Shown here: positions 1-64,000 of the stretch, piece after piece | How positions within the stretch are numbered: position 1 is the first letter of the stretch | Layout: the number at the start of each line of letters is the position of its first letter | NCBI GenBank assembly: GCA_965206595.1 | Contig: OZ242214.1 | Location: forward strand, 3,424,001-3,488,000 | Direction: 5' to 3' | DNA length: 64,000 nucleotides | From: Candidatus Latescibacterota bacterium | GTDB lineage: Bacteria > Latescibacterota > UBA2968 > UBA8231 | Translations under genes and position numbers: made by a program | Notes under the pieces: model-generated | The model's database searches: none | Told to the model about the DNA's origin: nothing | Seen by the model: only the letters and a program-made list of their open reading frames with translations

Positions 1-352
1 GCGCGGGCCGCCCGGGGCCGGTCAGCCACGCGGTCATGCCGATGCAGTGGCAGTCGGGACCGTGCAGGGCCTCGGCCAGCTCGATGACCCGCGGGCGGTC
101 GAGGAAACCGGTGAACAGCGGGTCGCGATTGAAGACGTTGTTGATGGACTTGGAGAAAAAGCCTCCCTGCTCCGGGGTGCGGGTGCGGTCGAAGCTCTCC
201 GGTAGCGCTTCCAGGGCGTCCATCGCCGCGCGCAGCCGCTGGATTTCCCCGGCGCCGACGACCCCGGGCAGATAGGCGTAGCCATCGCGGTGCACGGCTT
301 CGACCTGCTCCTCCAGCTCGGGGTAGGCTACCAGCGGAATCGGCTCGATCAT
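1..352 (-). CDS. Phytanoyl-CoA dioxygenase (PhyH) family protein, 3' part outside window
   Basis: Manual translation from ATG at 352: MIEPIPLVAYPELEEQVEAVHRDGYAYLPGVV...FLDRPRVIELAEALHGPDCHCIGMTAWLTGPG, a typical PhyH N-terminus; open to the window edge. Confidence 0.75.
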   Translation of the reverse strand, partial: MIEPIPLVAYPELEEQVEAVHRDGYAYLPGVVGAGEIQRLRAAMDALEALPESFDRTRTPEQGGFFSKSINNVFNRDPLFTGFLDRPRVIELAEALHGPDCHCIGMTAWLTGPGRPA

Positions 353-356
353 GGCC

Positions 357-1469
357 TCATCTCCTTTTCCCGTCGACGATCCGCTCTGCCTGCCACGGCC
401 GTCTCTCCCCGTAGTACTCGTGGAGCGGACGCCGCGGTCCCGTCTCCGGGAGCTGCTTGCCGTACACGGCGACGCCGGTGAGGCCGTTGGAAGTCCGCAA
501 ACGCCGTGGCAGCACCGCCTCGCGCTCGAATCCCGCCTGCTCCAGTGCCTCCCCGGCGCCCCCGTCACCTTCCGCGGCGTAGGCCTGCAAAACGGAGATG
601 CCGATCCGGTGGGCGCGGGCGGCTGTGGCGTCGAGCAACTCCCCGGTCTGGGCGCCGTACTCCGGGGCGACGCGGAAGCTGAGCTGGGCGACGTGTTGCT
701 GGTGGAAGGTCGGCAGGCGCTCGACAACGGCGCAGCCGACCACCCTCCGGCGCGGGTTCTCCAGCACCGCGATGAGGCCGCGGTCCTCCTCGACACGGCG
801 CATCAGGCGCACGAAGTGACCCTCGAAACGGGTGTCGCGGAAGCAGTGGCTGAGGTACTCCTTGATCTCCCAGTCCGGCTGCGGGTGGCAGAACAGCACC
901 GAGGCGCCCGGCAGGTCTCCCCAGTGCGCCTCCCGGACAGTCGCCTCACCGGCGTGCGCCAGGTATGCGGCATCGAAGTCGCCGGCCGCGGCCGACAGGC
1001 AGCGCATGCCGTCGCCGACGAAGTAGTCGAAGCCGCAGCTCTCGTACAGCCGCCCGGCTCCGGGATTGGTGGTGCAGAGGTACAGGGCGAGGCCGCCATT
1101 CGCTTCGAAGCGGACGATCAGCTGCCGCAGCAGGGCGGTGCCGACCCCCTTGCGCCGGTGCTCTTCCGAGGTGCTGACGAACTCGACCAGGCCGACCTCG
1201 GGATTGCGCGCCGGCGTCAGGCAGGTCATGTACCCCGCGACTTGACCGCCGATCTCGCCGATGTAGTAGGGGCTGCGAAGCCAGGGGGCGACGGCGCCGG
1301 ATAGCAGGTCCTCCTCGACCGCTTCCCACCAGCAGCCCACCTGGCCTGCCCAAGCGCCGAGAGGGGGCTCCACCTCGCTGACGAGGAGGGTTTCCCCCGA
1401 CTTCAGCTTCGCTTCGGTGGTGGCTCCGGCGTTGGCGGCGATGGCCCTGTCTCCGGTGGATGGACCCAA
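357..1469 (-). CDS. Tandem GNAT-family N-acetyltransferase
   Basis: Motif A 'VEFVSTSEEHRRKGVGTALL', 'AGRLYESCGF', and a second GNAT-like repeat ending 'ALEQAGFEREAVL'; start uncertain (TTG at 1469 chosen). Confidence 0.75.
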   Translation of the reverse strand: MGPSTGDRAIAANAGATTEAKLKSGETLLVSEVEPPLGAWAGQVGCWWEAVEEDLLSGAVAPWLRSPYYIGEIGGQVAGYMTCLTPARNPEVGLVEFVSTSEEHRRKGVGTALLRQLIVRFEANGGLALYLCTTNPGAGRLYESCGFDYFVGDGMRCLSAAAGDFDAAYLAHAGEATVREAHWGDLPGASVLFCHPQPDWEIKEYLSHCFRDTRFEGHFVRLMRRVEEDRGLIAVLENPRRRVVGCAVVERLPTFHQQHVAQLSFRVAPEYGAQTGELLDATAARAHRIGISVLQAYAAEGDGGAGEALEQAGFEREAVLPRRLRTSNGLTGVAVYGKQLPETGPRRPLHEYYGERRPWQAERIVDGKRR

Positions 1470-1575
1470 TGAAAGGGTCAGCCGTGCATTGCGGGGTCGG
1501 GCCGGATATTGTAGCAGGTCCGCTCCCGGTTCGGCAACGCCGGCGCCAGGGGAGACAGGGTTTCGGGCGGCGCGG

Positions 1576-1959
1576 CTACGCCTGCACCGCCGGCCCGCCG
1601 GCACTCCCCCGGTTTCTATCCAGAATCCTCAGGAGTATCAATGCCGGCAACGCGGCCACGAGGACGAAGGCGACGACGCCGATCGGTCCGAGCAGCCCTC
1701 CGACGGTTGCTCCCCAGGCAGCCGCCAGCCCCAGTACCGCGGCGCAGGCGTACGCGAGGATGCGGGAGCGGCGGTGCAACAGGCGCACCGCCCAGGTCAG
1801 CGGAATCGCAGCCGGCCAGGTCAGGGCGAACAGCCACAGGATATCCGTCGCGCCGGGACCGTGTCCCATGCCGCCGGCGCCGAACCTGACCATGGAGATG
1901 ACCAGCACGAGTAGCGGCAGCCAGAGGGAGCCCAGGATTGTGGCGACAGTTCCTTTCAT
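1576..1959 (-). CDS. Small integral membrane protein (about 4 TM)
   Basis: GGAGGT RBS before ATG at 1959; hydrophobic segments throughout. Confidence 0.65.
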   Translation of the reverse strand: MKGTVATILGSLWLPLLVLVISMVRFGAGGMGHGPGATDILWLFALTWPAAIPLTWAVRLLHRRSRILAYACAAVLGLAAAWGATVGGLLGPIGVVAFVLVAALPALILLRILDRNRGSAGGPAVQA

Positions 1960-2141
1960 GTCGAGACCTCCGGTTTCAGGAATGTGACAGAAGGGCGTTT
2001 CTTTTGACACCCGATAGACCGCCAGGCTTCAGCCGGGTTCCGCGGGCTGGAACCTCCGCGGTCTTCGGGGGCGTCCTAGTAACGGGAGGCCATCCCGGCC
2101 GGTAATCGGGCCTTGCCGCCCTTGAACCCAGGAGGACAACC

Positions 2142-3593
2142 ATGCTCGACACCAAGTCCGACCCTGCGGTACCCCGGACCGTGCTGCCGCTGCTGATCTT
2201 CCTCGTTGCCGCGGCCGCCTCCGGTCACCAGGAACCATTCCCCATCCTTGCACCCGACGACGCCCCCGACAGCCTCAACGTGGAACGTGTCGGCGAGATC
2301 GTCCTCCTCAGCCTTCCCCAGGAGGGCGAACTTCCCTTCGGGACCGACCTATATCTCACGGGGGACCACGCGCTGATGGGCGACTTCCGCGGCCTTGTCC
2401 ATATCGTCGACATCTCCGATCCCGCGGACATGCGCAAGGTAGCCGAGGTCCGCACCTCCGGATCCGCGGTGGACATCAAGATCTCGGGCGATCTCGCCGT
2501 AATCGGGGTACAGGAGTTCGACGCCGACTTCGGGTTGCTGATCCTCGACATTTCAGATCCGGCGAATCCCGTCGAGCTCTCGCGGCTCGAGGAGGTTGGC
2601 TGGGGGGGCGTCCACAATCTCTTCATCCACGGCGACCGCCTCTATCTCGCTCACATGTACAGTCCGGGCATGAGCATCGTCGACATATCCGATCCGGCCG
2701 CCCCCGTGGTTTCGGGTTTCTGGCAGCACGAAGGAAGCTTCAGCAATCTGGTACACGACGTCTTCATCCGCGACGGCGTCGCCGTCCTCAGCGATTACGG
2801 CTCCGGGCTGATCCTTCTCGACCTCACCGACCCGGACGCACCCGAGCTGCTCGCGGCGCTGCCTTTCCCCGAAGGCACCCACAGCGCCTGGGCAAAGGGG
2901 GGCTACGTCTACTGCAACCAGGAATTCGGCGGCTGGGAGCGGCGCCTCCACGTCGTCGATATCGCCGACCCCCGGCAGCCGCGGGTGGTGCACTCTTTCG
3001 GCAGCCGCCCACCGCCTCACGGGGACATCCTCGGCCCGCACAACCCCTGGGTCGACAACGGGCTGTTGTATTGGGCCTACTACGACGCCGGCTTCCGCGT
3101 CTTCGACCTGAGCGACCCGGCACGGCCGGTGGAAATCGGCTACCACACCTATCCGGGCTCCGCCTGGAGCGTGCAGCCGCACGACGACGGGCTGCTCTAC
3201 GTCGCCGACGGCACGGTGGGCATCCAGGCCTACCGGCTGAGCGAGGCCATTGCCGGCAGGTCCACGCCGCCGACGGAGACCGCGGTGTACGAGGAACAGG
3301 GGGACGCCCGACCAGCGGCTTTCCACCTCTCCCAGAACTACCCCAACCCCTTCAACCAGTCAACGGTGATCCATATCAACCTGGAAACCAGGGCCGACAT
3401 GGAGCTGGCGGTTTACAACATGACCGGACACAAGGTCGCAACGCTGGCCCGGGGGCCATATCCTGCCGGGAGCTATTCCTTCCTCTGGGAGGGACGCTCC
3501 ACCCTGGGGAGAGAACTGGCTTCAGGTGTCTATACCTGCCGGCTCAGTGCCAACGGGCAGGTGCGGACGCGCAAACTGATGCTCCTTCGCTGA
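2142..3593 (+). CDS. Secreted LVIVD-repeat protein with C-terminal FlgD-Ig/T9SS-like domain
   Basis: Signal peptide; repeated 'IVDISDPA.P' motifs; C-terminal 'LSQNYPNPFN...ASGVY..RL...KLMLLR'; GGAGG RBS. Confidence 0.85.
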   Translation: MLDTKSDPAVPRTVLPLLIFLVAAAASGHQEPFPILAPDDAPDSLNVERVGEIVLLSLPQEGELPFGTDLYLTGDHALMGDFRGLVHIVDISDPADMRKVAEVRTSGSAVDIKISGDLAVIGVQEFDADFGLLILDISDPANPVELSRLEEVGWGGVHNLFIHGDRLYLAHMYSPGMSIVDISDPAAPVVSGFWQHEGSFSNLVHDVFIRDGVAVLSDYGSGLILLDLTDPDAPELLAALPFPEGTHSAWAKGGYVYCNQEFGGWERRLHVVDIADPRQPRVVHSFGSRPPPHGDILGPHNPWVDNGLLYWAYYDAGFRVFDLSDPARPVEIGYHTYPGSAWSVQPHDDGLLYVADGTVGIQAYRLSEAIAGRSTPPTETAVYEEQGDARPAAFHLSQNYPNPFNQSTVIHINLETRADMELAVYNMTGHKVATLARGPYPAGSYSFLWEGRSTLGRELASGVYTCRLSANGQVRTRKLMLLR

Positions 3594-3932
3594 ACGCCCG
3601 TCCGGAGAACAGCCGGAGGTTTCCGGGCCATCGCGGGTTGAAGTCACCTGTTCGCCCTTGGCGCCGGTAGATGTCCGCGGTCAACGGGTCGCGTCCGCCT
3701 GCCCGAGCCCGGGGATGGCGCCGCGGAATGAGATCCGGAAGGTTTTGGCACAGGCGCCACGAGCCCCTGGCTGGGGATGAAAGGCAGCAGGATTCGGTGC
3801 GCACGAGATGGCTCGTCTCATCCGCCCCCCGGGGAGCAGAGCCAGCCGGATCCGACTGATCCCCCGGGCCTCACCGGGCTCAGCTCCGAGATCCGTGCTC
3901 AAACCTCTAACACCCCAAGAGTGAGGGCATGT

Positions 3933-5315
3933 ATGACCGGAAACTCACCAGATATATCCATCCGCTCTCTGGGCGACGCCGACGTCGCCCAGATCCCCGC
4001 CTTCTTCGAGGGGGTTTCCGAGGCGAGCCGCAAATTCTTCCACCCCCATTCCTTCGATCGGGAAGCGGCTGCGTGGATCGCCCGGGAAATTCGCGATCCG
4101 GACTGCGTCCATGTCGGCGCTTTCAGCGACGACAAGCTGATCGGGCACGTCTGGTACGCGCGCCGCAGCGGAAAGCCCTGGCCCGGCCTGGGCATCGGCA
4201 TCGTCGATACCTTCCACGACCGGGGCATCGGCAAGAGGCTGATGCAACGGATCGAAGGTATCGCCCGCGAGCGCGGCGAGCCGGGACTCTCCCTGAGCTG
4301 TTACCCGGAGAATCACCGGGCCCTTCGCGTCTATGCGAAACAGGGATTCCGCCTCGCCGGCAGGACCGGGGACGGGGCCCAGTTCCGCATGGTCCGCAAC
4401 TTCGCCGACGATGAGACGCCCTTTGCAATACGCGGGTTCTACGCCTCGAGCATCCCCTGGAACATCGCACCGCTGACGACGGACACCTGGAGCTTCGACG
4501 ATTGGAAATGGTACCTCGAGCTGCTCAATGCCGCGGGCTGCAATCTGCTGAAGCTCTACATCTGGCCGACGCAGTATCACCACCCGGACGAGCCGGAACT
4601 CACCTCCAATGCGTGGCGATACCCGGTCTGGCGCCAGGCCCTGGCGTACGCCCGTGTCATGGGGATGGAAACGCAGGTCGGGTTTTCCACCGGGTGCGTG
4701 CCTCCCTTCGCCTTCTTCCTCGACCCGGAAGGGGGCTTCGAGTCGGCCAACATCCTGCCCGAGCCCAAGCTGCGGCAGGTCGACGCGTGGCTGGACAAGG
4801 GCCTCGAAGAAAGGCACACCGCCTCGCTGGCCTATCGCTTGACCCCCTATACGCAGTACCCGGGGGATTTCTATTTCTTCCGGCGGCAACTCAACCCCGC
4901 ACAGTCGAGGGAATCCGTGCTTGCCGGCCTGGGGGAGTACGTTTGCAATCCGCGCCAGGGATCAGGATGCGTTGACGGAACCCGGTTCGCCTCGGCAGTG
5001 GAGTCGCTCGAGCAATGGTGGGAAATGCGGCGGGAGCAGGATCTCGAGGAGGCAGCGTCAGGGCTGACCTCCCTGGCGGCAACCCACGACTCCGTCAGAG
5101 ACCTTGCGGATGCCGCGGCCCTTCTGCGGCTACTGCCGGGGGGACTGGGAAATCAGTCGTTGGAAGAGTTCAGCGAAGACCTGCGCCTTCGGATGAGCAC
5201 CATGCCGGTCTTTCGCGGCCTGACGCTGGACCATCTCTGGTCGGGCAGGGCGCGGGCATTCCTTCAACTGCGAGTGAAAAACTGGTTGCACCGGCTGCAG
5301 CAGCAGGCCGGTTGA
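3933..5315 (+). CDS. GNAT acetyltransferase fused to a glycoside-hydrolase-like/unknown domain (possibly internally deleted)
   Basis: N-terminal GNAT 'FHDRGIGKRLM...NHRALRVYAKQGF'; then a TIM-barrel-like start 'IRGFY...WSFDDWKWYLELLNAAGCNLL'. Confidence 0.6.
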   Translation: MTGNSPDISIRSLGDADVAQIPAFFEGVSEASRKFFHPHSFDREAAAWIAREIRDPDCVHVGAFSDDKLIGHVWYARRSGKPWPGLGIGIVDTFHDRGIGKRLMQRIEGIARERGEPGLSLSCYPENHRALRVYAKQGFRLAGRTGDGAQFRMVRNFADDETPFAIRGFYASSIPWNIAPLTTDTWSFDDWKWYLELLNAAGCNLLKLYIWPTQYHHPDEPELTSNAWRYPVWRQALAYARVMGMETQVGFSTGCVPPFAFFLDPEGGFESANILPEPKLRQVDAWLDKGLEERHTASLAYRLTPYTQYPGDFYFFRRQLNPAQSRESVLAGLGEYVCNPRQGSGCVDGTRFASAVESLEQWWEMRREQDLEEAASGLTSLAATHDSVRDLADAAALLRLLPGGLGNQSLEEFSEDLRLRMSTMPVFRGLTLDHLWSGRARAFLQLRVKNWLHRLQQQAG

Positions 5316-5641
5316 GGAGTATGGGCCTCTGGCTCATCGGCCATGGCCATCGAGCCCCGGTTGCCTGAACCTGGCTGATGGCGGGGTGAGTCCTGGAGAT
5401 GCAGGCGGTTTTTCGACGGGATGAATCCCGGCCCCACCTGTTGCCGGGTGGCTTCCCCATCGAAACCTCGCCTGGCGCGGCTGCTCTGCGCGCTGTTCGC
5501 GGAGCCTGTGCCAGCTTGGCTTCGGCGGGCCTGGGGTGCGGGCTCGAGGGACACGGTATCCTCGGGGCGAGTCCTGTAGAAGCTGACGGTCCTTCGCGCG
5601 GGACAGATCCCGGCTCCCCCGATTCCCGGTGCCCTTTCCTG

Positions 5642-6790
5642 TCACCCGGCCGGGCCGCGGATGCCGCTCCCGGTTTCCTCGACCACGAGGTCCACCACGG
5701 CGCGCAGGGCTTCTTCCACCGAATCTCCTTCCAGCCGGCGCAGGCGGAAATGATCGATCTGCCGGTCGGCGCCGGTGCCGGTCCGCACGAGCTCCAGGGC
5801 GTGGCGCAGTTCCACTTCGCATCCGAGGGCCTGCGCATCCTCGGCGAGGCCCTCGACCATGTAAGTGGCGTACTCCTCGATGTCCATGCGCCCGGCTCCT
5901 CCGGTATTGCCGAGAAAGGCGAGGACGCCGTATCGCTGCGCCAGCCAGCAGTTCTCCTCGATCAGCTCCGTCGGCGGCTCCGCCGGGAGATCTCCCTGCA
6001 TGTCCCGGCGCGACAGATGGCGCACGAGGCAGGCATACAGCGCCACGACGCTCATGGCGTCGTCCACGGTGTGGCAGATGTCGCAGATACGCAGCTCCAC
6101 CGTGGGATAGATCCGCGAGGGGCGGATGTCCCACCACAGCTCGCTGCTGTCCTGGATGAAATCCATGCGGCGGTAGTCGTCCACGAGGCCGTCGAAATCT
6201 GCCCAGGAGCGCAGCGGACCCGGAAGGCCGGTGCGCGGCATGCTGCCGAAGAGGGTCAGCCTGTAGGACTTGAAGCCGGTCTCCCGGCCGCTGCTGAAGG
6301 GGGAGGCGGCGGAGAGCGCGTGCAGCAGCGGCAGGTGCCGGCGCAGCGCCGTCATGACCCGCACGCGGCTGTTGAGGTCGCCGAACCCGGCGTGAATGTG
6401 CATCCCGCCGACGAGCAGCTCCCGGACCGCCTGCTGGTAGGTCGTGGCGAACTGCTCGTAACGCTGGCCCGCGGTGACGACCTGGTTGGCCCAGGCCGCG
6501 AAGGGATGGGTCGAGGCGGCCAGGACCGCGGCCCCGTGCTTTGCGGCCGCGTCGATGACGAGGCGGCGGGTCTCGTTGAGGGCGGAGCGCACCTCCGCCA
6601 CGAATGCGCAGACCCTGGTGGTGGTTTCTATCTGGGAGCGCAGGAACTCCGCCACGACCTCGTGCGGCCCGCAGTTTCTCTCGCACTCCTCGAAGATGCC
6701 GCGGTCGGGGTCGGACAGGAGATCGCGGGTCTCCGGGTCGATCAGGAAGAACTCTTCCTCGACACCAAGCTTTATTGCGAGGGGGTCCAT
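5642..6790 (-). CDS. ybdK: Carboxylate-amine ligase / glutamate-cysteine ligase family 2 (YbdK-like)
   Basis: 'LGVEEEFFLID', 'GMHIHAG', 'ALSAASPF', 'WWDIRPS..YPTVELRICD' motifs. Confidence 0.9.
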   Translation of the reverse strand: MDPLAIKLGVEEEFFLIDPETRDLLSDPDRGIFEECERNCGPHEVVAEFLRSQIETTTRVCAFVAEVRSALNETRRLVIDAAAKHGAAVLAASTHPFAAWANQVVTAGQRYEQFATTYQQAVRELLVGGMHIHAGFGDLNSRVRVMTALRRHLPLLHALSAASPFSSGRETGFKSYRLTLFGSMPRTGLPGPLRSWADFDGLVDDYRRMDFIQDSSELWWDIRPSRIYPTVELRICDICHTVDDAMSVVALYACLVRHLSRRDMQGDLPAEPPTELIEENCWLAQRYGVLAFLGNTGGAGRMDIEEYATYMVEGLAEDAQALGCEVELRHALELVRTGTGADRQIDHFRLRRLEGDSVEEALRAVVDLVVEETGSGIRGPAG

Positions 6791-7033
6791 CGTCCTTTGC
6801 GCTCCCGGTTCAGCACAGCGGCAGCAGCGGCCGGGCCGGCTCCTACCAGGATTTCACAGGAGGACTTCCTCCCCCTGCTTTTCCGGGGGAAGAACCGGTT
6901 CTACCAGTTCCTCATCCCGGCGGGAACATGGAAGCCCAAGAGAAAACCTCCATATCAGGTTTGCCGTACAAAGGAGGAAAATTTCCGCCCAAGGGCGAAG
7001 GCGCCAAGCCGAGGAGACCGATTTTTCAGGCCG

Positions 7034-7250
7034 TCAAACAGTTGGAGTGACTTTCCTGACTTTGCCGATAGGCAGCGAGAGCGTCGTGGGCTCTGCAACG
7101 ACATACCCGCTGACCTCGGGGGTGAGCAGCACCAAGACGTGGCGATGACCAGTCTGGCCGTAGACCTCGCGCACCCGGGCGCGGACCGGTGGAGCTGGGA
7201 CCCCAGGGAATCTCGACTTCTTCGTCATACGCAAGCTCGGTGTTTTCCAT
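7034..7250 (-). pseudogene. Frameshifted small protein downstream of the HEPN gene
   Basis: AGGAG RBS + MENTELAYDEEVEIPWG, continuing in another frame as ...VRARVREVYG...EPTTLSLPIGKVRKV*. Confidence 0.45.
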
Positions 7251-7262
7251 TCGAATGCTCCT

Positions 7263-7744
7263 TTACCATGGCCGGGGGATTTTCAAGCCGGCGGCGAGCT
7301 CGTCAGCCACCACAGTATCCATGTCACGCACAACCCTGTCGAGGATCTTTCTGAACCTGCGGTATGAGGACAAGATCACCCGGGTCTGGTTGTCTTTGAC
7401 CAGCGACTGGACCTCGCTTTCGTTGCCGTGGACGATAGCATTGCGGAAGAGGAACGCTGCGGGTTCTGGGTGTCCAGCTTGCGTCCCTGCTTCAGGAGAG
7501 TTTCCAGGACCGCGACTTGGCGCTCATTGGCGCTGGCGATGTACACGGAGATGGCTTCGTTGTGCAATTCGCGACAATACACCTGGAACTGACCGACGAG
7601 AGTGACGAACAGACTCCTTACCAACTGTTCGATGTCCCAGCGCCGTCCCCGCTTTCTTCCGCGGGCGTCGGCATGAATCTGCTCCAGTTGGTCGAGGCGC
7701 CCTGCATATTCGGTTTCCCACACGTCCTTCGCTCTCGACATCAC
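7263..7744 (-). pseudogene. HEPN-domain protein, frameshifted/internally deleted
   Basis: N-terminal ORF 7376-7744; an out-of-frame C-terminus carries the HEPN R-x4-H motif 'RNAIVH' (7428-7445) and ends ...IPRPW* at 7263. Confidence 0.6.
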
Positions 7745-7862
7745 TGACTACTCCTTCAGACCCGTTGACCTGCGGAAATGGAAACCGTTTCCAGAAACGA
7801 TCCGCACGCTCGCGGTCCTCAAGATAACCATGTTCTTGCAAGAGAAGACCTCCGGCCCAGCC

Positions 7863-8676
7863 TCACACATAGGCGATCACCAGCTCGATCCCCACGATGC
7901 GCAGGCAGTCCTGGCCCTCTATGCGATCGAGCGCGACCCAAATGCGGTTCTCTCCCTGGACGACCGGTACGTCGCGCCAGGTCACCGTCGTGGTGGACGG
8001 CAGCTCGATGCGACGGCCTGAATCCAGGCGGCTGCCGTTCAAGGAGACCAATGCCTCCACCAGGGAGGGGTCGTACTCCCTGCAGGTGATCCGCAGCCAG
8101 GTATCGGCCACGGCCTGTTCCCGCCGCGCGGATTCGACGTCGTCCCCGACGACGATCCGGAACACCTGGCTCTGGCCCGGGTCCCCGATCTCGAAGGGGA
8201 GGGGCATCTCGCCCCCCTGCTCGGGGGTATTGAGCTGCATGTCCACGCTGACGGTGTAGCGCTTGTTCCTGCGGGCGATCCGCCGCGGGTCGTCAATCTC
8301 GCGCAGCAACTGGACCTCGTCCGGGGTGTAGGCATCGCTGCCGGTCTTCGGCAGCCGGGGGCAGTCGTAGTTGAACAGGTAGGGTGCTGTCGGCCATCCA
8401 GCGCACGTATTCCAGGCCCTCGGCCTGCGGCCACTCGGTGACGTTGGAGCCGTAGATCTCGCCGAACCCGGTGGGGTGGGAGAAGGTCTCGTCGCCGCGG
8501 CCCATCGAGTTGGTGAACACCTCGACGGCGGTGCCGGCGACTTCCTCGATGTCGCGGCAGGCCTGCTCCGGGGTGATCGGCGGCTCGAAGGCTATGTAGG
8601 TCGTCGAGTCGCCGTCGGAATTGAAGATCAGTCGGGGGCAGTCCGGGGGTTCCTTGGGGTCGGGGGTTTCGCTCAT
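7863..8676 (-). pseudogene. Glycoside-hydrolase-like TIM-barrel protein with large internal deletion
   Basis: N-terminus 'RLIFNSDGD' joined out of frame near 8385 to 'YLFNYDC...LLREIDDPRRIARRNKRY', resembling the C-terminal part of the protein at 51928-53559. Confidence 0.65.
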
Positions 8677-8929
8677 TTCAATGCTCCTTCTTCATCATTT
8701 CTCGGCCCACCGAGTCTGGTGCCGAGCCCGAAGATGAGCGCGAGTTCATTAATTGGGGGATCGAAAATTGGGGGATCGAACCATCGTCGATACCGCCCCT
8801 CCGACCGCAGAACAAATGAAGTTCCCTGGAACCACTGATAACCCAAACCGAACCCGGCGGAGTAATTGGAATAGCCGATATCGAGAGGAGCACCAGAATG
8901 AGCCGTGACTGCCCAAGCGCCTAGTCCTA

Positions 8930-10096
8930 GTGTCCTGTCGTATAATTAACTGTACAAACAATTGAAGGTGCCGTAGGTTTCTCTTATCCCCTTTCTGAAA
9001 GGAGAGACCTATGGTGACGGGGCGTCCATTACCGCCGTTAGAGCTGAGTCCGTCGGACCGGGAACGATTGGAATCGATGGCCAAATCCCGGAGCCTTTCC
9101 CACGGGTTGGTGCGGCGAGCCGAGATTAGTCTGCTGGCCGCAGAAGGCTGGCCCAATGAAGCCGTCGCCGCCGCCGTGGGTGTGACGCGTGCTACGGTCG
9201 GCAAGTGGCGCCGGCGCTTTCTCGAAAACGGGCTCCCGGGCTTGCATGATGAGCTGCGCTCAGGGGCGCCACGATCGAGTACGGATGAACAGGTAGCCGA
9301 GGTGGTATACAAGACCCTGAAGACCAAGCCCAAAGACGAAACACAGTGGTCGGTGCGCTCCATGGGCGAAGAAACCGGCTTGACCAAGGACGCGGTTCAT
9401 CGCATTTGGCGCACGTATGGTTTGCAGCCCCATCGACACAAGCACTTCACGCTTTCCACCGATCCTTTCTTTGTCGACAAAGTACGGGATATCGTCGGCT
9501 TGTACCTGAATCCCCCCGAGCACGCCCTGGTGCTGTGCGTCGACGAGAAGAGCCGGATCCAGGCGTTGGAACGAAGTCAGCCCATGCTGCCCCTGGGACT
9601 GGGATACGTGGAAGGGATTACGCACGACTACAAGCGCCATGGCACCACCACCCTGTTCGCCGCACTGGACGTAGCCACCGGGGAAGTGATGACCCAGTGC
9701 AAGCCCCGTCATCGTCACCAGGAGTTCCTTCAGTTCCTGCGCCACATCGAGGCCCACGTCCCCGCTGACCTCGATATTCATCTCGTCGTCGACAACTACG
9801 CCACGCATAAGCAGGCCAAGGTCAAGCGATGGCTGGCACGGCGTCCCCGATTTCACGTTCACTACACCCCCACCTATGCTTCGTGGCTCAATCAGGTGAA
9901 GATCTGGTTCAATATCCTTACCCGCCAGGCGGTTCGGCGCGATTCGTTCCGCAAGGTGTCGGAGCTCATCGAGCGCATCGAACGCTACACGGCCAAATGG
10001 AACGCCAACGCACACCCTTTCGTGTGGACGGCTACGGCCGATTCCATCCTCGCGAAAATCAAGAGACTTTGCGAACGAATCTCTGCGACACAACAC
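8930..10096 (+). mobile_element. IS630-family insertion sequence, copy A (1167 bp)
   Basis: TA|GTGTCCTGTCG...CGACACAACAC|TA; same length as and very similar to copy C. Confidence 0.92.
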
Positions 10097-10216
10097 TATC
10101 ATGTAAGGGCCAGGCATCGAGTTGCTTTTCGGAAAGAACGCACTCCGACATCCCAGATAGAAGGTGGTGTCGGACAAATCGTAATCATCATCGTCATCAT
10201 ACCCATAATCTATTGA
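9011..10216 (+). CDS. IS630 transposase, probably inactive (DDE Glu to Lys), reads through into flank
   Basis: HTH + 'VDEKS', 'VDNYATH', but 'NQVKIWF' instead of 'NQVEIWF'; no stop at the IS end. Confidence 0.88.
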
Positions 10217-10950
10217 AATTCGCCCAAAACTGAACTCGGGTCCGAGAGTTACTTTCTCACTCGGAAACCACGAAACCGACAGCGATGGAACAATGGAGGG
10301 GAAATAGATAATTGGTGGAACTGGCACTCCGATCATCGTGACACTTCCGCCGTCAGAAGAAAGGCGGGAGAGCCCGAACAGGGTTCCGATCTCAACCTCT
10401 TGAGTCGGTGCTTTCCTGTCACTGTCAGTGTCCAAGCGCTGTTCCCTGGTGCCCAATCCAAAGATAAGGGAGAAATCATGAACCTCTCCCTCAAACTGCC
10501 GTCGATACTGTCCTTCCACCCGCAGCGAAAAAGCAGGCCCCTGCCGCCACTGATTGCCTAGACCGAATCCGGCGATAAACTCAGTATGGGATCTTTCACC
10601 ATGTTTTGTGACTCCTATAGCCCCCAGTCCCAGAATGTAGAGACCGGACATTGAGCTGCCTTGCGGGAAAAATGCTCCCCGACCGGCAAGGTGGCTATAA
10701 GAAGCAACTTCACTATTTGAACTTCGTCCAATAGCGACTTCCGGGCCAAGTGCCAGCTGTTCAATGGGAGACCACGAAAGGTAAAGCGAAGAAATAGAAA
10801 TATTGAGGCCACGGTAACCTGGACTCGGTACCCCGAGCACATTGGCGCTCCAGCCAATATCATGGGAAAGGTGGGAGAACCCGAACAGCGTTCCAACCTC
10901 AATTTTCGGAGAAAGACCAACCGGGACCTGACTATAGCCCCGATGGGCTA

Positions 10951-12119
10951 GTGTCACGTCCCATGAATTAGCTTAAAAAGTCTGGTGATCTTTGCGAGAA
11001 TCGATTCGGCCGTCGCCGTCCACACAAACGGGTGTGAGTGGGCGTTATAGCGGTCGGTGAATTCCTGAATGCTGGCGACCAGGTCCTTCACCTTCTTGAA
11101 GGTCCCACGGCGGATGGCTTTCTGTGTGAGGATGCCGAACCAGATCTCCACCTGGTTGAGCCAAGAGGCGTAGGTCGGTGTATAGTGAACATGGTATCGC
11201 GGTCGCGCTGCGATCCACCGTTTGACCTTTTCGTGCGTGTGCGTGGCGTAGTTATCTACGACGAGATGAATGTCGAGGTCTTTCGGGACGTTTTGGTCTA
11301 TGTATTTGAGGAACTGCAGGAATTCCTGGTGCCGATGCCGGGGTTTGCATTGGGTCAGGACCTTGCCCGATGCGATTTCGAGCGCCGCGAACAAGGTCGT
11401 CGTGCCGTGCCGGATATAGCTGTGCGTAACGCCTTCCACATAGCCCAGGCCCAAAGGCAGAATCGGCTGCGTCCGTTCCAGGGCCTGGATCTGGCTCTTC
11501 TCGTCGACGCATAACACCATGGCCTTGTCCGGAGGGTTCAGGTAGAGGCCTACGATGTCTCTGACTTTGTCCACAAAAAAAAGGGTCGTTGGACAGCTTG
11601 AAGTGCTTCTGTCGATGCGGCTGCAGACCCAACGCTTTCCATACTCGTTGAACGGTGGACTTGGAGAGGTTGGCCTCGGCGGCGAGGGAACGGCACGTCC
11701 AGTGCGTGGCCCCCTTCGGTGGATGCTCGAGCGTCTTATGAATCAAAGCGGCGACCTTCTCATCGCTTATCGAGCGCGGACCCCCGGGGCGCAGCTCATC
11801 GTAGAGCCCCATCAGGCCTTGTTCGCAGAAACGACGGCGCCACTTGCCAACCGAAACGCCCGACAGCCCAAGATGCTGACCGATCTGTTGATTGGTGAGC
11901 CCCTCATCGCTCATCAAGACGATCTTGGCTCGCCGCACATGCGCATGAGGCAGGCTACGGGAACGGGCCATGGATTCGAGTTGGGCACGAACTTCGTCAC
12001 TGAGGGTGAGCGGCTTCAGGGGACGTCCCAGTGCCATTAGGTTCCTCCTTGCGGTATCCCTATAGGGGAAACCTAATGAGAAGATCACATTTTTACAAGA
12101 TATTCCTGGGACGGGACAC
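10951..12119 (-). mobile_element. IS630-family insertion sequence, copy B (different isoform)
   Basis: TIRs GTGTCACGTCCCATGAAT / ATTCCTGGGACGGGACAC (16/18 match), flanked by TA on both sides. Confidence 0.9.
10954..12037 (-). CDS. IS630 transposase split by a +1 frameshift in a T8 run
   Basis: MALGRPLKPL...NDPFF in one frame, [15 protein letters not shown]...NQVEIWF in the next; A8 on the + strand at 11575-11582. Confidence 0.85.
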
Positions 12120-13061
12120 TACGAGTATGCACTGGAACCCCAATTGGTAGCGGGCTGGACGGATAGGCGTGATTGCCGCCATTACATGCAAAGTTTCGAG
12201 TTTGGCCAAGGAAGGGTTGTCTCCCGGTACCCAAAGCGATGGAAAAGACTCGTGTGGGACGCCATTGAAACTACCGATGATTTAGCTCAAACCCGACTCG
12301 TGGAACTCCTCGCCCGGCTATCAGAACGAATGGTTCGGCGGAGCAATGTTCAGTGGGATGATTCCACAAGTTGGCGAGAGAACGCGGAGGGCGAGCACGA
12401 CGAGCGGCCTTTCCACGCTATCCTTGCCCGAACCAACCCGAACAGCCACGCTCAGGTGCTGACGGAGAGCGACCTGGATGACAGCGCTACAGAACATTGG
12501 GTCGTGAGTCGTGGGCTCACCGTGCCGAGGAAAGCTGCAGACATGGCGGAGGCTGTAGGGCCTATGCTCCGATGCAGCTCGGATGTGATCTTCGTCGACC
12601 CCCATTTTGGACCCCAAGAACCGCGTTATCGGCGTTATCTGCCCCCCTTTGAGGCCTTCCTTGAAGCAATGATTCGCCAGCGCCCGGGCCGGATGCCCAA
12701 GCGCATTGAGGTACATACTGCGGCTGAAAAAAAGGGGACCGAGGAGTTTTTTCGGGGAGAGTGCGAGAGGAGACTTCCCCGATGTGTCCCCGAGAAAATG
12801 CGAGTCCGGGTGCGCAGGTTGCGCCAGAAACAAGGAGGCGAGCAGCTCCACAACCGCTATATCCTATCTGATTTGGGCGGCGTCTCCTCTGGATACGGAC
12901 TCGATGAAGGCAACGAGGGTGAAACGGACGACATTACGCTGATGGATCGGGACCAGTACGAGCTTCGCTGGTCTCAATATTCCGGGGATCCACCTGCGGC
13001 CTTCGAGCAGGAAGAAACTCCTGTAGAGGTGGTAGGAACAAAAAGGTTGTCCATGCCGTAG
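12120..13061 (+). CDS. Uncharacterised protein with C-terminal PLD-like motif; first codons removed at the IS boundary
   Basis: Frame is open from the IS TA: YEYALEPQLVAGW...; 'VIFVDPHF', 'LHNRYILSDLGGVSSGYGLD'; lower GC. Confidence 0.6.
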   Translation, partial: YEYALEPQLVAGWTDRRDCRHYMQSFEFGQGRVVSRYPKRWKRLVWDAIETTDDLAQTRLVELLARLSERMVRRSNVQWDDSTSWRENAEGEHDERPFHAILARTNPNSHAQVLTESDLDDSATEHWVVSRGLTVPRKAADMAEAVGPMLRCSSDVIFVDPHFGPQEPRYRRYLPPFEAFLEAMIRQRPGRMPKRIEVHTAAEKKGTEEFFRGECERRLPRCVPEKMRVRVRRLRQKQGGEQLHNRYILSDLGGVSSGYGLDEGNEGETDDITLMDRDQYELRWSQYSGDPPAAFEQEETPVEVVGTKRLSMP

Positions 13062-13114
13062 CCGCCCCCTGCGGTACGGCGGCGAACCACCCTCCGGTCG
13101 ATCCACCCCCGATC

Positions 13115-13252
13115 ATGAAGATCACCGACATCCGCGTCGTCAGCCGCGGCTTCCCCCAGGACTTCCCCCTCGTCGAGGTCGAGCACCGCGAACAAACCGG
13201 GCATCTTTCCGCCGGGGTCACGCGTCGTACCTTGAGCGCCTCGCCTCTGTGA
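13115..13252 (+). pseudogene. 5' remnant of an enolase/mandelate-racemase-like gene
   Basis: MKITDIRVVSRGFPQDFPLVEVE, then loses coding character; stop after 45 aa. Confidence 0.4.
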
Positions 13253-13264
13253 GAAAGGACCGCC

Positions 13265-14368
13265 ATGAAGCGCACCGCACTCGTTCTCCTCCTCCTGCTC
13301 GTCCGCGGAGCCGCCGCCCTGGAGTGGGTCCAGCTGCATCCTGAGGGGGAAGCCCCGGTGGCCCGCTCCAACTCCGCGGCGGTCTACGACCCGGCCGGCC
13401 ACCGCGTCGTCCTCTTCGGGGGGCTTCGAGCCGGCGGCGACCTCAACGACGTCTGGGAGCTCGACCTCGCCCCCCTGGCCTGGAAAAAAATCACCCCCGA
13501 CTCCGGCCCGGCCCCCGACACCCGCTGGTCACACAACGCCGTGTACGACCCGGCCGGCCACCAGATGCTCGTCTGGTCGGGCCGCCATCTCGGCGACTTC
13601 TTCAACGACGTCTGGGCCTTCGACCTCGACGAGCACACCTGGCGCCAGTTCACCCCCGAAACCCGGCCTGCCTCCCGCTATGGAACCGCAGCCGTCTTCG
13701 ACCCCCGCGATGGCCGCCTCGTCAGCTTCGCCGGCTTCACCGACCTCGGCCGCTTCGACGACACCTGGGCCTTCGACCCGGCCACATCGGCCTGGACCGA
13801 CATCAGCACAGACCCCAGGCCCCTGGCCCGCTGCCTGCACACCGCGGCCTACGATCCTGTCGGCTACCGCATGCTCATCTTCGGGGGCCAGGGGGGCGGC
13901 AACGCCCTGAACGACCTGTGGTCCCTCGACCTCGACACCGGCGCCTGGAGCGACATCACCCCTGAGAGCGGCCCCGGAGAGCGCACCTTCGCCGCGAGCG
14001 TGTACGATCCCTCGAGCCACCGGTTCGTCATTTTCGGGGGCGCCGGGAAAGGGGGCCTCGGAGCCAGAAGCGGCGATACCTGGGCTTTCGATCTCGCCAG
14101 CGGCGGCTGGATCTTGCTGCAACCGGAAGGCGCCGCGCCGGAACCGCGCAGCGGGGCCGCGGCGGTATACATCGAGGGTGAGAACCGCGCCCTGTTCATC
14201 GGGGGCGCCGCGGAGGTCGGCCTCTTCAACGAGGTCTGGGCCCTGGAAAGGCTGGACCCGACCGCGGTCGTGGGCCGGAGCTGGGGTCAGTTGAAACGGG
14301 GGATTCTCACCGGAGATCCCACAACGGCGGAGCCCGCCACCGGGCAGGAGCGAGTGAAGGGCCGATAG
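13265..14368 (+). CDS. Secreted Kelch-repeat beta-propeller protein
   Basis: Signal peptide; six 'H.AVYDP...LFGG...NDVW.LDL...W' repeats; 'TAVVGRSWGQLK' tail. Confidence 0.88.
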   Translation: MKRTALVLLLLLVRGAAALEWVQLHPEGEAPVARSNSAAVYDPAGHRVVLFGGLRAGGDLNDVWELDLAPLAWKKITPDSGPAPDTRWSHNAVYDPAGHQMLVWSGRHLGDFFNDVWAFDLDEHTWRQFTPETRPASRYGTAAVFDPRDGRLVSFAGFTDLGRFDDTWAFDPATSAWTDISTDPRPLARCLHTAAYDPVGYRMLIFGGQGGGNALNDLWSLDLDTGAWSDITPESGPGERTFAASVYDPSSHRFVIFGGAGKGGLGARSGDTWAFDLASGGWILLQPEGAAPEPRSGAAAVYIEGENRALFIGGAAEVGLFNEVWALERLDPTAVVGRSWGQLKRGILTGDPTTAEPATGQERVKGR

Positions 14369-14460
14369 CTCTTGCGGTGTCGGTGTCCTACGGGATTGAG
14401 GCCTCCGGCACCCGAGGAAGCCATCCGGGCTGCTGCGATACGGTACCATCCTCGCCCCTT

Positions 14461-14478
14461 TGTAGCTTCTGGGCTACA
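14461..14478. promoter_or_regulatory. Putative TA operator palindrome
   Basis: TGTAGC-N6-GCTACA immediately upstream of the toxin ATG. Confidence 0.5.
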
Positions 14479-14486
14479 TTCTCCTG

Positions 14487-14825
14487 ATGACCGAGGCGGT
14501 TCCAAACGATCTCGAGGTCTACCAGACAGAGGAAGGCCGCTCCCCTTTTTCGGAGTGGATTCACCGACTCGAAGACTGCGCCGCCAGAGCCCGAATTCGC
14601 GCTCGACTGGCGCGGTTACGGCTGGGAAACTTTGGTGACACCAACTCTCTCGGAGACGGTCTCCAAGAGCTGCGCATCCCCTACGGCCCGGGCTACCGTG
14701 TCTATTTCGGCCGGGCGGGTACCCGCCTTGTTTTATTACTTTGCGGCGGCACCAAGAGGACACAGTCACGGGACATTGAACAAGCGAGGTCATACTGGCG
14801 CGACTACAGGAGAAGGTCGTCATGA
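14487..14825 (+). CDS. RelE/ParE (HigB-like, addiction-module killer) toxin
   Basis: 'GRSPFSEW', 'RLRLGNFGD...ELRIPYGPGYRVYF', 'LLCGGTKRTQSRDI'. Confidence 0.9.
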   Translation: MTEAVPNDLEVYQTEEGRSPFSEWIHRLEDCAARARIRARLARLRLGNFGDTNSLGDGLQELRIPYGPGYRVYFGRAGTRLVLLLCGGTKRTQSRDIEQARSYWRDYRRRSS

Positions 14826-15127
14826 ACAAAACATCTCGGTCCTACAAAGAAGAACTGCTGGAGGATCTCCGGGACCCCGGCGAAGCCGCCGAGTATCTGA
14901 CCGCTGCTCTCGAGGATGACTCCCCCGCCGTGTTTCTCCTCGCACTGCGCGACGTAGCCGAAGCCCACGGAATGAAGCGGTTGGCAGAGGGAGCCCGGCT
15001 CAACCGGGAGTCGATGTATCGCATGCTGTCCGATCAGGGCAATCCCCAGCTCTTCAGTTTGACCGCCGTCCTTCAGGAACTGGGTTTGCGCCTTGCAGTT
15101 GAAGTCAGCGATCCTGTTGCTGCCTGA
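14822..15127 (+). CDS. Addiction-module antidote (HTH antitoxin)
   Basis: 'AAEYLTAALE...ALRDVAEAHGM..LA....LNRESMYRMLS..GNP'; ATGA overlap with the toxin. Confidence 0.9.
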   Translation: MNKTSRSYKEELLEDLRDPGEAAEYLTAALEDDSPAVFLLALRDVAEAHGMKRLAEGARLNRESMYRMLSDQGNPQLFSLTAVLQELGLRLAVEVSDPVAA

Positions 15128-15174
15128 AGGACTAAACACCGAACCGACCGGCCATTCCTGGAATCCCTGACCCG

Positions 15175-16206
15175 ATGGACGCATCCGCGGAAAAACTCTA
15201 CTTCACCGACGTGGGCAACCACTGCCTGCGCGCCGTCGATCTCGCCACCGGGATCATCTCCACGGTCGCCGGGGGCCGCCCGCCCGAGATGGGGGCCAGC
15301 CCCGCCGGGGACGGCGGACCGGCTGCGGAGGCGGCCTTCTCCACCCACCCGATGCGCGTCGCTCTCGACGCCGTCGGCCATCTCTACGTCACCGACGCCC
15401 ACCAGAACCGGGTGCGCCGCATCGACGCGGCGAGCGGCGTCATCACCACGGTCGCCGGCAACGGCGAGGAGGGCTTCGCCGGGGACGGAGGGCCCGCCAC
15501 CGAAGCGAGCCTCGCGGTGCCGCACGGATGCCGCTTCGACCGCAGCGGCAATTTCTACATCGCCGACACGCACAATCACCGCATCCGCCGGGTCGACGCC
15601 GCGACCGGCGTCATCACCACCTGCGCCGGCACCGGGGAGAAGGGGTACTCGCGGGAGGGCCTGCCGGCGCTGGAGTCGAAGCTGTACGCCCCCCTCGCAG
15701 TCGACGCCGCGGCCAACGGCGACCTCTACATCGCCGACACCGACAACCTGCGCTTCCGTCGCCTCGAGGCAGCCACCGGCATCCTGCGCACGATCGCCGG
15801 CTGCGGCGAGAGGGGACCGACCGCCGACGGCATCCCCGCCCTCGAGGCGAAGTTCGGACGCCCCCGGGACATCCGCGTGTGCGGCGACCAGGTCTATCTC
15901 GTCGACGGCAACAACTCGAGCGTCTTCCACCTCGACCTCGGCAGCGGGCTGCTGCACCGCGTCGCCGGGACCGGAAGCAGCGGCTACTCCGGCGACGGCG
16001 GCCCGGCCGCCGAGACGCAGCTCGACCAATGCTACAGCATGGCGATCGATCCGGCGGGGAACCTCTACGTCAAGGACAGCGGCAACGGGAGAATCCGCCG
16101 CATCGACGCGGAGAGCGGCCTGATCTCCACGGTGGCCGGCAGCGGCGAGCGCGGCTACTCCGGGGACGGCGGCCCGGCCCTCGAGGCGGCCCTGCGCATA
16201 GGCTGA
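15175..16206 (+). CDS. NHL-repeat protein (possibly 5'-truncated)
   Basis: Repeats 'GNLYIADT.NHRIRRVDA.TG.ITTVAG.G..G..GDGGPA'; begins mid-repeat with no signal peptide. Confidence 0.85.
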   Translation: MDASAEKLYFTDVGNHCLRAVDLATGIISTVAGGRPPEMGASPAGDGGPAAEAAFSTHPMRVALDAVGHLYVTDAHQNRVRRIDAASGVITTVAGNGEEGFAGDGGPATEASLAVPHGCRFDRSGNFYIADTHNHRIRRVDAATGVITTCAGTGEKGYSREGLPALESKLYAPLAVDAAANGDLYIADTDNLRFRRLEAATGILRTIAGCGERGPTADGIPALEAKFGRPRDIRVCGDQVYLVDGNNSSVFHLDLGSGLLHRVAGTGSSGYSGDGGPAAETQLDQCYSMAIDPAGNLYVKDSGNGRIRRIDAESGLISTVAGSGERGYSGDGGPALEAALRIG

Positions 16207-16216
16207 GGGGGGATCC

Positions 16217-17005
16217 GTGGAGCTGAGCGACTCGCAGGCAGCGGCGTTCGACACCCTGGGGTACCTCTTCTTTCCCGGACTGCTGTCCGCTGCGGAAGTG
16301 GTGCCCCTGCAGGCGGCGATCCCCGAAATACTGGCGCGCCAGGGGCCCGAGATCGTGCGCGAGAAGGACGACCCCACTGCCGCCCGCCTCGCCTTCGGCG
16401 CCCACATCTACTCCGAGCCGTTCCGGCGCCTCGCCCTGCTGCCGCGGCTGCTGAACCCGGTTCGCCGGCTGCTGCAGGACGAGGTGTACCTGCACCAGAG
16501 CCGCATGAATCCCAAGCAGGGGTTCGGCTCCGGGGCCTCCTGGACCTGGCACCAGGATTACCCGCCCTGGCACAGCATCGACGGCATGCCGGAGCCGCGC
16601 TGCATCATGGCCTCGGTCTTCGTCGACGACTGCACCGTGGCCAAGTCCCCGCTGCTGATCCTTCCCGGATCGCACCGCCGCGGCCGGCTCGACTCGAACC
16701 CGCACGAGGACTCCGTCGGCAAGGAGTACGAGCTCCACCACATCGGCCGCGAGGAGTTCGAGCGCCTCGCCGACGAGCACGGCATCGAGCCGCTGGTCGG
16801 CCCGGCCGGCTCCGTCTGCTTCGTCCACTGCAACGTCATCCACGGCTCCGCGGACAACGTCTCGCCCTGGCGGCGGGCGATCGTGTACCTGATCTACAAC
16901 GCCGTCAGCAACGCCTGCACCGGCAGCGGACGCGACTGGTACCACAACAACCGGGACTTCACGCCGCTGCGGGCGGTCTCCGACGACGCCCTGCTCACCC
17001 TGTAA
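16217..17005 (+). CDS. PhyH-family Fe(II)/2-OG dioxygenase (ectoine/proline hydroxylase-like)
   Basis: 'WHQD', 'LPGSH', 'HCNVIHGSADN.S..RR..YL.YN'. Confidence 0.85.
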   Translation: MELSDSQAAAFDTLGYLFFPGLLSAAEVVPLQAAIPEILARQGPEIVREKDDPTAARLAFGAHIYSEPFRRLALLPRLLNPVRRLLQDEVYLHQSRMNPKQGFGSGASWTWHQDYPPWHSIDGMPEPRCIMASVFVDDCTVAKSPLLILPGSHRRGRLDSNPHEDSVGKEYELHHIGREEFERLADEHGIEPLVGPAGSVCFVHCNVIHGSADNVSPWRRAIVYLIYNAVSNACTGSGRDWYHNNRDFTPLRAVSDDALLTL

Positions 17006-17096
17006 CGATCTGTCCAGAAAGATGGACTGAAATCCGGCCGACTGGGGACGCAGCGGCCCCGGTCGAACGCGGTTTCAGCGCGACAGGAAGCCGCCC

Positions 17097-18191
17097 TCAG
17101 CCCTCTCTCAGGTGCCTGCAATCCAGCCGCGCCACCTGCAGCGGACGCTTCCCCGACTTCGTCTTCAGCCTTCGGTCCGCCCCCAGGACGATGAGCACCT
17201 CGGCCGCTTCGAGCCTGCCCCCGTACACGGCCCTGTGGAGGGGCGTGCGCCCCTTCCGGTCCTGCGCGTCGAGATCGGCGTCGTTCTCCACCAGCAGCCA
17301 GACCGCCTCGACGTTCCCCCTCTCGGCCGCCAGGTGCAGCGGGGTTCGACCGGCGGCGGTTTCGGCATCGACCTCGGCGCCATGCCGCAGCAGCCATTGC
17401 ATACATCGGTTTGAACCGGCGCGGGCGGCCCAGTGCAGGGGCGTCATCTCCGCCTCTCCTCTCCGCATGACTACCGCCGCATCCTCCCGGGCCAGCTCGC
17501 GCGCCCGCTCGAGGTCGTTCATGCCGCACGCCGAGAAGATGTCGTAGTGCGCCCCGTGCTCGAGGAGAGCGCGGGGCGTATCGGCGACGTCGGAGCTCCA
17601 GCGCTCGGTGCCGAAACGCGCCGCGGCCTCCTGCAGCGGGGTGTTGCCGCGCTCCCCGTTGCCCGAGAACGGCGCTTCCGGGTCGGCCCCGTACGCCAGT
17701 GCGAACTCCGTGTACTCGACCGGCCTGCCGACCGCCCAGAACAGCAGAGAGGTGTTCGCCGGCCACCCCACGTGCGACGTGCTGATTACCGAGGCGTTGC
17801 TTACGCCGGCCTCGAATACCGTGCGCAGGGTTTTGAAGTTCCCGTGGTAGAAGGCCTTGGTCACCGGCTCGTGCTGGTGCTTCCTGTAGAGTCCGGTCTC
17901 GCAGTCGTAGAACTCGCGGATGCCGCGATCGAGAAGGAAGCGGACCGCGTCGCCGGTTCCGAAGTAGGAGACCGCCATCGACAGGGCGACGGAACCGACC
18001 GATTCGAGCAGGGCCGGCCGCTTCTGCAGCAGGGCTCCCATTCGCGGGACGTCGCAGCTGGCGTGGGACAGGTCGGTGGCGCCGTGCGCCGCCGCGGTCA
18101 GGAACTGCTTCTCGAGGGCGCTGAACTTCCTCCCCTCCCTCATCTCGAAGGCCCTGGCCATCTTCTGCATCAGGTAGTCGGTATCGTTCAC
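17097..18191 (-). CDS. Ankyrin-repeat protein
   Basis: Several 'G.TPLH.AA..G' repeats. Confidence 0.88.
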   Translation of the reverse strand: MNDTDYLMQKMARAFEMREGRKFSALEKQFLTAAAHGATDLSHASCDVPRMGALLQKRPALLESVGSVALSMAVSYFGTGDAVRFLLDRGIREFYDCETGLYRKHQHEPVTKAFYHGNFKTLRTVFEAGVSNASVISTSHVGWPANTSLLFWAVGRPVEYTEFALAYGADPEAPFSGNGERGNTPLQEAAARFGTERWSSDVADTPRALLEHGAHYDIFSACGMNDLERARELAREDAAVVMRRGEAEMTPLHWAARAGSNRCMQWLLRHGAEVDAETAAGRTPLHLAAERGNVEAVWLLVENDADLDAQDRKGRTPLHRAVYGGRLEAAEVLIVLGADRRLKTKSGKRPLQVARLDCRHLREG

Positions 18192-18328
18192 GGCATCTCC
18201 TTGTCAATGCTGAGGCACCATCCGGTCCTTCTCACTCACTGACCAAAGGGGACCGCTGTTGCGGAAATGCGCCGCAAGGGTCGGCATCGAGACGACTGGA
18301 TATGTCCATCATGGACAGAGAATAAGGA

Positions 18329-18345
18329 GTGTGTATTTTACACAC
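18329..18345. promoter_or_regulatory. Putative HicB operator
   Basis: GTGTGTA-TTT-TACACAC palindrome directly before the hicA ATG. Confidence 0.55.
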
Positions 18346-18347
18346 CA

Positions 18348-18542
18348 ATGAAAAGCACGGACATCATCCGGAAATTGAAGCGGGACGGCTGGGTGCTGAG
18401 GAACACGCGGGGTAGCCACCATAATTTCACCCACCCCGAGAAGCCCGGACGGGTTACGGTAAAGCATCCGTGCAAGGACATTCCGATCGGGACGCTGCGC
18501 AACATTTACCGGCAGGCTCAATGGAAATGGGAGGATCGCTGA
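18348..18542 (+). CDS. hicA: HicA toxin
   Basis: MKSTDIIRKLKRDGW...RGSHHNFTHP...VTVKHP.KDIPIGTLRNI. Confidence 0.92.
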   Translation: MKSTDIIRKLKRDGWVLRNTRGSHHNFTHPEKPGRVTVKHPCKDIPIGTLRNIYRQAQWKWEDR

Positions 18543-18949
18543 TGCGTTTTCCAGTTGTGATTCACAAAGACGAAGAAACCGGATATGGAGTTACCGTGCC
18601 GGATCTGCCCGGATGCTTCTCGGCCGGAGATACACTCGAAGAGGCTATCGAGTCCGCTCACGAGGCCATCGCCTGCCATATCGAGGGATTGCTCATGGAC
18701 GGCGAGCCGGTACCCGAGCAAGCGCCGCTCGAGGTACACCAAGCCAACGAGGACGGGGATGGGATCTGGGCGCTGGTTTCAGTCGACATCTCCAAGCTGT
18801 CGAGCAAGGCAAGGCGGATCAACATCACCGTGCCGGCCCGGGTGCTGGCCATCGTGGACGAGGCCGCGGCCCGGGAGGGGGAGACGCGGTCCGGGCTGCT
18901 CGCACGGGCTGCCCTCAGCTATGTGCAGCGGCGATCGACGGGCACTTAG
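18542..18949 (+). CDS. hicB: HicB antitoxin
   Basis: 'YGVTVPDLPGCFSAGDTLEEA' plus RHH 'RINITVP...TRSGLLA'. Confidence 0.92.
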   Translation: MRFPVVIHKDEETGYGVTVPDLPGCFSAGDTLEEAIESAHEAIACHIEGLLMDGEPVPEQAPLEVHQANEDGDGIWALVSVDISKLSSKARRINITVPARVLAIVDEAAAREGETRSGLLARAALSYVQRRSTGT

Positions 18950-18970
18950 GCCGAAGGAGAACTGCCAGTA

Positions 18971-20083
18971 ATGAATGAAAAGCCGATTCGCTTCGGCATC
19001 ATCGGCGCGGTGCGCCGCGGCGGCAGCTTCGCCAACGGCCTTCAGGCCAACCCGGCCGCGGCCATCACCGCGCTCTGCGACATCGCCGAAGAGGAGCTTG
19101 CCGAGACCGCGTCCGGTCTCGGCGTCGAGCGGACCTTCACCGACGCCGAGGCGATGCTCGACGCCGGGCTCATCGACGCCGTGGTGATCGGCACCCCGAT
19201 GCCGCTCCACGCGCCCCAGGCGGTCATGGCCCTCGAGCGCGGCATCCACGTCCTCAGCGAGGTTACCGCCGGGGTCTCCCTGGAGGAGTGCGAGGGGCTC
19301 GTGCGCGCCGCCCGGCGCAGCAGCGCGGTCTACATGATGGGGGAGAATTTCACCTACATGAAGCCGAACGTCATCGTCCGGGAGATCGCTGTCCGCGGCC
19401 TGTTCGGCGACCTCTACTACGCCGAGGGGGCCTACATACACGAGCTCAAGCAGCTCAACGAGATCACCCGCTGGCGGCGGCGCTGGCAGACCGGCGTCAA
19501 CGCCTGCACCTATCCCACCCACAGCCTCGGTCCGGTGCTGCAGTGGTTCGCCCCGCACCGGGTGGTTTCGGTCTGCGCGGTCGGCAGCGGCCACCACCAC
19601 CGCGACCCGCGCGGCGATCAGTACGAGATGGAGGACTCCGTCACCATGATGTGCCGCCTGTCGAACGGCGGCCTCGCGCACATCCGGGTCGACATGCTCT
19701 CCGACCGGCCGCACAACATGACCCACTACGCCCTGCAGGGGACCGACGGCTCCTACGAGTCATCCGACGGGTTCAGGGGAGTCGGCAAAATCTGGCTGCG
19801 CAGCCGCAGCGAGACCCCCGTCTGGGAAGCCCTCGAGGACCTCGAGGAGGAGTTCCTGCCGGAGTTCTGGAAGCATCCCCCCGAAGAGGCGGTCCGGGCC
19901 GGACACGGCGGCGGCGACTACTGGCAGGTCCAGGACTTCGTCACCGCGGTCCGGGAGGGGAGCGAGCCCCCCATCGGCATCGATCAGGCGATGGACATGA
20001 CCCTGCCGGGCCTGGTGAGCCAGCAGTCGATCGCCGCGGGCTCCATCTGGGTCGACGTCCCGGATTCCCGGGACTGGAAATAG
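18971..20083 (+). CDS. Gfo/Idh/MocA family oxidoreductase
   Basis: 'IRFGIIG', 'DAVVIGTP..LH', 'HVLSEV', 'GHGGGDY'. Confidence 0.9.
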   Translation: MNEKPIRFGIIGAVRRGGSFANGLQANPAAAITALCDIAEEELAETASGLGVERTFTDAEAMLDAGLIDAVVIGTPMPLHAPQAVMALERGIHVLSEVTAGVSLEECEGLVRAARRSSAVYMMGENFTYMKPNVIVREIAVRGLFGDLYYAEGAYIHELKQLNEITRWRRRWQTGVNACTYPTHSLGPVLQWFAPHRVVSVCAVGSGHHHRDPRGDQYEMEDSVTMMCRLSNGGLAHIRVDMLSDRPHNMTHYALQGTDGSYESSDGFRGVGKIWLRSRSETPVWEALEDLEEEFLPEFWKHPPEEAVRAGHGGGDYWQVQDFVTAVREGSEPPIGIDQAMDMTLPGLVSQQSIAAGSIWVDVPDSRDWK

Positions 20084-20296
20084 GCATCCCAAACAGTTGA
20101 TGACGGTCGGAGAGGGGGGGTTCTGAGGCGGCAGGGGGAGGCCGATATACGCCGCGCGGCAGGAGGGCGGTACAGCCGCAGTTAGACCCCGTGAGAAAGG
20201 GTTTTACGAAAAAGGGAGATGGGATGTCTTGCCCTTACCCTCAAATGAAGGCCACTCCAAAATCGAAGTAAGGGTTTTCATCCCATCTCCCGATAC

Positions 20297-20334
20297 AAAA
20301 GGGACGGAGGGGGTAATCTGCCTCCCCTCCGTCC
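20297..20334 (-). terminator. Intrinsic terminator of the FN3 gene
   Basis: 11-bp stem GGACGGAGGGG/CCCCTCCGTCC followed by CTTTT on the minus strand, 8 nt after the stop. Confidence 0.75.
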
Positions 20335-23300
20335 GGTACCAACTACTTGAGCAACAGCATCTTTTTGACCTTACCAAAGTCTCCTGCCTGCAAGCGGTAC
20401 AGGTAGATCCCCGAAGACACCGCTTGGCCGCGGTCGTTGGTCGCGTCCCACGTGAAGGCATAACGACCTGCACTCTGACGCCCGGCCACCAGGGTTCGCA
20501 CCGCCTGGCCGAGTGCATTGTAGATAACCAGGTCCACATCCGACGCCCGGGGAAGCGCATATTTGATCGTGGTCTCCGGGTTGAACGGGTTCGGGTAGTT
20601 GAACGACAAGGCGTACGTCTCGGGCAGGGTCTCCAACTCCACCGGAGCCGGCAACACCATGTCGTTGACGGCAAAGGCCCCGTCGCGAACCTGGCCCTCG
20701 GTGATCTGGATGAAGCCGGTTTCAAACTCCCTCCGAGCACGCAGGACCAGATCCACCGCCACCGGGCCTTCGGACACGGGGTCCCCGTAGGCGACGATGG
20801 CACGTTTCCCGTCCTCTACGGCCAGCACCTGCGGCGCGGCCAGAGGCCCCTCGCCGAGGCGGTTGTCCGTTGCCACGGCGCGAACCAGCTCCAGCTCCTC
20901 GGCTCGGAACTCAAGCAGGAAGCCGAACCCCTTGAGCAGACCGAAGTCGCTCAGGTGCACGGTCAGGACGAACTCCTCGCCGACCCGCGGCAACGGGACG
21001 CCCCCCTGGAAATCCAGCCGCGTTTCCGGGTTGCCACCCGAGCGCAACGGGGTCGTCTTGGCCACGGCCCCGGTCTGACGACCGAAGTTCTCGGCGAAGA
21101 CGGTGAGCCCGTCGGCGTCCACGGCCTCCTTCGAGGCCAGATCGAACGCCGGTTCCCACTGGGCATTCGCTGCCGTGCTGCCGTAGTGATCGGCGAGGTG
21201 GAAGTAGTCGTCGAACCCGACGCGCTCATCGGCGCCGAACAAGCCCTGGATGGCCTGTCCGTTGACGTCTACAACCTCGTTGCGGATGGCCATGGCCGAG
21301 CGTTCCTCCGAGGCGGTCTCGTTGTCCTCATCGAAGGCGGCCACCGTGTAGGTGAACCGCTCCCCGTTGGCGACCGTCGAATCGACGAAGGCGGTGTCGC
21401 CGGCCACGACCGTCCCGAGGAGGGCAAACCTCTCCTCGGTTTCGGCCGGCTTGCGGTAGACGCGATAGCCCAACACCCCGGGGACCCGGTCAGAGACCAC
21501 CGGACCGATCGCACCGGTGACCCGGCGGCTGACCTGCTGGTCGGACGGCGAGGCCGTCCACGACAGGACAATGCGGCCCCCGTCGTCGTCGGCCGCGTCG
21601 AGCGCCTGGAAAGACGCCACCGCCTCCGGGGCGGTGTTGTCCACGGCGCGTACCGGCTCGGCCCGGGCAACCGAGGACCGCAGGATCACATCGGGCTGTT
21701 GCGGTTGAGGTTCCACCGACATCGGTGTGGTCACCTGGGCATCTCCGCCCAGGGTCAGCTCCAGGGAGATGCAGCCGCCCGGATTGAGTGGAATGCTGTT
21801 CCACTGGCCTACCACACTGCCGCCGGCGTCGAGGACGCGGGCCCGGTAAAAACCGCCGCGGCTGACCTCATTGGAGACGGTCAGCCTCACCTGCCCACTC
21901 GCGTCGGCTTCTCCCTTCCAGAGGAAATTGGACGAGCGCAGCTCGAACAGACCCCGGTACACCTCGACGGTCAGGCCGGCGGCCTGCTCGCCCAGGACCA
22001 CGATCCGGACACAACTCTCATCCTCCATGTCCTCGTCCATGTCCTCGTCGGCGGGGACCCCGCCGCGCTGGGCAACAATGCCCCAGCCGGTGGACACCGT
22101 GTCGAGCGTCGCCACCACGGCGCGGCCCTCCATGGCGTCCGGATCTGCACTCACCCAGGCCCACTCGGTGCCCGGCGAGGCGGCCTCGGCCTGCTCGCGG
22201 AAAATGCGGTAGCCATCCAGGATCGAATGATCCACCGACAGATCCCACGTCAGCAGAAGGAATCCGCCCTCGTCGTCGGGGTGGTCGGCTGCCACCAGTT
22301 GGTCGGGCGCATCCAGAGGACGCACGACAACCGACTCGGACTGGCTCAGGGTGCGTTGGGCATCCCGGAGGGTCACAACCAGCTCCTCCGCAGGCGAATC
22401 GGAGCGCACCCAGAACCGCCCCATACCCTCACTCAAGCGCACCGACGGCGACAAACCGACCCCTTCCTGATTGGCCGAAAGGCTCAGCGAAAGGTCGTCG
22501 CCGACGCGCACGTTGCCGTAGCGGTCGAGCACCGAGACGTCGCCCCAGTACAGCTGGCTCACCGTCAGGGTGTCGGGCAGGCCGGTGACCCGGAGACGGT
22601 CACGGACCTCCGGGTTGTAGACGATCCGGGGCGCCAGGGTGGCTACCGGCTCGCCTTCAGCATCCACAAGGGCCACCGACAGGGTGTCGATGCCCACCGT
22701 GTCCCTCAACACCACGGTGCGTTGCCCCTCCGACCAGGACTCGGCATCCAGCTGGGCCCGGCCTTCACCCTGATCGGTTACGCCTTGCCCGCTCAAGGTG
22801 ACTCCCCGACCTCCGGTTACCTGGAGGACATAGGAGACGGACTCGGTAACCGACAGGGTCAGGGTCACTTCCTGGCCGGCGTCCAGATGCGCGGCCGGGT
22901 CCAGACCCAGGCCCCCCTGCTGCGGCTGGCTGCCTCGCGGCTGCTGCGCATTGGCGCCGCGGGCTTCCCCTTTCAGGACACCCACGATCCTGTTGGGGGA
23001 CTGAACCGACACTACCACCGTGTCCGGCATCGAGCTCAGTTTACCGTCGCTGACCGTCAGGGAGAAGGAGACGACCCCCGGCGCGGTGGCCGTGAACGAG
23101 GGACCAATCGTCGCCAAATCGCTCAACGTCACCGAAGCCCCCGAAATCTGGCTCCAGGCGTATTCCAGCGAGCCCTTCTCCGGGTCCTGGCTGCCGCTGC
23201 CGTCCAGCGTCACCTCGGCTCCGGTGGTCACCGACTGGTCCGGGCCCGAATCGGCCGTCGGGGCCTCGTTGGGCATGGTCGGCTGAGGGGTACCGGTGAG

Positions 23301-24047
23301 CTCGTCGGAGGACGGGCCGTCGCCGTGCTCGTTGAAAGCGAGCACCCGCACCGTGTATTCGGTCTCGTGACTCAGGTCCGGGATGGTATGGAATATCCAC
23401 GTGAGCGGGCCGGTAGCGGTGTCTTCGCGGGCCGAGGCATACGACTCCGACCCGGATTTCCACTGCACTTTGTACCCGGTCACCGATCCCTTGTAGCCGG
23501 CTTTGGCCAGCGAGAGCCAGCGAACCTGAAGCCCGCCATCGACCGCATTCAGGCTGACATGGTTCACTATAGGCGGCGTCAAAACCGCAGGCGGTTTGGC
23601 GGCCGGGGGCTGCGTCGGCTGCGTGGGCTGCTGCGGCTGCGTGGGCTGCTGCCGAGGTGGCTGAGGCCGCGGCGTAGGCGCCCTCCGAGGAGTTCCCATA
23701 GCCTCTGAGGCCTCTCCCTTGAACTCATCCAAGGTAGCAGTCACTCGTACCATGTACTGTGTACCCGCTGTCAGGCTCGAAAGCGTGGTTCTCAGTCCGG
23801 AGGGGACCTCGCGGCTGCGGCTGGGATCCCAGGTCTGATCTCCCGACTTCCACTCGACCGTGTAGCCGGTGGCGTCAGGAACTGCGTCCCAGGATACCGT
23901 GAGGGCTCCTACGCTGGCAGCCGCCCGCACGTTGGCCACCTGACCCAGCGTCGGGCTGCCTGGTTTTTCTACTGAGGGCAGGCCGTCGAATGAAGCCACG
24001 ATAGCAATCACCTCCACCGTGTACTCGGTACCTGGCAGCAGATTCTT

Positions 24048-24437
24048 AATCGTATGACTTGTAGCGGTCGCCGGGTTCGGCGTGGCTTCGCGATTGTCCG
24101 TTGCGGCGTCATCGAACGTCTCCGATCCCGACTTCCACCGCACCTTATAGCTGTCGACCCCAGGAACCGCGGTCCACGATACCACGAGCTGCCGCGGGCC
24201 GGGAACCACCTCCACGTTCGCCACCTGGGGCGCCTGATCCATCGGCGTTCCGTAGGCCGGATCTGATGGCTCGGGGCCTTCCCCGGCCACGATAGCGATC
24301 ACCCGCACCGTGTACTCGGTGTCCGTCGTCAGAGGCCGAATCGTATGACTTGTTGCGGTCGCCGGGCTCGGCGTGGCTTCGCGATTGTCCGTTGCGGCGT
24401 CATCGAACGTCTCCGATCCCGACTTCCACTGCACCTT
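24048..24437. repeat. Near-identical 99-bp internal repeats in adjacent FN3 units (24048-24146 and 24339-24437)
   Basis: 3 mismatches in 99 bp by manual alignment. Confidence 0.85.
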
Positions 24438-27400
24438 GTAGCCGGTGGCCCCGGTGACCGTGACCGGGTCCCATGATACCGCCAACTGCTGCGGGCCGGG
24501 AGTCACCACCACGTTCGCTACCTGGCCCACAGCGAGTTCCTTCGGAGTGCCTTCTGCTTCCACTGAGGGCGTTCCGTCGCCGCTCGCGTTGTAGGCGATC
24601 ACTCGCACCGTGTACTCGGTGGCCGCCGTCAGGTCCTCAATCGTATACCTCGTCCCCGTAATCTCCGAGACTTCGCGGTCGTCGGTTGCAGCATTATCGA
24701 ACGTCTCCTCCGACCCCAACTTCCACTGCACCTTGTATTCGTCCGCCCCGTCTACCTCGGGCCACGACAGCAGGAGCTTCTTCACGCCTTCCATCACCGT
24801 CACCGGCCCCGCCTGACCTGGCCTGGTCAGACCTGTGAGGGGGGGGTCGGAAGGCATGCCGTCGTCCTCTTCCGCGTTGTTGAGGTTGCTATGGTCCAAG
24901 GTGGCGATCACCTGCACGTCGTACTCGGTGGCCGGGTCCAGCCCCATAATCGTATATGGAGGTTCGGCCGGCCTGGCTTCGCGGTCAGTACCGAACGTCG
25001 GCTCCGACTCCTTCTTCCACTGCACCTTGTATCCCAAGGCCCCGTCGACCAGGTCCCAGGTAACCGTGAGCTGGCCCGGGGCTTCGGCCGTAACCGACCT
25101 CAAGGTCGGCATGCCCGGCAAGGGTGTGCCGCTATCCTCAGCGGGCGGTCCCTCGCCGCCGTCGTTTGAACCCGCAACCTGAACCGAGTACTGCGTGCCG
25201 GCCGTCAAACCCGGAATCGGATACTCCAGCTCAGAAATCCCCGTGGCTTCGCGTCGGTCCCTTGCCGCCGTATCGAACGTCTCCTCCGTCCCCGACTTCC
25301 ACCGCACGATATAGTCCTTGGCCCCGGCTGCCTCTTTCCACGTCACCACGAGCTCCCCGGCGCCGGGCTTCACCATCAAGTCCGCTACCGCGCCCGGCTG
25401 GGGCGTGGTTGACTTTGTATCTGAGGGCTCGCCCTCAACCCCATTGATTTCGGCGAAAACCTGCACAGAGTACTCGGCGCCCGAATCCATCATCATGCCC
25501 GCGCTGGCACTCAGAAAATCCTCTTGAAATACAACGGTTATTCTTCCAGAGGGCTCGGTAGTTGTATACTCGCCGGTAGAACCCTGAAGATCTCCAGGGT
25601 TAGTACCATCTACAGCTGCTATACAGCGCTTGTCACTGTACTCCTGCGACCCCGACTTCCACTGCACCAAGTACTTTACTGTGGCACTGCTGGCCCCCTG
25701 CTCGGCAAGCCTCGGCCATTTTACCGTGAGCGTCGCCTCGCCGGGCTCCACATCCACCCCCGTCACCTGGGCGGGTACCGGCGTGCCGGAACCCCCCCTA
25801 GCGTCAGCATGCGAGGCTTTTCCGGTGCCCGCCGGCCGAGCAGAAAAACCTTCCGCAGCATCCATAACAGCAGGGAAATCACTCGCCTCGCCTACGGCGT
25901 ACACCCGAACCATGTGCTCGGTGCCAGGAACCAGGTTTTCAATCGTATACGTTCTCGAACTGCTGCTCACCCGGCGAGTGTTACCCGTCGTCTCGGGGTC
26001 ATCGGCCGACTGAGGGTCGTAAGCATCATTTCCTGATTTCCACTGCACATGGTAGTGTGTGGCATCCGAGACAGCGTTCCACGATACCTCGAGCTCCTCC
26101 ACACCGGGCGTCACCTCCACCATCGCCACCCGGGTGGCTTCCCGGGTCGGCGCAGTGATTTCCAATGGTGGATCTGAGGGGAGTCCATTGCCCCCGGCGT
26201 TGGTGGCGTACACCCGTACATGGACGTCACTACTCAGAGAGGGAAACGTGTAAGAGGTAGGAGACGAAGGCACATTGTCCTTTTCACTCCGGTCCCACAC
26301 CGACTGCAATTGCGGCTTCCACTCCACTATGTATTCATCCACCACCTCATCCTCATTCGTGGGCGCATTCCACGTTATTGTGACCTCCCCCTCACCGGGG
26401 CCAACGGTTACATCGCCCGGAGAAGAAGGAAATACAACTTGGGATGGCTTCGTCGTGCCGGTGGCTGGGTCTGAGGGAGTGCCATCGTCGGCGGCGGTAT
26501 TGTCGCTGGTGGGATCGTTCGTGGCGATCACCCTCACCATGTACTCGGTGCCCGCCGTCAGAGCACCATCCCCACTCGGGATCCCATCCCCAATCGTAAG
26601 GCTCGTTTCGGACGTTGTTTCTTGGCGGTCCGCTGCGAAGTTATCGGTCCCCGACTTCCACTGCACCTTGTAGCCAGTGGGAGCCCGGTCCGGCGCGGTC
26701 CACGATATCTGGAGCCTGCCCCCATCCGGCGGATTCGTCACCGTTGGCTCCCCCACCTGAGCCGGCTTAGGCGTTCCCATGGCCTCAACAGTACCAAGGT
26801 CTACAACGTTTGGAACGTCCGCCTCCGTGTCCTCCATGGGCGTTCTGTCGCGGTTCGCGTTCTCGGCGACCACCCGCACCGTGTACTGGGTGCCCGGGTC
26901 CAGAGGCTCAATCGTATAACAGGCTTCCTCCACTACAGCTTGGCGAGTCGAGCCGTAGTCCTGATTACCCGACTTCCATTGCACCACGTATTTCGCCGCC
27001 CCCACGACCTCTTCCGCGTCCTCATCATCGAGCAGGTCCGGGTCCCACACTACATCCAGCTTATTCGCCCCGGCGGTCACCGCCTCGTCAATTTCGGACA
27101 ATGGGATGTGTGCCGGCGCCGGCATGCCTGATACTTCATCGGCTTCGCCGTCGCCGCCGATTTCGTCCGTGTCCTTCTCGCTCGTGGCGACCACCCGCAC
27201 CGTGTACTCCTTGCGCGCATCCAGACCATCAAGGGTGGATGACGCAAAATTTGCTTTCTCGATCGTATAACTAGTCAGTGGTGGGTCACCTGTCACCAGG
27301 AATTCGCGGTGGGGGTCGTTCGCTTCCTCCGGGTCGTTCTTGAGGTAGTCCGGCTCGTCTTCCGACTTCCACTGTACCTTGTAACTCTCCGCCCCCAGGA

Positions 27401-29740
27401 CCGGGTTCCACACAACCCTAAGTTTCTCCTCCCAGGAAGCCACCTTCACGCCCATCACCTTGGCCGGCAAAAGGCGTTGGGAGACGCCCTCCGACGCAGT
27501 CCCCTTGACGTCCTTCGCGTTTTCAGCAGTCACCCGCACCCGGTAATCGGTGCCCACCTTCAACCCCGTCCGAATCGCATACTCCGTCCCAGACTGCGCC
27601 GGGGACTTACTGATTTTATTATCCGTATCTGGATCCGGGAAACTTGCTTCTTCAGCGATCCACTCCACCACGTATTTGGTGGCCCCAAGTGCCTCCTTCC
27701 AACTTACCACGAACTGCTCCACGCTGGGCACCACCTTCACTTCCATCACCTGGGCCGGAGTCGGCGTGCCTGTTGCGGTCGTTGAGGCCTCGCCGTCGCC
27801 GCCTTGGTTGGTGGCGATCACCCGCACCGTGTACTCGGCACCCGTCAGGTCGGGTATTTCATGGGTAAAGGAGGAGCTGCCGTCGTCATCCACCTCTGCT
27901 TCGCGTTCGTCGGTTGCCGCATTCTCGAAGCTCTTCGACCCCGACTTCCACTGGACCTTGTAGCCGGTGGCCCCCTCTACCTCGTTCCACGAGACGGTGA
28001 GCATCCCTCCTTCGCCGGCAGTCACGGGGGTGGCCCCGAGCGTCACCTGATCCGGCCTGGTCGTGCTCCTGACCGCCTCTGAGGGTTCGCCGTCGTCGCC
28101 GGCCAGCACCGCCACCCTGTACCCGGTGCCCCACTCCAGAACATCATCATCCGTAGCATCATCATCCGTCTTGGCGCGAATCCTATAACTCCTCCCAGCA
28201 ATACCCGAGGCTTCACCTATTTGGTCAGTCTCAGCTGCTTCGGCGTATGTCGCGGTGGTTCCCGTCCACCACTGCACCGTATAGCTCGTGGCCCCCAGGA
28301 CCGGGTCCCAGTTCACCCCAAGCTCGAGGCCGGAGCCGGAAGTCACCGTCACGCCCGTCACCTGGCCGACCTTCGGGGGTTGAGGGATTACAGGTCGCTC
28401 TGTTGAGGCCTGCCCAGGGCCCCCATCGCTTGAGGCGTACACCCGCACCCAGTACTGGGTGCCTACATCCTCAATCGGAATCCTCAAAGGATAGGTTGCC
28501 GTGTACAGTTCCGTCTCAATTCTCTGCTGGGTCGGCGGAATATCCGAGAACTGTTCCGAGTCCTTCCTCCACTCCACCGTGTACTCGTTGGCTCCCGGGA
28601 CCTCCGCCCACCATACCCGGAGCTCCTTCGGGCCGTCCGTCACGTTGATGGCGGGGAGGTTCACCTGGCCCGGAATTGGTGTTTCGGAGACCCCATCGTC
28701 CTCTTCATGCGAGGGCGTGCCGTCGCCCCCGTCGCCGGGGTCAGCGGCTTGGCCGCCATCGTTCGAGGCGATCACCCGCACCGTGTACTCCTTGTCCGCC
28801 GACAAAGAAGCCTGACCATCCCCAATCGTTAGACTCGTTCCAGACCTTGTTTCTTCTTCGCGGTCCTCTGCTGGGTTTGGCGGCTCAGACGCAGCCTCGA
28901 ACTCCTCCGACTCCGACCTCCACTGCACCTTGTACTTCGTTGCCCCGGGGACCCCCGTCCACCGTACCGTGAGCTGATTCGCCTCCTCATTGTTCACCGA
29001 CACGCTCGCCGGATTCACTTGGCCCGGTGCCGGCAGGTTGGCCGTATCCTCGTCCGAGAAATCTCCGTTGCCGTGGTCGTTTATTGCCCTCACCTGCACC
29101 GTGTACTGGCTGGCCGCCGATAGCTCGTCAATGTCCAAACTGGTTTCAGGTGCGTCCTCCTCCTGTCGGCGTTCCTGGTCGTACCGCTGCGTCCCTGTCT
29201 TCCACTCCACTTGGTATTTCGTGGCACCGTCTACCGGATCCCACGATACCTCAAGAGTATTCGGCTTCGACTTCACCGTCACATTCATCACTCGAGCCGG
29301 TGCCGGCGTGGCCATTTCCTCCCCCGAGGGCATTCCGAGCTGGGCTCCGCCAGGATAGCCACCATTTCTGGCGGTCACCCGCACGGTGTACTCGGTGTCG
29401 CCGCTCAGGCCATCCTCATCTGAAGCATCTGAACCAATTTCATACTCATATCGGGCAGGCTCAGGATCGGCCGTTAGCTCCAGGCGGTAACGCGAACTGG
29501 CAGAGGCAGACTCCTCCTTGTACTTCTGCACCCCCGACTTCCACTCCACTACGTAGTGCGTGGCCCCAGCTACCTTGTCCCACTCTACGGTGAGCTTCGC
29601 CGAGCCGGAAGTCAGCACCACATTCTCCACCTTGCCCGGATACGGCCGGAGGGGGGCCGCCTGCCCGTAGGGGGTGACGTAGTAGTCGCCGTTCTGGTCC
29701 TTGGCGAAAACCTGCACCTCGTACTCCTTGTCTCCCCCTA

Positions 29741-30907
29741 GTGTCATGTCGTGTAATTAACTGTACAAACAATTGAAAGTGCCGTAGGTTTCCCTTATCC
29801 CCCTTCTGAAAGGAGAGACCTATGGTGACGGGGCGTCCATTAACGCCGTTAGAGCTGAGTCCGTCGGACCGGGAACGACTGGAATCGATGGCCAAATCAC
29901 GAAGTCTTCCCCACGGATTGGTGCGGCGAGCCGAGATGGTGCTGCTGGCCGCCGATGGCTGGCCCAATGAAGCGGTCGCTTCCGCGGTGGGTGTGACGCG
30001 AGCTACGGTGGGCAAATGGCGCCGGCGTTTTCTCGACAACGGACTCAATGGCTTGTATGATGAACTACGTTCAGGGGCGCCGCGATCGATCACGGACGAG
30101 CAGGTAGCCGAGGTGGTATACAAGACCCTGAAGACCAAGCCCAAAGACGAAACACAGTGGTCGGTGCGCTCCATGGGCGAAGAAACCGGCCTGACCAAGG
30201 ACGCGGTTCATCGCATTTGGCGCACGTATGGTTTGCAGCCCCATCGACACAAGCGCTTCAAGCTTTCCACCGATCCTTTCTTTGTCGACAAAGTACGGGA
30301 TATCGTCGGCTTGTACCTGAATCCCCCCGAGCACGCCTTGGTGCTGTGCGTGGACGAGAAGAGCCAGATCCAGGCGTTGGAACGAAGTCAGCCCATGCTG
30401 CCCCTGGGACTGGGATACGTGGAAGGGATTACGCACGACTACAAGCGGCACGGCACCACCACCCTGTTTGCCGCCCTGGACATCGCCACCGGGGAAGTGA
30501 TGACCCAGTGCAAGCCCCGTCATCGTCACCAGGAGTTCCTCCAGTTCCTGCGCCACATCGAGGCCAACGTGCCCGCTGACCTCGATATTCATCTCGTCGT
30601 CGACAACTACGCCACGCATAAGCATGCCAAGGTCAAGCGATGGCTGGCACGGCGTCCCCGATTTCACCTTCACTACACTCCCACGTATGCTTCGTGGCTC
30701 AATCAGGTGGAGATCTGGTTCAATATCCTCACCCGCCAGGCGGTTCGGCGCGATTCGTTCCGCAAGGTGTCGGAGCTCATCGAGCGAATCGAACGCTACA
30801 CGGCCAAATGGAACGCCAACGCACACCCTTTCGTCTGGACGGCTACGGCGGATTCCATCCTCGCCAAAATCAAGAGACTTTGTGAACGAATCTCTGCGAC
30901 AGGACAC
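29741..30907 (+). mobile_element. IS630-family insertion sequence, copy C (1167 bp, apparently intact)
   Basis: TA|GTGTCATGTCG...CGACAGGACAC|TA; inserted in a CTAG target. Confidence 0.95.
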
Positions 30908-30910
30908 TAG
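29822..30910 (+). CDS. IS630 transposase (DD35E intact)
   Basis: 'VDEKS','VDNYATH','NQVEIWF'; the TAG stop is formed by the duplicated target. Confidence 0.93.
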
Positions 30911-32484
30911 GTCCCCAATCTCATATGTGGTTTCGGTTAGGTCCGTGATGTCGTGGGATTCCCACTCCTTAGGGTCCCCCGAATCGACTTTCTCCCTCCA
31001 CTCCACTTGGTATCCCACGGCCTCCCAACTTTCCGGAAGAGAATCCCACGATACCGTGAGCTTCGCCGAGCCGGGCGTTACCATAACGTTGGCAGGGCCG
31101 GTCTTCGTGCTAGGCTCCGCTCGGACACCGCCGGCGAACAACGACACGGCCAGTCCGGCGAGCATTCCTACGCGCAGCCATTTCATGGATTCTTGGTGGC
31201 AATTATTCATCGAGGCTTCTTCTCCCTTGGGAAACCGCGTTTCAGGCAGTTTTCGGATGGATCTGGCAGTTTCGATATGATCGGATATCGCTAGTAATCC
31301 GGGCCCCTGGAGGCGTCCATTTCCGACCCGGGGGACTTGGAAGGAACCGGGCCGCATGTGGCCAAATAGGCCATTTCCCGGGGGTCAATTCCGGGGGTGG
31401 GCAGGTCCCATAACTGGCGGGCGTCGGCCTCGGGCACCCTGGCGTCGATGAAGCTGCCGAAGGCGCGGTGCTCGGGTCGCCAGGTCGGCGCGGGCCAGTT
31501 CGGAGAGGTCGACCCGGATCTCGGGCCCGACCCTGGCCTGCCGTTCGACCTCCAGGCGGCGAGGCAACCCGGGGGGGGGCGGCGGCGTGGAAGTGGGCGC
31601 CAGCCGTCGCGGGTGTCGACGGCCTCAGTAACGCCGCAAACGGCCAGCAGGGTCCGCCCAGGCGGCGGTGCGCTGGGAAACCAGGGGATCGGACGGATGG
31701 GCGCAGAGGCGTTGCGGTACGCCGTGGACCCCGGAAGGGTCGCGGAGATACCACAGAATGGTCAGGCTGGGGGCCTTCCGGGCTTAACGCAGGAACCGGG
31801 TTTTGGCCGCTTTATCGTCGCCCTCGAAAGGTTGGGCCCTACCCACCAGTGGCCGCCCTGGCCGAGGACTTCGCTGCTGAGGTGGGGGCCTTCAGGCGCG
31901 AGGCCAGTTCGCCTGATATGGTTGCCCCCGGGCGGCGGTCGCCCTCTTCAGGGGGTTCGCCCCGGGTCCGATTCCCAGGTCAGGAGAACCAATACCAGCC
32001 GGCCGGCACGGTGGGCCGGGGCCCTGTCGGTCGAGGCCGGGTTGGGGCACGTCGACCTGGTCGCATGCCAGGGTTGGCCAGGCGCCTACCACGTCCCATT
32101 CGGCGGACACCAGAACGAGGCGGCCGTCGACCACCTCTCAGGATGTGGAGGGACTCTCCGTTTCTCACCAGGTCGCGGCCGATGCGGGCGAGCACCGCCG
32201 GGGGTGGATATCGGCGACGGCGGGGGCGAATCCCGGGGCGGGATCAATCGAGGGCCGATCCGACGTTTACCGTATGGCCGGGGGGAGGAAACCGTCGTTT
32301 AAGGCGCCGTTCTCGTCAGCGAATCGGCCAGACTGTGTCCGGCCCCGTTCCGAAATTGAAGATCATGAGGGCGAAAATGGGAAACAACTTGCGTCGCTCA
32401 GACTGCTCTCCCTGGGTCTGCCTGTCGTTTGGGCGAAAAAAGTGCTTGACATATCCGGGAAGATTTTCGAACATTTGCGGATGA

Positions 32485-32518
32485 TAGACTCGGTTAATAG
32501 ATTGTTTAACCGATCTTA
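32485..32518. other. Candidate lox-like recombination site (or regulator operator)
   Basis: TAGACTCGGTTAA-TAGATTGT-TTAACCGATCTTA: 13-bp arms (10/13 inverted match, inner 8 perfect) around an asymmetric 8-bp spacer, in an AT-rich island. Confidence 0.4.
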
Positions 32519-32926
32519 TAAGAATCATTTTATAACATTTGATAACAATTATGGTCGCGTTGAATTATAAGATCGCGCACTCCCGCCCGGGGGGGCGCTA
32601 CTTCGCCACAAGTTGGATTTCGAGGCGCTGGATACCGATGACAACAAGGTCGACTGGCACCTCTGCGGCAACCGCTGGCGGCGATTCGAGACCGTGCCTT
32701 TTCGGCCCCAATCTTCCAGGGAACTGAACGGTTTCCTTTCGAGTTAATTAAATAGCTTGGGTCGCTTTCACTAAGCGCTGGGGTATGCCAGCCCGTACCG
32801 GTACTCGGTACGGGAAACAACCCCGGTCCAGGAAGCATGAAAATGCACCTTATTTCACCTCATTTTTCTGTCAGTTGACGGAGTACACCTCAGGTCGTCC
32901 TAGAGGACAGCTTATCGGCACATGAA

Positions 32927-33865
32927 ATGAGCACCCACACCACACTAGTCGCCGTCAAACAAGCGCCGTCCCTCACTGTCTCAAGTCGGGCCCTCGAGCT
33001 CGTCCAGGCCAGCATTTCCGCCAACACCAAGCGGGCTTATACGGCCGCGCTGGCGAGGTTCGACAAAGCGAGCGGCGACAACCCCGTCACCGATACCGTC
33101 GTTGCCAACTACCTCGCCGCCCTGTACGATGCCGAGAAGTCGCCGGCGACGTGCTCCCAGGTAGTCGCTGCGCTCAAGTTCCGGGCCAAGCTGCAGGACC
33201 TTCCACCGCCGGTAGGTCCCCGAACCAACCGGGTTCTTGCCGGGATCCGGCGCCAGGGGCGAGGAAGAGGACGAGGTCAGGCGAGCGGCGTGAACTTCTC
33301 GCAAGCCGAGGCCGCCGCGGCTATCGCCTCTGGCGAAGGGTCCATCCAGGGGCGGCGCGACGCGGCGATCATTTCGGTCATGTCGGACGGCTTGCTGCGC
33401 GTCTCCGAGCTGGTAGCTCTCCAGGTCGACGATCTCGCTTTCGAACCGGATGGCGGCCGCGTTACCATCCGCCACTCGAAGACGGACCAGGAAGGGATCG
33501 GAGTCGTGCTCTATCTGGGTCCCCCTACCGTGGCCAGGGTCAAGGCGTGGCTGGAAGCGGCCGAGATTACCTGCGGGCCGCTATTTCGCCGCCTCCATCG
33601 AGGCGGAAATGTCGGGGGCGAGAAGGAACTAAGCACCGCAAGCGTCCGACAGATCATCAAACGCCGATGCACGGCCATTGGCGTGAAGGGGGTTTCCGGT
33701 CACTCGCTGCGCGTCGGCGGCGCTGAGTCGCTCGCTGCCGGCGGTGCTTCGCTTGCCGAAATGCAGACAGCCGGCCGCTGGCGGTCGCCGACGATGCCAG
33801 GTCACTATGCGCGGGGACAGCTTGCTGCTCGTGGGGCCGTAGCTCGCATTCGCTACCGCAGGTGA
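32927..33865 (+). CDS. Cre-like tyrosine recombinase
   Basis: SAM-like N-terminus 'ISANTKRAY'; catalytic R (LLRVSEL), K (HSKTDQ), HxxR (GHSLRVG), W (GRW) and Y (HYAR). Confidence 0.9.
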   Translation: MSTHTTLVAVKQAPSLTVSSRALELVQASISANTKRAYTAALARFDKASGDNPVTDTVVANYLAALYDAEKSPATCSQVVAALKFRAKLQDLPPPVGPRTNRVLAGIRRQGRGRGRGQASGVNFSQAEAAAAIASGEGSIQGRRDAAIISVMSDGLLRVSELVALQVDDLAFEPDGGRVTIRHSKTDQEGIGVVLYLGPPTVARVKAWLEAAEITCGPLFRRLHRGGNVGGEKELSTASVRQIIKRRCTAIGVKGVSGHSLRVGGAESLAAGGASLAEMQTAGRWRSPTMPGHYARGQLAARGAVARIRYRR

Positions 33866-33887
33866 AGGGAATCCCGGACTTGATATT

Positions 33888-34571
33888 TCATCGTGGTAGC
33901 GGTCGGGGGCTCCGCGCGATTCTGGGTTCAGAAAGTGTGGGTATTTCGCGCAGGGTGGTCAGCCAGCACTTCTCGGCCCCTTCCGGGGCGCCGATCCCTT
34001 CCGGCAGCGACACGTCGGAAGGGTCGCCGGGGTAGGTCTCGATGGGCCGGGCGTCGGCGAGATCGACTTGGCCCTCCCGGTTGACGTCCCCCAGCAGGCC
34101 CCCGGAGGCACCTTCCCGCGAGGCAGGGAGGACAGCGGCTGGACCTGGATCTCGACCTGCCCGCCTCCCATTCGGAAAGCCGGGTCGACCCAGGGGACCA
34201 GCGCCGGACCCGAGACCGTCAGCCCGTAGACCGGACCCTCGCCGATAACCTAAGCCCCCGCCCGGGAGCGGGTCCCACTCCCGCCGTCCTGCCTGAGGGC
34301 TCCACCGCGCCTTCGAAACCCCGTGGAGTGGGGCAACTCCATTCCAGGGATCCGCCGCCCCGCCGGAACCGGCTCCACCCCCGGAGCCCACCGCCCCGTC
34401 CAGCAGCACCATCGACCGCGGCAGCGCCGTCAGCGGCAGCGCGAAATACCCGCTCTCATCGGTGGTGGTGCGTAGCGAGCTGCCCAGGTCCGCCCTGTCG
34501 AACAGCCGCACCCGGGGCCCGACCGCCCATGATCCAACCAACCCGATGATGCAGATAATAGCTGTTTTCAT
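33888..34571 (-). pseudogene. Decayed secreted protein gene (signal peptide, carboxypeptidase-regulatory-like and dockerin remnants)
   Basis: MKTAIICIIGLVGS..., 'VRLFD...TTTDESGYFALPL', 'LLGDVNREGQVDLADA', separated by scrambled sequence. Confidence 0.55.
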
Positions 34572-34885
34572 CCTTGGGGCTTTGGGTAGAAACCCATGCG
34601 GAGCAATACTCCAATGAGATCAAAATACCCTCCAAGAGGACAGGGGATGTCCGTTGGTCCAAACGAGAAAAAGTTTTTGCCGGTCCCGTCGCCGGGGGGT
34701 AAACCGAGTCGGGGACATTTTGGTTTAGGGTCGGACCGCAGCACCCTCACACCTCCACTTCCGCCGCAACGAAATCACTGCTCAGGAATCACTGATCATC
34801 CTGATCGACAGCCCATGTCTGCGGTGGCAGGAGTCCTCACGCCGCAGGGGACCGGTCTGCCGCAGGGTGTCACCCTTTTCTCCGG

Positions 34886-35764
34886 TTAGATGTATCCCGC
34901 GGAGGTGAGCATGTCGATCTCGTCGCTCAGCCGTTCGAGCACGTGATCGGGGTAGATGGACATGCGCTGGAAGGGCAGGTTGTCGCGTCCGATCGCCGGC
35001 ATGTAGTTGAAGAACACCGAGCGCCGGATCGAGTCGTTGGCGACGGGATAGGCGTTGTGGGTCATCCCCTCCGAGAAGATGACGACGTCCCCGGGTGCGG
35101 CCAGCACCGGCACCGCCATCGGGTTCCTGCCCGCGTCCGTCATGTCGAAGGGACAGGGGAAGTTGGCCTTGTGGCTCCCCGGGATCGCGGCGAAGGGGCC
35201 GTTCTCCACGCGCGTCATGTCGGACAGGATCACCACGCTCTTGGTGCTCTTGCAGGCGAACCGCTGCTGCGTGTGGTCGTAGGCGTAGTAGATGTCGCGG
35301 TCGAGCGGAAAGCCGCCGTTGTGGAGCCCGCCCCCCGCAACAGGCCCCACCTTTTCGATGTAGTAGGTCGCCGAGATGTAGACCGGGCCGCCTGCGAGTT
35401 CGAAGTGGATGGACTTCATGACCGGATCGCGCACGATGCGGTCGAACCGGGCGGTGCCGCACAGGGCATGGTCGACGCGCCCGATGCCGCCGGTCTCCGG
35501 GTTGGGGCGCCGGTCGGGTCGGTGCTCTCCCTTCCAGAACGGGTGCTCCGGGTCGGACATCGCCGGGGCCAGGAAATAGCTGGCGACCCCGAGCCGGGTG
35601 TAGGTCTCGTAGTCGACGGGGATCGCCTGAAGCTCGTCGATGCCGGCGTGGAACTCCGCCACCGCCTCCTCGTCGTAGTGGCCTTTCAGGACGATGTAGC
35701 CCCTCAAGTCGAACTCGTACTTCTGCTCCGGGGTCAGGGCGAAAGCGGAATCAGTGGAGGTCAT
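34886..35764 (-). CDS. PhyH-family dioxygenase
   Basis: 'QKYEFDLRGYIVL', 'LHNGG', 'IPGSHKAN', 'GDVVIFSEGMTH'. Confidence 0.85.
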   Translation of the reverse strand: MTSTDSAFALTPEQKYEFDLRGYIVLKGHYDEEAVAEFHAGIDELQAIPVDYETYTRLGVASYFLAPAMSDPEHPFWKGEHRPDRRPNPETGGIGRVDHALCGTARFDRIVRDPVMKSIHFELAGGPVYISATYYIEKVGPVAGGGLHNGGFPLDRDIYYAYDHTQQRFACKSTKSVVILSDMTRVENGPFAAIPGSHKANFPCPFDMTDAGRNPMAVPVLAAPGDVVIFSEGMTHNAYPVANDSIRRSVFFNYMPAIGRDNLPFQRMSIYPDHVLERLSDEIDMLTSAGYI

Positions 35765-35883
35765 TTTCCGGGTGCTCCTCTTTGCGGCCCGGGCCGGCGA
35801 CGGGGTTCGGCCGGTCGCGGCCCAGGGTCAGGAGGTGCAGCGGTTTGCCCTTCGCGTCAGGATCGTCGGCACGCGGCGCTGCC

Positions 35884-37167
35884 CTACAGGTCGTATCCTG
35901 CTTCGCCGTGCTCGTTCAGATCGAGTCCACTGGTCTCGGTATCCTCATCTACTCGCAGGCCGATGGCCAGGTCGATGACCTTGAGAATCACAAACGAGAC
36001 GATCAGGGTATAAACCGCTGCGCCGACAGCAGCAAAAGCCTGGATACCCAACTGTTTTCCCATGTTCAGGCCCTCGACGGTGCCGCCCAGGGAGGTCGAG
36101 GCGAAGAAGGACACCAGCAGAACCCCGACCAGGCCGCCGAAGCCGTGAACCCCCACTACGTCGAGCGCGTCGTCGTACCCGCAGGTGCGCTTGAGCCAGG
36201 TGGCGGCCCAATAGGCTACGAGACCGGAGCACAGGCCGATGGCAAAGGCGCCGAGCGGCCCCACTGTGCCCGAGGCCGGGGTAATGGCCGCCAGTCCCGC
36301 GATGGCGCCGGTGGCAAAACCGAGCGCACTTGGTTTCCCGTTTCTGATCCAATCGAGAAAAATCCAGGTCAGCGCTGCGACGCTGGGGGAGATCTGGGTG
36401 ACCACGACTGCCATGGCGGCCTGCCCGTTCGCCGCCAGGGCGCTGCCGCCATTGAAACCGAACCACCCAACCCAGAGCATGGCCGTGCCGACGAGGTTCA
36501 TGGTCATGTTGTGCGGGGGCATCGGCTGCTTGGGATAGCCTGCGCGCTTGCCGACGAGGATCGCCGCCACCAGGGCGGCCGCCCCCGCGGTGATGTGGAC
36601 GACGATGCCGCCGGCAAAGTCGAATACCCCCATGGCGCCCAGGTACCCGCCCTCTCCCCAGACCATGTGGGTGATGGGCAGATAAACCAGAACGCACCAC
36701 AGCCCGCTGAACCACAACACCGCCGAAAACTTCATGCGCTCGGCAAAGGCACCGACGATAAGCCCGGGAGTGATGATGGCGAACGTCATCTGGAAAACGA
36801 AGAAGAGCGGTTCGGGGATGGTGCCGGAAAGGCTGTCCGGGGAGACCCCGCTGAGAAAGACCTTGGACAGGCTGCCGATGAAGGGATTGCCGGCTGTAAA
36901 GGCCAGGCTGTATCCGAAAAGGGTCCATAAGACCGTGATCAGGGCGGCAATCCCGAAACAGTGCATATAGACCGAGAGCACGTTGCGCGTGCGCACCAAG
37001 CCGGCGTAGAACATGGCCAGGCCCGGTATCATCATGAAGAGAACCAGGCCGGTGGAAATCAGGATCCAGGCCGTGTCTCCGGTGTCGAGCTTGTCCTGGG
37101 CTGAAGCGGAATTCGGTGCCCAGACCAGCAACAGAGAGAGGATTCCCCACACTCTGCGAAACTTCAT
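35884..37167 (-). CDS. amtB: Ammonium transporter
   Basis: 'FQMTFAIITP', 'DFAGGIVVH', 'WVGWFGFNGGS', 'DDALDVVGVHG'; GGAGG RBS before ATG 37167. Confidence 0.95.
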   Translation of the reverse strand: MKFRRVWGILSLLLVWAPNSASAQDKLDTGDTAWILISTGLVLFMMIPGLAMFYAGLVRTRNVLSVYMHCFGIAALITVLWTLFGYSLAFTAGNPFIGSLSKVFLSGVSPDSLSGTIPEPLFFVFQMTFAIITPGLIVGAFAERMKFSAVLWFSGLWCVLVYLPITHMVWGEGGYLGAMGVFDFAGGIVVHITAGAAALVAAILVGKRAGYPKQPMPPHNMTMNLVGTAMLWVGWFGFNGGSALAANGQAAMAVVVTQISPSVAALTWIFLDWIRNGKPSALGFATGAIAGLAAITPASGTVGPLGAFAIGLCSGLVAYWAATWLKRTCGYDDALDVVGVHGFGGLVGVLLVSFFASTSLGGTVEGLNMGKQLGIQAFAAVGAAVYTLIVSFVILKVIDLAIGLRVDEDTETSGLDLNEHGEAGYDL

Positions 37168-37464
37168 AATGAACCTCCTATGGGTGCGAACTACGTGGAA
37201 TGCGTCAGGGGGCCTCGCGGTTCTGCACCGGGAATGGGGGTCGGTCCCATGCTCTCGCTGGTCTCCGATCACGAACCGGACCCCGCACGGATGACGAGGA
37301 TCTCCATCCCCTGCACACGCGGGCAAATTCCCGCCACCTTCGGTCCGGGTCAAGGCAGTTATTCCCGCCGCCTCGCCAGCTTGCACGACAGGGAGGGACT
37401 GCGCTTGTTAATCCTGTCTCCAGCTTCTTCCGCCGACTCCGGCACCAACCGAGAGGATGACCGC

Positions 37465-38304
37465 ATGCTGACCCGGGAACAGATCGACGCCTACCACCGC
37501 GACGGCTTCGTCAAAGTCGAAGGCCTGTTCACCCCGGACGAGGTCGCCGACCTCGCCGGCGACATGGTGCGCATCATCGAGGAGTGGGGGGAGGAGACCA
37601 TCGGCTGGAGGGGGCCGTGGAGGAAGGGCTACCTGCCCGACGACGAGCAGGAGAGCACCAAGGCGGTGTTCCTGCACAACCCGCAGCATTACTCCGCGGT
37701 CTGGGGGCGGGTCATCCTCCACGAGCGCCTGCTCGCCTGTATCACCGCCCTCATCGGCGACAGCGTCCAGTGGCACCACACCGTCCTCCACGCCAAGCCG
37801 CCGCAAAGGGGCACCCCTTTCCCGATGCACCAGGACTTCCCGTTCTACCCGCACGACGGCGCCGACTTCGTCGACTGCCTGCTGCACCTCGACGACGCCC
37901 CGTTCGAGTCGGGCGCCCTGCACGTCGTTCCCGGCAGCCACAGGAAGGGGCCGATCGAGCACGTCCTCGGACCCGACACGGCGCCGCACCTGCCGCTCGA
38001 CCAGTACCACCCCGACAAGGTCGACAGCGTGGCCATCCCGGCGCGGGCGGGGGACGTCGTCTTCTTCAGCTACATGGCCGTGCACTGGTCGGACTGCAAC
38101 CGCACCGGTCAGTGGCGCAAGGCAGTGCGCTTCGGCTACCACCACACCGGCCTGCGTCCCGTGGGCCGCGCCGAGGACGACCCCTACCGCATCGACCTCG
38201 ACAACCTGCTCGAACGCAACAGCAACACCGTCGTCTCCGGCTTCCGCTCCAACCAAAAAGAGCTGAGGCAGGCGCCGACCGGTTCCGTCCAGGCCCGCGC
38301 ATGA
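37465..38304 (+). CDS. PhyH-family dioxygenase
   Basis: 'QIDAYHRDGF', 'HQD', 'VPGSH', 'VHWS..N...WRK'. Confidence 0.87.
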   Translation: MLTREQIDAYHRDGFVKVEGLFTPDEVADLAGDMVRIIEEWGEETIGWRGPWRKGYLPDDEQESTKAVFLHNPQHYSAVWGRVILHERLLACITALIGDSVQWHHTVLHAKPPQRGTPFPMHQDFPFYPHDGADFVDCLLHLDDAPFESGALHVVPGSHRKGPIEHVLGPDTAPHLPLDQYHPDKVDSVAIPARAGDVVFFSYMAVHWSDCNRTGQWRKAVRFGYHHTGLRPVGRAEDDPYRIDLDNLLERNSNTVVSGFRSNQKELRQAPTGSVQARA

Positions 38305-38322
38305 CCCGCTGCGAAGCCGGCA

Positions 38323-38844
38323 ATGGCCGGGGCTGAAACCAGGCGGGGTGCAGGTGCAGCGGGCCGCCTCTGCACCGTCGAGATAGCCAAGGACTACCTC
38401 TCCTTCTCGGCGGCGCACTTCACCATCTTCTCCGGGGACAGGCGGGAGAACCTGCACGGCCACAACTTCGCCGTGCAGGGCGGGGCCACCGGCCGGGTCG
38501 GGGAGAACGGGCTCACCTTCGATTACGAGCTGCTGAAGTCGATAATCGGGAAGCTGTGCACCCGCCTCGACGAGAAGCTGCTGCTCCCCTCCGGCTCCCC
38601 GCACCTCGACATCCGCAGCGGCCCCGAAGGGGTGGAGGTCCGCTTCGGAGAGGAGCGCCTGCATTTCCTCGAGCGGGACGTCCTGCTGATTCCGGTCGCC
38701 AACGTGACCGTCGAAGAGCTCTCCGGGTGGTTCCTCGACCTCCTGCTCGCCGACCGGGAAATCGACGCCCTCGCCCTGGAAGAGCTGGAGGTCCGCGTCT
38801 CCAGCGGTCCCGGCCAGTGGGGGATCAGCCGCTGGCGGCGCTGA
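38323..38844 (+). CDS. 6-pyruvoyl-tetrahydropterin synthase (QueD/PTPS) family, ExxHGH type
   Basis: 'FSAAHF', 'RENLHGHNF', 'NVTVEEL'. Confidence 0.85.
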   Translation: MAGAETRRGAGAAGRLCTVEIAKDYLSFSAAHFTIFSGDRRENLHGHNFAVQGGATGRVGENGLTFDYELLKSIIGKLCTRLDEKLLLPSGSPHLDIRSGPEGVEVRFGEERLHFLERDVLLIPVANVTVEELSGWFLDLLLADREIDALALEELEVRVSSGPGQWGISRWRR

Positions 38845-38987
38845 CCGGGTTCTGGGGCAAAACCTGGCTCATCCTTGTCCGGATGGGCAAACCAATTGCG
38901 CCGGGGAACAGCAGCGCTTATCGTGCACCGCAACACAGCTCAAACTGAACATCGACAAGCAGAAACCGGCAGACAGGAGAGGGATTC

Positions 38988-39647
38988 ATGGCAGACCAGA
39001 AACCGACCATCGACGTAATGGAGAGCGCCCCCTTCCTCGTGAAGGGCCTGGAGAAACTGACCGATTCCGAGGGCCGCCCGGTAGAGTTCCCCGAGTTTGC
39101 CAAAAAGAAAGGGGTGCTGGCGCTCTGCCGCTGCGGGCAGTCGGAGGACAAGCCGTTCTGCGACGGCACCCACAAGGAGGTCGGCTTTTCCGGAAAGCGC
39201 GAACGCAGCGGAGATGGAGAGGTGCGCGAGTTCGCAGGGGCGGAGGTCACCGTGGTGGACGATGCCGGAAGCTGCTGCCACGCCGGGGAATGCGTCGCCG
39301 GCGCCGAGGCCGTCTTCTTCAGCTGGCAGGGGGACGAGCGGGTTTCCGAGCCCGACAAGGACAGCCGTGAAGCGATCGTCGCCGCGGTCCGCAACTGCCC
39401 CTCCGGCGCACTGGCGTACAAGCTCGAAGGGAAGCTCCACGACATCTACTTCTCCGAGCCCGAGATCCGTGTTTCGAAGGACGGCCCGCTCGAGGTGCGG
39501 GGCGGAGTCGGTCTCAACAACCCCGACGGCCCCGGACCGAGGAGCGGCGATCACTACGCCCTGTGCCGCTGCGGCGCCTCGAAGAACAAGCCGTTCTGCG
39601 ACGGTTCCCACTCCGCCGTCGGCTTCAGCGACGAGAAACAGGAGTAG
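38988..39647 (+). CDS. CDGSH iron-sulfur protein (two CDGSH domains around a divergent 4Fe-4S domain)
   Basis: 'CRCGQSEDKPFCDGTH', 'CCHAGEC...CPSGAL', 'CRCGASKNKPFCDGSH'. Confidence 0.9.
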   Translation: MADQKPTIDVMESAPFLVKGLEKLTDSEGRPVEFPEFAKKKGVLALCRCGQSEDKPFCDGTHKEVGFSGKRERSGDGEVREFAGAEVTVVDDAGSCCHAGECVAGAEAVFFSWQGDERVSEPDKDSREAIVAAVRNCPSGALAYKLEGKLHDIYFSEPEIRVSKDGPLEVRGGVGLNNPDGPGPRSGDHYALCRCGASKNKPFCDGSHSAVGFSDEKQE

Positions 39648-39649
39648 CC

Positions 39650-40546
39650 ATGTCCGTCGACATCTACGAACGCAGCCCGGTCGGCAGCTTCACCAGGGAG
39701 CACCTGATCGAGTACACCTCCGACTGGGAGGGGGAGCGCTTCCCCGACGGCCGCGCGCGCGTGCCGGACGAAATCATCGAGCGCATGAGGAACGTCACCC
39801 TGACCCAGGCCTGGGGCACCTGCAACGGCGCCGGCTACGAGTTCCAGTTCGAAGGCGGCTTCACCAACACCCACCCGGGGCAGGTGCTGTGCGGGCGCGC
39901 GGTGACGGCGACCTTCATGCCGCGGCGCCCCGACTGCCGCCGCGCCCTCGACGAGCAGGGGGAGAAGGGGGGCCACGAGGGGGACCACATCCACTGGACG
40001 ATCAACATGCTGGTGACAGGGGACGTGTACGTCGCCGACGTCTTCGGCAAGATCGACAAGGGGGCGATCATCGGCGACAACCTCGCCGCCTCCATCAAGG
40101 CGAAGTCGGGGAACGGCGTCGTGCACGACAACTCGGTGCGCGACATCGAGGGGATCCGCGGCCTCGAGGACTTCCCCTGTTTCGTGCGCGGCTGGCACCC
40201 GTCGATCGCGGCGCCGACGATCATGCTGACCGGAATGAACTGCCCGACCCGCATCGGCGGCTGCACCGTGATGCCCGGGGACATCGTCCTCGGCAAGGGG
40301 GACGCGGTGGTGTTCATTCCCCCGCACCTCGCGGAGCAGACCGTCACCACCGCCGAGATCGTGCACCTGCGCGACATCTTCGGGAAAACCCGCCTCGGCG
40401 AGGGAAAGTACCTGCCCGGGGAGATCGACGGGCGCTGGGGGGACCACATCGAGAAGGACTTCTCCGACTGGCTGGAGGACCACATCGACGAGCTGCCGGT
40501 CCCCAAGAGCGCGATCCAGGAGTACCTGAAGACGCGGACTTGGTGA
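39650..40546 (+). CDS. RraA/HMG-aldolase family protein
   Basis: 'GRAVTATFMP', 'AIIGDNLA', 'VRD', 'VMPGDIVLG..DAVVFIP'. Confidence 0.82.
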   Translation: MSVDIYERSPVGSFTREHLIEYTSDWEGERFPDGRARVPDEIIERMRNVTLTQAWGTCNGAGYEFQFEGGFTNTHPGQVLCGRAVTATFMPRRPDCRRALDEQGEKGGHEGDHIHWTINMLVTGDVYVADVFGKIDKGAIIGDNLAASIKAKSGNGVVHDNSVRDIEGIRGLEDFPCFVRGWHPSIAAPTIMLTGMNCPTRIGGCTVMPGDIVLGKGDAVVFIPPHLAEQTVTTAEIVHLRDIFGKTRLGEGKYLPGEIDGRWGDHIEKDFSDWLEDHIDELPVPKSAIQEYLKTRTW

Positions 40547-40616
40547 AGGAGCCTGAGTTGTTTCACCAGCTGGGGCCTTGGTGAGTTTCGGTCATTAGAA
40601 AACGGAGACCACAATT

Positions 40617-41690
40617 ATGGAAATCCAAGGCCAAAATATTTGGCAGCATGCAGCCGGAGATCCGGCCCACAACCACGTGGATCTGTGCCTACAATGGGGT
40701 GTCATTTTGAATGGCCCCGGGGAGAAAGAATGGAATGGCGGCGCTCATTATGGCTATCTGAGCAGCAGAAAACAAACCGATCTGCGCCGATTCTGCGAAG
40801 AAACAGAGATGAAAAACGGCGATATCATCGTTCTTCGAATAGGCACCGCGGAAATCTACGGAGTCGGTGTCGTCGGCGAATACAAATGGTGCGACGAATT
40901 CAATGATATTGACGGGTGGAACCTTGGACATTCACGCCGCGTAAATTGGTTGTGGAGATACGATACAAATGGCATGGGTTCACCCAAAGAATTTGACACT
41001 TACACGATGAAGCTGGGCGACACGACGCAGCGTCTCGACGCTCCCGCCGTAATGTCGTGGCTGGAGTCGCTTACAGTACCTGGCGATCAGGGTTCGGAGT
41101 CCCTGCCTGATCTTCCCCAACAGAGCGAGAAAGTCAGTAGCGATGAAATCGCAGACTACCTTTTCAACAATGGCATTGCAAGCGATTCCATTCGAAACCT
41201 GTTGGATCCGAACGGTGAATTTATTCGAATCGCTACCTGGTACAATAGATGGGAATGGGGAACAAACCCCTCAGAGCACGAAACGGTGAGTTATCTCGTC
41301 GTACCGCTGCTTAGGATACTTGGCTGGACGCCCCAGAAGATGGCCCTAGAGTGGAGTAGACTCGATATCGCATTATTCTCCAGAATGCCTCGGCAGCCTG
41401 AACATCTCTCCATGCTCGTGGAAGCCAAGAAGGTCCGCAACGCGTTTTTGTCGTGGGCAGTATCGCAGGCTCAAGACTACGCATCGCCATTTCCGAATTG
41501 CAGCCGCCTAATCGTGACCGATGGCCTTCGGTACGGAATTTTCAGAAAAACTGGTGAGGACAAATTTTCCCGGTATGCCTATCTGAACCTGACGAGACTT
41601 CGCAACGAGTATCCCGTCTACAGATGCAAGGGTGCCAAAGAAGCAATTCTGGCCATGACTCCCGAATGGGAACCTGATCTGGCATCTTAA
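40617..41690 (+). CDS. Putative restriction-endonuclease-like protein (PUA/EVE-like N-terminus + HsdR_N-like PD-(D/E)xK domain)
   Basis: 'MKNGDIIVLR...GVGVVGEY...RRVNW'; 'SEHETV..LVVPLLRILGW', 'DIALF', 'VEAKK', 'QA..YA', 'VTDGLRY'; low GC. Confidence 0.65.
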   Translation: MEIQGQNIWQHAAGDPAHNHVDLCLQWGVILNGPGEKEWNGGAHYGYLSSRKQTDLRRFCEETEMKNGDIIVLRIGTAEIYGVGVVGEYKWCDEFNDIDGWNLGHSRRVNWLWRYDTNGMGSPKEFDTYTMKLGDTTQRLDAPAVMSWLESLTVPGDQGSESLPDLPQQSEKVSSDEIADYLFNNGIASDSIRNLLDPNGEFIRIATWYNRWEWGTNPSEHETVSYLVVPLLRILGWTPQKMALEWSRLDIALFSRMPRQPEHLSMLVEAKKVRNAFLSWAVSQAQDYASPFPNCSRLIVTDGLRYGIFRKTGEDKFSRYAYLNLTRLRNEYPVYRCKGAKEAILAMTPEWEPDLAS

Positions 41691-41777
41691 ATTCGAACCA
41701 GCTCGCTTGCTGCGGAAAACGCGAACGTGCTGGACTCTCTCGTGTTGGTTACGAACGGGAATGAAAGGAGACATCTC

Positions 41778-42062
41778 ATGGACGAGGTCTATGTGAAGGA
41801 GGTCATCGATGGATTGGGCGGTGCCAAAGCCTTGATGGACGAGATGGACGAGTACCGCGAAATCGTCGCTCGCATGAGAAAGGAGCGCTCCGATCTGTTG
41901 AAACGTCATCCCGACAAGTGGGTGGCGATGGGACAGGAGGGGGTCTTGGCTGTAGGAGAATCCATGGATGAGGTGCTCAGCGAGGTTGAAGGCCGTGGGC
42001 TGCATGGAGCGGACGTAGTGATCGAGTTCATGGACACGGATCCTCCCCTGCTGATCCTGTGA
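41778..42062 (+). CDS. DUF5678-like small protein
   Basis: 'LLKRHPDKWVAM...VLAVGESMDEVL'; AAGGAG RBS. Confidence 0.65.
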   Translation: MDEVYVKEVIDGLGGAKALMDEMDEYREIVARMRKERSDLLKRHPDKWVAMGQEGVLAVGESMDEVLSEVEGRGLHGADVVIEFMDTDPPLLIL

Positions 42063-42490
42063 TCATCGGCGAGTTTGACGATCAGGGGCGACCATACCTC
42101 GAGGGCCGCGTAATCATCCCCCGCCTGGATTTCAATGAGATCGTACCGTTCCTGCTGGATACGGGAGCTGACAGAACGTGCCTGCATCCACGAGATACCA
42201 GAAGGGCACGCATGCCCCTTGATCAGCTTGGCAACAGAATAGCCTCCAAGGGCATAGGGGGCAGTTCATCTTACTTTCGCGAACCGGCGATTCTCGCTTT
42301 TGTGGACAAGCCGCAGACGAGACTCTACGTGCTGGAGTTGCACATCGCCGAGCCGCACGAGAGCAACGAGGGACTGCCGTCGCTGCTCGGGCGTGATGTC
42401 ATCAACCACTGGTACATGCAGTATGATCCTGCAGAGACCAGAATTGAATGTACCGTCCGGTATGCCGACTCAACTTTGGCCGCCGAATGA
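42059..42490 (+). CDS. Retropepsin-like (clan AA) aspartyl protease
   Basis: 'FLLDTGA' and 'LLGRD' motifs; GTGA overlap with the upstream gene. Confidence 0.8.
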   Translation: MIIGEFDDQGRPYLEGRVIIPRLDFNEIVPFLLDTGADRTCLHPRDTRRARMPLDQLGNRIASKGIGGSSSYFREPAILAFVDKPQTRLYVLELHIAEPHESNEGLPSLLGRDVINHWYMQYDPAETRIECTVRYADSTLAAE

Positions 42491-42638
42491 CCTGGACACT
42501 TGGGGGGCCGAATTACGGGTGTGATGGGCGGTTCCCCGAATCTAGCCGGTCCCGGTCGAAAGGCCGGGGCCGGGGTTCCGATGTCGACCAAGTAGGTCCC
42601 GAAATCGCCAGGCAGAACCCCAAGGAGGAAGACGAAAA

Positions 42639-43028
42639 ATGAGTTCGGAGAAATGCGCCATCCATGCTGGCAGGAGCCACCAGAACAGAGACCAACGCCG
42701 TCCGTTGGATCCGACCATATATAAACTTCCAGAAAGCAGTACCGGTGTAGGGGCAAAAAAGTGTGCCTACTGCGCGTATCTGCTTGGAATTAATGAGACC
42801 ATAAAATCGGTCGAAAAGGCGTTGGAGATTGGCCAATTTCCGAAAGGACGCGGAGGCGCCTTTCACAACAGAAGGCTTATGGAAGAGGCCATAAAAAGCT
42901 CGTTTCAGTTAGGCTTAGGAAACCAGGAAAGTTATAAAGAATACCTCGAAGAATTTGTAGACCAACATTTCCCCAACATGGGAGATGACGAACGGGAACA
43001 ATGGATCGATAAACACGAAACACCGTGA
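42639..43028 (+). CDS. Hypothetical protein with Cys/His cluster
   Basis: GGAGG RBS; 'CAIH...H...KCAYCAY'; low GC. Confidence 0.6.
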   Translation: MSSEKCAIHAGRSHQNRDQRRPLDPTIYKLPESSTGVGAKKCAYCAYLLGINETIKSVEKALEIGQFPKGRGGAFHNRRLMEEAIKSSFQLGLGNQESYKEYLEEFVDQHFPNMGDDEREQWIDKHETP

Positions 43029-43111
43029 AGGAACCTTTGCCTTGAACTTTCTCGAGAACCTGCTGCGCGGATGCGCGGAGGATTCGCCCGAAGAATTGGG
43101 GGGAGTATCAG

Positions 43112-43285
43112 ATGATTGAAGATCCTGTTGTTGAGGAAATTCGCCGGCACCGTAAAGTCCATGCTGCCGAACATGGAAATGACCTTGGGCGCATTGTTCA
43201 AGCACTCCGCAAGCGCGAACGGGAATCTGATCGTCCGCTGCTAAATCCAGGGCCAAAGAAGCAACCAAACCCAACCGAGGGCTGA
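43112..43285 (+). CDS. Small antitoxin-like protein (57 aa), not in the ORF track
   Basis: MIEDPVVEEIRRHRKVHAAEHGNDLGRIVQALRKRE...; preceded by an overlapping remnant '...SPEELGGVSDD*' like a PIN-toxin C-terminus. Confidence 0.6.
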   Translation: MIEDPVVEEIRRHRKVHAAEHGNDLGRIVQALRKRERESDRPLLNPGPKKQPNPTEG

Positions 43286-43287
43286 TA

Positions 43288-43360
43288 TTCAACCGGCCCC
43301 TGCTCTACCTGATGGGGGACGGTTCCACCTGCTCGAGCTGGCTCATCGCGGCCGGAAGAG
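43288..43360 (+). repeat. Degenerate copy of 44490-44563 (internal part of the downstream gene)
   Basis: TTCAACCGGCCCCTGCTCTACCTGATGGGGGACGGTTCCACCTG... vs TTCAACTGGCCCCTGCTCTACCTGATGGGGGGCGGTTCCCACCTG... Confidence 0.85.
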
Positions 43361-43555
43361 CGCCCCTCCGCCGCCGTTGCGAAAATCCGGGCCGCGTTCG
43401 CCGTCGAATAGGCGGCGCAGCCTGCGATCCGAAGAGCTTCTCGCGCGGCGGACAACATCCGGACCGACACGAGCCGCCACCTGGCGGCGCGCTTCGCGAC
43501 TCGACAGCCACTCCTCCCATTTCCAGGAAACCTTGACCGGCTCAGTCGAGCTCAC
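43343..43555 (-). CDS. Small hypothetical partner of the nucleotidyltransferase
   Basis: Start overlaps the stop region of the upstream gene; MSSTEPVKVSWKWEEWL... Confidence 0.35.
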   Translation of the reverse strand: MSSTEPVKVSWKWEEWLSSREARRQVAARVGPDVVRRARSSSDRRLRRLFDGERGPDFRNGGGGALFRPR

Positions 43556-44135
43556 GTTTCACCTCGGCCTTCAGGCCGGTCATCTGTTCGGCGACGCCGA
43601 AAGAGGGCAAGGCCGCCAACCGGTCTACCTCGTCCCAATCGACCGGCGTCCGCCCCGCGAGACAGACCGCGAGCAACTTTTTCGCGGCATCGCGCGCCTC
43701 GCTGTCGCTCGCTGGATAGAACGCCGAAAGCACCCGCTCCACGAGAACCTGCTCCACGGGAATGATCGATATCCTCCCACAGGGTGTGTCGATCTCACGA
43801 CACGCCGTGCGCGCTTCGTTTTCCAGCAAACCGAGTAGATCGACATACAGGTCGCCGACCAGCCAGCTTCGGGGGCCGCCCGTCGCCTTCAACTTGCCCA
43901 TGAGATCCTGCGCCTGGCGCAGCGGTACCGGTTGCGGATTCAGGCGGCATAAATCGATGTCGCCGGACATGTACGCTCCTTCGGTGTAGAACTCCACGGC
44001 GGAGCCGCCGACGACGACGAGCTCCCAGCCGGCTTCCCGGAAAACACCGGTTACGAGCCCGGCGAGCTTCAGGGCTTTCTCGAGCAGGTCTTCGGTAGCC
44101 TGGATATCCTGCAGGGCTGAATCTATCGAGTCCAT
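43542..44135 (-). CDS. Nucleotidyltransferase-fold protein (DUF6036/AbiEii-like)
   Basis: 'VVVGGSAVEFYT.G.Y.SGDIDL' (GG/GS...DxD motif). Confidence 0.72.
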   Translation of the reverse strand: MDSIDSALQDIQATEDLLEKALKLAGLVTGVFREAGWELVVVGGSAVEFYTEGAYMSGDIDLCRLNPQPVPLRQAQDLMGKLKATGGPRSWLVGDLYVDLLGLLENEARTACREIDTPCGRISIIPVEQVLVERVLSAFYPASDSEARDAAKKLLAVCLAGRTPVDWDEVDRLAALPSFGVAEQMTGLKAEVKRELD

Positions 44136-44300
44136 ACTGAAAAGGGTACCGGCGGCAGCGGACGCCGGCAACGCCCTTGCAGTGTCGGCACCGCATCGCT
44201 CATCTCTGCCTGTTGGGTTCGTATAGCGTGGGGTATAGATTAGGTCCCCACTGAAAAAGAGCGAGCCCTGCTCTTCTCTCTCGAAATCGGAGGACCTGAC

Positions 44301-46208
44301 TTGGAAACGATCCGCGCCACCGTGCCCGTGACCCGGCCCCCCTCCTGGGCGGTGCAGCAACGCCACCTGATGGCGGCGATGAAGGAGGGCGTCCACCCCT
44401 TCGTCGACCGCTACGTGCGCGACAACGGCGAGTTCATCTGGGACGACGCCTGGGGCGGGGGCAGCCCGGACGACTACTACGAGCCGTACTTCAACTGGCC
44501 CCTGCTCTACCTGATGGGGGGCGGTTCCCACCTGATCGAGCTCGCCCACCGCGGCTGGGAGGGGGTGACGCGGCAGCTGACCCGCTGCGGCACCGTTCAC
44601 AACGAGTACCACAAGGCCGAGGACGTTTTCCACATCTCCGAGAGCGACGCCTTCTTCTACCACCTCTGCCTCGCCGATCCGGCCGATGGCAGCCTGCGTC
44701 TCAGGGCGCGCAAGTTCGCCGGCTTCTACACCGGCGACGATCCCGAGGTCAGGAACTACGATCCGGAGAAGCGGATCATCCTGTCGCCGATCAACGGCTC
44801 CGGGGGGCCGAGCTACCGCGACGATTCCCAGCGCGACTCCCTCCACCGCGGCAGCGAGCGCTACGGCATTCCGTTCTACGACCTGCCCGGCATCTCCTCC
44901 TGGAGGGACACCGAGGATAACGCCAGGGCGCTGGAGATGGGCCGCGCCGCTCACGACCGTTGGGCCAGGGGGGACGTCATCCACAACCTCGCCCAGACCA
45001 CCCTGGCGACAAACGCCTTCCTGCTTACCGGCGAGGAGAAGTACCGCGACTGGGCGGTCGAGTACACCGATGCCTGGTTGGAGCGCGCCCGGGCCAACGA
45101 CTGGATGATCCCCGACAACGTCGGCCACTCCGGCGCCGTCGGGGAGTACATCGACGGCAAGTGGTACGGCGGCCTTTACGGATGGACCTTCCCGCACGGC
45201 TGGTACAACATCCAGATGGCCGTGCTCGCCGCCGCGGGCAACGCCCTCCTGCTCACCGGCGACGACGCCTACCTCGAGCTGCCGCGGCGCCAGCAGGACC
45301 GCATCTTCGAGCTCGGGGAGCAGCGCCACGTCCGCGGCGAGCACATGAGCCTCGAAGAGCACTGGATCGGCCAGTTCACCGCCATGGGAGAGCGCGGCGA
45401 AACCTTCCTCGTCCCCTACCGCTACGGCGACGCCGGCTGGTTCGACTGGCAGCCGCTGTCGCCGATCTTCCCCGCGGCGCTGTGGAACCTGTCGATGGCC
45501 GACGGCGACTGGGAGCGGATCGAGGAGGTGCGCGCCAGGGAGGCGTACGACTGGAGAGAGGTGGTCTGCTTCCACAGCAAGGAGGACGCCGGCCACGAGC
45601 AGCCCTGGCTGCGCTTCCTCGCCGGGGACAACCCCGATTTCCCCGAGCGCATGCTGCAGGCCGCCCACCAGGAAGTCACCCGCCGGCTCGCCCTGGTGCG
45701 CGGCGAGACCGAGGTCGGCACGCGCCACAACATTCACCTGTGGCAGGAGGTCAACCCGGTCAGCTCCGAGGCCCTGATCCAGCAGACCCTCGGGGCGCCG
45801 CAGCCGATCTACAACGGCGGCCTCCTGCACGCGCGCCTGCGTTACTACGATGCCCGCGCCCGCCGCCCCGGCCTGCCTCCCGACGTCGCCGCCCTGGTGA
45901 CGAAGCTCGAGGCCGGGCGGACCACGGTGCGGCTGGTCAACCTGAACTCGAACGCCGGCCGCGAGCTGGTGATCCAGGCCGGCGCCTACGGCGAGCACCG
46001 CTTCTCCGGGGCGCAGTACACCGCCCTGGAGAGCAACTACCCCGGCCCCCCGGCCCACTACGTGGGGCCGCCGGTTACCGAGGCGACGCGGACCGCGGAT
46101 TTTGCCGGCAAGTACCTCGGGGTCGAGCTTCCTCCGGGCACCGAGATCACCATCGACCTCGCCACCGACCGCTACGCCGGCCAGCCTTCCTGCGCGAGCC
46201 TCTACTGA
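44301..46208 (+). CDS. Conserved hypothetical protein (probably alpha/alpha-toroid), paralog 1
   Basis: Strong coding bias; GGAGG RBS + TTG; clear paralogy with 46290-48236. Confidence 0.8.
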   Translation: METIRATVPVTRPPSWAVQQRHLMAAMKEGVHPFVDRYVRDNGEFIWDDAWGGGSPDDYYEPYFNWPLLYLMGGGSHLIELAHRGWEGVTRQLTRCGTVHNEYHKAEDVFHISESDAFFYHLCLADPADGSLRLRARKFAGFYTGDDPEVRNYDPEKRIILSPINGSGGPSYRDDSQRDSLHRGSERYGIPFYDLPGISSWRDTEDNARALEMGRAAHDRWARGDVIHNLAQTTLATNAFLLTGEEKYRDWAVEYTDAWLERARANDWMIPDNVGHSGAVGEYIDGKWYGGLYGWTFPHGWYNIQMAVLAAAGNALLLTGDDAYLELPRRQQDRIFELGEQRHVRGEHMSLEEHWIGQFTAMGERGETFLVPYRYGDAGWFDWQPLSPIFPAALWNLSMADGDWERIEEVRAREAYDWREVVCFHSKEDAGHEQPWLRFLAGDNPDFPERMLQAAHQEVTRRLALVRGETEVGTRHNIHLWQEVNPVSSEALIQQTLGAPQPIYNGGLLHARLRYYDARARRPGLPPDVAALVTKLEAGRTTVRLVNLNSNAGRELVIQAGAYGEHRFSGAQYTALESNYPGPPAHYVGPPVTEATRTADFAGKYLGVELPPGTEITIDLATDRYAGQPSCASLY

Positions 46209-46289
46209 CGACCGGGGCCGCCCTGCCCGGAACGGCCTGCCGAACGGAAACGCCCGGAAAACGCCGGCGCTTCACCGAATGAGGAATCC

Positions 46290-48236
46290 ATGCCCAACGA
46301 CACCCTGATCACCGCCGACCTGCCGTCGGTCTCGCAGCCCAACTGGGCGCTCTGGGAGCGCGCGCTGTTCGACGCCATGGACGAGTCCGTCTTCCCCTAC
46401 CTCGAGCACTTCACCCGCGACGACGGCGAGTTCATCTGGAAGGACGAGTGGGGCGGCGGCAGCCACGACGACTTCTACGAGCCCTTCTTCAACTGGCCCA
46501 CCCTGTACCTGATGGGTGGGGGCGACCACCTGCTCGGCCTCGCCCACCGCCAGTGGAACGCCGTCACCCGGCAGCTGACCCGGCTCGGCACGGTCTACAA
46601 GGAGTACGGCCTCGACGCCGACAACATGCACCAGTCGGAGAGCGACATCGCCTTCTACAACCTCTGCATCGCCGACCCGCTGAACCCGATCAACGAGGTG
46701 CGCGCCCGCCGCTTCGCCGGCTTCTACCTCAACGAGGACCCCGAGGCGATCAACTACGACCCGGAGCTGAAGCTCGTCTTCAACGGCCACCACGGCAGCC
46801 GCGGGCCTCACTACCGCTCGATGTCCGAGCGCGAGAACGCCAGCTACAGCCCGCTCGGCGGCAGCATGGAGCGCTACAACCTGCCGTTTTTCGATCTGCC
46901 CGGAATCGAAAGCGTCCAGGACCTCGCCGACCCGGCCAAGGCCAGGGCCATGGGGCAGGCCCTGTTCGACCGCTGGTACAAGGGGGACACCCCGACCAAC
47001 CTGTCGCTGACCTCGCTGATGACGAACGCCTTCCTGCTGACCGGGGAGGAGAAGTACCGCGACTGGGTGGTGGAGTACACCGGCGCCTGGCACCGGCGCG
47101 CCCGCGACAACGGCGGCCTGCTGCCCGACCAAGTCGGCCACAGCGGCCAGGTCGGCGAGTACCTCGGGGGCAAGTGGTACGGCGGCGCCATGGGCTGGAC
47201 CTTCCCACACGGCTTCCTGACCATGCAGTTCGCCGTTCTCGACGCCGTCGCCAACGCCCTGCTGATCACCGGCGATCGCGACTGGCTCGACCTTGCCCGC
47301 ATGCAGCAGGAACGCATCCTCGACATGGGGGAGATGCGCGAGATCCGGCGCGGCGAGATGAGCGTCAGCGAACGCTGGGTGGAGCAGTTCGACGCTCTCG
47401 AGCCGGGACAGAAGACCCTGCTGGTCCCCTACCGCTACGGCGACGCCGGCTGGTTCGACTGGCAGCCGATGCTGTCCGTCTACCCGGTGACCCTGTGGTA
47501 CCTGTCGATGGAGGAGCGGGACTGGCAGAGCGTCGAGCGGGTGCGCGAGGGGGACGTACACGACTGGAACTCGGTGTTCGCCTTCCACAACAAGGAAGAC
47601 TCCGGCCACGAGCAGCCCTGGGTGCGCTACCTGGCCGGGGCCAACCCCGACTTCCCGGAGCGCATGCTGCACGCCACCCACCAGATCGTCAACCGCCGCA
47701 ACGCCCTGGTGCGCGAGGACGAGGACGTCGGCACGCGCTTCCATATCCACCAGTGGCAGTGGGGCAACCCGCTTTCGTCGGAGGCGCTGATCCAGCTGAC
47801 CATGGGCGGGCCGCAGCCGATCTACAACGGCGGCCTCCTGCACGCCCGGGTACGCTACTACGACTGCGAGCGCCAAAGGCCGGGGCTGCCCGAAGAGGTC
47901 GGCGCCCTGGTGGAGCAGCTCGAAGCCGGCCGCACCGTCGTGCGCCTGGTAAACCTGAACACGGCCGAATCGCGCCGCCTCGTCATCCAGGCCGGGGCCT
48001 TCGGCGAGCACCGTTTCGGAAAGGCCACGTTCAGCGGCCGCAGCAGCGACTGGCCGGGCGAGCTGGGGGGCTACGCCGGCACCTACGCGCCGCCGCCGCT
48101 GCAGGCCGAGGAGCGAACCGTCGAGGTCGGCGGCTCACACCTGACCGTCGAGCTCCCCCCCGGCATGGAGATCCGCCTCGACCTCGAGACGGAGCGCTAC
48201 GTCAACGAGCCCTCCTTCCACAACGGACCGTTCTAG
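46290..48236 (+). CDS. Conserved hypothetical protein, paralog 2
   Basis: Shared motifs 'DDxYEPxFNWP.LYLMGG', 'GKWYGG..GWTFPHG', 'KED.GHEQPW', 'YNGGLLHAR'. Confidence 0.82.
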   Translation: MPNDTLITADLPSVSQPNWALWERALFDAMDESVFPYLEHFTRDDGEFIWKDEWGGGSHDDFYEPFFNWPTLYLMGGGDHLLGLAHRQWNAVTRQLTRLGTVYKEYGLDADNMHQSESDIAFYNLCIADPLNPINEVRARRFAGFYLNEDPEAINYDPELKLVFNGHHGSRGPHYRSMSERENASYSPLGGSMERYNLPFFDLPGIESVQDLADPAKARAMGQALFDRWYKGDTPTNLSLTSLMTNAFLLTGEEKYRDWVVEYTGAWHRRARDNGGLLPDQVGHSGQVGEYLGGKWYGGAMGWTFPHGFLTMQFAVLDAVANALLITGDRDWLDLARMQQERILDMGEMREIRRGEMSVSERWVEQFDALEPGQKTLLVPYRYGDAGWFDWQPMLSVYPVTLWYLSMEERDWQSVERVREGDVHDWNSVFAFHNKEDSGHEQPWVRYLAGANPDFPERMLHATHQIVNRRNALVREDEDVGTRFHIHQWQWGNPLSSEALIQLTMGGPQPIYNGGLLHARVRYYDCERQRPGLPEEVGALVEQLEAGRTVVRLVNLNTAESRRLVIQAGAFGEHRFGKATFSGRSSDWPGELGGYAGTYAPPPLQAEERTVEVGGSHLTVELPPGMEIRLDLETERYVNEPSFHNGPF

Positions 48237-48284
48237 TTTTCGCCGTATCCGGGTATTTCATCACGAAGGTAATGGTCTCACAAG

Positions 48285-48593
48285 ATGCTCGATCTGGTCT
48301 GGATACAGGACAGAATCAGAACGGGTCAGTACTACGTTTCGAAACATGGCGATCAGGAAAGACAGAACGACAACCTGTCTCTCGCTGAAATTGAAGAAGC
48401 CTTGCTTTCGGGCCGGCTCCTCGAGTGGTATGAAGACACGGGCCGGGGAAAAAGTTGCCTGGTTGCAGGATTCACCGCACAAGGCAAACCGTTACATATT
48501 GTGTGCGGCGAAATGGACAATCGCGTTGCCATAATTACGGTTTATATTCCGATGCCACCGAAATTCAAAAACCCTTACCAAAGGGGTGCATGA
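48285..48593 (+). CDS. DUF4258-family protein (putative toxin)
   Basis: 'YYVSKHG..ER', 'LLEWYED..RG.SCLVAG', 'PLHIVC', 'IITVY.P'. Confidence 0.8.
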   Translation: MLDLVWIQDRIRTGQYYVSKHGDQERQNDNLSLAEIEEALLSGRLLEWYEDTGRGKSCLVAGFTAQGKPLHIVCGEMDNRVAIITVYIPMPPKFKNPYQRGA

Positions 48594-48853
48594 TGCAGAC
48601 AGGGTGTTCGTTTTGTGGTCACAGGGAACTTGAGCCTCGCGAGACTCAGTACATTTACCGGCACGATGGGCAGTTTCTCATTGTGGATGACGTTCCCTGT
48701 CTCAAGTGCTCGTACTGTGGTGAACAGTATTTCGAAGCTCGCGTATTGAAGGGTATAGAAAAGAAATTCAACGAGCTCCACGTCCATGGAAGCAAGGCGA
48801 GCAAGGCGGTTCAAGTTCCCGTTGAACACTTCCTGGACCTGCACCAGGTCTGA
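48590..48853 (+). CDS. YgiT/MqsA-type zinc-finger protein (putative antitoxin)
   Basis: 'CSFCG...IVDDVPCLKCSYCGEQYF'; ATGA overlap. Confidence 0.82.
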   Translation: MMQTGCSFCGHRELEPRETQYIYRHDGQFLIVDDVPCLKCSYCGEQYFEARVLKGIEKKFNELHVHGSKASKAVQVPVEHFLDLHQV

Positions 48854-48863
48854 AGTATCCCCC

Positions 48864-48960
48864 CTGACCGTCAAACTTCCCCCCGGCATGGAGATCCACC
48901 TCGACCTCGAGACGGAGCGCTACGTCAACGAGCCCTCATACCGCAACGGGCCTTTCTTAG
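48864..48960 (+). repeat. Diverged direct repeat of the last ~96 bp of the gene ending at 48236
   Basis: Aligns with 48141-48236 at roughly 90% identity (LTVELPPGMEIRLDLETERYVNEPSFHNGPF vs LTVKLPPGMEIHLDLETERYVNEPSYRNGPF). Confidence 0.9.
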
Positions 48961-49085
48961 CGGAGAACCACCCCCCGCAAACGGCCGGGGAGACAAACTG
49001 AGGCCGCAGGAGGCCCTGGTTCCGGCGAGTCTCCGGCGCCCGGATGCTCCACCCTAGGCCTGGCGCCTCGTAGGGAAGGACCCGG

Positions 49086-50072
49086 TCAGGAACGCTGGAT
49101 CATCTCGATGATGGGCCCTTCGAGCTTGCTCATCGGGTGCTCGAGCGCCTCGGCCCGCATCTGCTCCAGCCGCTTCGACGCCTCGACGTGGCCATCGGTG
49201 AACTCCTTGACGAAGGCGCCCCCCATGATGTCGTCGACGAGGAACGAGCGCGCCTTCTCGCGGATCTCGTCGTTGAGCAGCTCCTTCGCCCTTGTCATGG
49301 TCCCGTACTGGCTCGTCGTCGAGTGGTAGCGCATCTGCTTGTAGATGCCGTAGCGCGCCATCAGCGAGAAGACCTCGGCGTTCTCGGTCGAGGCGTAGAG
49401 CACCATGACGATCTCCTCCGGAGGGAGACCCTTTTCGACGGCGAGCTCGAAGCAGAACTCGAGCCAGGCGTGGATACCGGCCCACACCACCTGTTCGGTG
49501 TAGAGGTTGACGTACGCTTCTCCGAGGAATGAGGACTCGTAGATCCCCGCCCGCGTCAGCCCCATCCCCTTGCACAGGGCCATCGCCGTCTCGCGCGCCG
49601 TGCCGGTGGCGTCCCGCTCCACCGCGAACTGCCCGACGACGCCGTCGCCGGCCTCGTAGCGCTCACGCACGATGTTGCCCATCATGATCGGGGCGATCAT
49701 GATGGCGTCGGCCTCCGCGGGCGGCGCGATCACCTTGTAGCCGACATTGTAGCCGCTGCCCCAGCAGAGGGTGTTCCCCGCCTCGATGCCCGGGGCTATG
49801 TGCTCGTCCCAGATGAAGGGCATCGACTCGTCGGTGGTCAGCACCAGCAGGATGTCCCCCGCCCCGGCCGCCTCGAGCAGCGGCACCGGCTCCCATCCTT
49901 CCTTCCTCGCCAGCTCGCCGTACTCGTCGTCGCGGTTGCCGACGATCACCTCCATGCCGCTGTCGCGCAGGTTGAGGGCCTGCGCCCGCCCCTGGTTGCC
50001 GTAGCCGAGAACGGCAATGGTCCGCCCCTGCAGAACGTCGAGGGTCACGTCGTCGTCGTGGTAGATCTTCAT
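49086..50072 (-). CDS. Ketol-acid reductoisomerase-like (IlvC-family) protein, divergent
   Basis: 'AVLGYGNQGRAQALNLRDSG', 'HSTTSQYG', but altered metal-binding motifs. Confidence 0.8.
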   Translation of the reverse strand: MKIYHDDDVTLDVLQGRTIAVLGYGNQGRAQALNLRDSGMEVIVGNRDDEYGELARKEGWEPVPLLEAAGAGDILLVLTTDESMPFIWDEHIAPGIEAGNTLCWGSGYNVGYKVIAPPAEADAIMIAPIMMGNIVRERYEAGDGVVGQFAVERDATGTARETAMALCKGMGLTRAGIYESSFLGEAYVNLYTEQVVWAGIHAWLEFCFELAVEKGLPPEEIVMVLYASTENAEVFSLMARYGIYKQMRYHSTTSQYGTMTRAKELLNDEIREKARSFLVDDIMGGAFVKEFTDGHVEASKRLEQMRAEALEHPMSKLEGPIIEMIQRS

Positions 50073-50182
50073 GATCGCTCTTCTCCCGGGTTTTCAGTCG
50101 CGTTAGCTTTGCCAACGGACCAGGTTTTCCGCTTACGCAAGCGATACCGCGCGGCGCGGGCAAGCCGCCCAGGAGGCACGGG

Positions 50183-50992
50183 ATGATTACCAGTCTGACC
50201 CCATCGCAGATCGACGCATACGAAGAGGACGGGTATCTCCTGCTTCCCGGTTTCCTCGACGATGGGGAGCTCGAGCGCTGGCGCCGGGCCGTCGACGACG
50301 GCGTCGCCCGTCTCGTCGGCAACGCCGACCCGGAGATCAAGCTCTTCGACAACCAGAACCGCGACGACTACTACAGGGACGTCTTCGTCCAGTGCGTGAA
50401 CATGTGGAAGGGGAGCGGGCTGGTGCGCGAGCTCGTCCTCGACGAACGGCTGGGCAGGCTGGCGGCCGAGCTCGTCGGCGCCTCGGGGATGCGCCTGTAT
50501 CACGACCACGCGCTGATAAAGAAGCCGTGGGCCAACCCGACCAACTGGCACCTCGACAACCCGTCCGACCCCTACTTCTCGCACCAGTCGACGATGCTGT
50601 GGATCGCTCTCGACGATGCCACCCTGCAGAACGGCTGCCTCTACTTCCTCCCAGGCTCCCACAAGTCGAGCCGTTTCGAAAGGGTGCCGGCGCTGAACGA
50701 GACGCGGATCGACGCCCTCTTCGAGCACTACCCGCAATGGCGCGGGATCGAACCGGTCGCCGTCGAGGCCAGGGCCGGGGACGCCGTCTTCATCAGCGGC
50801 CTGATCGCCCACGCCGCGGGGCCCAACATGAGCCGCCGGCCGCGGCGGGCTTTCGCCATCCTCTTCATGCCGGAAGGGGCGGCCTTCAGCGGGCGGCAGA
50901 GCGCCCTTCCCGACGCGGTCTTCTCCCGCCTCGAGACCGGCGACGTCATCGCCGACGACGAGCACCTGCCGCTGCTCTGGTCCCGGAGCTGA
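50183..50992 (+). CDS. PhyH-family dioxygenase
   Basis: 'WHLDNP', 'WIALDDATLQNGCL.FLPGSH', 'H.AGPN.S.RPRRA'. Confidence 0.9.
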   Translation: MITSLTPSQIDAYEEDGYLLLPGFLDDGELERWRRAVDDGVARLVGNADPEIKLFDNQNRDDYYRDVFVQCVNMWKGSGLVRELVLDERLGRLAAELVGASGMRLYHDHALIKKPWANPTNWHLDNPSDPYFSHQSTMLWIALDDATLQNGCLYFLPGSHKSSRFERVPALNETRIDALFEHYPQWRGIEPVAVEARAGDAVFISGLIAHAAGPNMSRRPRRAFAILFMPEGAAFSGRQSALPDAVFSRLETGDVIADDEHLPLLWSRS

Positions 50993-50996
50993 AGCG

Positions 50997-51764
50997 ATGC
51001 GCAGGAACGAGGTTCTCGAGAAGCTGCGGGCGGACCGGCCGGTCCTGGGGGCCATGCTGGGGCTGGGATCTCCCAATGTCGCCGAATTGATGGCCATGGC
51101 CGGGTACGATTTCCTCATCATCGAGACCGAGCACAACGGCCTCGACAGCGCCCAGGTCGAGCACATGCTGATGGCCGTCGGCCAGGAGGCGGTCCCGATC
51201 GTGCGCGTCCCGAGCGCCGACCCGGTGTCCATTCAGCGGTCGCTCGACATCGGCGGTATGGGCATCCTCGTGCCGATGGTGCGCACCGCCCAGGAAGCCG
51301 CCGCCATCGTCGCCGCCACCCGCTACCCGCCGGAAGGCACGCGCGGGTTCGGACCCCTGCGCGCCTCGCGCTACACCTTCGACTACGACGACTACTACGC
51401 CAGCGCCAACGAAAACATCCTCGTCGCCCTGATCGTCGAAACCAGGGAGGCGCTGGAGAACCTCGACGAAATCGCGTCGGTCCCCGGGATCGACGCCCTC
51501 TTCTTCGGGCTCTTCGATCTCTGCCTGTCGCTGGGGCTCAACCCGATGCAGCAGCCGTTCCCCGAGCTCGAGGAGGCGATGGAAGCCGCGGCGGAGACCG
51601 GAAGAAAGCGGGGCGTTGCGATCGGCGTCGGCGTCCCCTCGTCCGAGGAGCTGCGGCGCCGCAACGACATGGGCTTCAGGTTTCACGTGTACGGCACCGA
51701 TTACATGCTGCTCGGGGCCGCGGCCAGGGCCGGGGTGGAAGCGTTCCGCAGCCTGGAGGAGTAA
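50997..51764 (+). CDS. HpcH/HpaI aldolase family protein
   Basis: 'DFLIIETEH', 'PIVRVP', 'RYPPEGTRG', 'VET.EALENLDEI', 'DL.LSLG'. Confidence 0.9.
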   Translation: MRRNEVLEKLRADRPVLGAMLGLGSPNVAELMAMAGYDFLIIETEHNGLDSAQVEHMLMAVGQEAVPIVRVPSADPVSIQRSLDIGGMGILVPMVRTAQEAAAIVAATRYPPEGTRGFGPLRASRYTFDYDDYYASANENILVALIVETREALENLDEIASVPGIDALFFGLFDLCLSLGLNPMQQPFPELEEAMEAAAETGRKRGVAIGVGVPSSEELRRRNDMGFRFHVYGTDYMLLGAAARAGVEAFRSLEE

Positions 51765-51927
51765 GGGCTTTCAGCGGCGTCGAATCCGGGGTACGACTCT
51801 TCGTGGCGGCAAAACGTCTCGCCTCTGCTTCGAACCTGCCGAAGGGCAGTGCACGCAGGTGGGTCGGAGGACGATTGAGACTGGGGACACGTTGGCGACA
51901 CCGGTTCTCCGACGGATCCCCCCTCCG

Positions 51928-53559
51928 TTACCCCATATCCAGCTCCACCTTCTCGATGCTGATCCCCTCGCCACCTTCCTCGAGCCTCACCGTCAGCAGG
52001 TTCTCCCCGCTCGCCAGCACCACGCCGGCCACCGGGTAGACCAGCCAGCCCTCTTCGACCGCGGCCAGGCGCAGGCGGATGTTGTTGAAGCGGACCTCCA
52101 GGCGTTCGGCGGTCCCCCTCGCCATCGCAACGGTGTAGAGGCCGTCGCCCCAGACGTAGGGATTCCGCCGGATCAGCCCGCTGCCCACTCGCTCCTCCTC
52201 GGGGCCGTCCTCGGCTTCGTCCGATGCCAGCAGGCGCAGCCGCGCCTCGCAGCTCCCGAGACTGTCGGCGGATTCCCCGACGTACAGCCTGAAGTACGTC
52301 GCTCCTCTGCCATGCTGCCCCAGCCGCGCCGGCAGCGGAGCCAGGGCATTGGCATTCTGGAACGCGTGGGTGACCGTGATCCCGTCCTCAGGGTAGCCGA
52401 ACTCCCACGGAGCCCCGCCGGAACGCCGCTGCAGAGCGCAGGTCTTTTTCTTTCCGGACAGCTTCCCCGGATCATCCGCCTCCGACAGGAAGGTCCGGTT
52501 CGCGTCCCAGTCCTGCAGGTGGCAGGGGCTCACCGGTTTCGGCCGCAGTCCGGCCGCTTCCACGGCGCGCTCGTCCGAGCACCGGAAGTTGAAAACGGCG
52601 ATGCCGTCGGCCCCCTGGCGCCACCACTTCGCGGCCAGTCCGCGCAGGACGGGCAGCGGCGTGCACTTGTACCCGTCCGACGAATGGTGGTTGTCGTGGC
52701 ACGGGTAGACCTTCACCCGTTCCGAACCGGGGAGCCGCTTGAAAGCGGCGATGTCGACGTCGAACGAGCGCGCCCCCGCGATCAGCAGATCGACCAGCCC
52801 TTCCCGCACCCAGGTCTCGATGTCGATGCCGTCGAAGCGGCAGCCCTCGACGTTCTCGGCGACGCGCGCCGCCAGCAGCAACGGCCGCCCCCGTTCCCGC
52901 GCCCGCCGCTGCATCATCCCGCGCACTTCGCGCATGAACCGGGTGAGTTCGCCCCGCAGCTCCCACTGGTGACCGACCCGCAGGAAAGGGGCGCCCCGGG
53001 CGAAATCGAGCTGCAGCCCGTCGACGTCGTAGCGGGCCAGCTCGCCCAGCACCCCGAGCTGGAAGGCGCGCACCTCGGGATTGGCGTAGTCGAGCTTTTT
53101 CATGCTGACCTCGCCGTCCAGTCTCGGCAGCTCGAGCCGCGGCGGTTTCTCCTGGTCCTCCTCGAAATCGACGAGCCACTCCCTGCTGCCGCGCACCGGC
53201 GCCGTGTCGTAGTTGGGATCCTGGCCGGCGTTGACGCGGAACGACAGGAACACCTCCAGCCCGCGCTGACGCGACAGGGACACCACGTGCGGCAGGAAGT
53301 CGTTGCCGGCGTCGAGCCACTCCTTCAGGCCCGGGTAGTGGGGCAGGAATCTGCTCGGGTAGCAGGCCATGGCCCCGTCGACGTCCCACATCACCGAGTC
53401 GAAGCGGAACTCCTCCCACCGGGTGAAGTCGAGCACCACCTCGGCGTACTCCCGCGGCGGCAGCAGCGAGGGCCGGAAGTTGAAGAATCCCGGGTCGTTG
53501 TGGTTCAGCAGCCGGCGCGGGCGGGCAACGCAGTTCTCGTGCTTTTTTTCCAGGTTCAT
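51928..53559 (-). CDS. Glycoside-hydrolase-like (GHL10-type) TIM-barrel protein
   Basis: 'LSFRVN', 'LDYANPEVR', 'YDVDGLQLDF', 'W.REGLVD.L', 'GADGIAVFNF'. Confidence 0.72.
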   Translation of the reverse strand: MNLEKKHENCVARPRRLLNHNDPGFFNFRPSLLPPREYAEVVLDFTRWEEFRFDSVMWDVDGAMACYPSRFLPHYPGLKEWLDAGNDFLPHVVSLSRQRGLEVFLSFRVNAGQDPNYDTAPVRGSREWLVDFEEDQEKPPRLELPRLDGEVSMKKLDYANPEVRAFQLGVLGELARYDVDGLQLDFARGAPFLRVGHQWELRGELTRFMREVRGMMQRRARERGRPLLLAARVAENVEGCRFDGIDIETWVREGLVDLLIAGARSFDVDIAAFKRLPGSERVKVYPCHDNHHSSDGYKCTPLPVLRGLAAKWWRQGADGIAVFNFRCSDERAVEAAGLRPKPVSPCHLQDWDANRTFLSEADDPGKLSGKKKTCALQRRSGGAPWEFGYPEDGITVTHAFQNANALAPLPARLGQHGRGATYFRLYVGESADSLGSCEARLRLLASDEAEDGPEEERVGSGLIRRNPYVWGDGLYTVAMARGTAERLEVRFNNIRLRLAAVEEGWLVYPVAGVVLASGENLLTVRLEEGGEGISIEKVELDMG

Positions 53560-53608
53560 CTTTTCTGTCAGTTCAGTTTTTCCAGGTTCATCTTTTCTGT
53601 CAGTTCAG
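53545..53608. repeat. Perfect 32-bp tandem duplication spanning the start codon
   Basis: TTTTTCCAGGTTCATCTTTTCTGTCAGTTCAG x2. Confidence 0.95.
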
Positions 53609-54080
53609 ATTGTTTTTTGGTATTCCGTCTACAGTCGAACCATTCGCCCGATCGCACAATCGGCTTTGCCTGTGGAGGACGGCGAGTGGAGCCGGGAAGA
53701 TATCGATGCCGATGGTACCGTACAGTGACGGTGCGCCCCCCCACGGGATTTGTACATTGTCCGCTTCTTTCGAATTCAGACGCAACCAGAGTCGAGCCGG
53801 ACACCGTGCCGCGATGGGGGAACTTGGGCGCTCGCCAAAATTTCTCTTGCCTTGCTTTTTTTTTTTGGCTTATCTCTCTGGAAGAAAGACAGAGAGTTGC
53901 GGGGGTCGAAGCAGTCCCCCCCGGGCTTCATGCACGAGCGGGATTGACAGCTCGTGCGCCATTAATGGAGGTCTTAGGCAGGAAAGGAGATGGAAACGGC
54001 AAGGCGCGCGTCGCTGCCCCGTGTGCAGCGAGAGTAGTTCCGACTCGTTAACCCAATCTCAACTGAAGAAAGCAGGAAAA

Positions 54081-54362
54081 ATGAAAGATCCCATCTTGCC
54101 GTTGCCGCAGCTCAAGATGGCGGCGTTCATCATCACCTTGGCGGTTTTGGGGGTGTTCTCCTTCACCTCGTTCACGGAGGCGGAGACTCCGGACATCGGG
54201 CCGTACGCGGCCCTCGACTCGTTGCTGGAGGCTCCTGAGGCAGCCGCTAACTGCCCTTTCGAGATTTGCACTTCAGGGTTGGATAACCCTGACTGGTGCC
54301 TTGAAAGGGCAGGGGCAGGGTTGTCCCTGCCCTTTCTGTATGCCAGGAGATGGGAATATTAA
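54081..54362 (+). CDS. Small secreted Cys-containing peptide (possibly truncated)
   Basis: AGGA RBS; signal-like hydrophobic stretch ending 'TEA'; 'NCPFEIC'; the C-terminus runs through a hairpin. Confidence 0.4.
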   Translation: MKDPILPLPQLKMAAFIITLAVLGVFSFTSFTEAETPDIGPYAALDSLLEAPEAAANCPFEICTSGLDNPDWCLERAGAGLSLPFLYARRWEY

Positions 54363-54405
54363 AGTAATGAAAACAATTGAGATTACATGGCTTCTAGTAC
54401 CAGCC
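54273..54405 (+). repeat. Structured intergenic module, copy 1 (hairpin + RBS + first 13 codons of the next gene)
   Basis: Aligns with 58755-58903; stem GAAAGGGCAGGG/CCCTGCCCTTTC. Confidence 0.85.
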
Positions 54406-55332
54406 TTGACTTTGTGCGAACCCTTGTCGGTGCACGGACATCAGGGGGACCGGGTCTATCCCATTCTCGAGATAACCGAGGAGTCCAGGATCGACCTCCA
54501 AGACGGGATAGTGGATGACTGGGGTGAGCTCCTCGGAGAGCCAACATTCACGGCCCTCGATTTCACAGCCTTCGAGTCGTTTCACCCTGAGGATGCTGCA
54601 TTAAATGCCTACGATCCCTCCAACCTTGATTTTCGGATCTGGCTGGGCTGGGGCCGCAACCCAGCGCGCCTGTATGTTGCCGGCATCTTCAGCGACGACG
54701 TTTTCGTAGGCCCTGACTCCGAGGACGGTAGCATGGCAATCGGTGGCCGTCAGGATCACATGTTCCTTCTGGTTGACGGAGACCATGATGGAGCCCCTTC
54801 CGTCGACCCTGATAGGCGCACTTGGGGTTTGGACGACGACTCGGGGATATATGATATGTATGCGCAATGGTACCACGCCTTCTCGATCCCACCTGACGGG
54901 AAGCATGTATCAATCCGGTGGTTTGAGATCGTTTGGGAAGATGACCCTCCGTGGTGGGGTTACCCTCCGTACGGGGACGGCGGCGGGTCGGTTTCGGGGG
55001 AGAATCCGGTGTTCTGGGTCGTTGAATTCTACGTCACTCCTTTTGATATGCTGATCCGCAAGGAGCCTGAAAACAGCGTGGTTTCGGACCTGTTTCCTGG
55101 CAAAATCATAGGGTTTCAATTGCAGGTTTGGGACTTTGATGATCCTGAGTCGCGCCGCTCGGATTATGGCGCGGCTGATTGGTACACCTTGGGAGATTAT
55201 TCGGGCCTGACTCTTAAAGACGCGGGCAGAGACGCGGATACATGGATGGATGGTATTCTGATCGGAGGCGACCCGGGCTCCGTCGTAATAACGGATTCCT
55301 GGGCCTTGATCAAGGCGTCATTGCTGGACTGA
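54367..55332 (+). CDS. Secreted CBM9-like/sugar-binding-domain protein with 'SW.LIK' tail
   Basis: Signal peptide; 'IDLQDGIVDDW', 'DFRIWLGW', 'LLVDGDHDG', 'GKIIGF...DFD'; ends 'VITDSWALIKASL'. Confidence 0.7.
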   Translation: MKTIEITWLLVPALTLCEPLSVHGHQGDRVYPILEITEESRIDLQDGIVDDWGELLGEPTFTALDFTAFESFHPEDAALNAYDPSNLDFRIWLGWGRNPARLYVAGIFSDDVFVGPDSEDGSMAIGGRQDHMFLLVDGDHDGAPSVDPDRRTWGLDDDSGIYDMYAQWYHAFSIPPDGKHVSIRWFEIVWEDDPPWWGYPPYGDGGGSVSGENPVFWVVEFYVTPFDMLIRKEPENSVVSDLFPGKIIGFQLQVWDFDDPESRRSDYGAADWYTLGDYSGLTLKDAGRDADTWMDGILIGGDPGSVVITDSWALIKASLLD

Positions 55333-55380
55333 CCCTCTCGGTTTTCTGAAATACCTTTATCCTTCAGGTGCAATGAGTAC

Positions 55381-55938
55381 GTGGCAGAAAAAAGCCAGTG
55401 GACCATAGGTCGTTTCAACCCCTTCGGGGCAGGGTCTGTACTTTCAATCCTCGTGTGCGCATCTTGTCAGGATTTTGGTGTTCCTGATGCCGAGCCACCC
55501 GCAGCCGCAATTAAAGCACCGGACTTTACCCTTGCCACCATCACCGGCGATTCCCTCATGCTTTCCGCACATGAGGGAAAGGTCTTGCTTCTCAATTTCT
55601 GGGGTACCTGGTGCGAACCCTGCCGGCATGAGCAGCCGATCCTCAACGATCTTTACGCTCGGTACCAGGGACGCGGTCTGGAGGTGTGGGGGATAGCCGT
55701 GTCGTCAACCCGTCTCTCGGTGGAGCTGTGGATCGAGAACCTCGGAGTTCCGTACCCGATCCTGATGCCCGCCATCGGCGACTCCACCCTTTTAGGTCGA
55801 TATGGGGTTGACAAGGGGATTCCTCTGTCGGTCCTCGTGGACGGGAACGGCGAAGTCCACTTGGAGCAACGCGGCGTGGTGACCGCGGCGGACAGCCTGT
55901 CCGCGGTGATCGAAACTCTTCTCGGACCTTCCCGGTAA
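55381..55938 (+). CDS. TlpA/ResA-family thiol-disulfide oxidoreductase
   Basis: 'APDFTL', 'GKVLLLNFWGTWCEPC'. Confidence 0.88.
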   Translation: MAEKSQWTIGRFNPFGAGSVLSILVCASCQDFGVPDAEPPAAAIKAPDFTLATITGDSLMLSAHEGKVLLLNFWGTWCEPCRHEQPILNDLYARYQGRGLEVWGIAVSSTRLSVELWIENLGVPYPILMPAIGDSTLLGRYGVDKGIPLSVLVDGNGEVHLEQRGVVTAADSLSAVIETLLGPSR

Positions 55939-55955
55939 GCAGGGAGAAAGCCGGC

Positions 55956-58712
55956 ATGGCACTGCATCTCCTTTTCCCGATGGCCGCCTTGCTTTTCTCC
56001 GCTTGCTCGGACCCGGGCCTGCGGCTCGCGTACGATGTCCGGGTAGAATCTGCTGATACGGAGTGGATAGCAGTCGGGTTGCGGATCGATGGAATCGATG
56101 CTGAATCCCTGTCCTTGCAGGCATTTGAGCCCGAGCAGTTCATCGGCGTTACCGGGCTGCAAATAAGCGATTCCAAAGGAAGCCCCGTTCCTCCTACCAA
56201 GGAGGTCCCGCGTCCTGGCCGTGCGAGTTATCGCGTACATGTAGCCGGCTCGAGCGAAATTCGCGTCGAGTACAAGGTGCGGCCGGGGCGGCCGGTCGGC
56301 GGCGGGCACGGCCGCCATCCCAAGATGGTCAGCGGGTACCTCGGAGAGGATTTTCACCTCGTATCCGGTCGCAACCTGTTCCTGGTGCCCCAGGGGTGGC
56401 TCGAACACGTGACCGTCTCGGTCCGGTCGCCGGAAGGTTGGGCGGTCGAAACTACCTGGAACGAGGTAGAAGGCGAAGCAGGCACGTACGAGCCGCGTCT
56501 GTACGGCACCGGCAGGGAGGACCTGGTCAACGGCGCGGTCGCAATGGGTGCCTTGACGGCGCGCGATTCGACGATCGGGGCGGCTCCCGTGCGGGTGGTG
56601 ATGTACGACCGGTGGTCGAGCGCGCGGCAGGAGGAGTTGGCCGGGAAGGTGTGGAGCCTTTACGAGTACATGACGAAGGCCATGCAGGCGCCGGTCCCGG
56701 AACCGTACACGGTCATACTGACGCCCAAGACCGCGGATGGCATGAACATCCACATGCCGGGCACGTCTCACGGACAGGCAATGGAAATGGAGCCGGCCAC
56801 AGCGGGGAGATGGCTCTCCGTGGCCACCCGGATCGCCTACCGGTGGCTGCGCTACGCCCCCCACCGCATGGAACTGGCGCAGGCATCCGATTTGTGGTTC
56901 GTGGAAGGGGCGAGCGCGTACCTGGGCCTTCAGGGCCTGCTCGAGAACGGGATCATTTCCGATCTGGAGCCGTACCTGTATGAAGCGTACAGGAATCACA
57001 ACCGGTTCCGGTTGTCCCACTTCAGCAAGGGCATTGTCCCGACGACCTACTATGCACAGGGCAAGGTCGATCAGGCTCTCGTCAGTTACAGCGGGTTTGC
57101 CCTCGCCCACTACCTCGACGCGCAGATCTCCAGGACCACGGATGGGGAACAGGATCTGCAGGACGTTCTGGAGCGCGCCTACCGGCAACGGAAGGCAGTC
57201 GATCTGGGGAGCGTGACAGAGACGGTCGCCGGCGCCGATCTCCTGTCCGCGCTGTACGAGCACACCAACCCCGACCCTGGGTCAGTTCCTCCCGAACCTC
57301 TCTGGCACTCGGACGGTCCTGCCCCCGGAGATCAACCGCCACAACTGCCATGGTCGCGGTCCGAGAAAACCGCGGTAGACACGATCACCCTGATCGTGAC
57401 CGGAAAGACGAGGAGCTTTCTCGAAGCCTGCGGCTGCAAGTCCGAGATGTCGGGCGGCATCACTCGCCGCGCCACCCTCATCGACCAGATCAGAAAGAGG
57501 CGCGGGAGCGTGGCCGTCATCGATGCCGGAAACGCCTTTCCCTACGAACAGGACGTGCCGGCAATGGATGACCTGACGGCAAGTGAACTAGCGACTTACC
57601 TAGAAGCGCTGAGGCGGATGGAGTACGGCTTCTCCGTCATCGCGCGAAACGAGACCTATTACGGCAGCGAGTTTCTTCGGACCCAGGCTCGGTATAGCCC
57701 GGTGCCGCTGATAAACGCCAATGTCCATCACGGGGATTCCCTCGTAGGGGCGCCGACGTACGCCATCGAGGCGGGGCCGTACACGATCGGTTTCATAGGG
57801 CTGCTGCAACCGACGGCGATCATCGAACCCACGCGTTATGAAGACAACACCCACGACCTCCATATCGCCGATCCAAAGCAGGCGGTGCGGACCTACCTGC
57901 CCGGGCTGAGAGAACAGGCGGACTTTGTCGGGGTCATCGGCGAGCTGAATACCGGCCTCGTCCATGACTTGGTGCAGGAGTTCCCGGCCCTGGACCTGAT
58001 AATCACTACGGGGCACTACGCTCCCGCCCTCGACATGGTAGGGGCCGACGGGCAAGTAGGTCCAAGGAAGCAGACTGAATCGATGTACGGGTTCCTCGAC
58101 GACGTGCTGGTCATCTACGCGAACGCCGACGTGTACGGCCTGCATACCGTCGACATCGGGATAGATGAGACCGGCCGCTTCACCTCCTTCGAGGGCAACT
58201 ACCTGCTGGCGTTGTACCAGATGCGCGAAGACCCGGACATGAAAGCCTACCTCGATTCCTACTACCGGTCCGTGGCCGAGCAGGAGGAGCTGCTGGAAGG
58301 AAACATCCCGCCGCTCTTCGAGTGGGACCCCGTTCACGACGACAGGAAGTACGTCGGGACGCAGGAATGCCGTACCTGCCACTCGGCGCAGTGGGAGCAG
58401 TGGCAGACGACCCGGCACGCCGGGGCCTATACGACCCTGCTTGACGCGCACCGCCACCAGTTTTCCAAGTGCGTGAAATGCCACGTGGCCGGGCTGAACC
58501 GCGACAGCGGGTTCTCGATTCTCGAACCGGACCGAAGCCTGGCCAACGTGCAGTGCGAGGTCTGCCACGGCCCTGGAAGCATCCACGTCGAGCGTCCTTC
58601 CAGCGAGACCGTCCGGCGCCTCCCGTCGGAAAAAAACCTGCCTGGAGTGTCACAACAGCGATCATGACGACGACTTCGTGTACGAGCGGGATTATCAGCT
58701 CGTGCAGCATTG
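55956..58712 (+). CDS. Lipoprotein fusion: M61-peptidase-like + UshA/5'-nucleotidase-like + c554-type multiheme cytochrome; last heme motif out of frame
   Basis: Lipobox 'FSAC'; 'WFVEGASAY'; 'LEACGC...GGITRRAT', 'IDAGN'; CRTCH, CVKCH, CEVCH in frame; CLECH...VQH* (stop 58710-58712) after a +1 shift in an A7 run at 58630-58636. Confidence 0.75.
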
Positions 58713-58754
58713 ATGTAGGTAGATTCCCGGACAGGGGAAAGGCGGCCAATATCG

Positions 58755-58906
58755 TCAGGGTTGGATAGCGATCCTTCGCTGGATCTCTTCTGACTGACTT
58801 GGTGCCTTGAAAGAGCAGGGGTATACTGCCCCTGCTCTTTCTGTATGGCAGGAGATGGGAATAAATGAAAGCAATGGAGAATACATGGCTTCTGGTACCG
58901 GCATGA
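58755..58906 (+). repeat. Structured intergenic module, copy 2, with mini-ORF MKAMENTWLLVPA*
   Basis: Stem GAAAGAGCAGGGG/CCCCTGCTCTTTC; mini-ORF 58865-58906 resembles MKTIEITWLLVPA at 54367. Confidence 0.85.
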
Positions 58907-59982
58907 AAATCACGAAGATCGAACGGATCGATATCGACATGCCCTACCAGGAGCAGATCGTCGAGCACCTGCGCAAAGGCTGGGGCCTCGGCAACCGGGC
59001 AACCGACGAGGAGTTCGCGGAGGAGCGGGAGCGCTTCGAACAGGAATTCCGCGAAAGCGTGCCCCCGCGGGTTCGAACCGCGCTTTACCTCGTCAACACC
59101 GACAACGGCCTGACCGGACTCGGGGAAGGGGCGGCCCTGGAGGCAGATCAGCTCGCCGGGTACGAGGGCCGTTCCCCCTTCGAGTACATCAACGACGATG
59201 GCCCCGGACCGCTGCAGATTGCCTTCTACGACCTCATGGGGCAGGCGGTCGGGCTTCCCCTGGCCCGTCTCCTCGGACCGGCGCGCGACACCGCCCCGCT
59301 GGCCTGGTGGTCTCACTGCTTCCCCCCCGACGTCCTGCAGGCGGAGGCTGTGCGCGCCCTGGCCTGCGGTTACCGCGTGCACAAGTTCAAGCGCCGCGCC
59401 CACACCGACGTCGTCGAGCAGGTCGCCGCCATCGCCGGGGTGGCGCCCGCCGACTACGAGATCACCGTCGACGCCAACCAGACCTTCGGCACCCTCGAGC
59501 GCGCCCTCGACATCGGGGGCCGGCTGCGGCGCTTTCCGCAGGTCCACTGCCTCGAGTCGCCGATCGACCAGGGAGATATCGACGGGTACCGCCGGCTCAA
59601 GGCGGAGTTAGGGTTCAAGCTCGCCCACCACATGGGCTCCCCCGAGGCGGTCGAGGCCCTGCACTCCGGGGCCTACGACTACTTCATCATCGGCGCCCGG
59701 GTGGCGGCGACGCAGCGCGACGCCCATATCTGCGAGGCCCGCGACAAGCCGTTCTGGATGCAGCTCGGAAACGACGGCACCGGCGTTTCGACGCTGTTCA
59801 TGCTGCACCTGGCCGCGGCGATTCCCAACGCCGTTCTCGGGCACGTGTCGATGCAGCACCTGCACGAGGCCTCCATCCTGAACGAAGAGATCGCCGTCAG
59901 GGACGGACAGGTGGCGATTCCCGCAACCCCGGGACTCGGCGCCACCCTCGACATGGAGGTCGTCGAGCGCTACCGGGTGTGA
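58903..59982 (+). CDS. Mandelate racemase/muconate lactonizing (enolase superfamily) enzyme
   Basis: 'MKITKIE', 'TDNGLTGLGE', KxK 'HKFK', 'VDANQ', 'ESP', 'PGLG'. Confidence 0.87.
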   Translation: MKITKIERIDIDMPYQEQIVEHLRKGWGLGNRATDEEFAEERERFEQEFRESVPPRVRTALYLVNTDNGLTGLGEGAALEADQLAGYEGRSPFEYINDDGPGPLQIAFYDLMGQAVGLPLARLLGPARDTAPLAWWSHCFPPDVLQAEAVRALACGYRVHKFKRRAHTDVVEQVAAIAGVAPADYEITVDANQTFGTLERALDIGGRLRRFPQVHCLESPIDQGDIDGYRRLKAELGFKLAHHMGSPEAVEALHSGAYDYFIIGARVAATQRDAHICEARDKPFWMQLGNDGTGVSTLFMLHLAAAIPNAVLGHVSMQHLHEASILNEEIAVRDGQVAIPATPGLGATLDMEVVERYRV

Positions 59983-60197
59983 TCCACGGTGCGCTGGATC
60001 ATCGGGGGGCGCGGAGGCGGGCCCCGATGATCCGGTTGCGGAAAACCAGGTCGCCGGGGGGCGACTCCGGAAAAAAAACAGAGGCAACCAATCTTCGGCG
60101 CGGTGGCGCCGGCGGTCGGGTACGGGTGCCGGACCCGTCCCGCAAGGAGGAGGCCAAGGCCCGGGGATTGGGCATCATCGAGGAAGTTTCGCTGCGG

Positions 60198-61514
60198 TCA
60201 GCCCGGGTCGCGCAGGTACTCGTGCGGTATGGCCGAGTCGGGCGGCCAGTACCCTTCGCGGGACTGGTGCCAGCGCTTGCCGCACATCTCCGTGAGGATC
60301 GTCCACTCGCCCGGCCCCGGGTCGGGATCGGGGTGGAACAGGAAGCGGTTCGCCCCCGCCGCCCGGGTCGCCCTCAGTATGCCCTCGAGATCGCGTGCCG
60401 GCATGGCGTCGCCGGCATGTGGGGAGCGGCCGGTGGAAACCCAGAAAATGGTCTTGTCGGCGTCGCCGATCGCTTCGAGAGCGCGCCTTGTCTCGTGGTG
60501 GACGAACTCGGTGAAGAACTCTTCGGGGAACCCCATCTCCAGGTCGATCAGGGACCTGACGCCCGGCAGCTCGATGCCGAAGAGGGATTTCATCAGCAGG
60601 AAGGCGTCGTTCTCCGTCAGCGACGGATTCCATTCGACGAACTTCTGCACCCAGCGCTGCACCGTGCCGTAGAGGCCGTCGAAGCCGCGGTGCCAGTAGT
60701 AGTGCTTGGGGAAAATGTAGTCGAACCAGGGGGCCATCTCCCGGTAGTTCTGGCCGGTCAGCGACGACCAGCTGGTGATGCGGGGAATGCCGCCCAGCTC
60801 GACGTAGCGGTCGACCTTGTCGAGGGTTTCGCGGGCCTGCTTCCAGGAGGCCAGGGATGTCGCCTGCCGCGCGCGCAGCCAGTAGAGCCCGTCCTCGTCG
60901 ATGTCGAACAGGATCAGGCCGGCGAAGGTGCCGCCGTCCGCGTGGTAGCGCACCATGTCTGGGGTGAGGTTGCGGAAGCGGTTGCGCAGGCGGGCGATGC
61001 CGCGCTCGAGCCGGTCGACGTCGAACCCCAGGCCGGAGAACTGCCCGCGCTCGCAGTCGCGGATCTCGAAGAGCTCGCCGCCGTGATGCCAGGCGAGCTC
61101 GTAGTGATTCTCGCCGGGCCCGTCGACGATGACTCCCTGCACCTGGGGGTAGCGGTTGACGAGGCTCTGCACGTGCGCCGTGGTGCCGCTGTCGAAGACC
61201 ATGATGTGCCAGCCGCGGGCGCGCGCGTCGTCGAGCATGTCGCTGAGGCCCTTCTCCTTCTCCTGGTCGCGCGGGGCCGGCTCGGGAGGGTCCAGTCCGA
61301 GAGCGGCGCAGGCCTTCGGGTCCTGAGGGAAGGCGGGAACGGTGGTGCCGTCCTCCTGCATGAAGAACATGCGCCCGACGACGATGCCGCGAACGCCCCC
61401 TTCCTCCCAGGCGTCGAAGATCCGCCGGTAGTTGGCCATGTAGCGTTCGAGCGGGTTGAAGACGAAGATCCAGCATTTCATATCGGGAGTTTCGTGATTA
61501 CGGGAACCATCCAT
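60198..61514 (-). CDS. Conserved hypothetical protein
   Basis: Long ORF with strong GC3 coding bias; 'PKHYYWHRGFDG.YGT' block; start uncertain. Confidence 0.7.
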   Translation of the reverse strand: MDGSRNHETPDMKCWIFVFNPLERYMANYRRIFDAWEEGGVRGIVVGRMFFMQEDGTTVPAFPQDPKACAALGLDPPEPAPRDQEKEKGLSDMLDDARARGWHIMVFDSGTTAHVQSLVNRYPQVQGVIVDGPGENHYELAWHHGGELFEIRDCERGQFSGLGFDVDRLERGIARLRNRFRNLTPDMVRYHADGGTFAGLILFDIDEDGLYWLRARQATSLASWKQARETLDKVDRYVELGGIPRITSWSSLTGQNYREMAPWFDYIFPKHYYWHRGFDGLYGTVQRWVQKFVEWNPSLTENDAFLLMKSLFGIELPGVRSLIDLEMGFPEEFFTEFVHHETRRALEAIGDADKTIFWVSTGRSPHAGDAMPARDLEGILRATRAAGANRFLFHPDPDPGPGEWTILTEMCGKRWHQSREGYWPPDSAIPHEYLRDPG

Positions 61515-61981
61515 AGTCACCTCGCTTGCGAAGATCAGGCTCTTCAGGCCACGGTCCGGGGGCGGTCGGGTCCATCCGGCTGGGACGCCGCGGTTCGGCC
61601 GCCCTGCATATTCCAGCCGCTGCCCGCGGTTTGCCGGGCCCCTCATATACTTTCTGCGGCGACACTTATCAACCCTCGGCCTCCTTGCATCCCGTCGAGA
61701 GTTCACACGACTCCCGGGCGAACGGCGCAGGCTCCGACACCTACCGCATGATAACGGCTGCCCGGTTCCGGCCTCGGCGGCCGTACGCTGCGGCTCGGAG
61801 GCGCCCTCCCGGCGCGTCCGGGTAAATTGCCGGGCCGGTGAGCGGACCGGGTTGCTCCGGTGTCGGGAAGGCCGCGGGAAGGGCTATATTGAGGGCACGA
61901 AATCCTTGTCGGAAAGAGCTTTTTTCAGGCGGTGTCCGGTTCGGGCGCATGGTCCATCCGCAAGGCGTTTCGATCCCGCCT

Positions 61982-63619
61982 ATGAGATTCCCCCGCACCC
62001 CCGCACCGCTTCACCTCCTGCTTGTACCGATTCTAGCATCTGCCGGGAGCGCTGACCCCGAAGGCTTCCGGACCGGTCCCGGGGCTTCCCCGGGCAGCGG
62101 GGTCGTCCTCTCCGGCTTCGGGGAGGGGGGCATCCAGCTTCCGTACCAGGCGGAGTTCGTCGGCTCGGAGCGCTGCGCCGACTGCCACACTGCCGAGGCC
62201 GGAATGCAGCCGCGCAGCAACATGTTTCTCACCGGGCAGCTGGTCACCGCGGACAACGTCGACACCTGGTTCTCGGAAGCGGCCCTCGATCTGCCGGTCA
62301 GGTGGCCGGAGTGGGAGGCCTCGGAGGCCCCCCGTCCCCCGCATTACCGCCGCGACGGAAACGAGGTCTGGCTGGAGGGACCGACGAGAAGCGGCGAGCT
62401 GGCGCGGGCGCCGGTTCACGCCGTCTTCGGCTCGGGACGGAACGCGATCACCCCGGTCACCCTCGCGCCCGGCAGGCAGAGCCGCGAGCTGCGCGTGACC
62501 TGGTCTTACGTCTTCGACAGCTGGATCATGACCCCGGGATCGACGCAGCATCCCGACCCGGTCGGGTACGTGCGCCCTCCGGAGGAGACCCGGATCTGTC
62601 TCGACTGCCACACGACCCGGGTGGTCTGGGAAGAGGAGATCGATCCCGGCCGCTCGGTTTTCGGGGTGCACTGCGAGCGCTGCCACGGCCCCGGGAGCGC
62701 CCACGTCGCCGCGGTCACGAGCGGCAGGGACTCCCTCTACATTCTGAACCCGCGGCGCTTTCCCGCCGCGGGGCAGACGGAGTTCTGCGGCCAGTGCCAC
62801 CGGCGGGCGGGAGACATCGAGCCCCTTACCGCGATGAAGCGGGAGGCCAAGCTCGCGCGCCACGCCGGGGCCGGTACCATGCTCAGCGACTGTTTCCGCC
62901 TGTCGCCGCCGGAATCGACGTTGAGCTGCCTCGAATGCCACGACCCCCACCGCAACGCCGACCCGCAACGCGACGACTACAACACCCCCTGCCTGCGCTG
63001 CCACACCGAGCCGGAGACCGACCACACCACCGAGCCGGTGATCCTCTCCTCCGACTGCGTCTCCTGCCACATGCCGCTGCAGGAGAACTCCTTCGCCGGC
63101 ATGGACTTCACCGACCACTGGATCCGGGTGCCCGGCGCCCCGCCGCCGCTGGCCTCGCCGGAGAAGGAGAAGTACGCCGACTACCTGGAAGCGTCGTACC
63201 GCGAGGCCATGGTCCGGCCCGGACTCGGCCCGGAGCGCAGCTGCCGTTTCCGCATGCGCCTCGGCGAGCTGCTCTTCGGGATGGACCGCCGGGAAGAGGG
63301 GCTTGTCTGGATCGAGGAGGCCCTGACCTACGGTCCCCTGCACCGCGACCGCATCGTCGCCGGAGAGCTGTTCGAACGGGCGGGCAGGCAGGAGAAGGCG
63401 ATTCCGATTTTCGCCGAAGCGATCCGCCTGGCTCCCGGCAACAACCGCGCCTACCACCACCTGGCGCGGCTGCACCTGCGGGCCGGCGACCTCGCCGCCG
63501 CGCGGGAGGTATTCTCCGACTGGGAGGAAACCCTGCCGGACGACCCGCTGCTCGCCAGGATGCGGGCCGAATTGCGCCGCCGCGCCAGGAACGACCACGG
63601 CAAGGCGCCGGGTCCATAA
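61982..63619 (+). CDS. Multiheme c-type cytochrome (7 CxxCH) with C-terminal TPR repeats
   Basis: CADCH, CLDCH, CERCH, CGQCH, CLECH, CLRCH, CVSCH; 'TDHWIR'; TPR-like helices; signal-like N-terminus. Confidence 0.85.
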   Translation: MRFPRTPAPLHLLLVPILASAGSADPEGFRTGPGASPGSGVVLSGFGEGGIQLPYQAEFVGSERCADCHTAEAGMQPRSNMFLTGQLVTADNVDTWFSEAALDLPVRWPEWEASEAPRPPHYRRDGNEVWLEGPTRSGELARAPVHAVFGSGRNAITPVTLAPGRQSRELRVTWSYVFDSWIMTPGSTQHPDPVGYVRPPEETRICLDCHTTRVVWEEEIDPGRSVFGVHCERCHGPGSAHVAAVTSGRDSLYILNPRRFPAAGQTEFCGQCHRRAGDIEPLTAMKREAKLARHAGAGTMLSDCFRLSPPESTLSCLECHDPHRNADPQRDDYNTPCLRCHTEPETDHTTEPVILSSDCVSCHMPLQENSFAGMDFTDHWIRVPGAPPPLASPEKEKYADYLEASYREAMVRPGLGPERSCRFRMRLGELLFGMDRREEGLVWIEEALTYGPLHRDRIVAGELFERAGRQEKAIPIFAEAIRLAPGNNRAYHHLARLHLRAGDLAAAREVFSDWEETLPDDPLLARMRAELRRRARNDHGKAPGP

Positions 63620-63646
63620 CTGACCCGGGCTTCTGAAGCAGGCTCC

Positions 63647-64000
63647 ATGGAAATGGCTCGCCCGGCGAGACAGGTGAGAACCGGCCTGCGGCAGCACCGC
63701 CCGACGCCACCGCAAGGGGCGGTCACCATACGCGCGGTCCTGCTCGGCCTGCTCATGGCCCTCTTCATCGGCCTCGCCACCCCGTACACCAACATGATCA
63801 TCAAGGGGTCGCTGCTGGCGCACAACGCCAACACCCCGATCGCGCTGTTCACCTTCTTCCTGTTCGTCGGCGTTCTCAACGTCGCCCTGCGGCTCGCCCG
63901 CAGGAGCTGGGCCTTCGACCCCGGGGAGCTGGCCACCGTCTACATCATGGCCATGCTGGCCACCGCGGTCCCGACCGTCGGCTTCGCCGAGTACCTGCTG
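63647..64000 (+). CDS. Membrane protein (DUF6785/OPT-like), runs out of window
   Basis: 'AVTIRAVLLGLL...PYTNMIIKGS', 'ELATVYIM'; open to the edge. Confidence 0.6.
   Translation, partial: MEMARPARQVRTGLRQHRPTPPQGAVTIRAVLLGLLMALFIGLATPYTNMIIKGSLLAHNANTPIALFTFFLFVGVLNVALRLARRSWAFDPGELATVYIMAMLATAVPTVGFAEYLL

Follow-up and report, generated by a model that had tools for sequence, protein, structure and literature searches.

A Cre-type tyrosine recombinase of a Candidatus Latescibacterota bacterium is preceded by a 13-8-13 lox-like site, the functional register of which is likely to be 32496-32529, judging from its conservation among related recombinase loci. By anatomy this is a Cre/lox arrangement, and thus a candidate new enzyme/site pair of a familiar type. 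On balance, and somewhat above even chances, the enzyme and site would represent a resolvase module from a satellite or plasmid-like element that became stranded and was passively co-duplicated with a giant adhesin gene. Positions refer to the window, i.e., the whole stretch of 64,000 nucleotides analyzed (contig OZ242214.1, 3,424,001 to 3,488,000); its genome (G000) is a single contig of 7.05 Mb that is 92.9% complete. The features are listed in Table 1.

Table 1. Features of the window and of one related locus, with strand and basis of assignment.
Feature	Position	Strand	Basis or remark
Giant fibronectin-III/PKD/FlgD-tail protein gene, main part	20343..29747	-	3134 aa open frame
Transposase interrupting the giant gene, IS630-type	29822..30910	+	DDE_3 and HTH; presumably IS630 family
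Giant fibronectin-III gene, 5' piece	30911..31186	-	92 codons; signal-peptide-like by eye
Portal-like pseudogene, frameshifted	31289..32250	-	Divergent from recombinase; sister-copy pieces match intact portal
Overlapping palindrome of the sequence-only reading	32485..32518		10/13 complementary; probably not the functional register
Family-conserved 13-8-13 lox-like site	32496..32529		Ungapped alignment with the sites of 14 relatives, arm pairing, close copies
Imperfect repeat	32506-32521 / 32530-32545		Possible accessory half-site
11-bp inverted repeat	32511-32521 / 32565-32575		Imperfect outside the window
IS66-family terminal repeat relic	32703..32739		17 of 21 matches listed cover the stretch; alignment
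IS3-type element end relic	32759..32893		Genome matches; contains hairpin 32792-32814
Cre-like tyrosine recombinase	32927..33865	+	312 aa, intact
Convergent ORF, multi-copy apparently secreted family	33888..34571	-	No Pfam or NCBIfam match
Head-packaging cluster and recombinase paralogue	L097 5057-12867 (G000:C1 about 1,038,000-1,045,900)

The Recombinase

An intact recombinase with an R-K-HxxR-W-Y signature had been claimed from the sequence alone, and all six catalytic residues are present: R158, K185, H259, R262, W285, and Y294 are identical across 11 aligned recombinase proteins (an alignment made without L010, L011, L012, L006, L017-L020, and L035). By alignment they match R173, K201, H289, R292, W315, and Y324 of Cre, the residues given for Cre-type enzymes in the available text of PMC10250229. 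Phage_integrase is the sole domain match of the protein in Pfam. A sequence search of the PDB returned Cre or its variant Tre in 17 of 17 matches (best E-value 1.8e-12), and a fold search with a weak model (pLDDT 57) placed Cre and Tre at the top listed ranks, above XerA. Scores against the XerC and XerD models of NCBIfam are far under the cut-offs. The protein has no extra arm-binding domain, its length is within the 300-400 aa range of Cre-type enzymes, and its nearest structure is Cre. As read from its sequence, it is a Cre-type tyrosine recombinase.

Four close copies of the recombinase have 89-98% protein identity to it, and G000 carries more paralogues with 51-68% identity, in addition to several fragments. 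By tblastn, distant relatives (all <60% identity) are present in 692 plasmid records vs. 2 phage records.

Register of the Lox-Like Site

A cognate 13-8-13 site upstream of the recombinase had been proposed at 32485-32518. The proposal of a site is supported, and a palindrome does exist at those positions, with inner arms that are perfect over 8 bp and 3 mismatches over the 13 arm positions; however, its register is probably wrong, and the likely site (hereafter the family register) lies 11 bp to the right. The latter consists of a left arm (32496-32508), a spacer (32509-32516), and a right arm (32517-32529), in which the window aligns gap-free to 13-8-13 palindromes located just upstream of related recombinases. 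In this alignment of the window and 14 relatives, T7, A13, T21, T22, and A28 are invariant, T7 and its partner A28 being kept in 15 of 15 rows, with positions counted from the outer end of the arm by assumption. According to the available text of PMC10250229, a T at position 7 is common to active Cre-type sites, as is a (G/T)-A-(T/G)-A motif close to the spacer. In the family register T7 is found in both arms and the motif in the right arm only of the window site, while the register at 32485-32518 has a C at position 7 and neither of the two features.

Pairing of the arms was compared between the registers. The pairing figures are inflated because the 10 outside alignment rows were picked for showing such a site and because the aligned sequences are related; with this limit, 72% of arm cells pair in the family register across 14 distinct rows (L017 and L020, which are 99-100% identical and from the same locus, being counted once), and in 9 of the 13 pairs both partners change. 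This level was reached by 0 of 500 shuffles, and slid controls gave 37-46%. The register at 32485-32518 has 51.8% paired, which was reached by 2 of 500 shuffles, and a one-base slide gave 47.2%. A shuffle figure of 0.03 for the 34-mer at 32485-32518 is unfair, since the tested pattern was derived from that site itself.

Among the five close copies, invariant arm positions number 22 of 26 in the family register vs. 16 of 26 in the other. The spacer of the family register takes three forms in these copies, and in the other register the left arm is invariant at 6 of 13 positions and the presumed spacer at 7 of 8. Complementary arm positions (of 13) in the five copies are 7, 7, 10, 10, and 7 in the family register, and 10, 8, 5, 7, and 10 at the position first proposed; in these copies the two registers are not distinguished by symmetry alone. 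In each of the four close copies, which have the upstream region in common with the window, an A replaces the T on which the perfect inner arms of 32485-32518 depend. These data suggest that the functional target is likely 32496-32529.

Palindromes of this kind extend to more distant relatives. AT-rich palindromes with an A-N6-T-type center lie shortly before the recombinase gene in L007, L009, L032, L017, and L018, and the same type is found at five (L078, L080, L082, L085, and L090) of the 12 metagenome loci inspected; upstream inspection did not extend to L077, L081, L083, L086, L093, and L094. In all, the 13-8-13 geometry is present in 5 of 5 close copies and in 10 of 27 distinct upstream regions of more distant relatives, with none in the other 17. 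Conservation of a site within 1 kb of homologous genes is seen in the family register; the register first proposed has no distant counterpart. A window-type pattern has 5 matches in 31 genomes, each upstream of a close recombinase homologue (control, 0). When the sites found earliest were combined into a degenerate pattern, a search at 2 mismatches recovered neither the five metagenome sites nor that of the window.

The window site is far from perfect. Published pairs were mined with a limit of 2 arm mismatches (available text of PMC10250229), which is a mining filter and not a biochemical rule; the window fails it in either register, and relatives such as L007 and L085 have 2 or fewer mismatches. 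The window site is among the least symmetric in the family (7 of 13 positions complementary, 6 mismatches) and over the published limit, so that it is possibly decaying.

Search for a Partner Site

The sequence-only reading had found no partner site in the window, and this holds for the whole 7.05-Mb genome. The 34-mer at 32485-32518 has no second occurrence there at up to 2 mismatches. Full-arm and arm-plus-spacer patterns, with at most 3 mismatches, gave nothing in G000 beyond the window's own site, and the only match of the family pattern in G000 is the site of the paralogue L032. A degenerate match at 42895-42925, considered as a second site, is not palindromic, does not have the spacer in common, and was taken as chance. 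Searches for hybrid half-sites in G000 and for a family-type site at the corresponding locus of a related genome (G002) found none. Among viral contigs, 16 pattern matches included no relative. The site of one relative, compared with phage sequences by BLAST, had chance-level matches only, and P1 was not returned.

Split reads at the site had been suggested as a test of activity. Assembled Logan contigs from four runs have neither a joint at the site among 15 of 41 joints listed nor a loose end there among 24 of 537 listed, a scope too small to demonstrate absence. Homology between the copies breaks about 1.2-1.4 kb off the site on both sides. The proposal that the recombinase inverts or excises secreted-protein loci is thus unsupported, since only one site, and not two compatible flanking ones, is found in G000 and the homology breaks lie away from it.

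Decayed Mobile-Element Context

It had also been stated that phage genes are absent from the vicinity. This is not confirmed, as the gene divergent from the recombinase appears to be a frameshifted portal-like gene, and the ends of IS66 and IS3-type elements lie close by. Two pieces from sister copies (85-86% identical) match the intact portal of G000 in order (E-values 2e-5 and 1e-4). Five other searches, among them those made with the piece from the window itself, lent no support to a portal, so that the identification of a portal-like relic is of moderate strength. The last codon of this pseudogene is the left edge of the near-identity between copies. In one sister copy (L005 1693-4899), a 1068-aa sigma-54-type activator replaces the relic between the adhesin promoter and the site.

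The terminal repeat of the IS66 relic is spread through G000, and an ORF beside one of its copies contains DDE_Tnp_IS66. An ORF adjoining one copy of the other relic contains rve and HTH_21, which we take to be the IS3 family. These two insertions account for the distance of the site from the start codon, which is about 400 bp here and far shorter in relatives. The hairpin at 32792-32814 described previously is present, but it is part of the IS3-type end.

The intact portal of G000 ends a neck-terminase-HNH-capsid-protease-portal cluster located directly beside another recombinase paralogue (L097), and this cluster is possibly a capsid-forming satellite. A 16-3-16 palindrome lies upstream of the L097 paralogue. 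Another relative belongs to an 82-kb contig, some genes of which look plasmid-like (labels assigned by eye). Three copies of a 58%-identical relative (L014-L016) lie on a 23-kb contig that consists of a repeated unit of 9.6 kb, probably a small circular replicon.

Linkage to a Giant Fibronectin-III Gene

The head-to-head arrangement of the recombinase with the adhesin gene was read correctly, but the true adhesin start is at 31186, and an IS630-type element breaks the gene after codon 92. Three genomes of the genus contain 8 giant fibronectin-III genes (1, 3, and 4). All 5 intact recombinase homologues (at least 89% identity) are head-to-head with such a gene, approximately 1.7-4.9 kb off and at different loci; a truncated sixth homologue is about 9 kb from another giant gene, and no recombinase of this kind lies near the remaining 2 of the 8. 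The association with secreted-protein loci that had been noticed in the window therefore holds across three genomes.

Near-identity between the copies extends from about 31289 to 5-30 bp beyond the recombinase stop, and the right flanks differ. The convergent ORF to the right looks truncated in comparison with a paralogue, with its stop near the right homology edge. In G002, the flanking genes of the window are syntenic and a 14.7-kb block is absent, with a gap of about 40 bp in its place (junction by eye); the G002 locus has 18.6 kb of other genes that are absent from the window. The absence of the block from the syntenic locus indicates that it was moved or gained. The edges of the moved block, as aligned, are not at the lox-like site. 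A guessed empty-site junction, based on a short motif common to both edges, had no match in any of 11 genomes.

Other elements were observed around the adhesin gene. A short palindrome with a 6-bp center (31271-31291) lies at the left cassette edge in the adhesin upstream region and is kept in four copies; a search found it beside these cassettes, in addition to three 3-mismatch matches, and it is a possible operator. A 13-bp inverted repeat with a conserved core (20214-20291) follows the stop of 8 of 8 aligned giant genes. It has no Rfam match, its covariation is weak on a rough alignment, and it is possibly a structured RNA or a mobile-end signal. Contigs in two runs join 29549-29555 to 31044-31045 with about 31 other letters between them (depth 2-5), which suggests variant 5' ends of the adhesin gene.

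Other Repeats and Promoter-Like Signals

The AT-rich island upstream of the recombinase gene is found where it had been placed. The 11-bp inverted repeat is also where it had been described and is perfect in the window, but its perfection is absent from the close copies: its counterpart in L002 is 91% matched, and it is not among the pairs listed for L003-L005 (2, 1, and 6 pairs, with 5 of 6 listed for the last). The imperfect repeat at 32506-32521 / 32530-32545 could, from its sequence, be an accessory half-site. A TTGACA at 32446 is present, but a consensus scan gave no matching -10 box. A leftward promoter-like match (32508-32481, 9/12) overlaps the window site, and in L007 and L018 a TATAAT, preceded at 17 bp by a -35-like hexamer, extends over both the left arm and the spacer. 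An Rfam scan of 19000-36000 gave no match.

Paralogues at Other Loci

One paralogue occupies the same place in three genomes (L032, L007, and L009), between leuS- and mutL-like genes as judged by eye. In L032 (G000:C1 1,834,918-1,836,005) it has a family lox-like site at 1424-1457 and a dif-like site at about 2486-2512. A dif-like 11-6-11 site follows this paralogue by about 100 bp in 2 of the 3 genomes, and the paralogue may lie beside chromosomal dif. L034 (G000:C1 1,347,500-1,349,450) contains tandem rearranged paralogue pieces, including a 652-aa frame with repeated N-terminal domains, and in L033 a similar N-terminal fragment follows the recombinase paralogue.

Comparison with Known Systems

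The closest known system is Cre/loxP of phage P1, which is the nearest solved structure by sequence and fold and is alike in the six catalytic residues and in the 13-8-13 geometry of its site, on which, by the available text of PMC8789052, Cre acts as a homotetramer. In contrast, the window recombinase is only about 20% identical to Cre, the arms of its site are far less symmetric, and the pair is a putative chromosomal relic beside an adhesin gene rather than part of a replicating phage-plasmid. To our eye, two relatives, L018 and L032, have arms that resemble those of loxP. The central A-N6-T geometry of the family sites presumably resembles that of dif; unlike XerCD/dif, however, the window pair has a single enzyme, which is not a Xer by NCBIfam, and the dif-like site of G000 is 1.6 Mb away. 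The TnpS/TnpT modules of Tn3-family transposons combine a Cre-like enzyme, a divergent partner gene, and an AT-rich multi-repeat region between them, a layout with some resemblance to that of the window, where the divergent gene, however, appears to be a broken portal-like one. A scan of 36 of the 207 ORFs in the window gave no Tn3 transposase. Vika, Nigri, Panto, Dre, VCre, and YR1-YR12 resemble the window pair in protein length (300-400 aa), in an 8-bp-spacer palindrome within 1 kb, and in T7, although the window site would fail the symmetry filter by which those authors mined their pairs (available text of PMC10250229). In the literature searched, no description of this recombinase family or of its fibronectin-III link was found, although the family may overlap with the about 500 candidate pairs tabulated in PMC10250229 (Supplementary Table S2).

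Origin and Role of the Module

The preferred explanation is that of a stranded resolvase. By analogy with Cre, two recombinase monomers would bind the 13-bp arms and make staggered cuts across the 8-bp spacer, and exchange would take place with a second site of matching spacer on another copy of the replicon. Cre itself separates dimers of P1, according to the available text of PMC8138268. One site and one recombinase gene would be the layout of a multimer-resolution module, acting on two copies of a circular replicon. Because resolution acts between replicon copies, no chromosomal partner site is expected, and with one chromosomal site only, the enzyme would neither excise nor invert. The module may have arrived with a phage-satellite or plasmid-like element that then decayed, leaving the broken portal-like gene, and the IS66 and IS3-type insertions would have displaced the site from the start codon. 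Once linked to the giant fibronectin-III gene, the relic would have shared in the duplication and relocation of that gene, and the breakpoints would lie outside the site. We infer binding, cleavage, the resolvase role, the origin, and the passive co-duplication. The intact reading frame in 5 of 5 copies, amid decay, could reflect a current function.

It is less probable, though still to be taken seriously, that the recombinase and site actively move or amplify the adhesin, with the block forming circles or tandems that the enzyme resolves or integrates. The consistent head-to-head linkage, the nearby truncated homologue, the differing right flanks, and the block missing from the syntenic G002 locus are all consistent with mobilization, as are the different spacers of three G001 copies, which would prevent cross-recombination. 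However, homology breaks away from the site, neither hybrid half-sites in G000 nor a family-type site at the G002 locus was found, the guessed junction is absent from 11 genomes, and 2 giant genes have no recombinase near. Segmental duplication and common descent account for the linkage, and the copies are not independent, since the three genomes belong to one genus. A narrower version, in which a satellite-derived Cre/lox module is kept to mobilize or amplify the 9.4-kb fibronectin-III gene as a block while spacers drift apart, is unlikely.

The remaining readings concern the site itself. It is rather improbable that it serves mainly as an operator through which the recombinase or another factor controls a promoter without productive recombination. 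The promoter-like matches over the sites of L007, L018, and the window agree with this role, as does the lack of a partner in G000, yet the combination of varying spacers with co-varying arms is that of crossover sites, the enzyme retains its catalytic residues, and the window site is separated from the gene by IS relics and has no -10 box of the L007/L018 type. There is little to recommend 32485-32518 as the true site or as an overlapping transcription-factor operator: it is 10/13 symmetric in the window and L005 and exceeds shuffles, but its left arm varies among the five copies more than its supposed spacer, distant relatives have no counterpart, T7 is missing, and a one-base slide pairs nearly as well (47.2 vs. 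51.8%). The least credible reading, slightly behind the last, makes the sites dif-like targets of host XerC/XerD, with the Cre-like gene as a passenger. Their central geometry, presumably common with dif, would fit, as would the dif-like 11-6-11 site that follows the paralogue L032 after about 100 bp. On the other hand, a dif-like pattern at 3 mismatches has no match at the window site, several family sites are near-symmetric with arms that change with the recombinase lineage, and the protein is far under the XerC/XerD cut-offs.

Significance

The family, from a phylum that has been poorly sampled, offers several candidate orthogonal Cre-type enzyme/site pairs that vary naturally in both arms and spacers. 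In a published screen of such candidates, 8 of 17 were active (available text of PMC10250229). L007, L017, and L085, which have more symmetric sites, are better candidates than the window's own pair. If the link to the adhesin is functional, a resolvase module would have been reused to spread adhesin genes.
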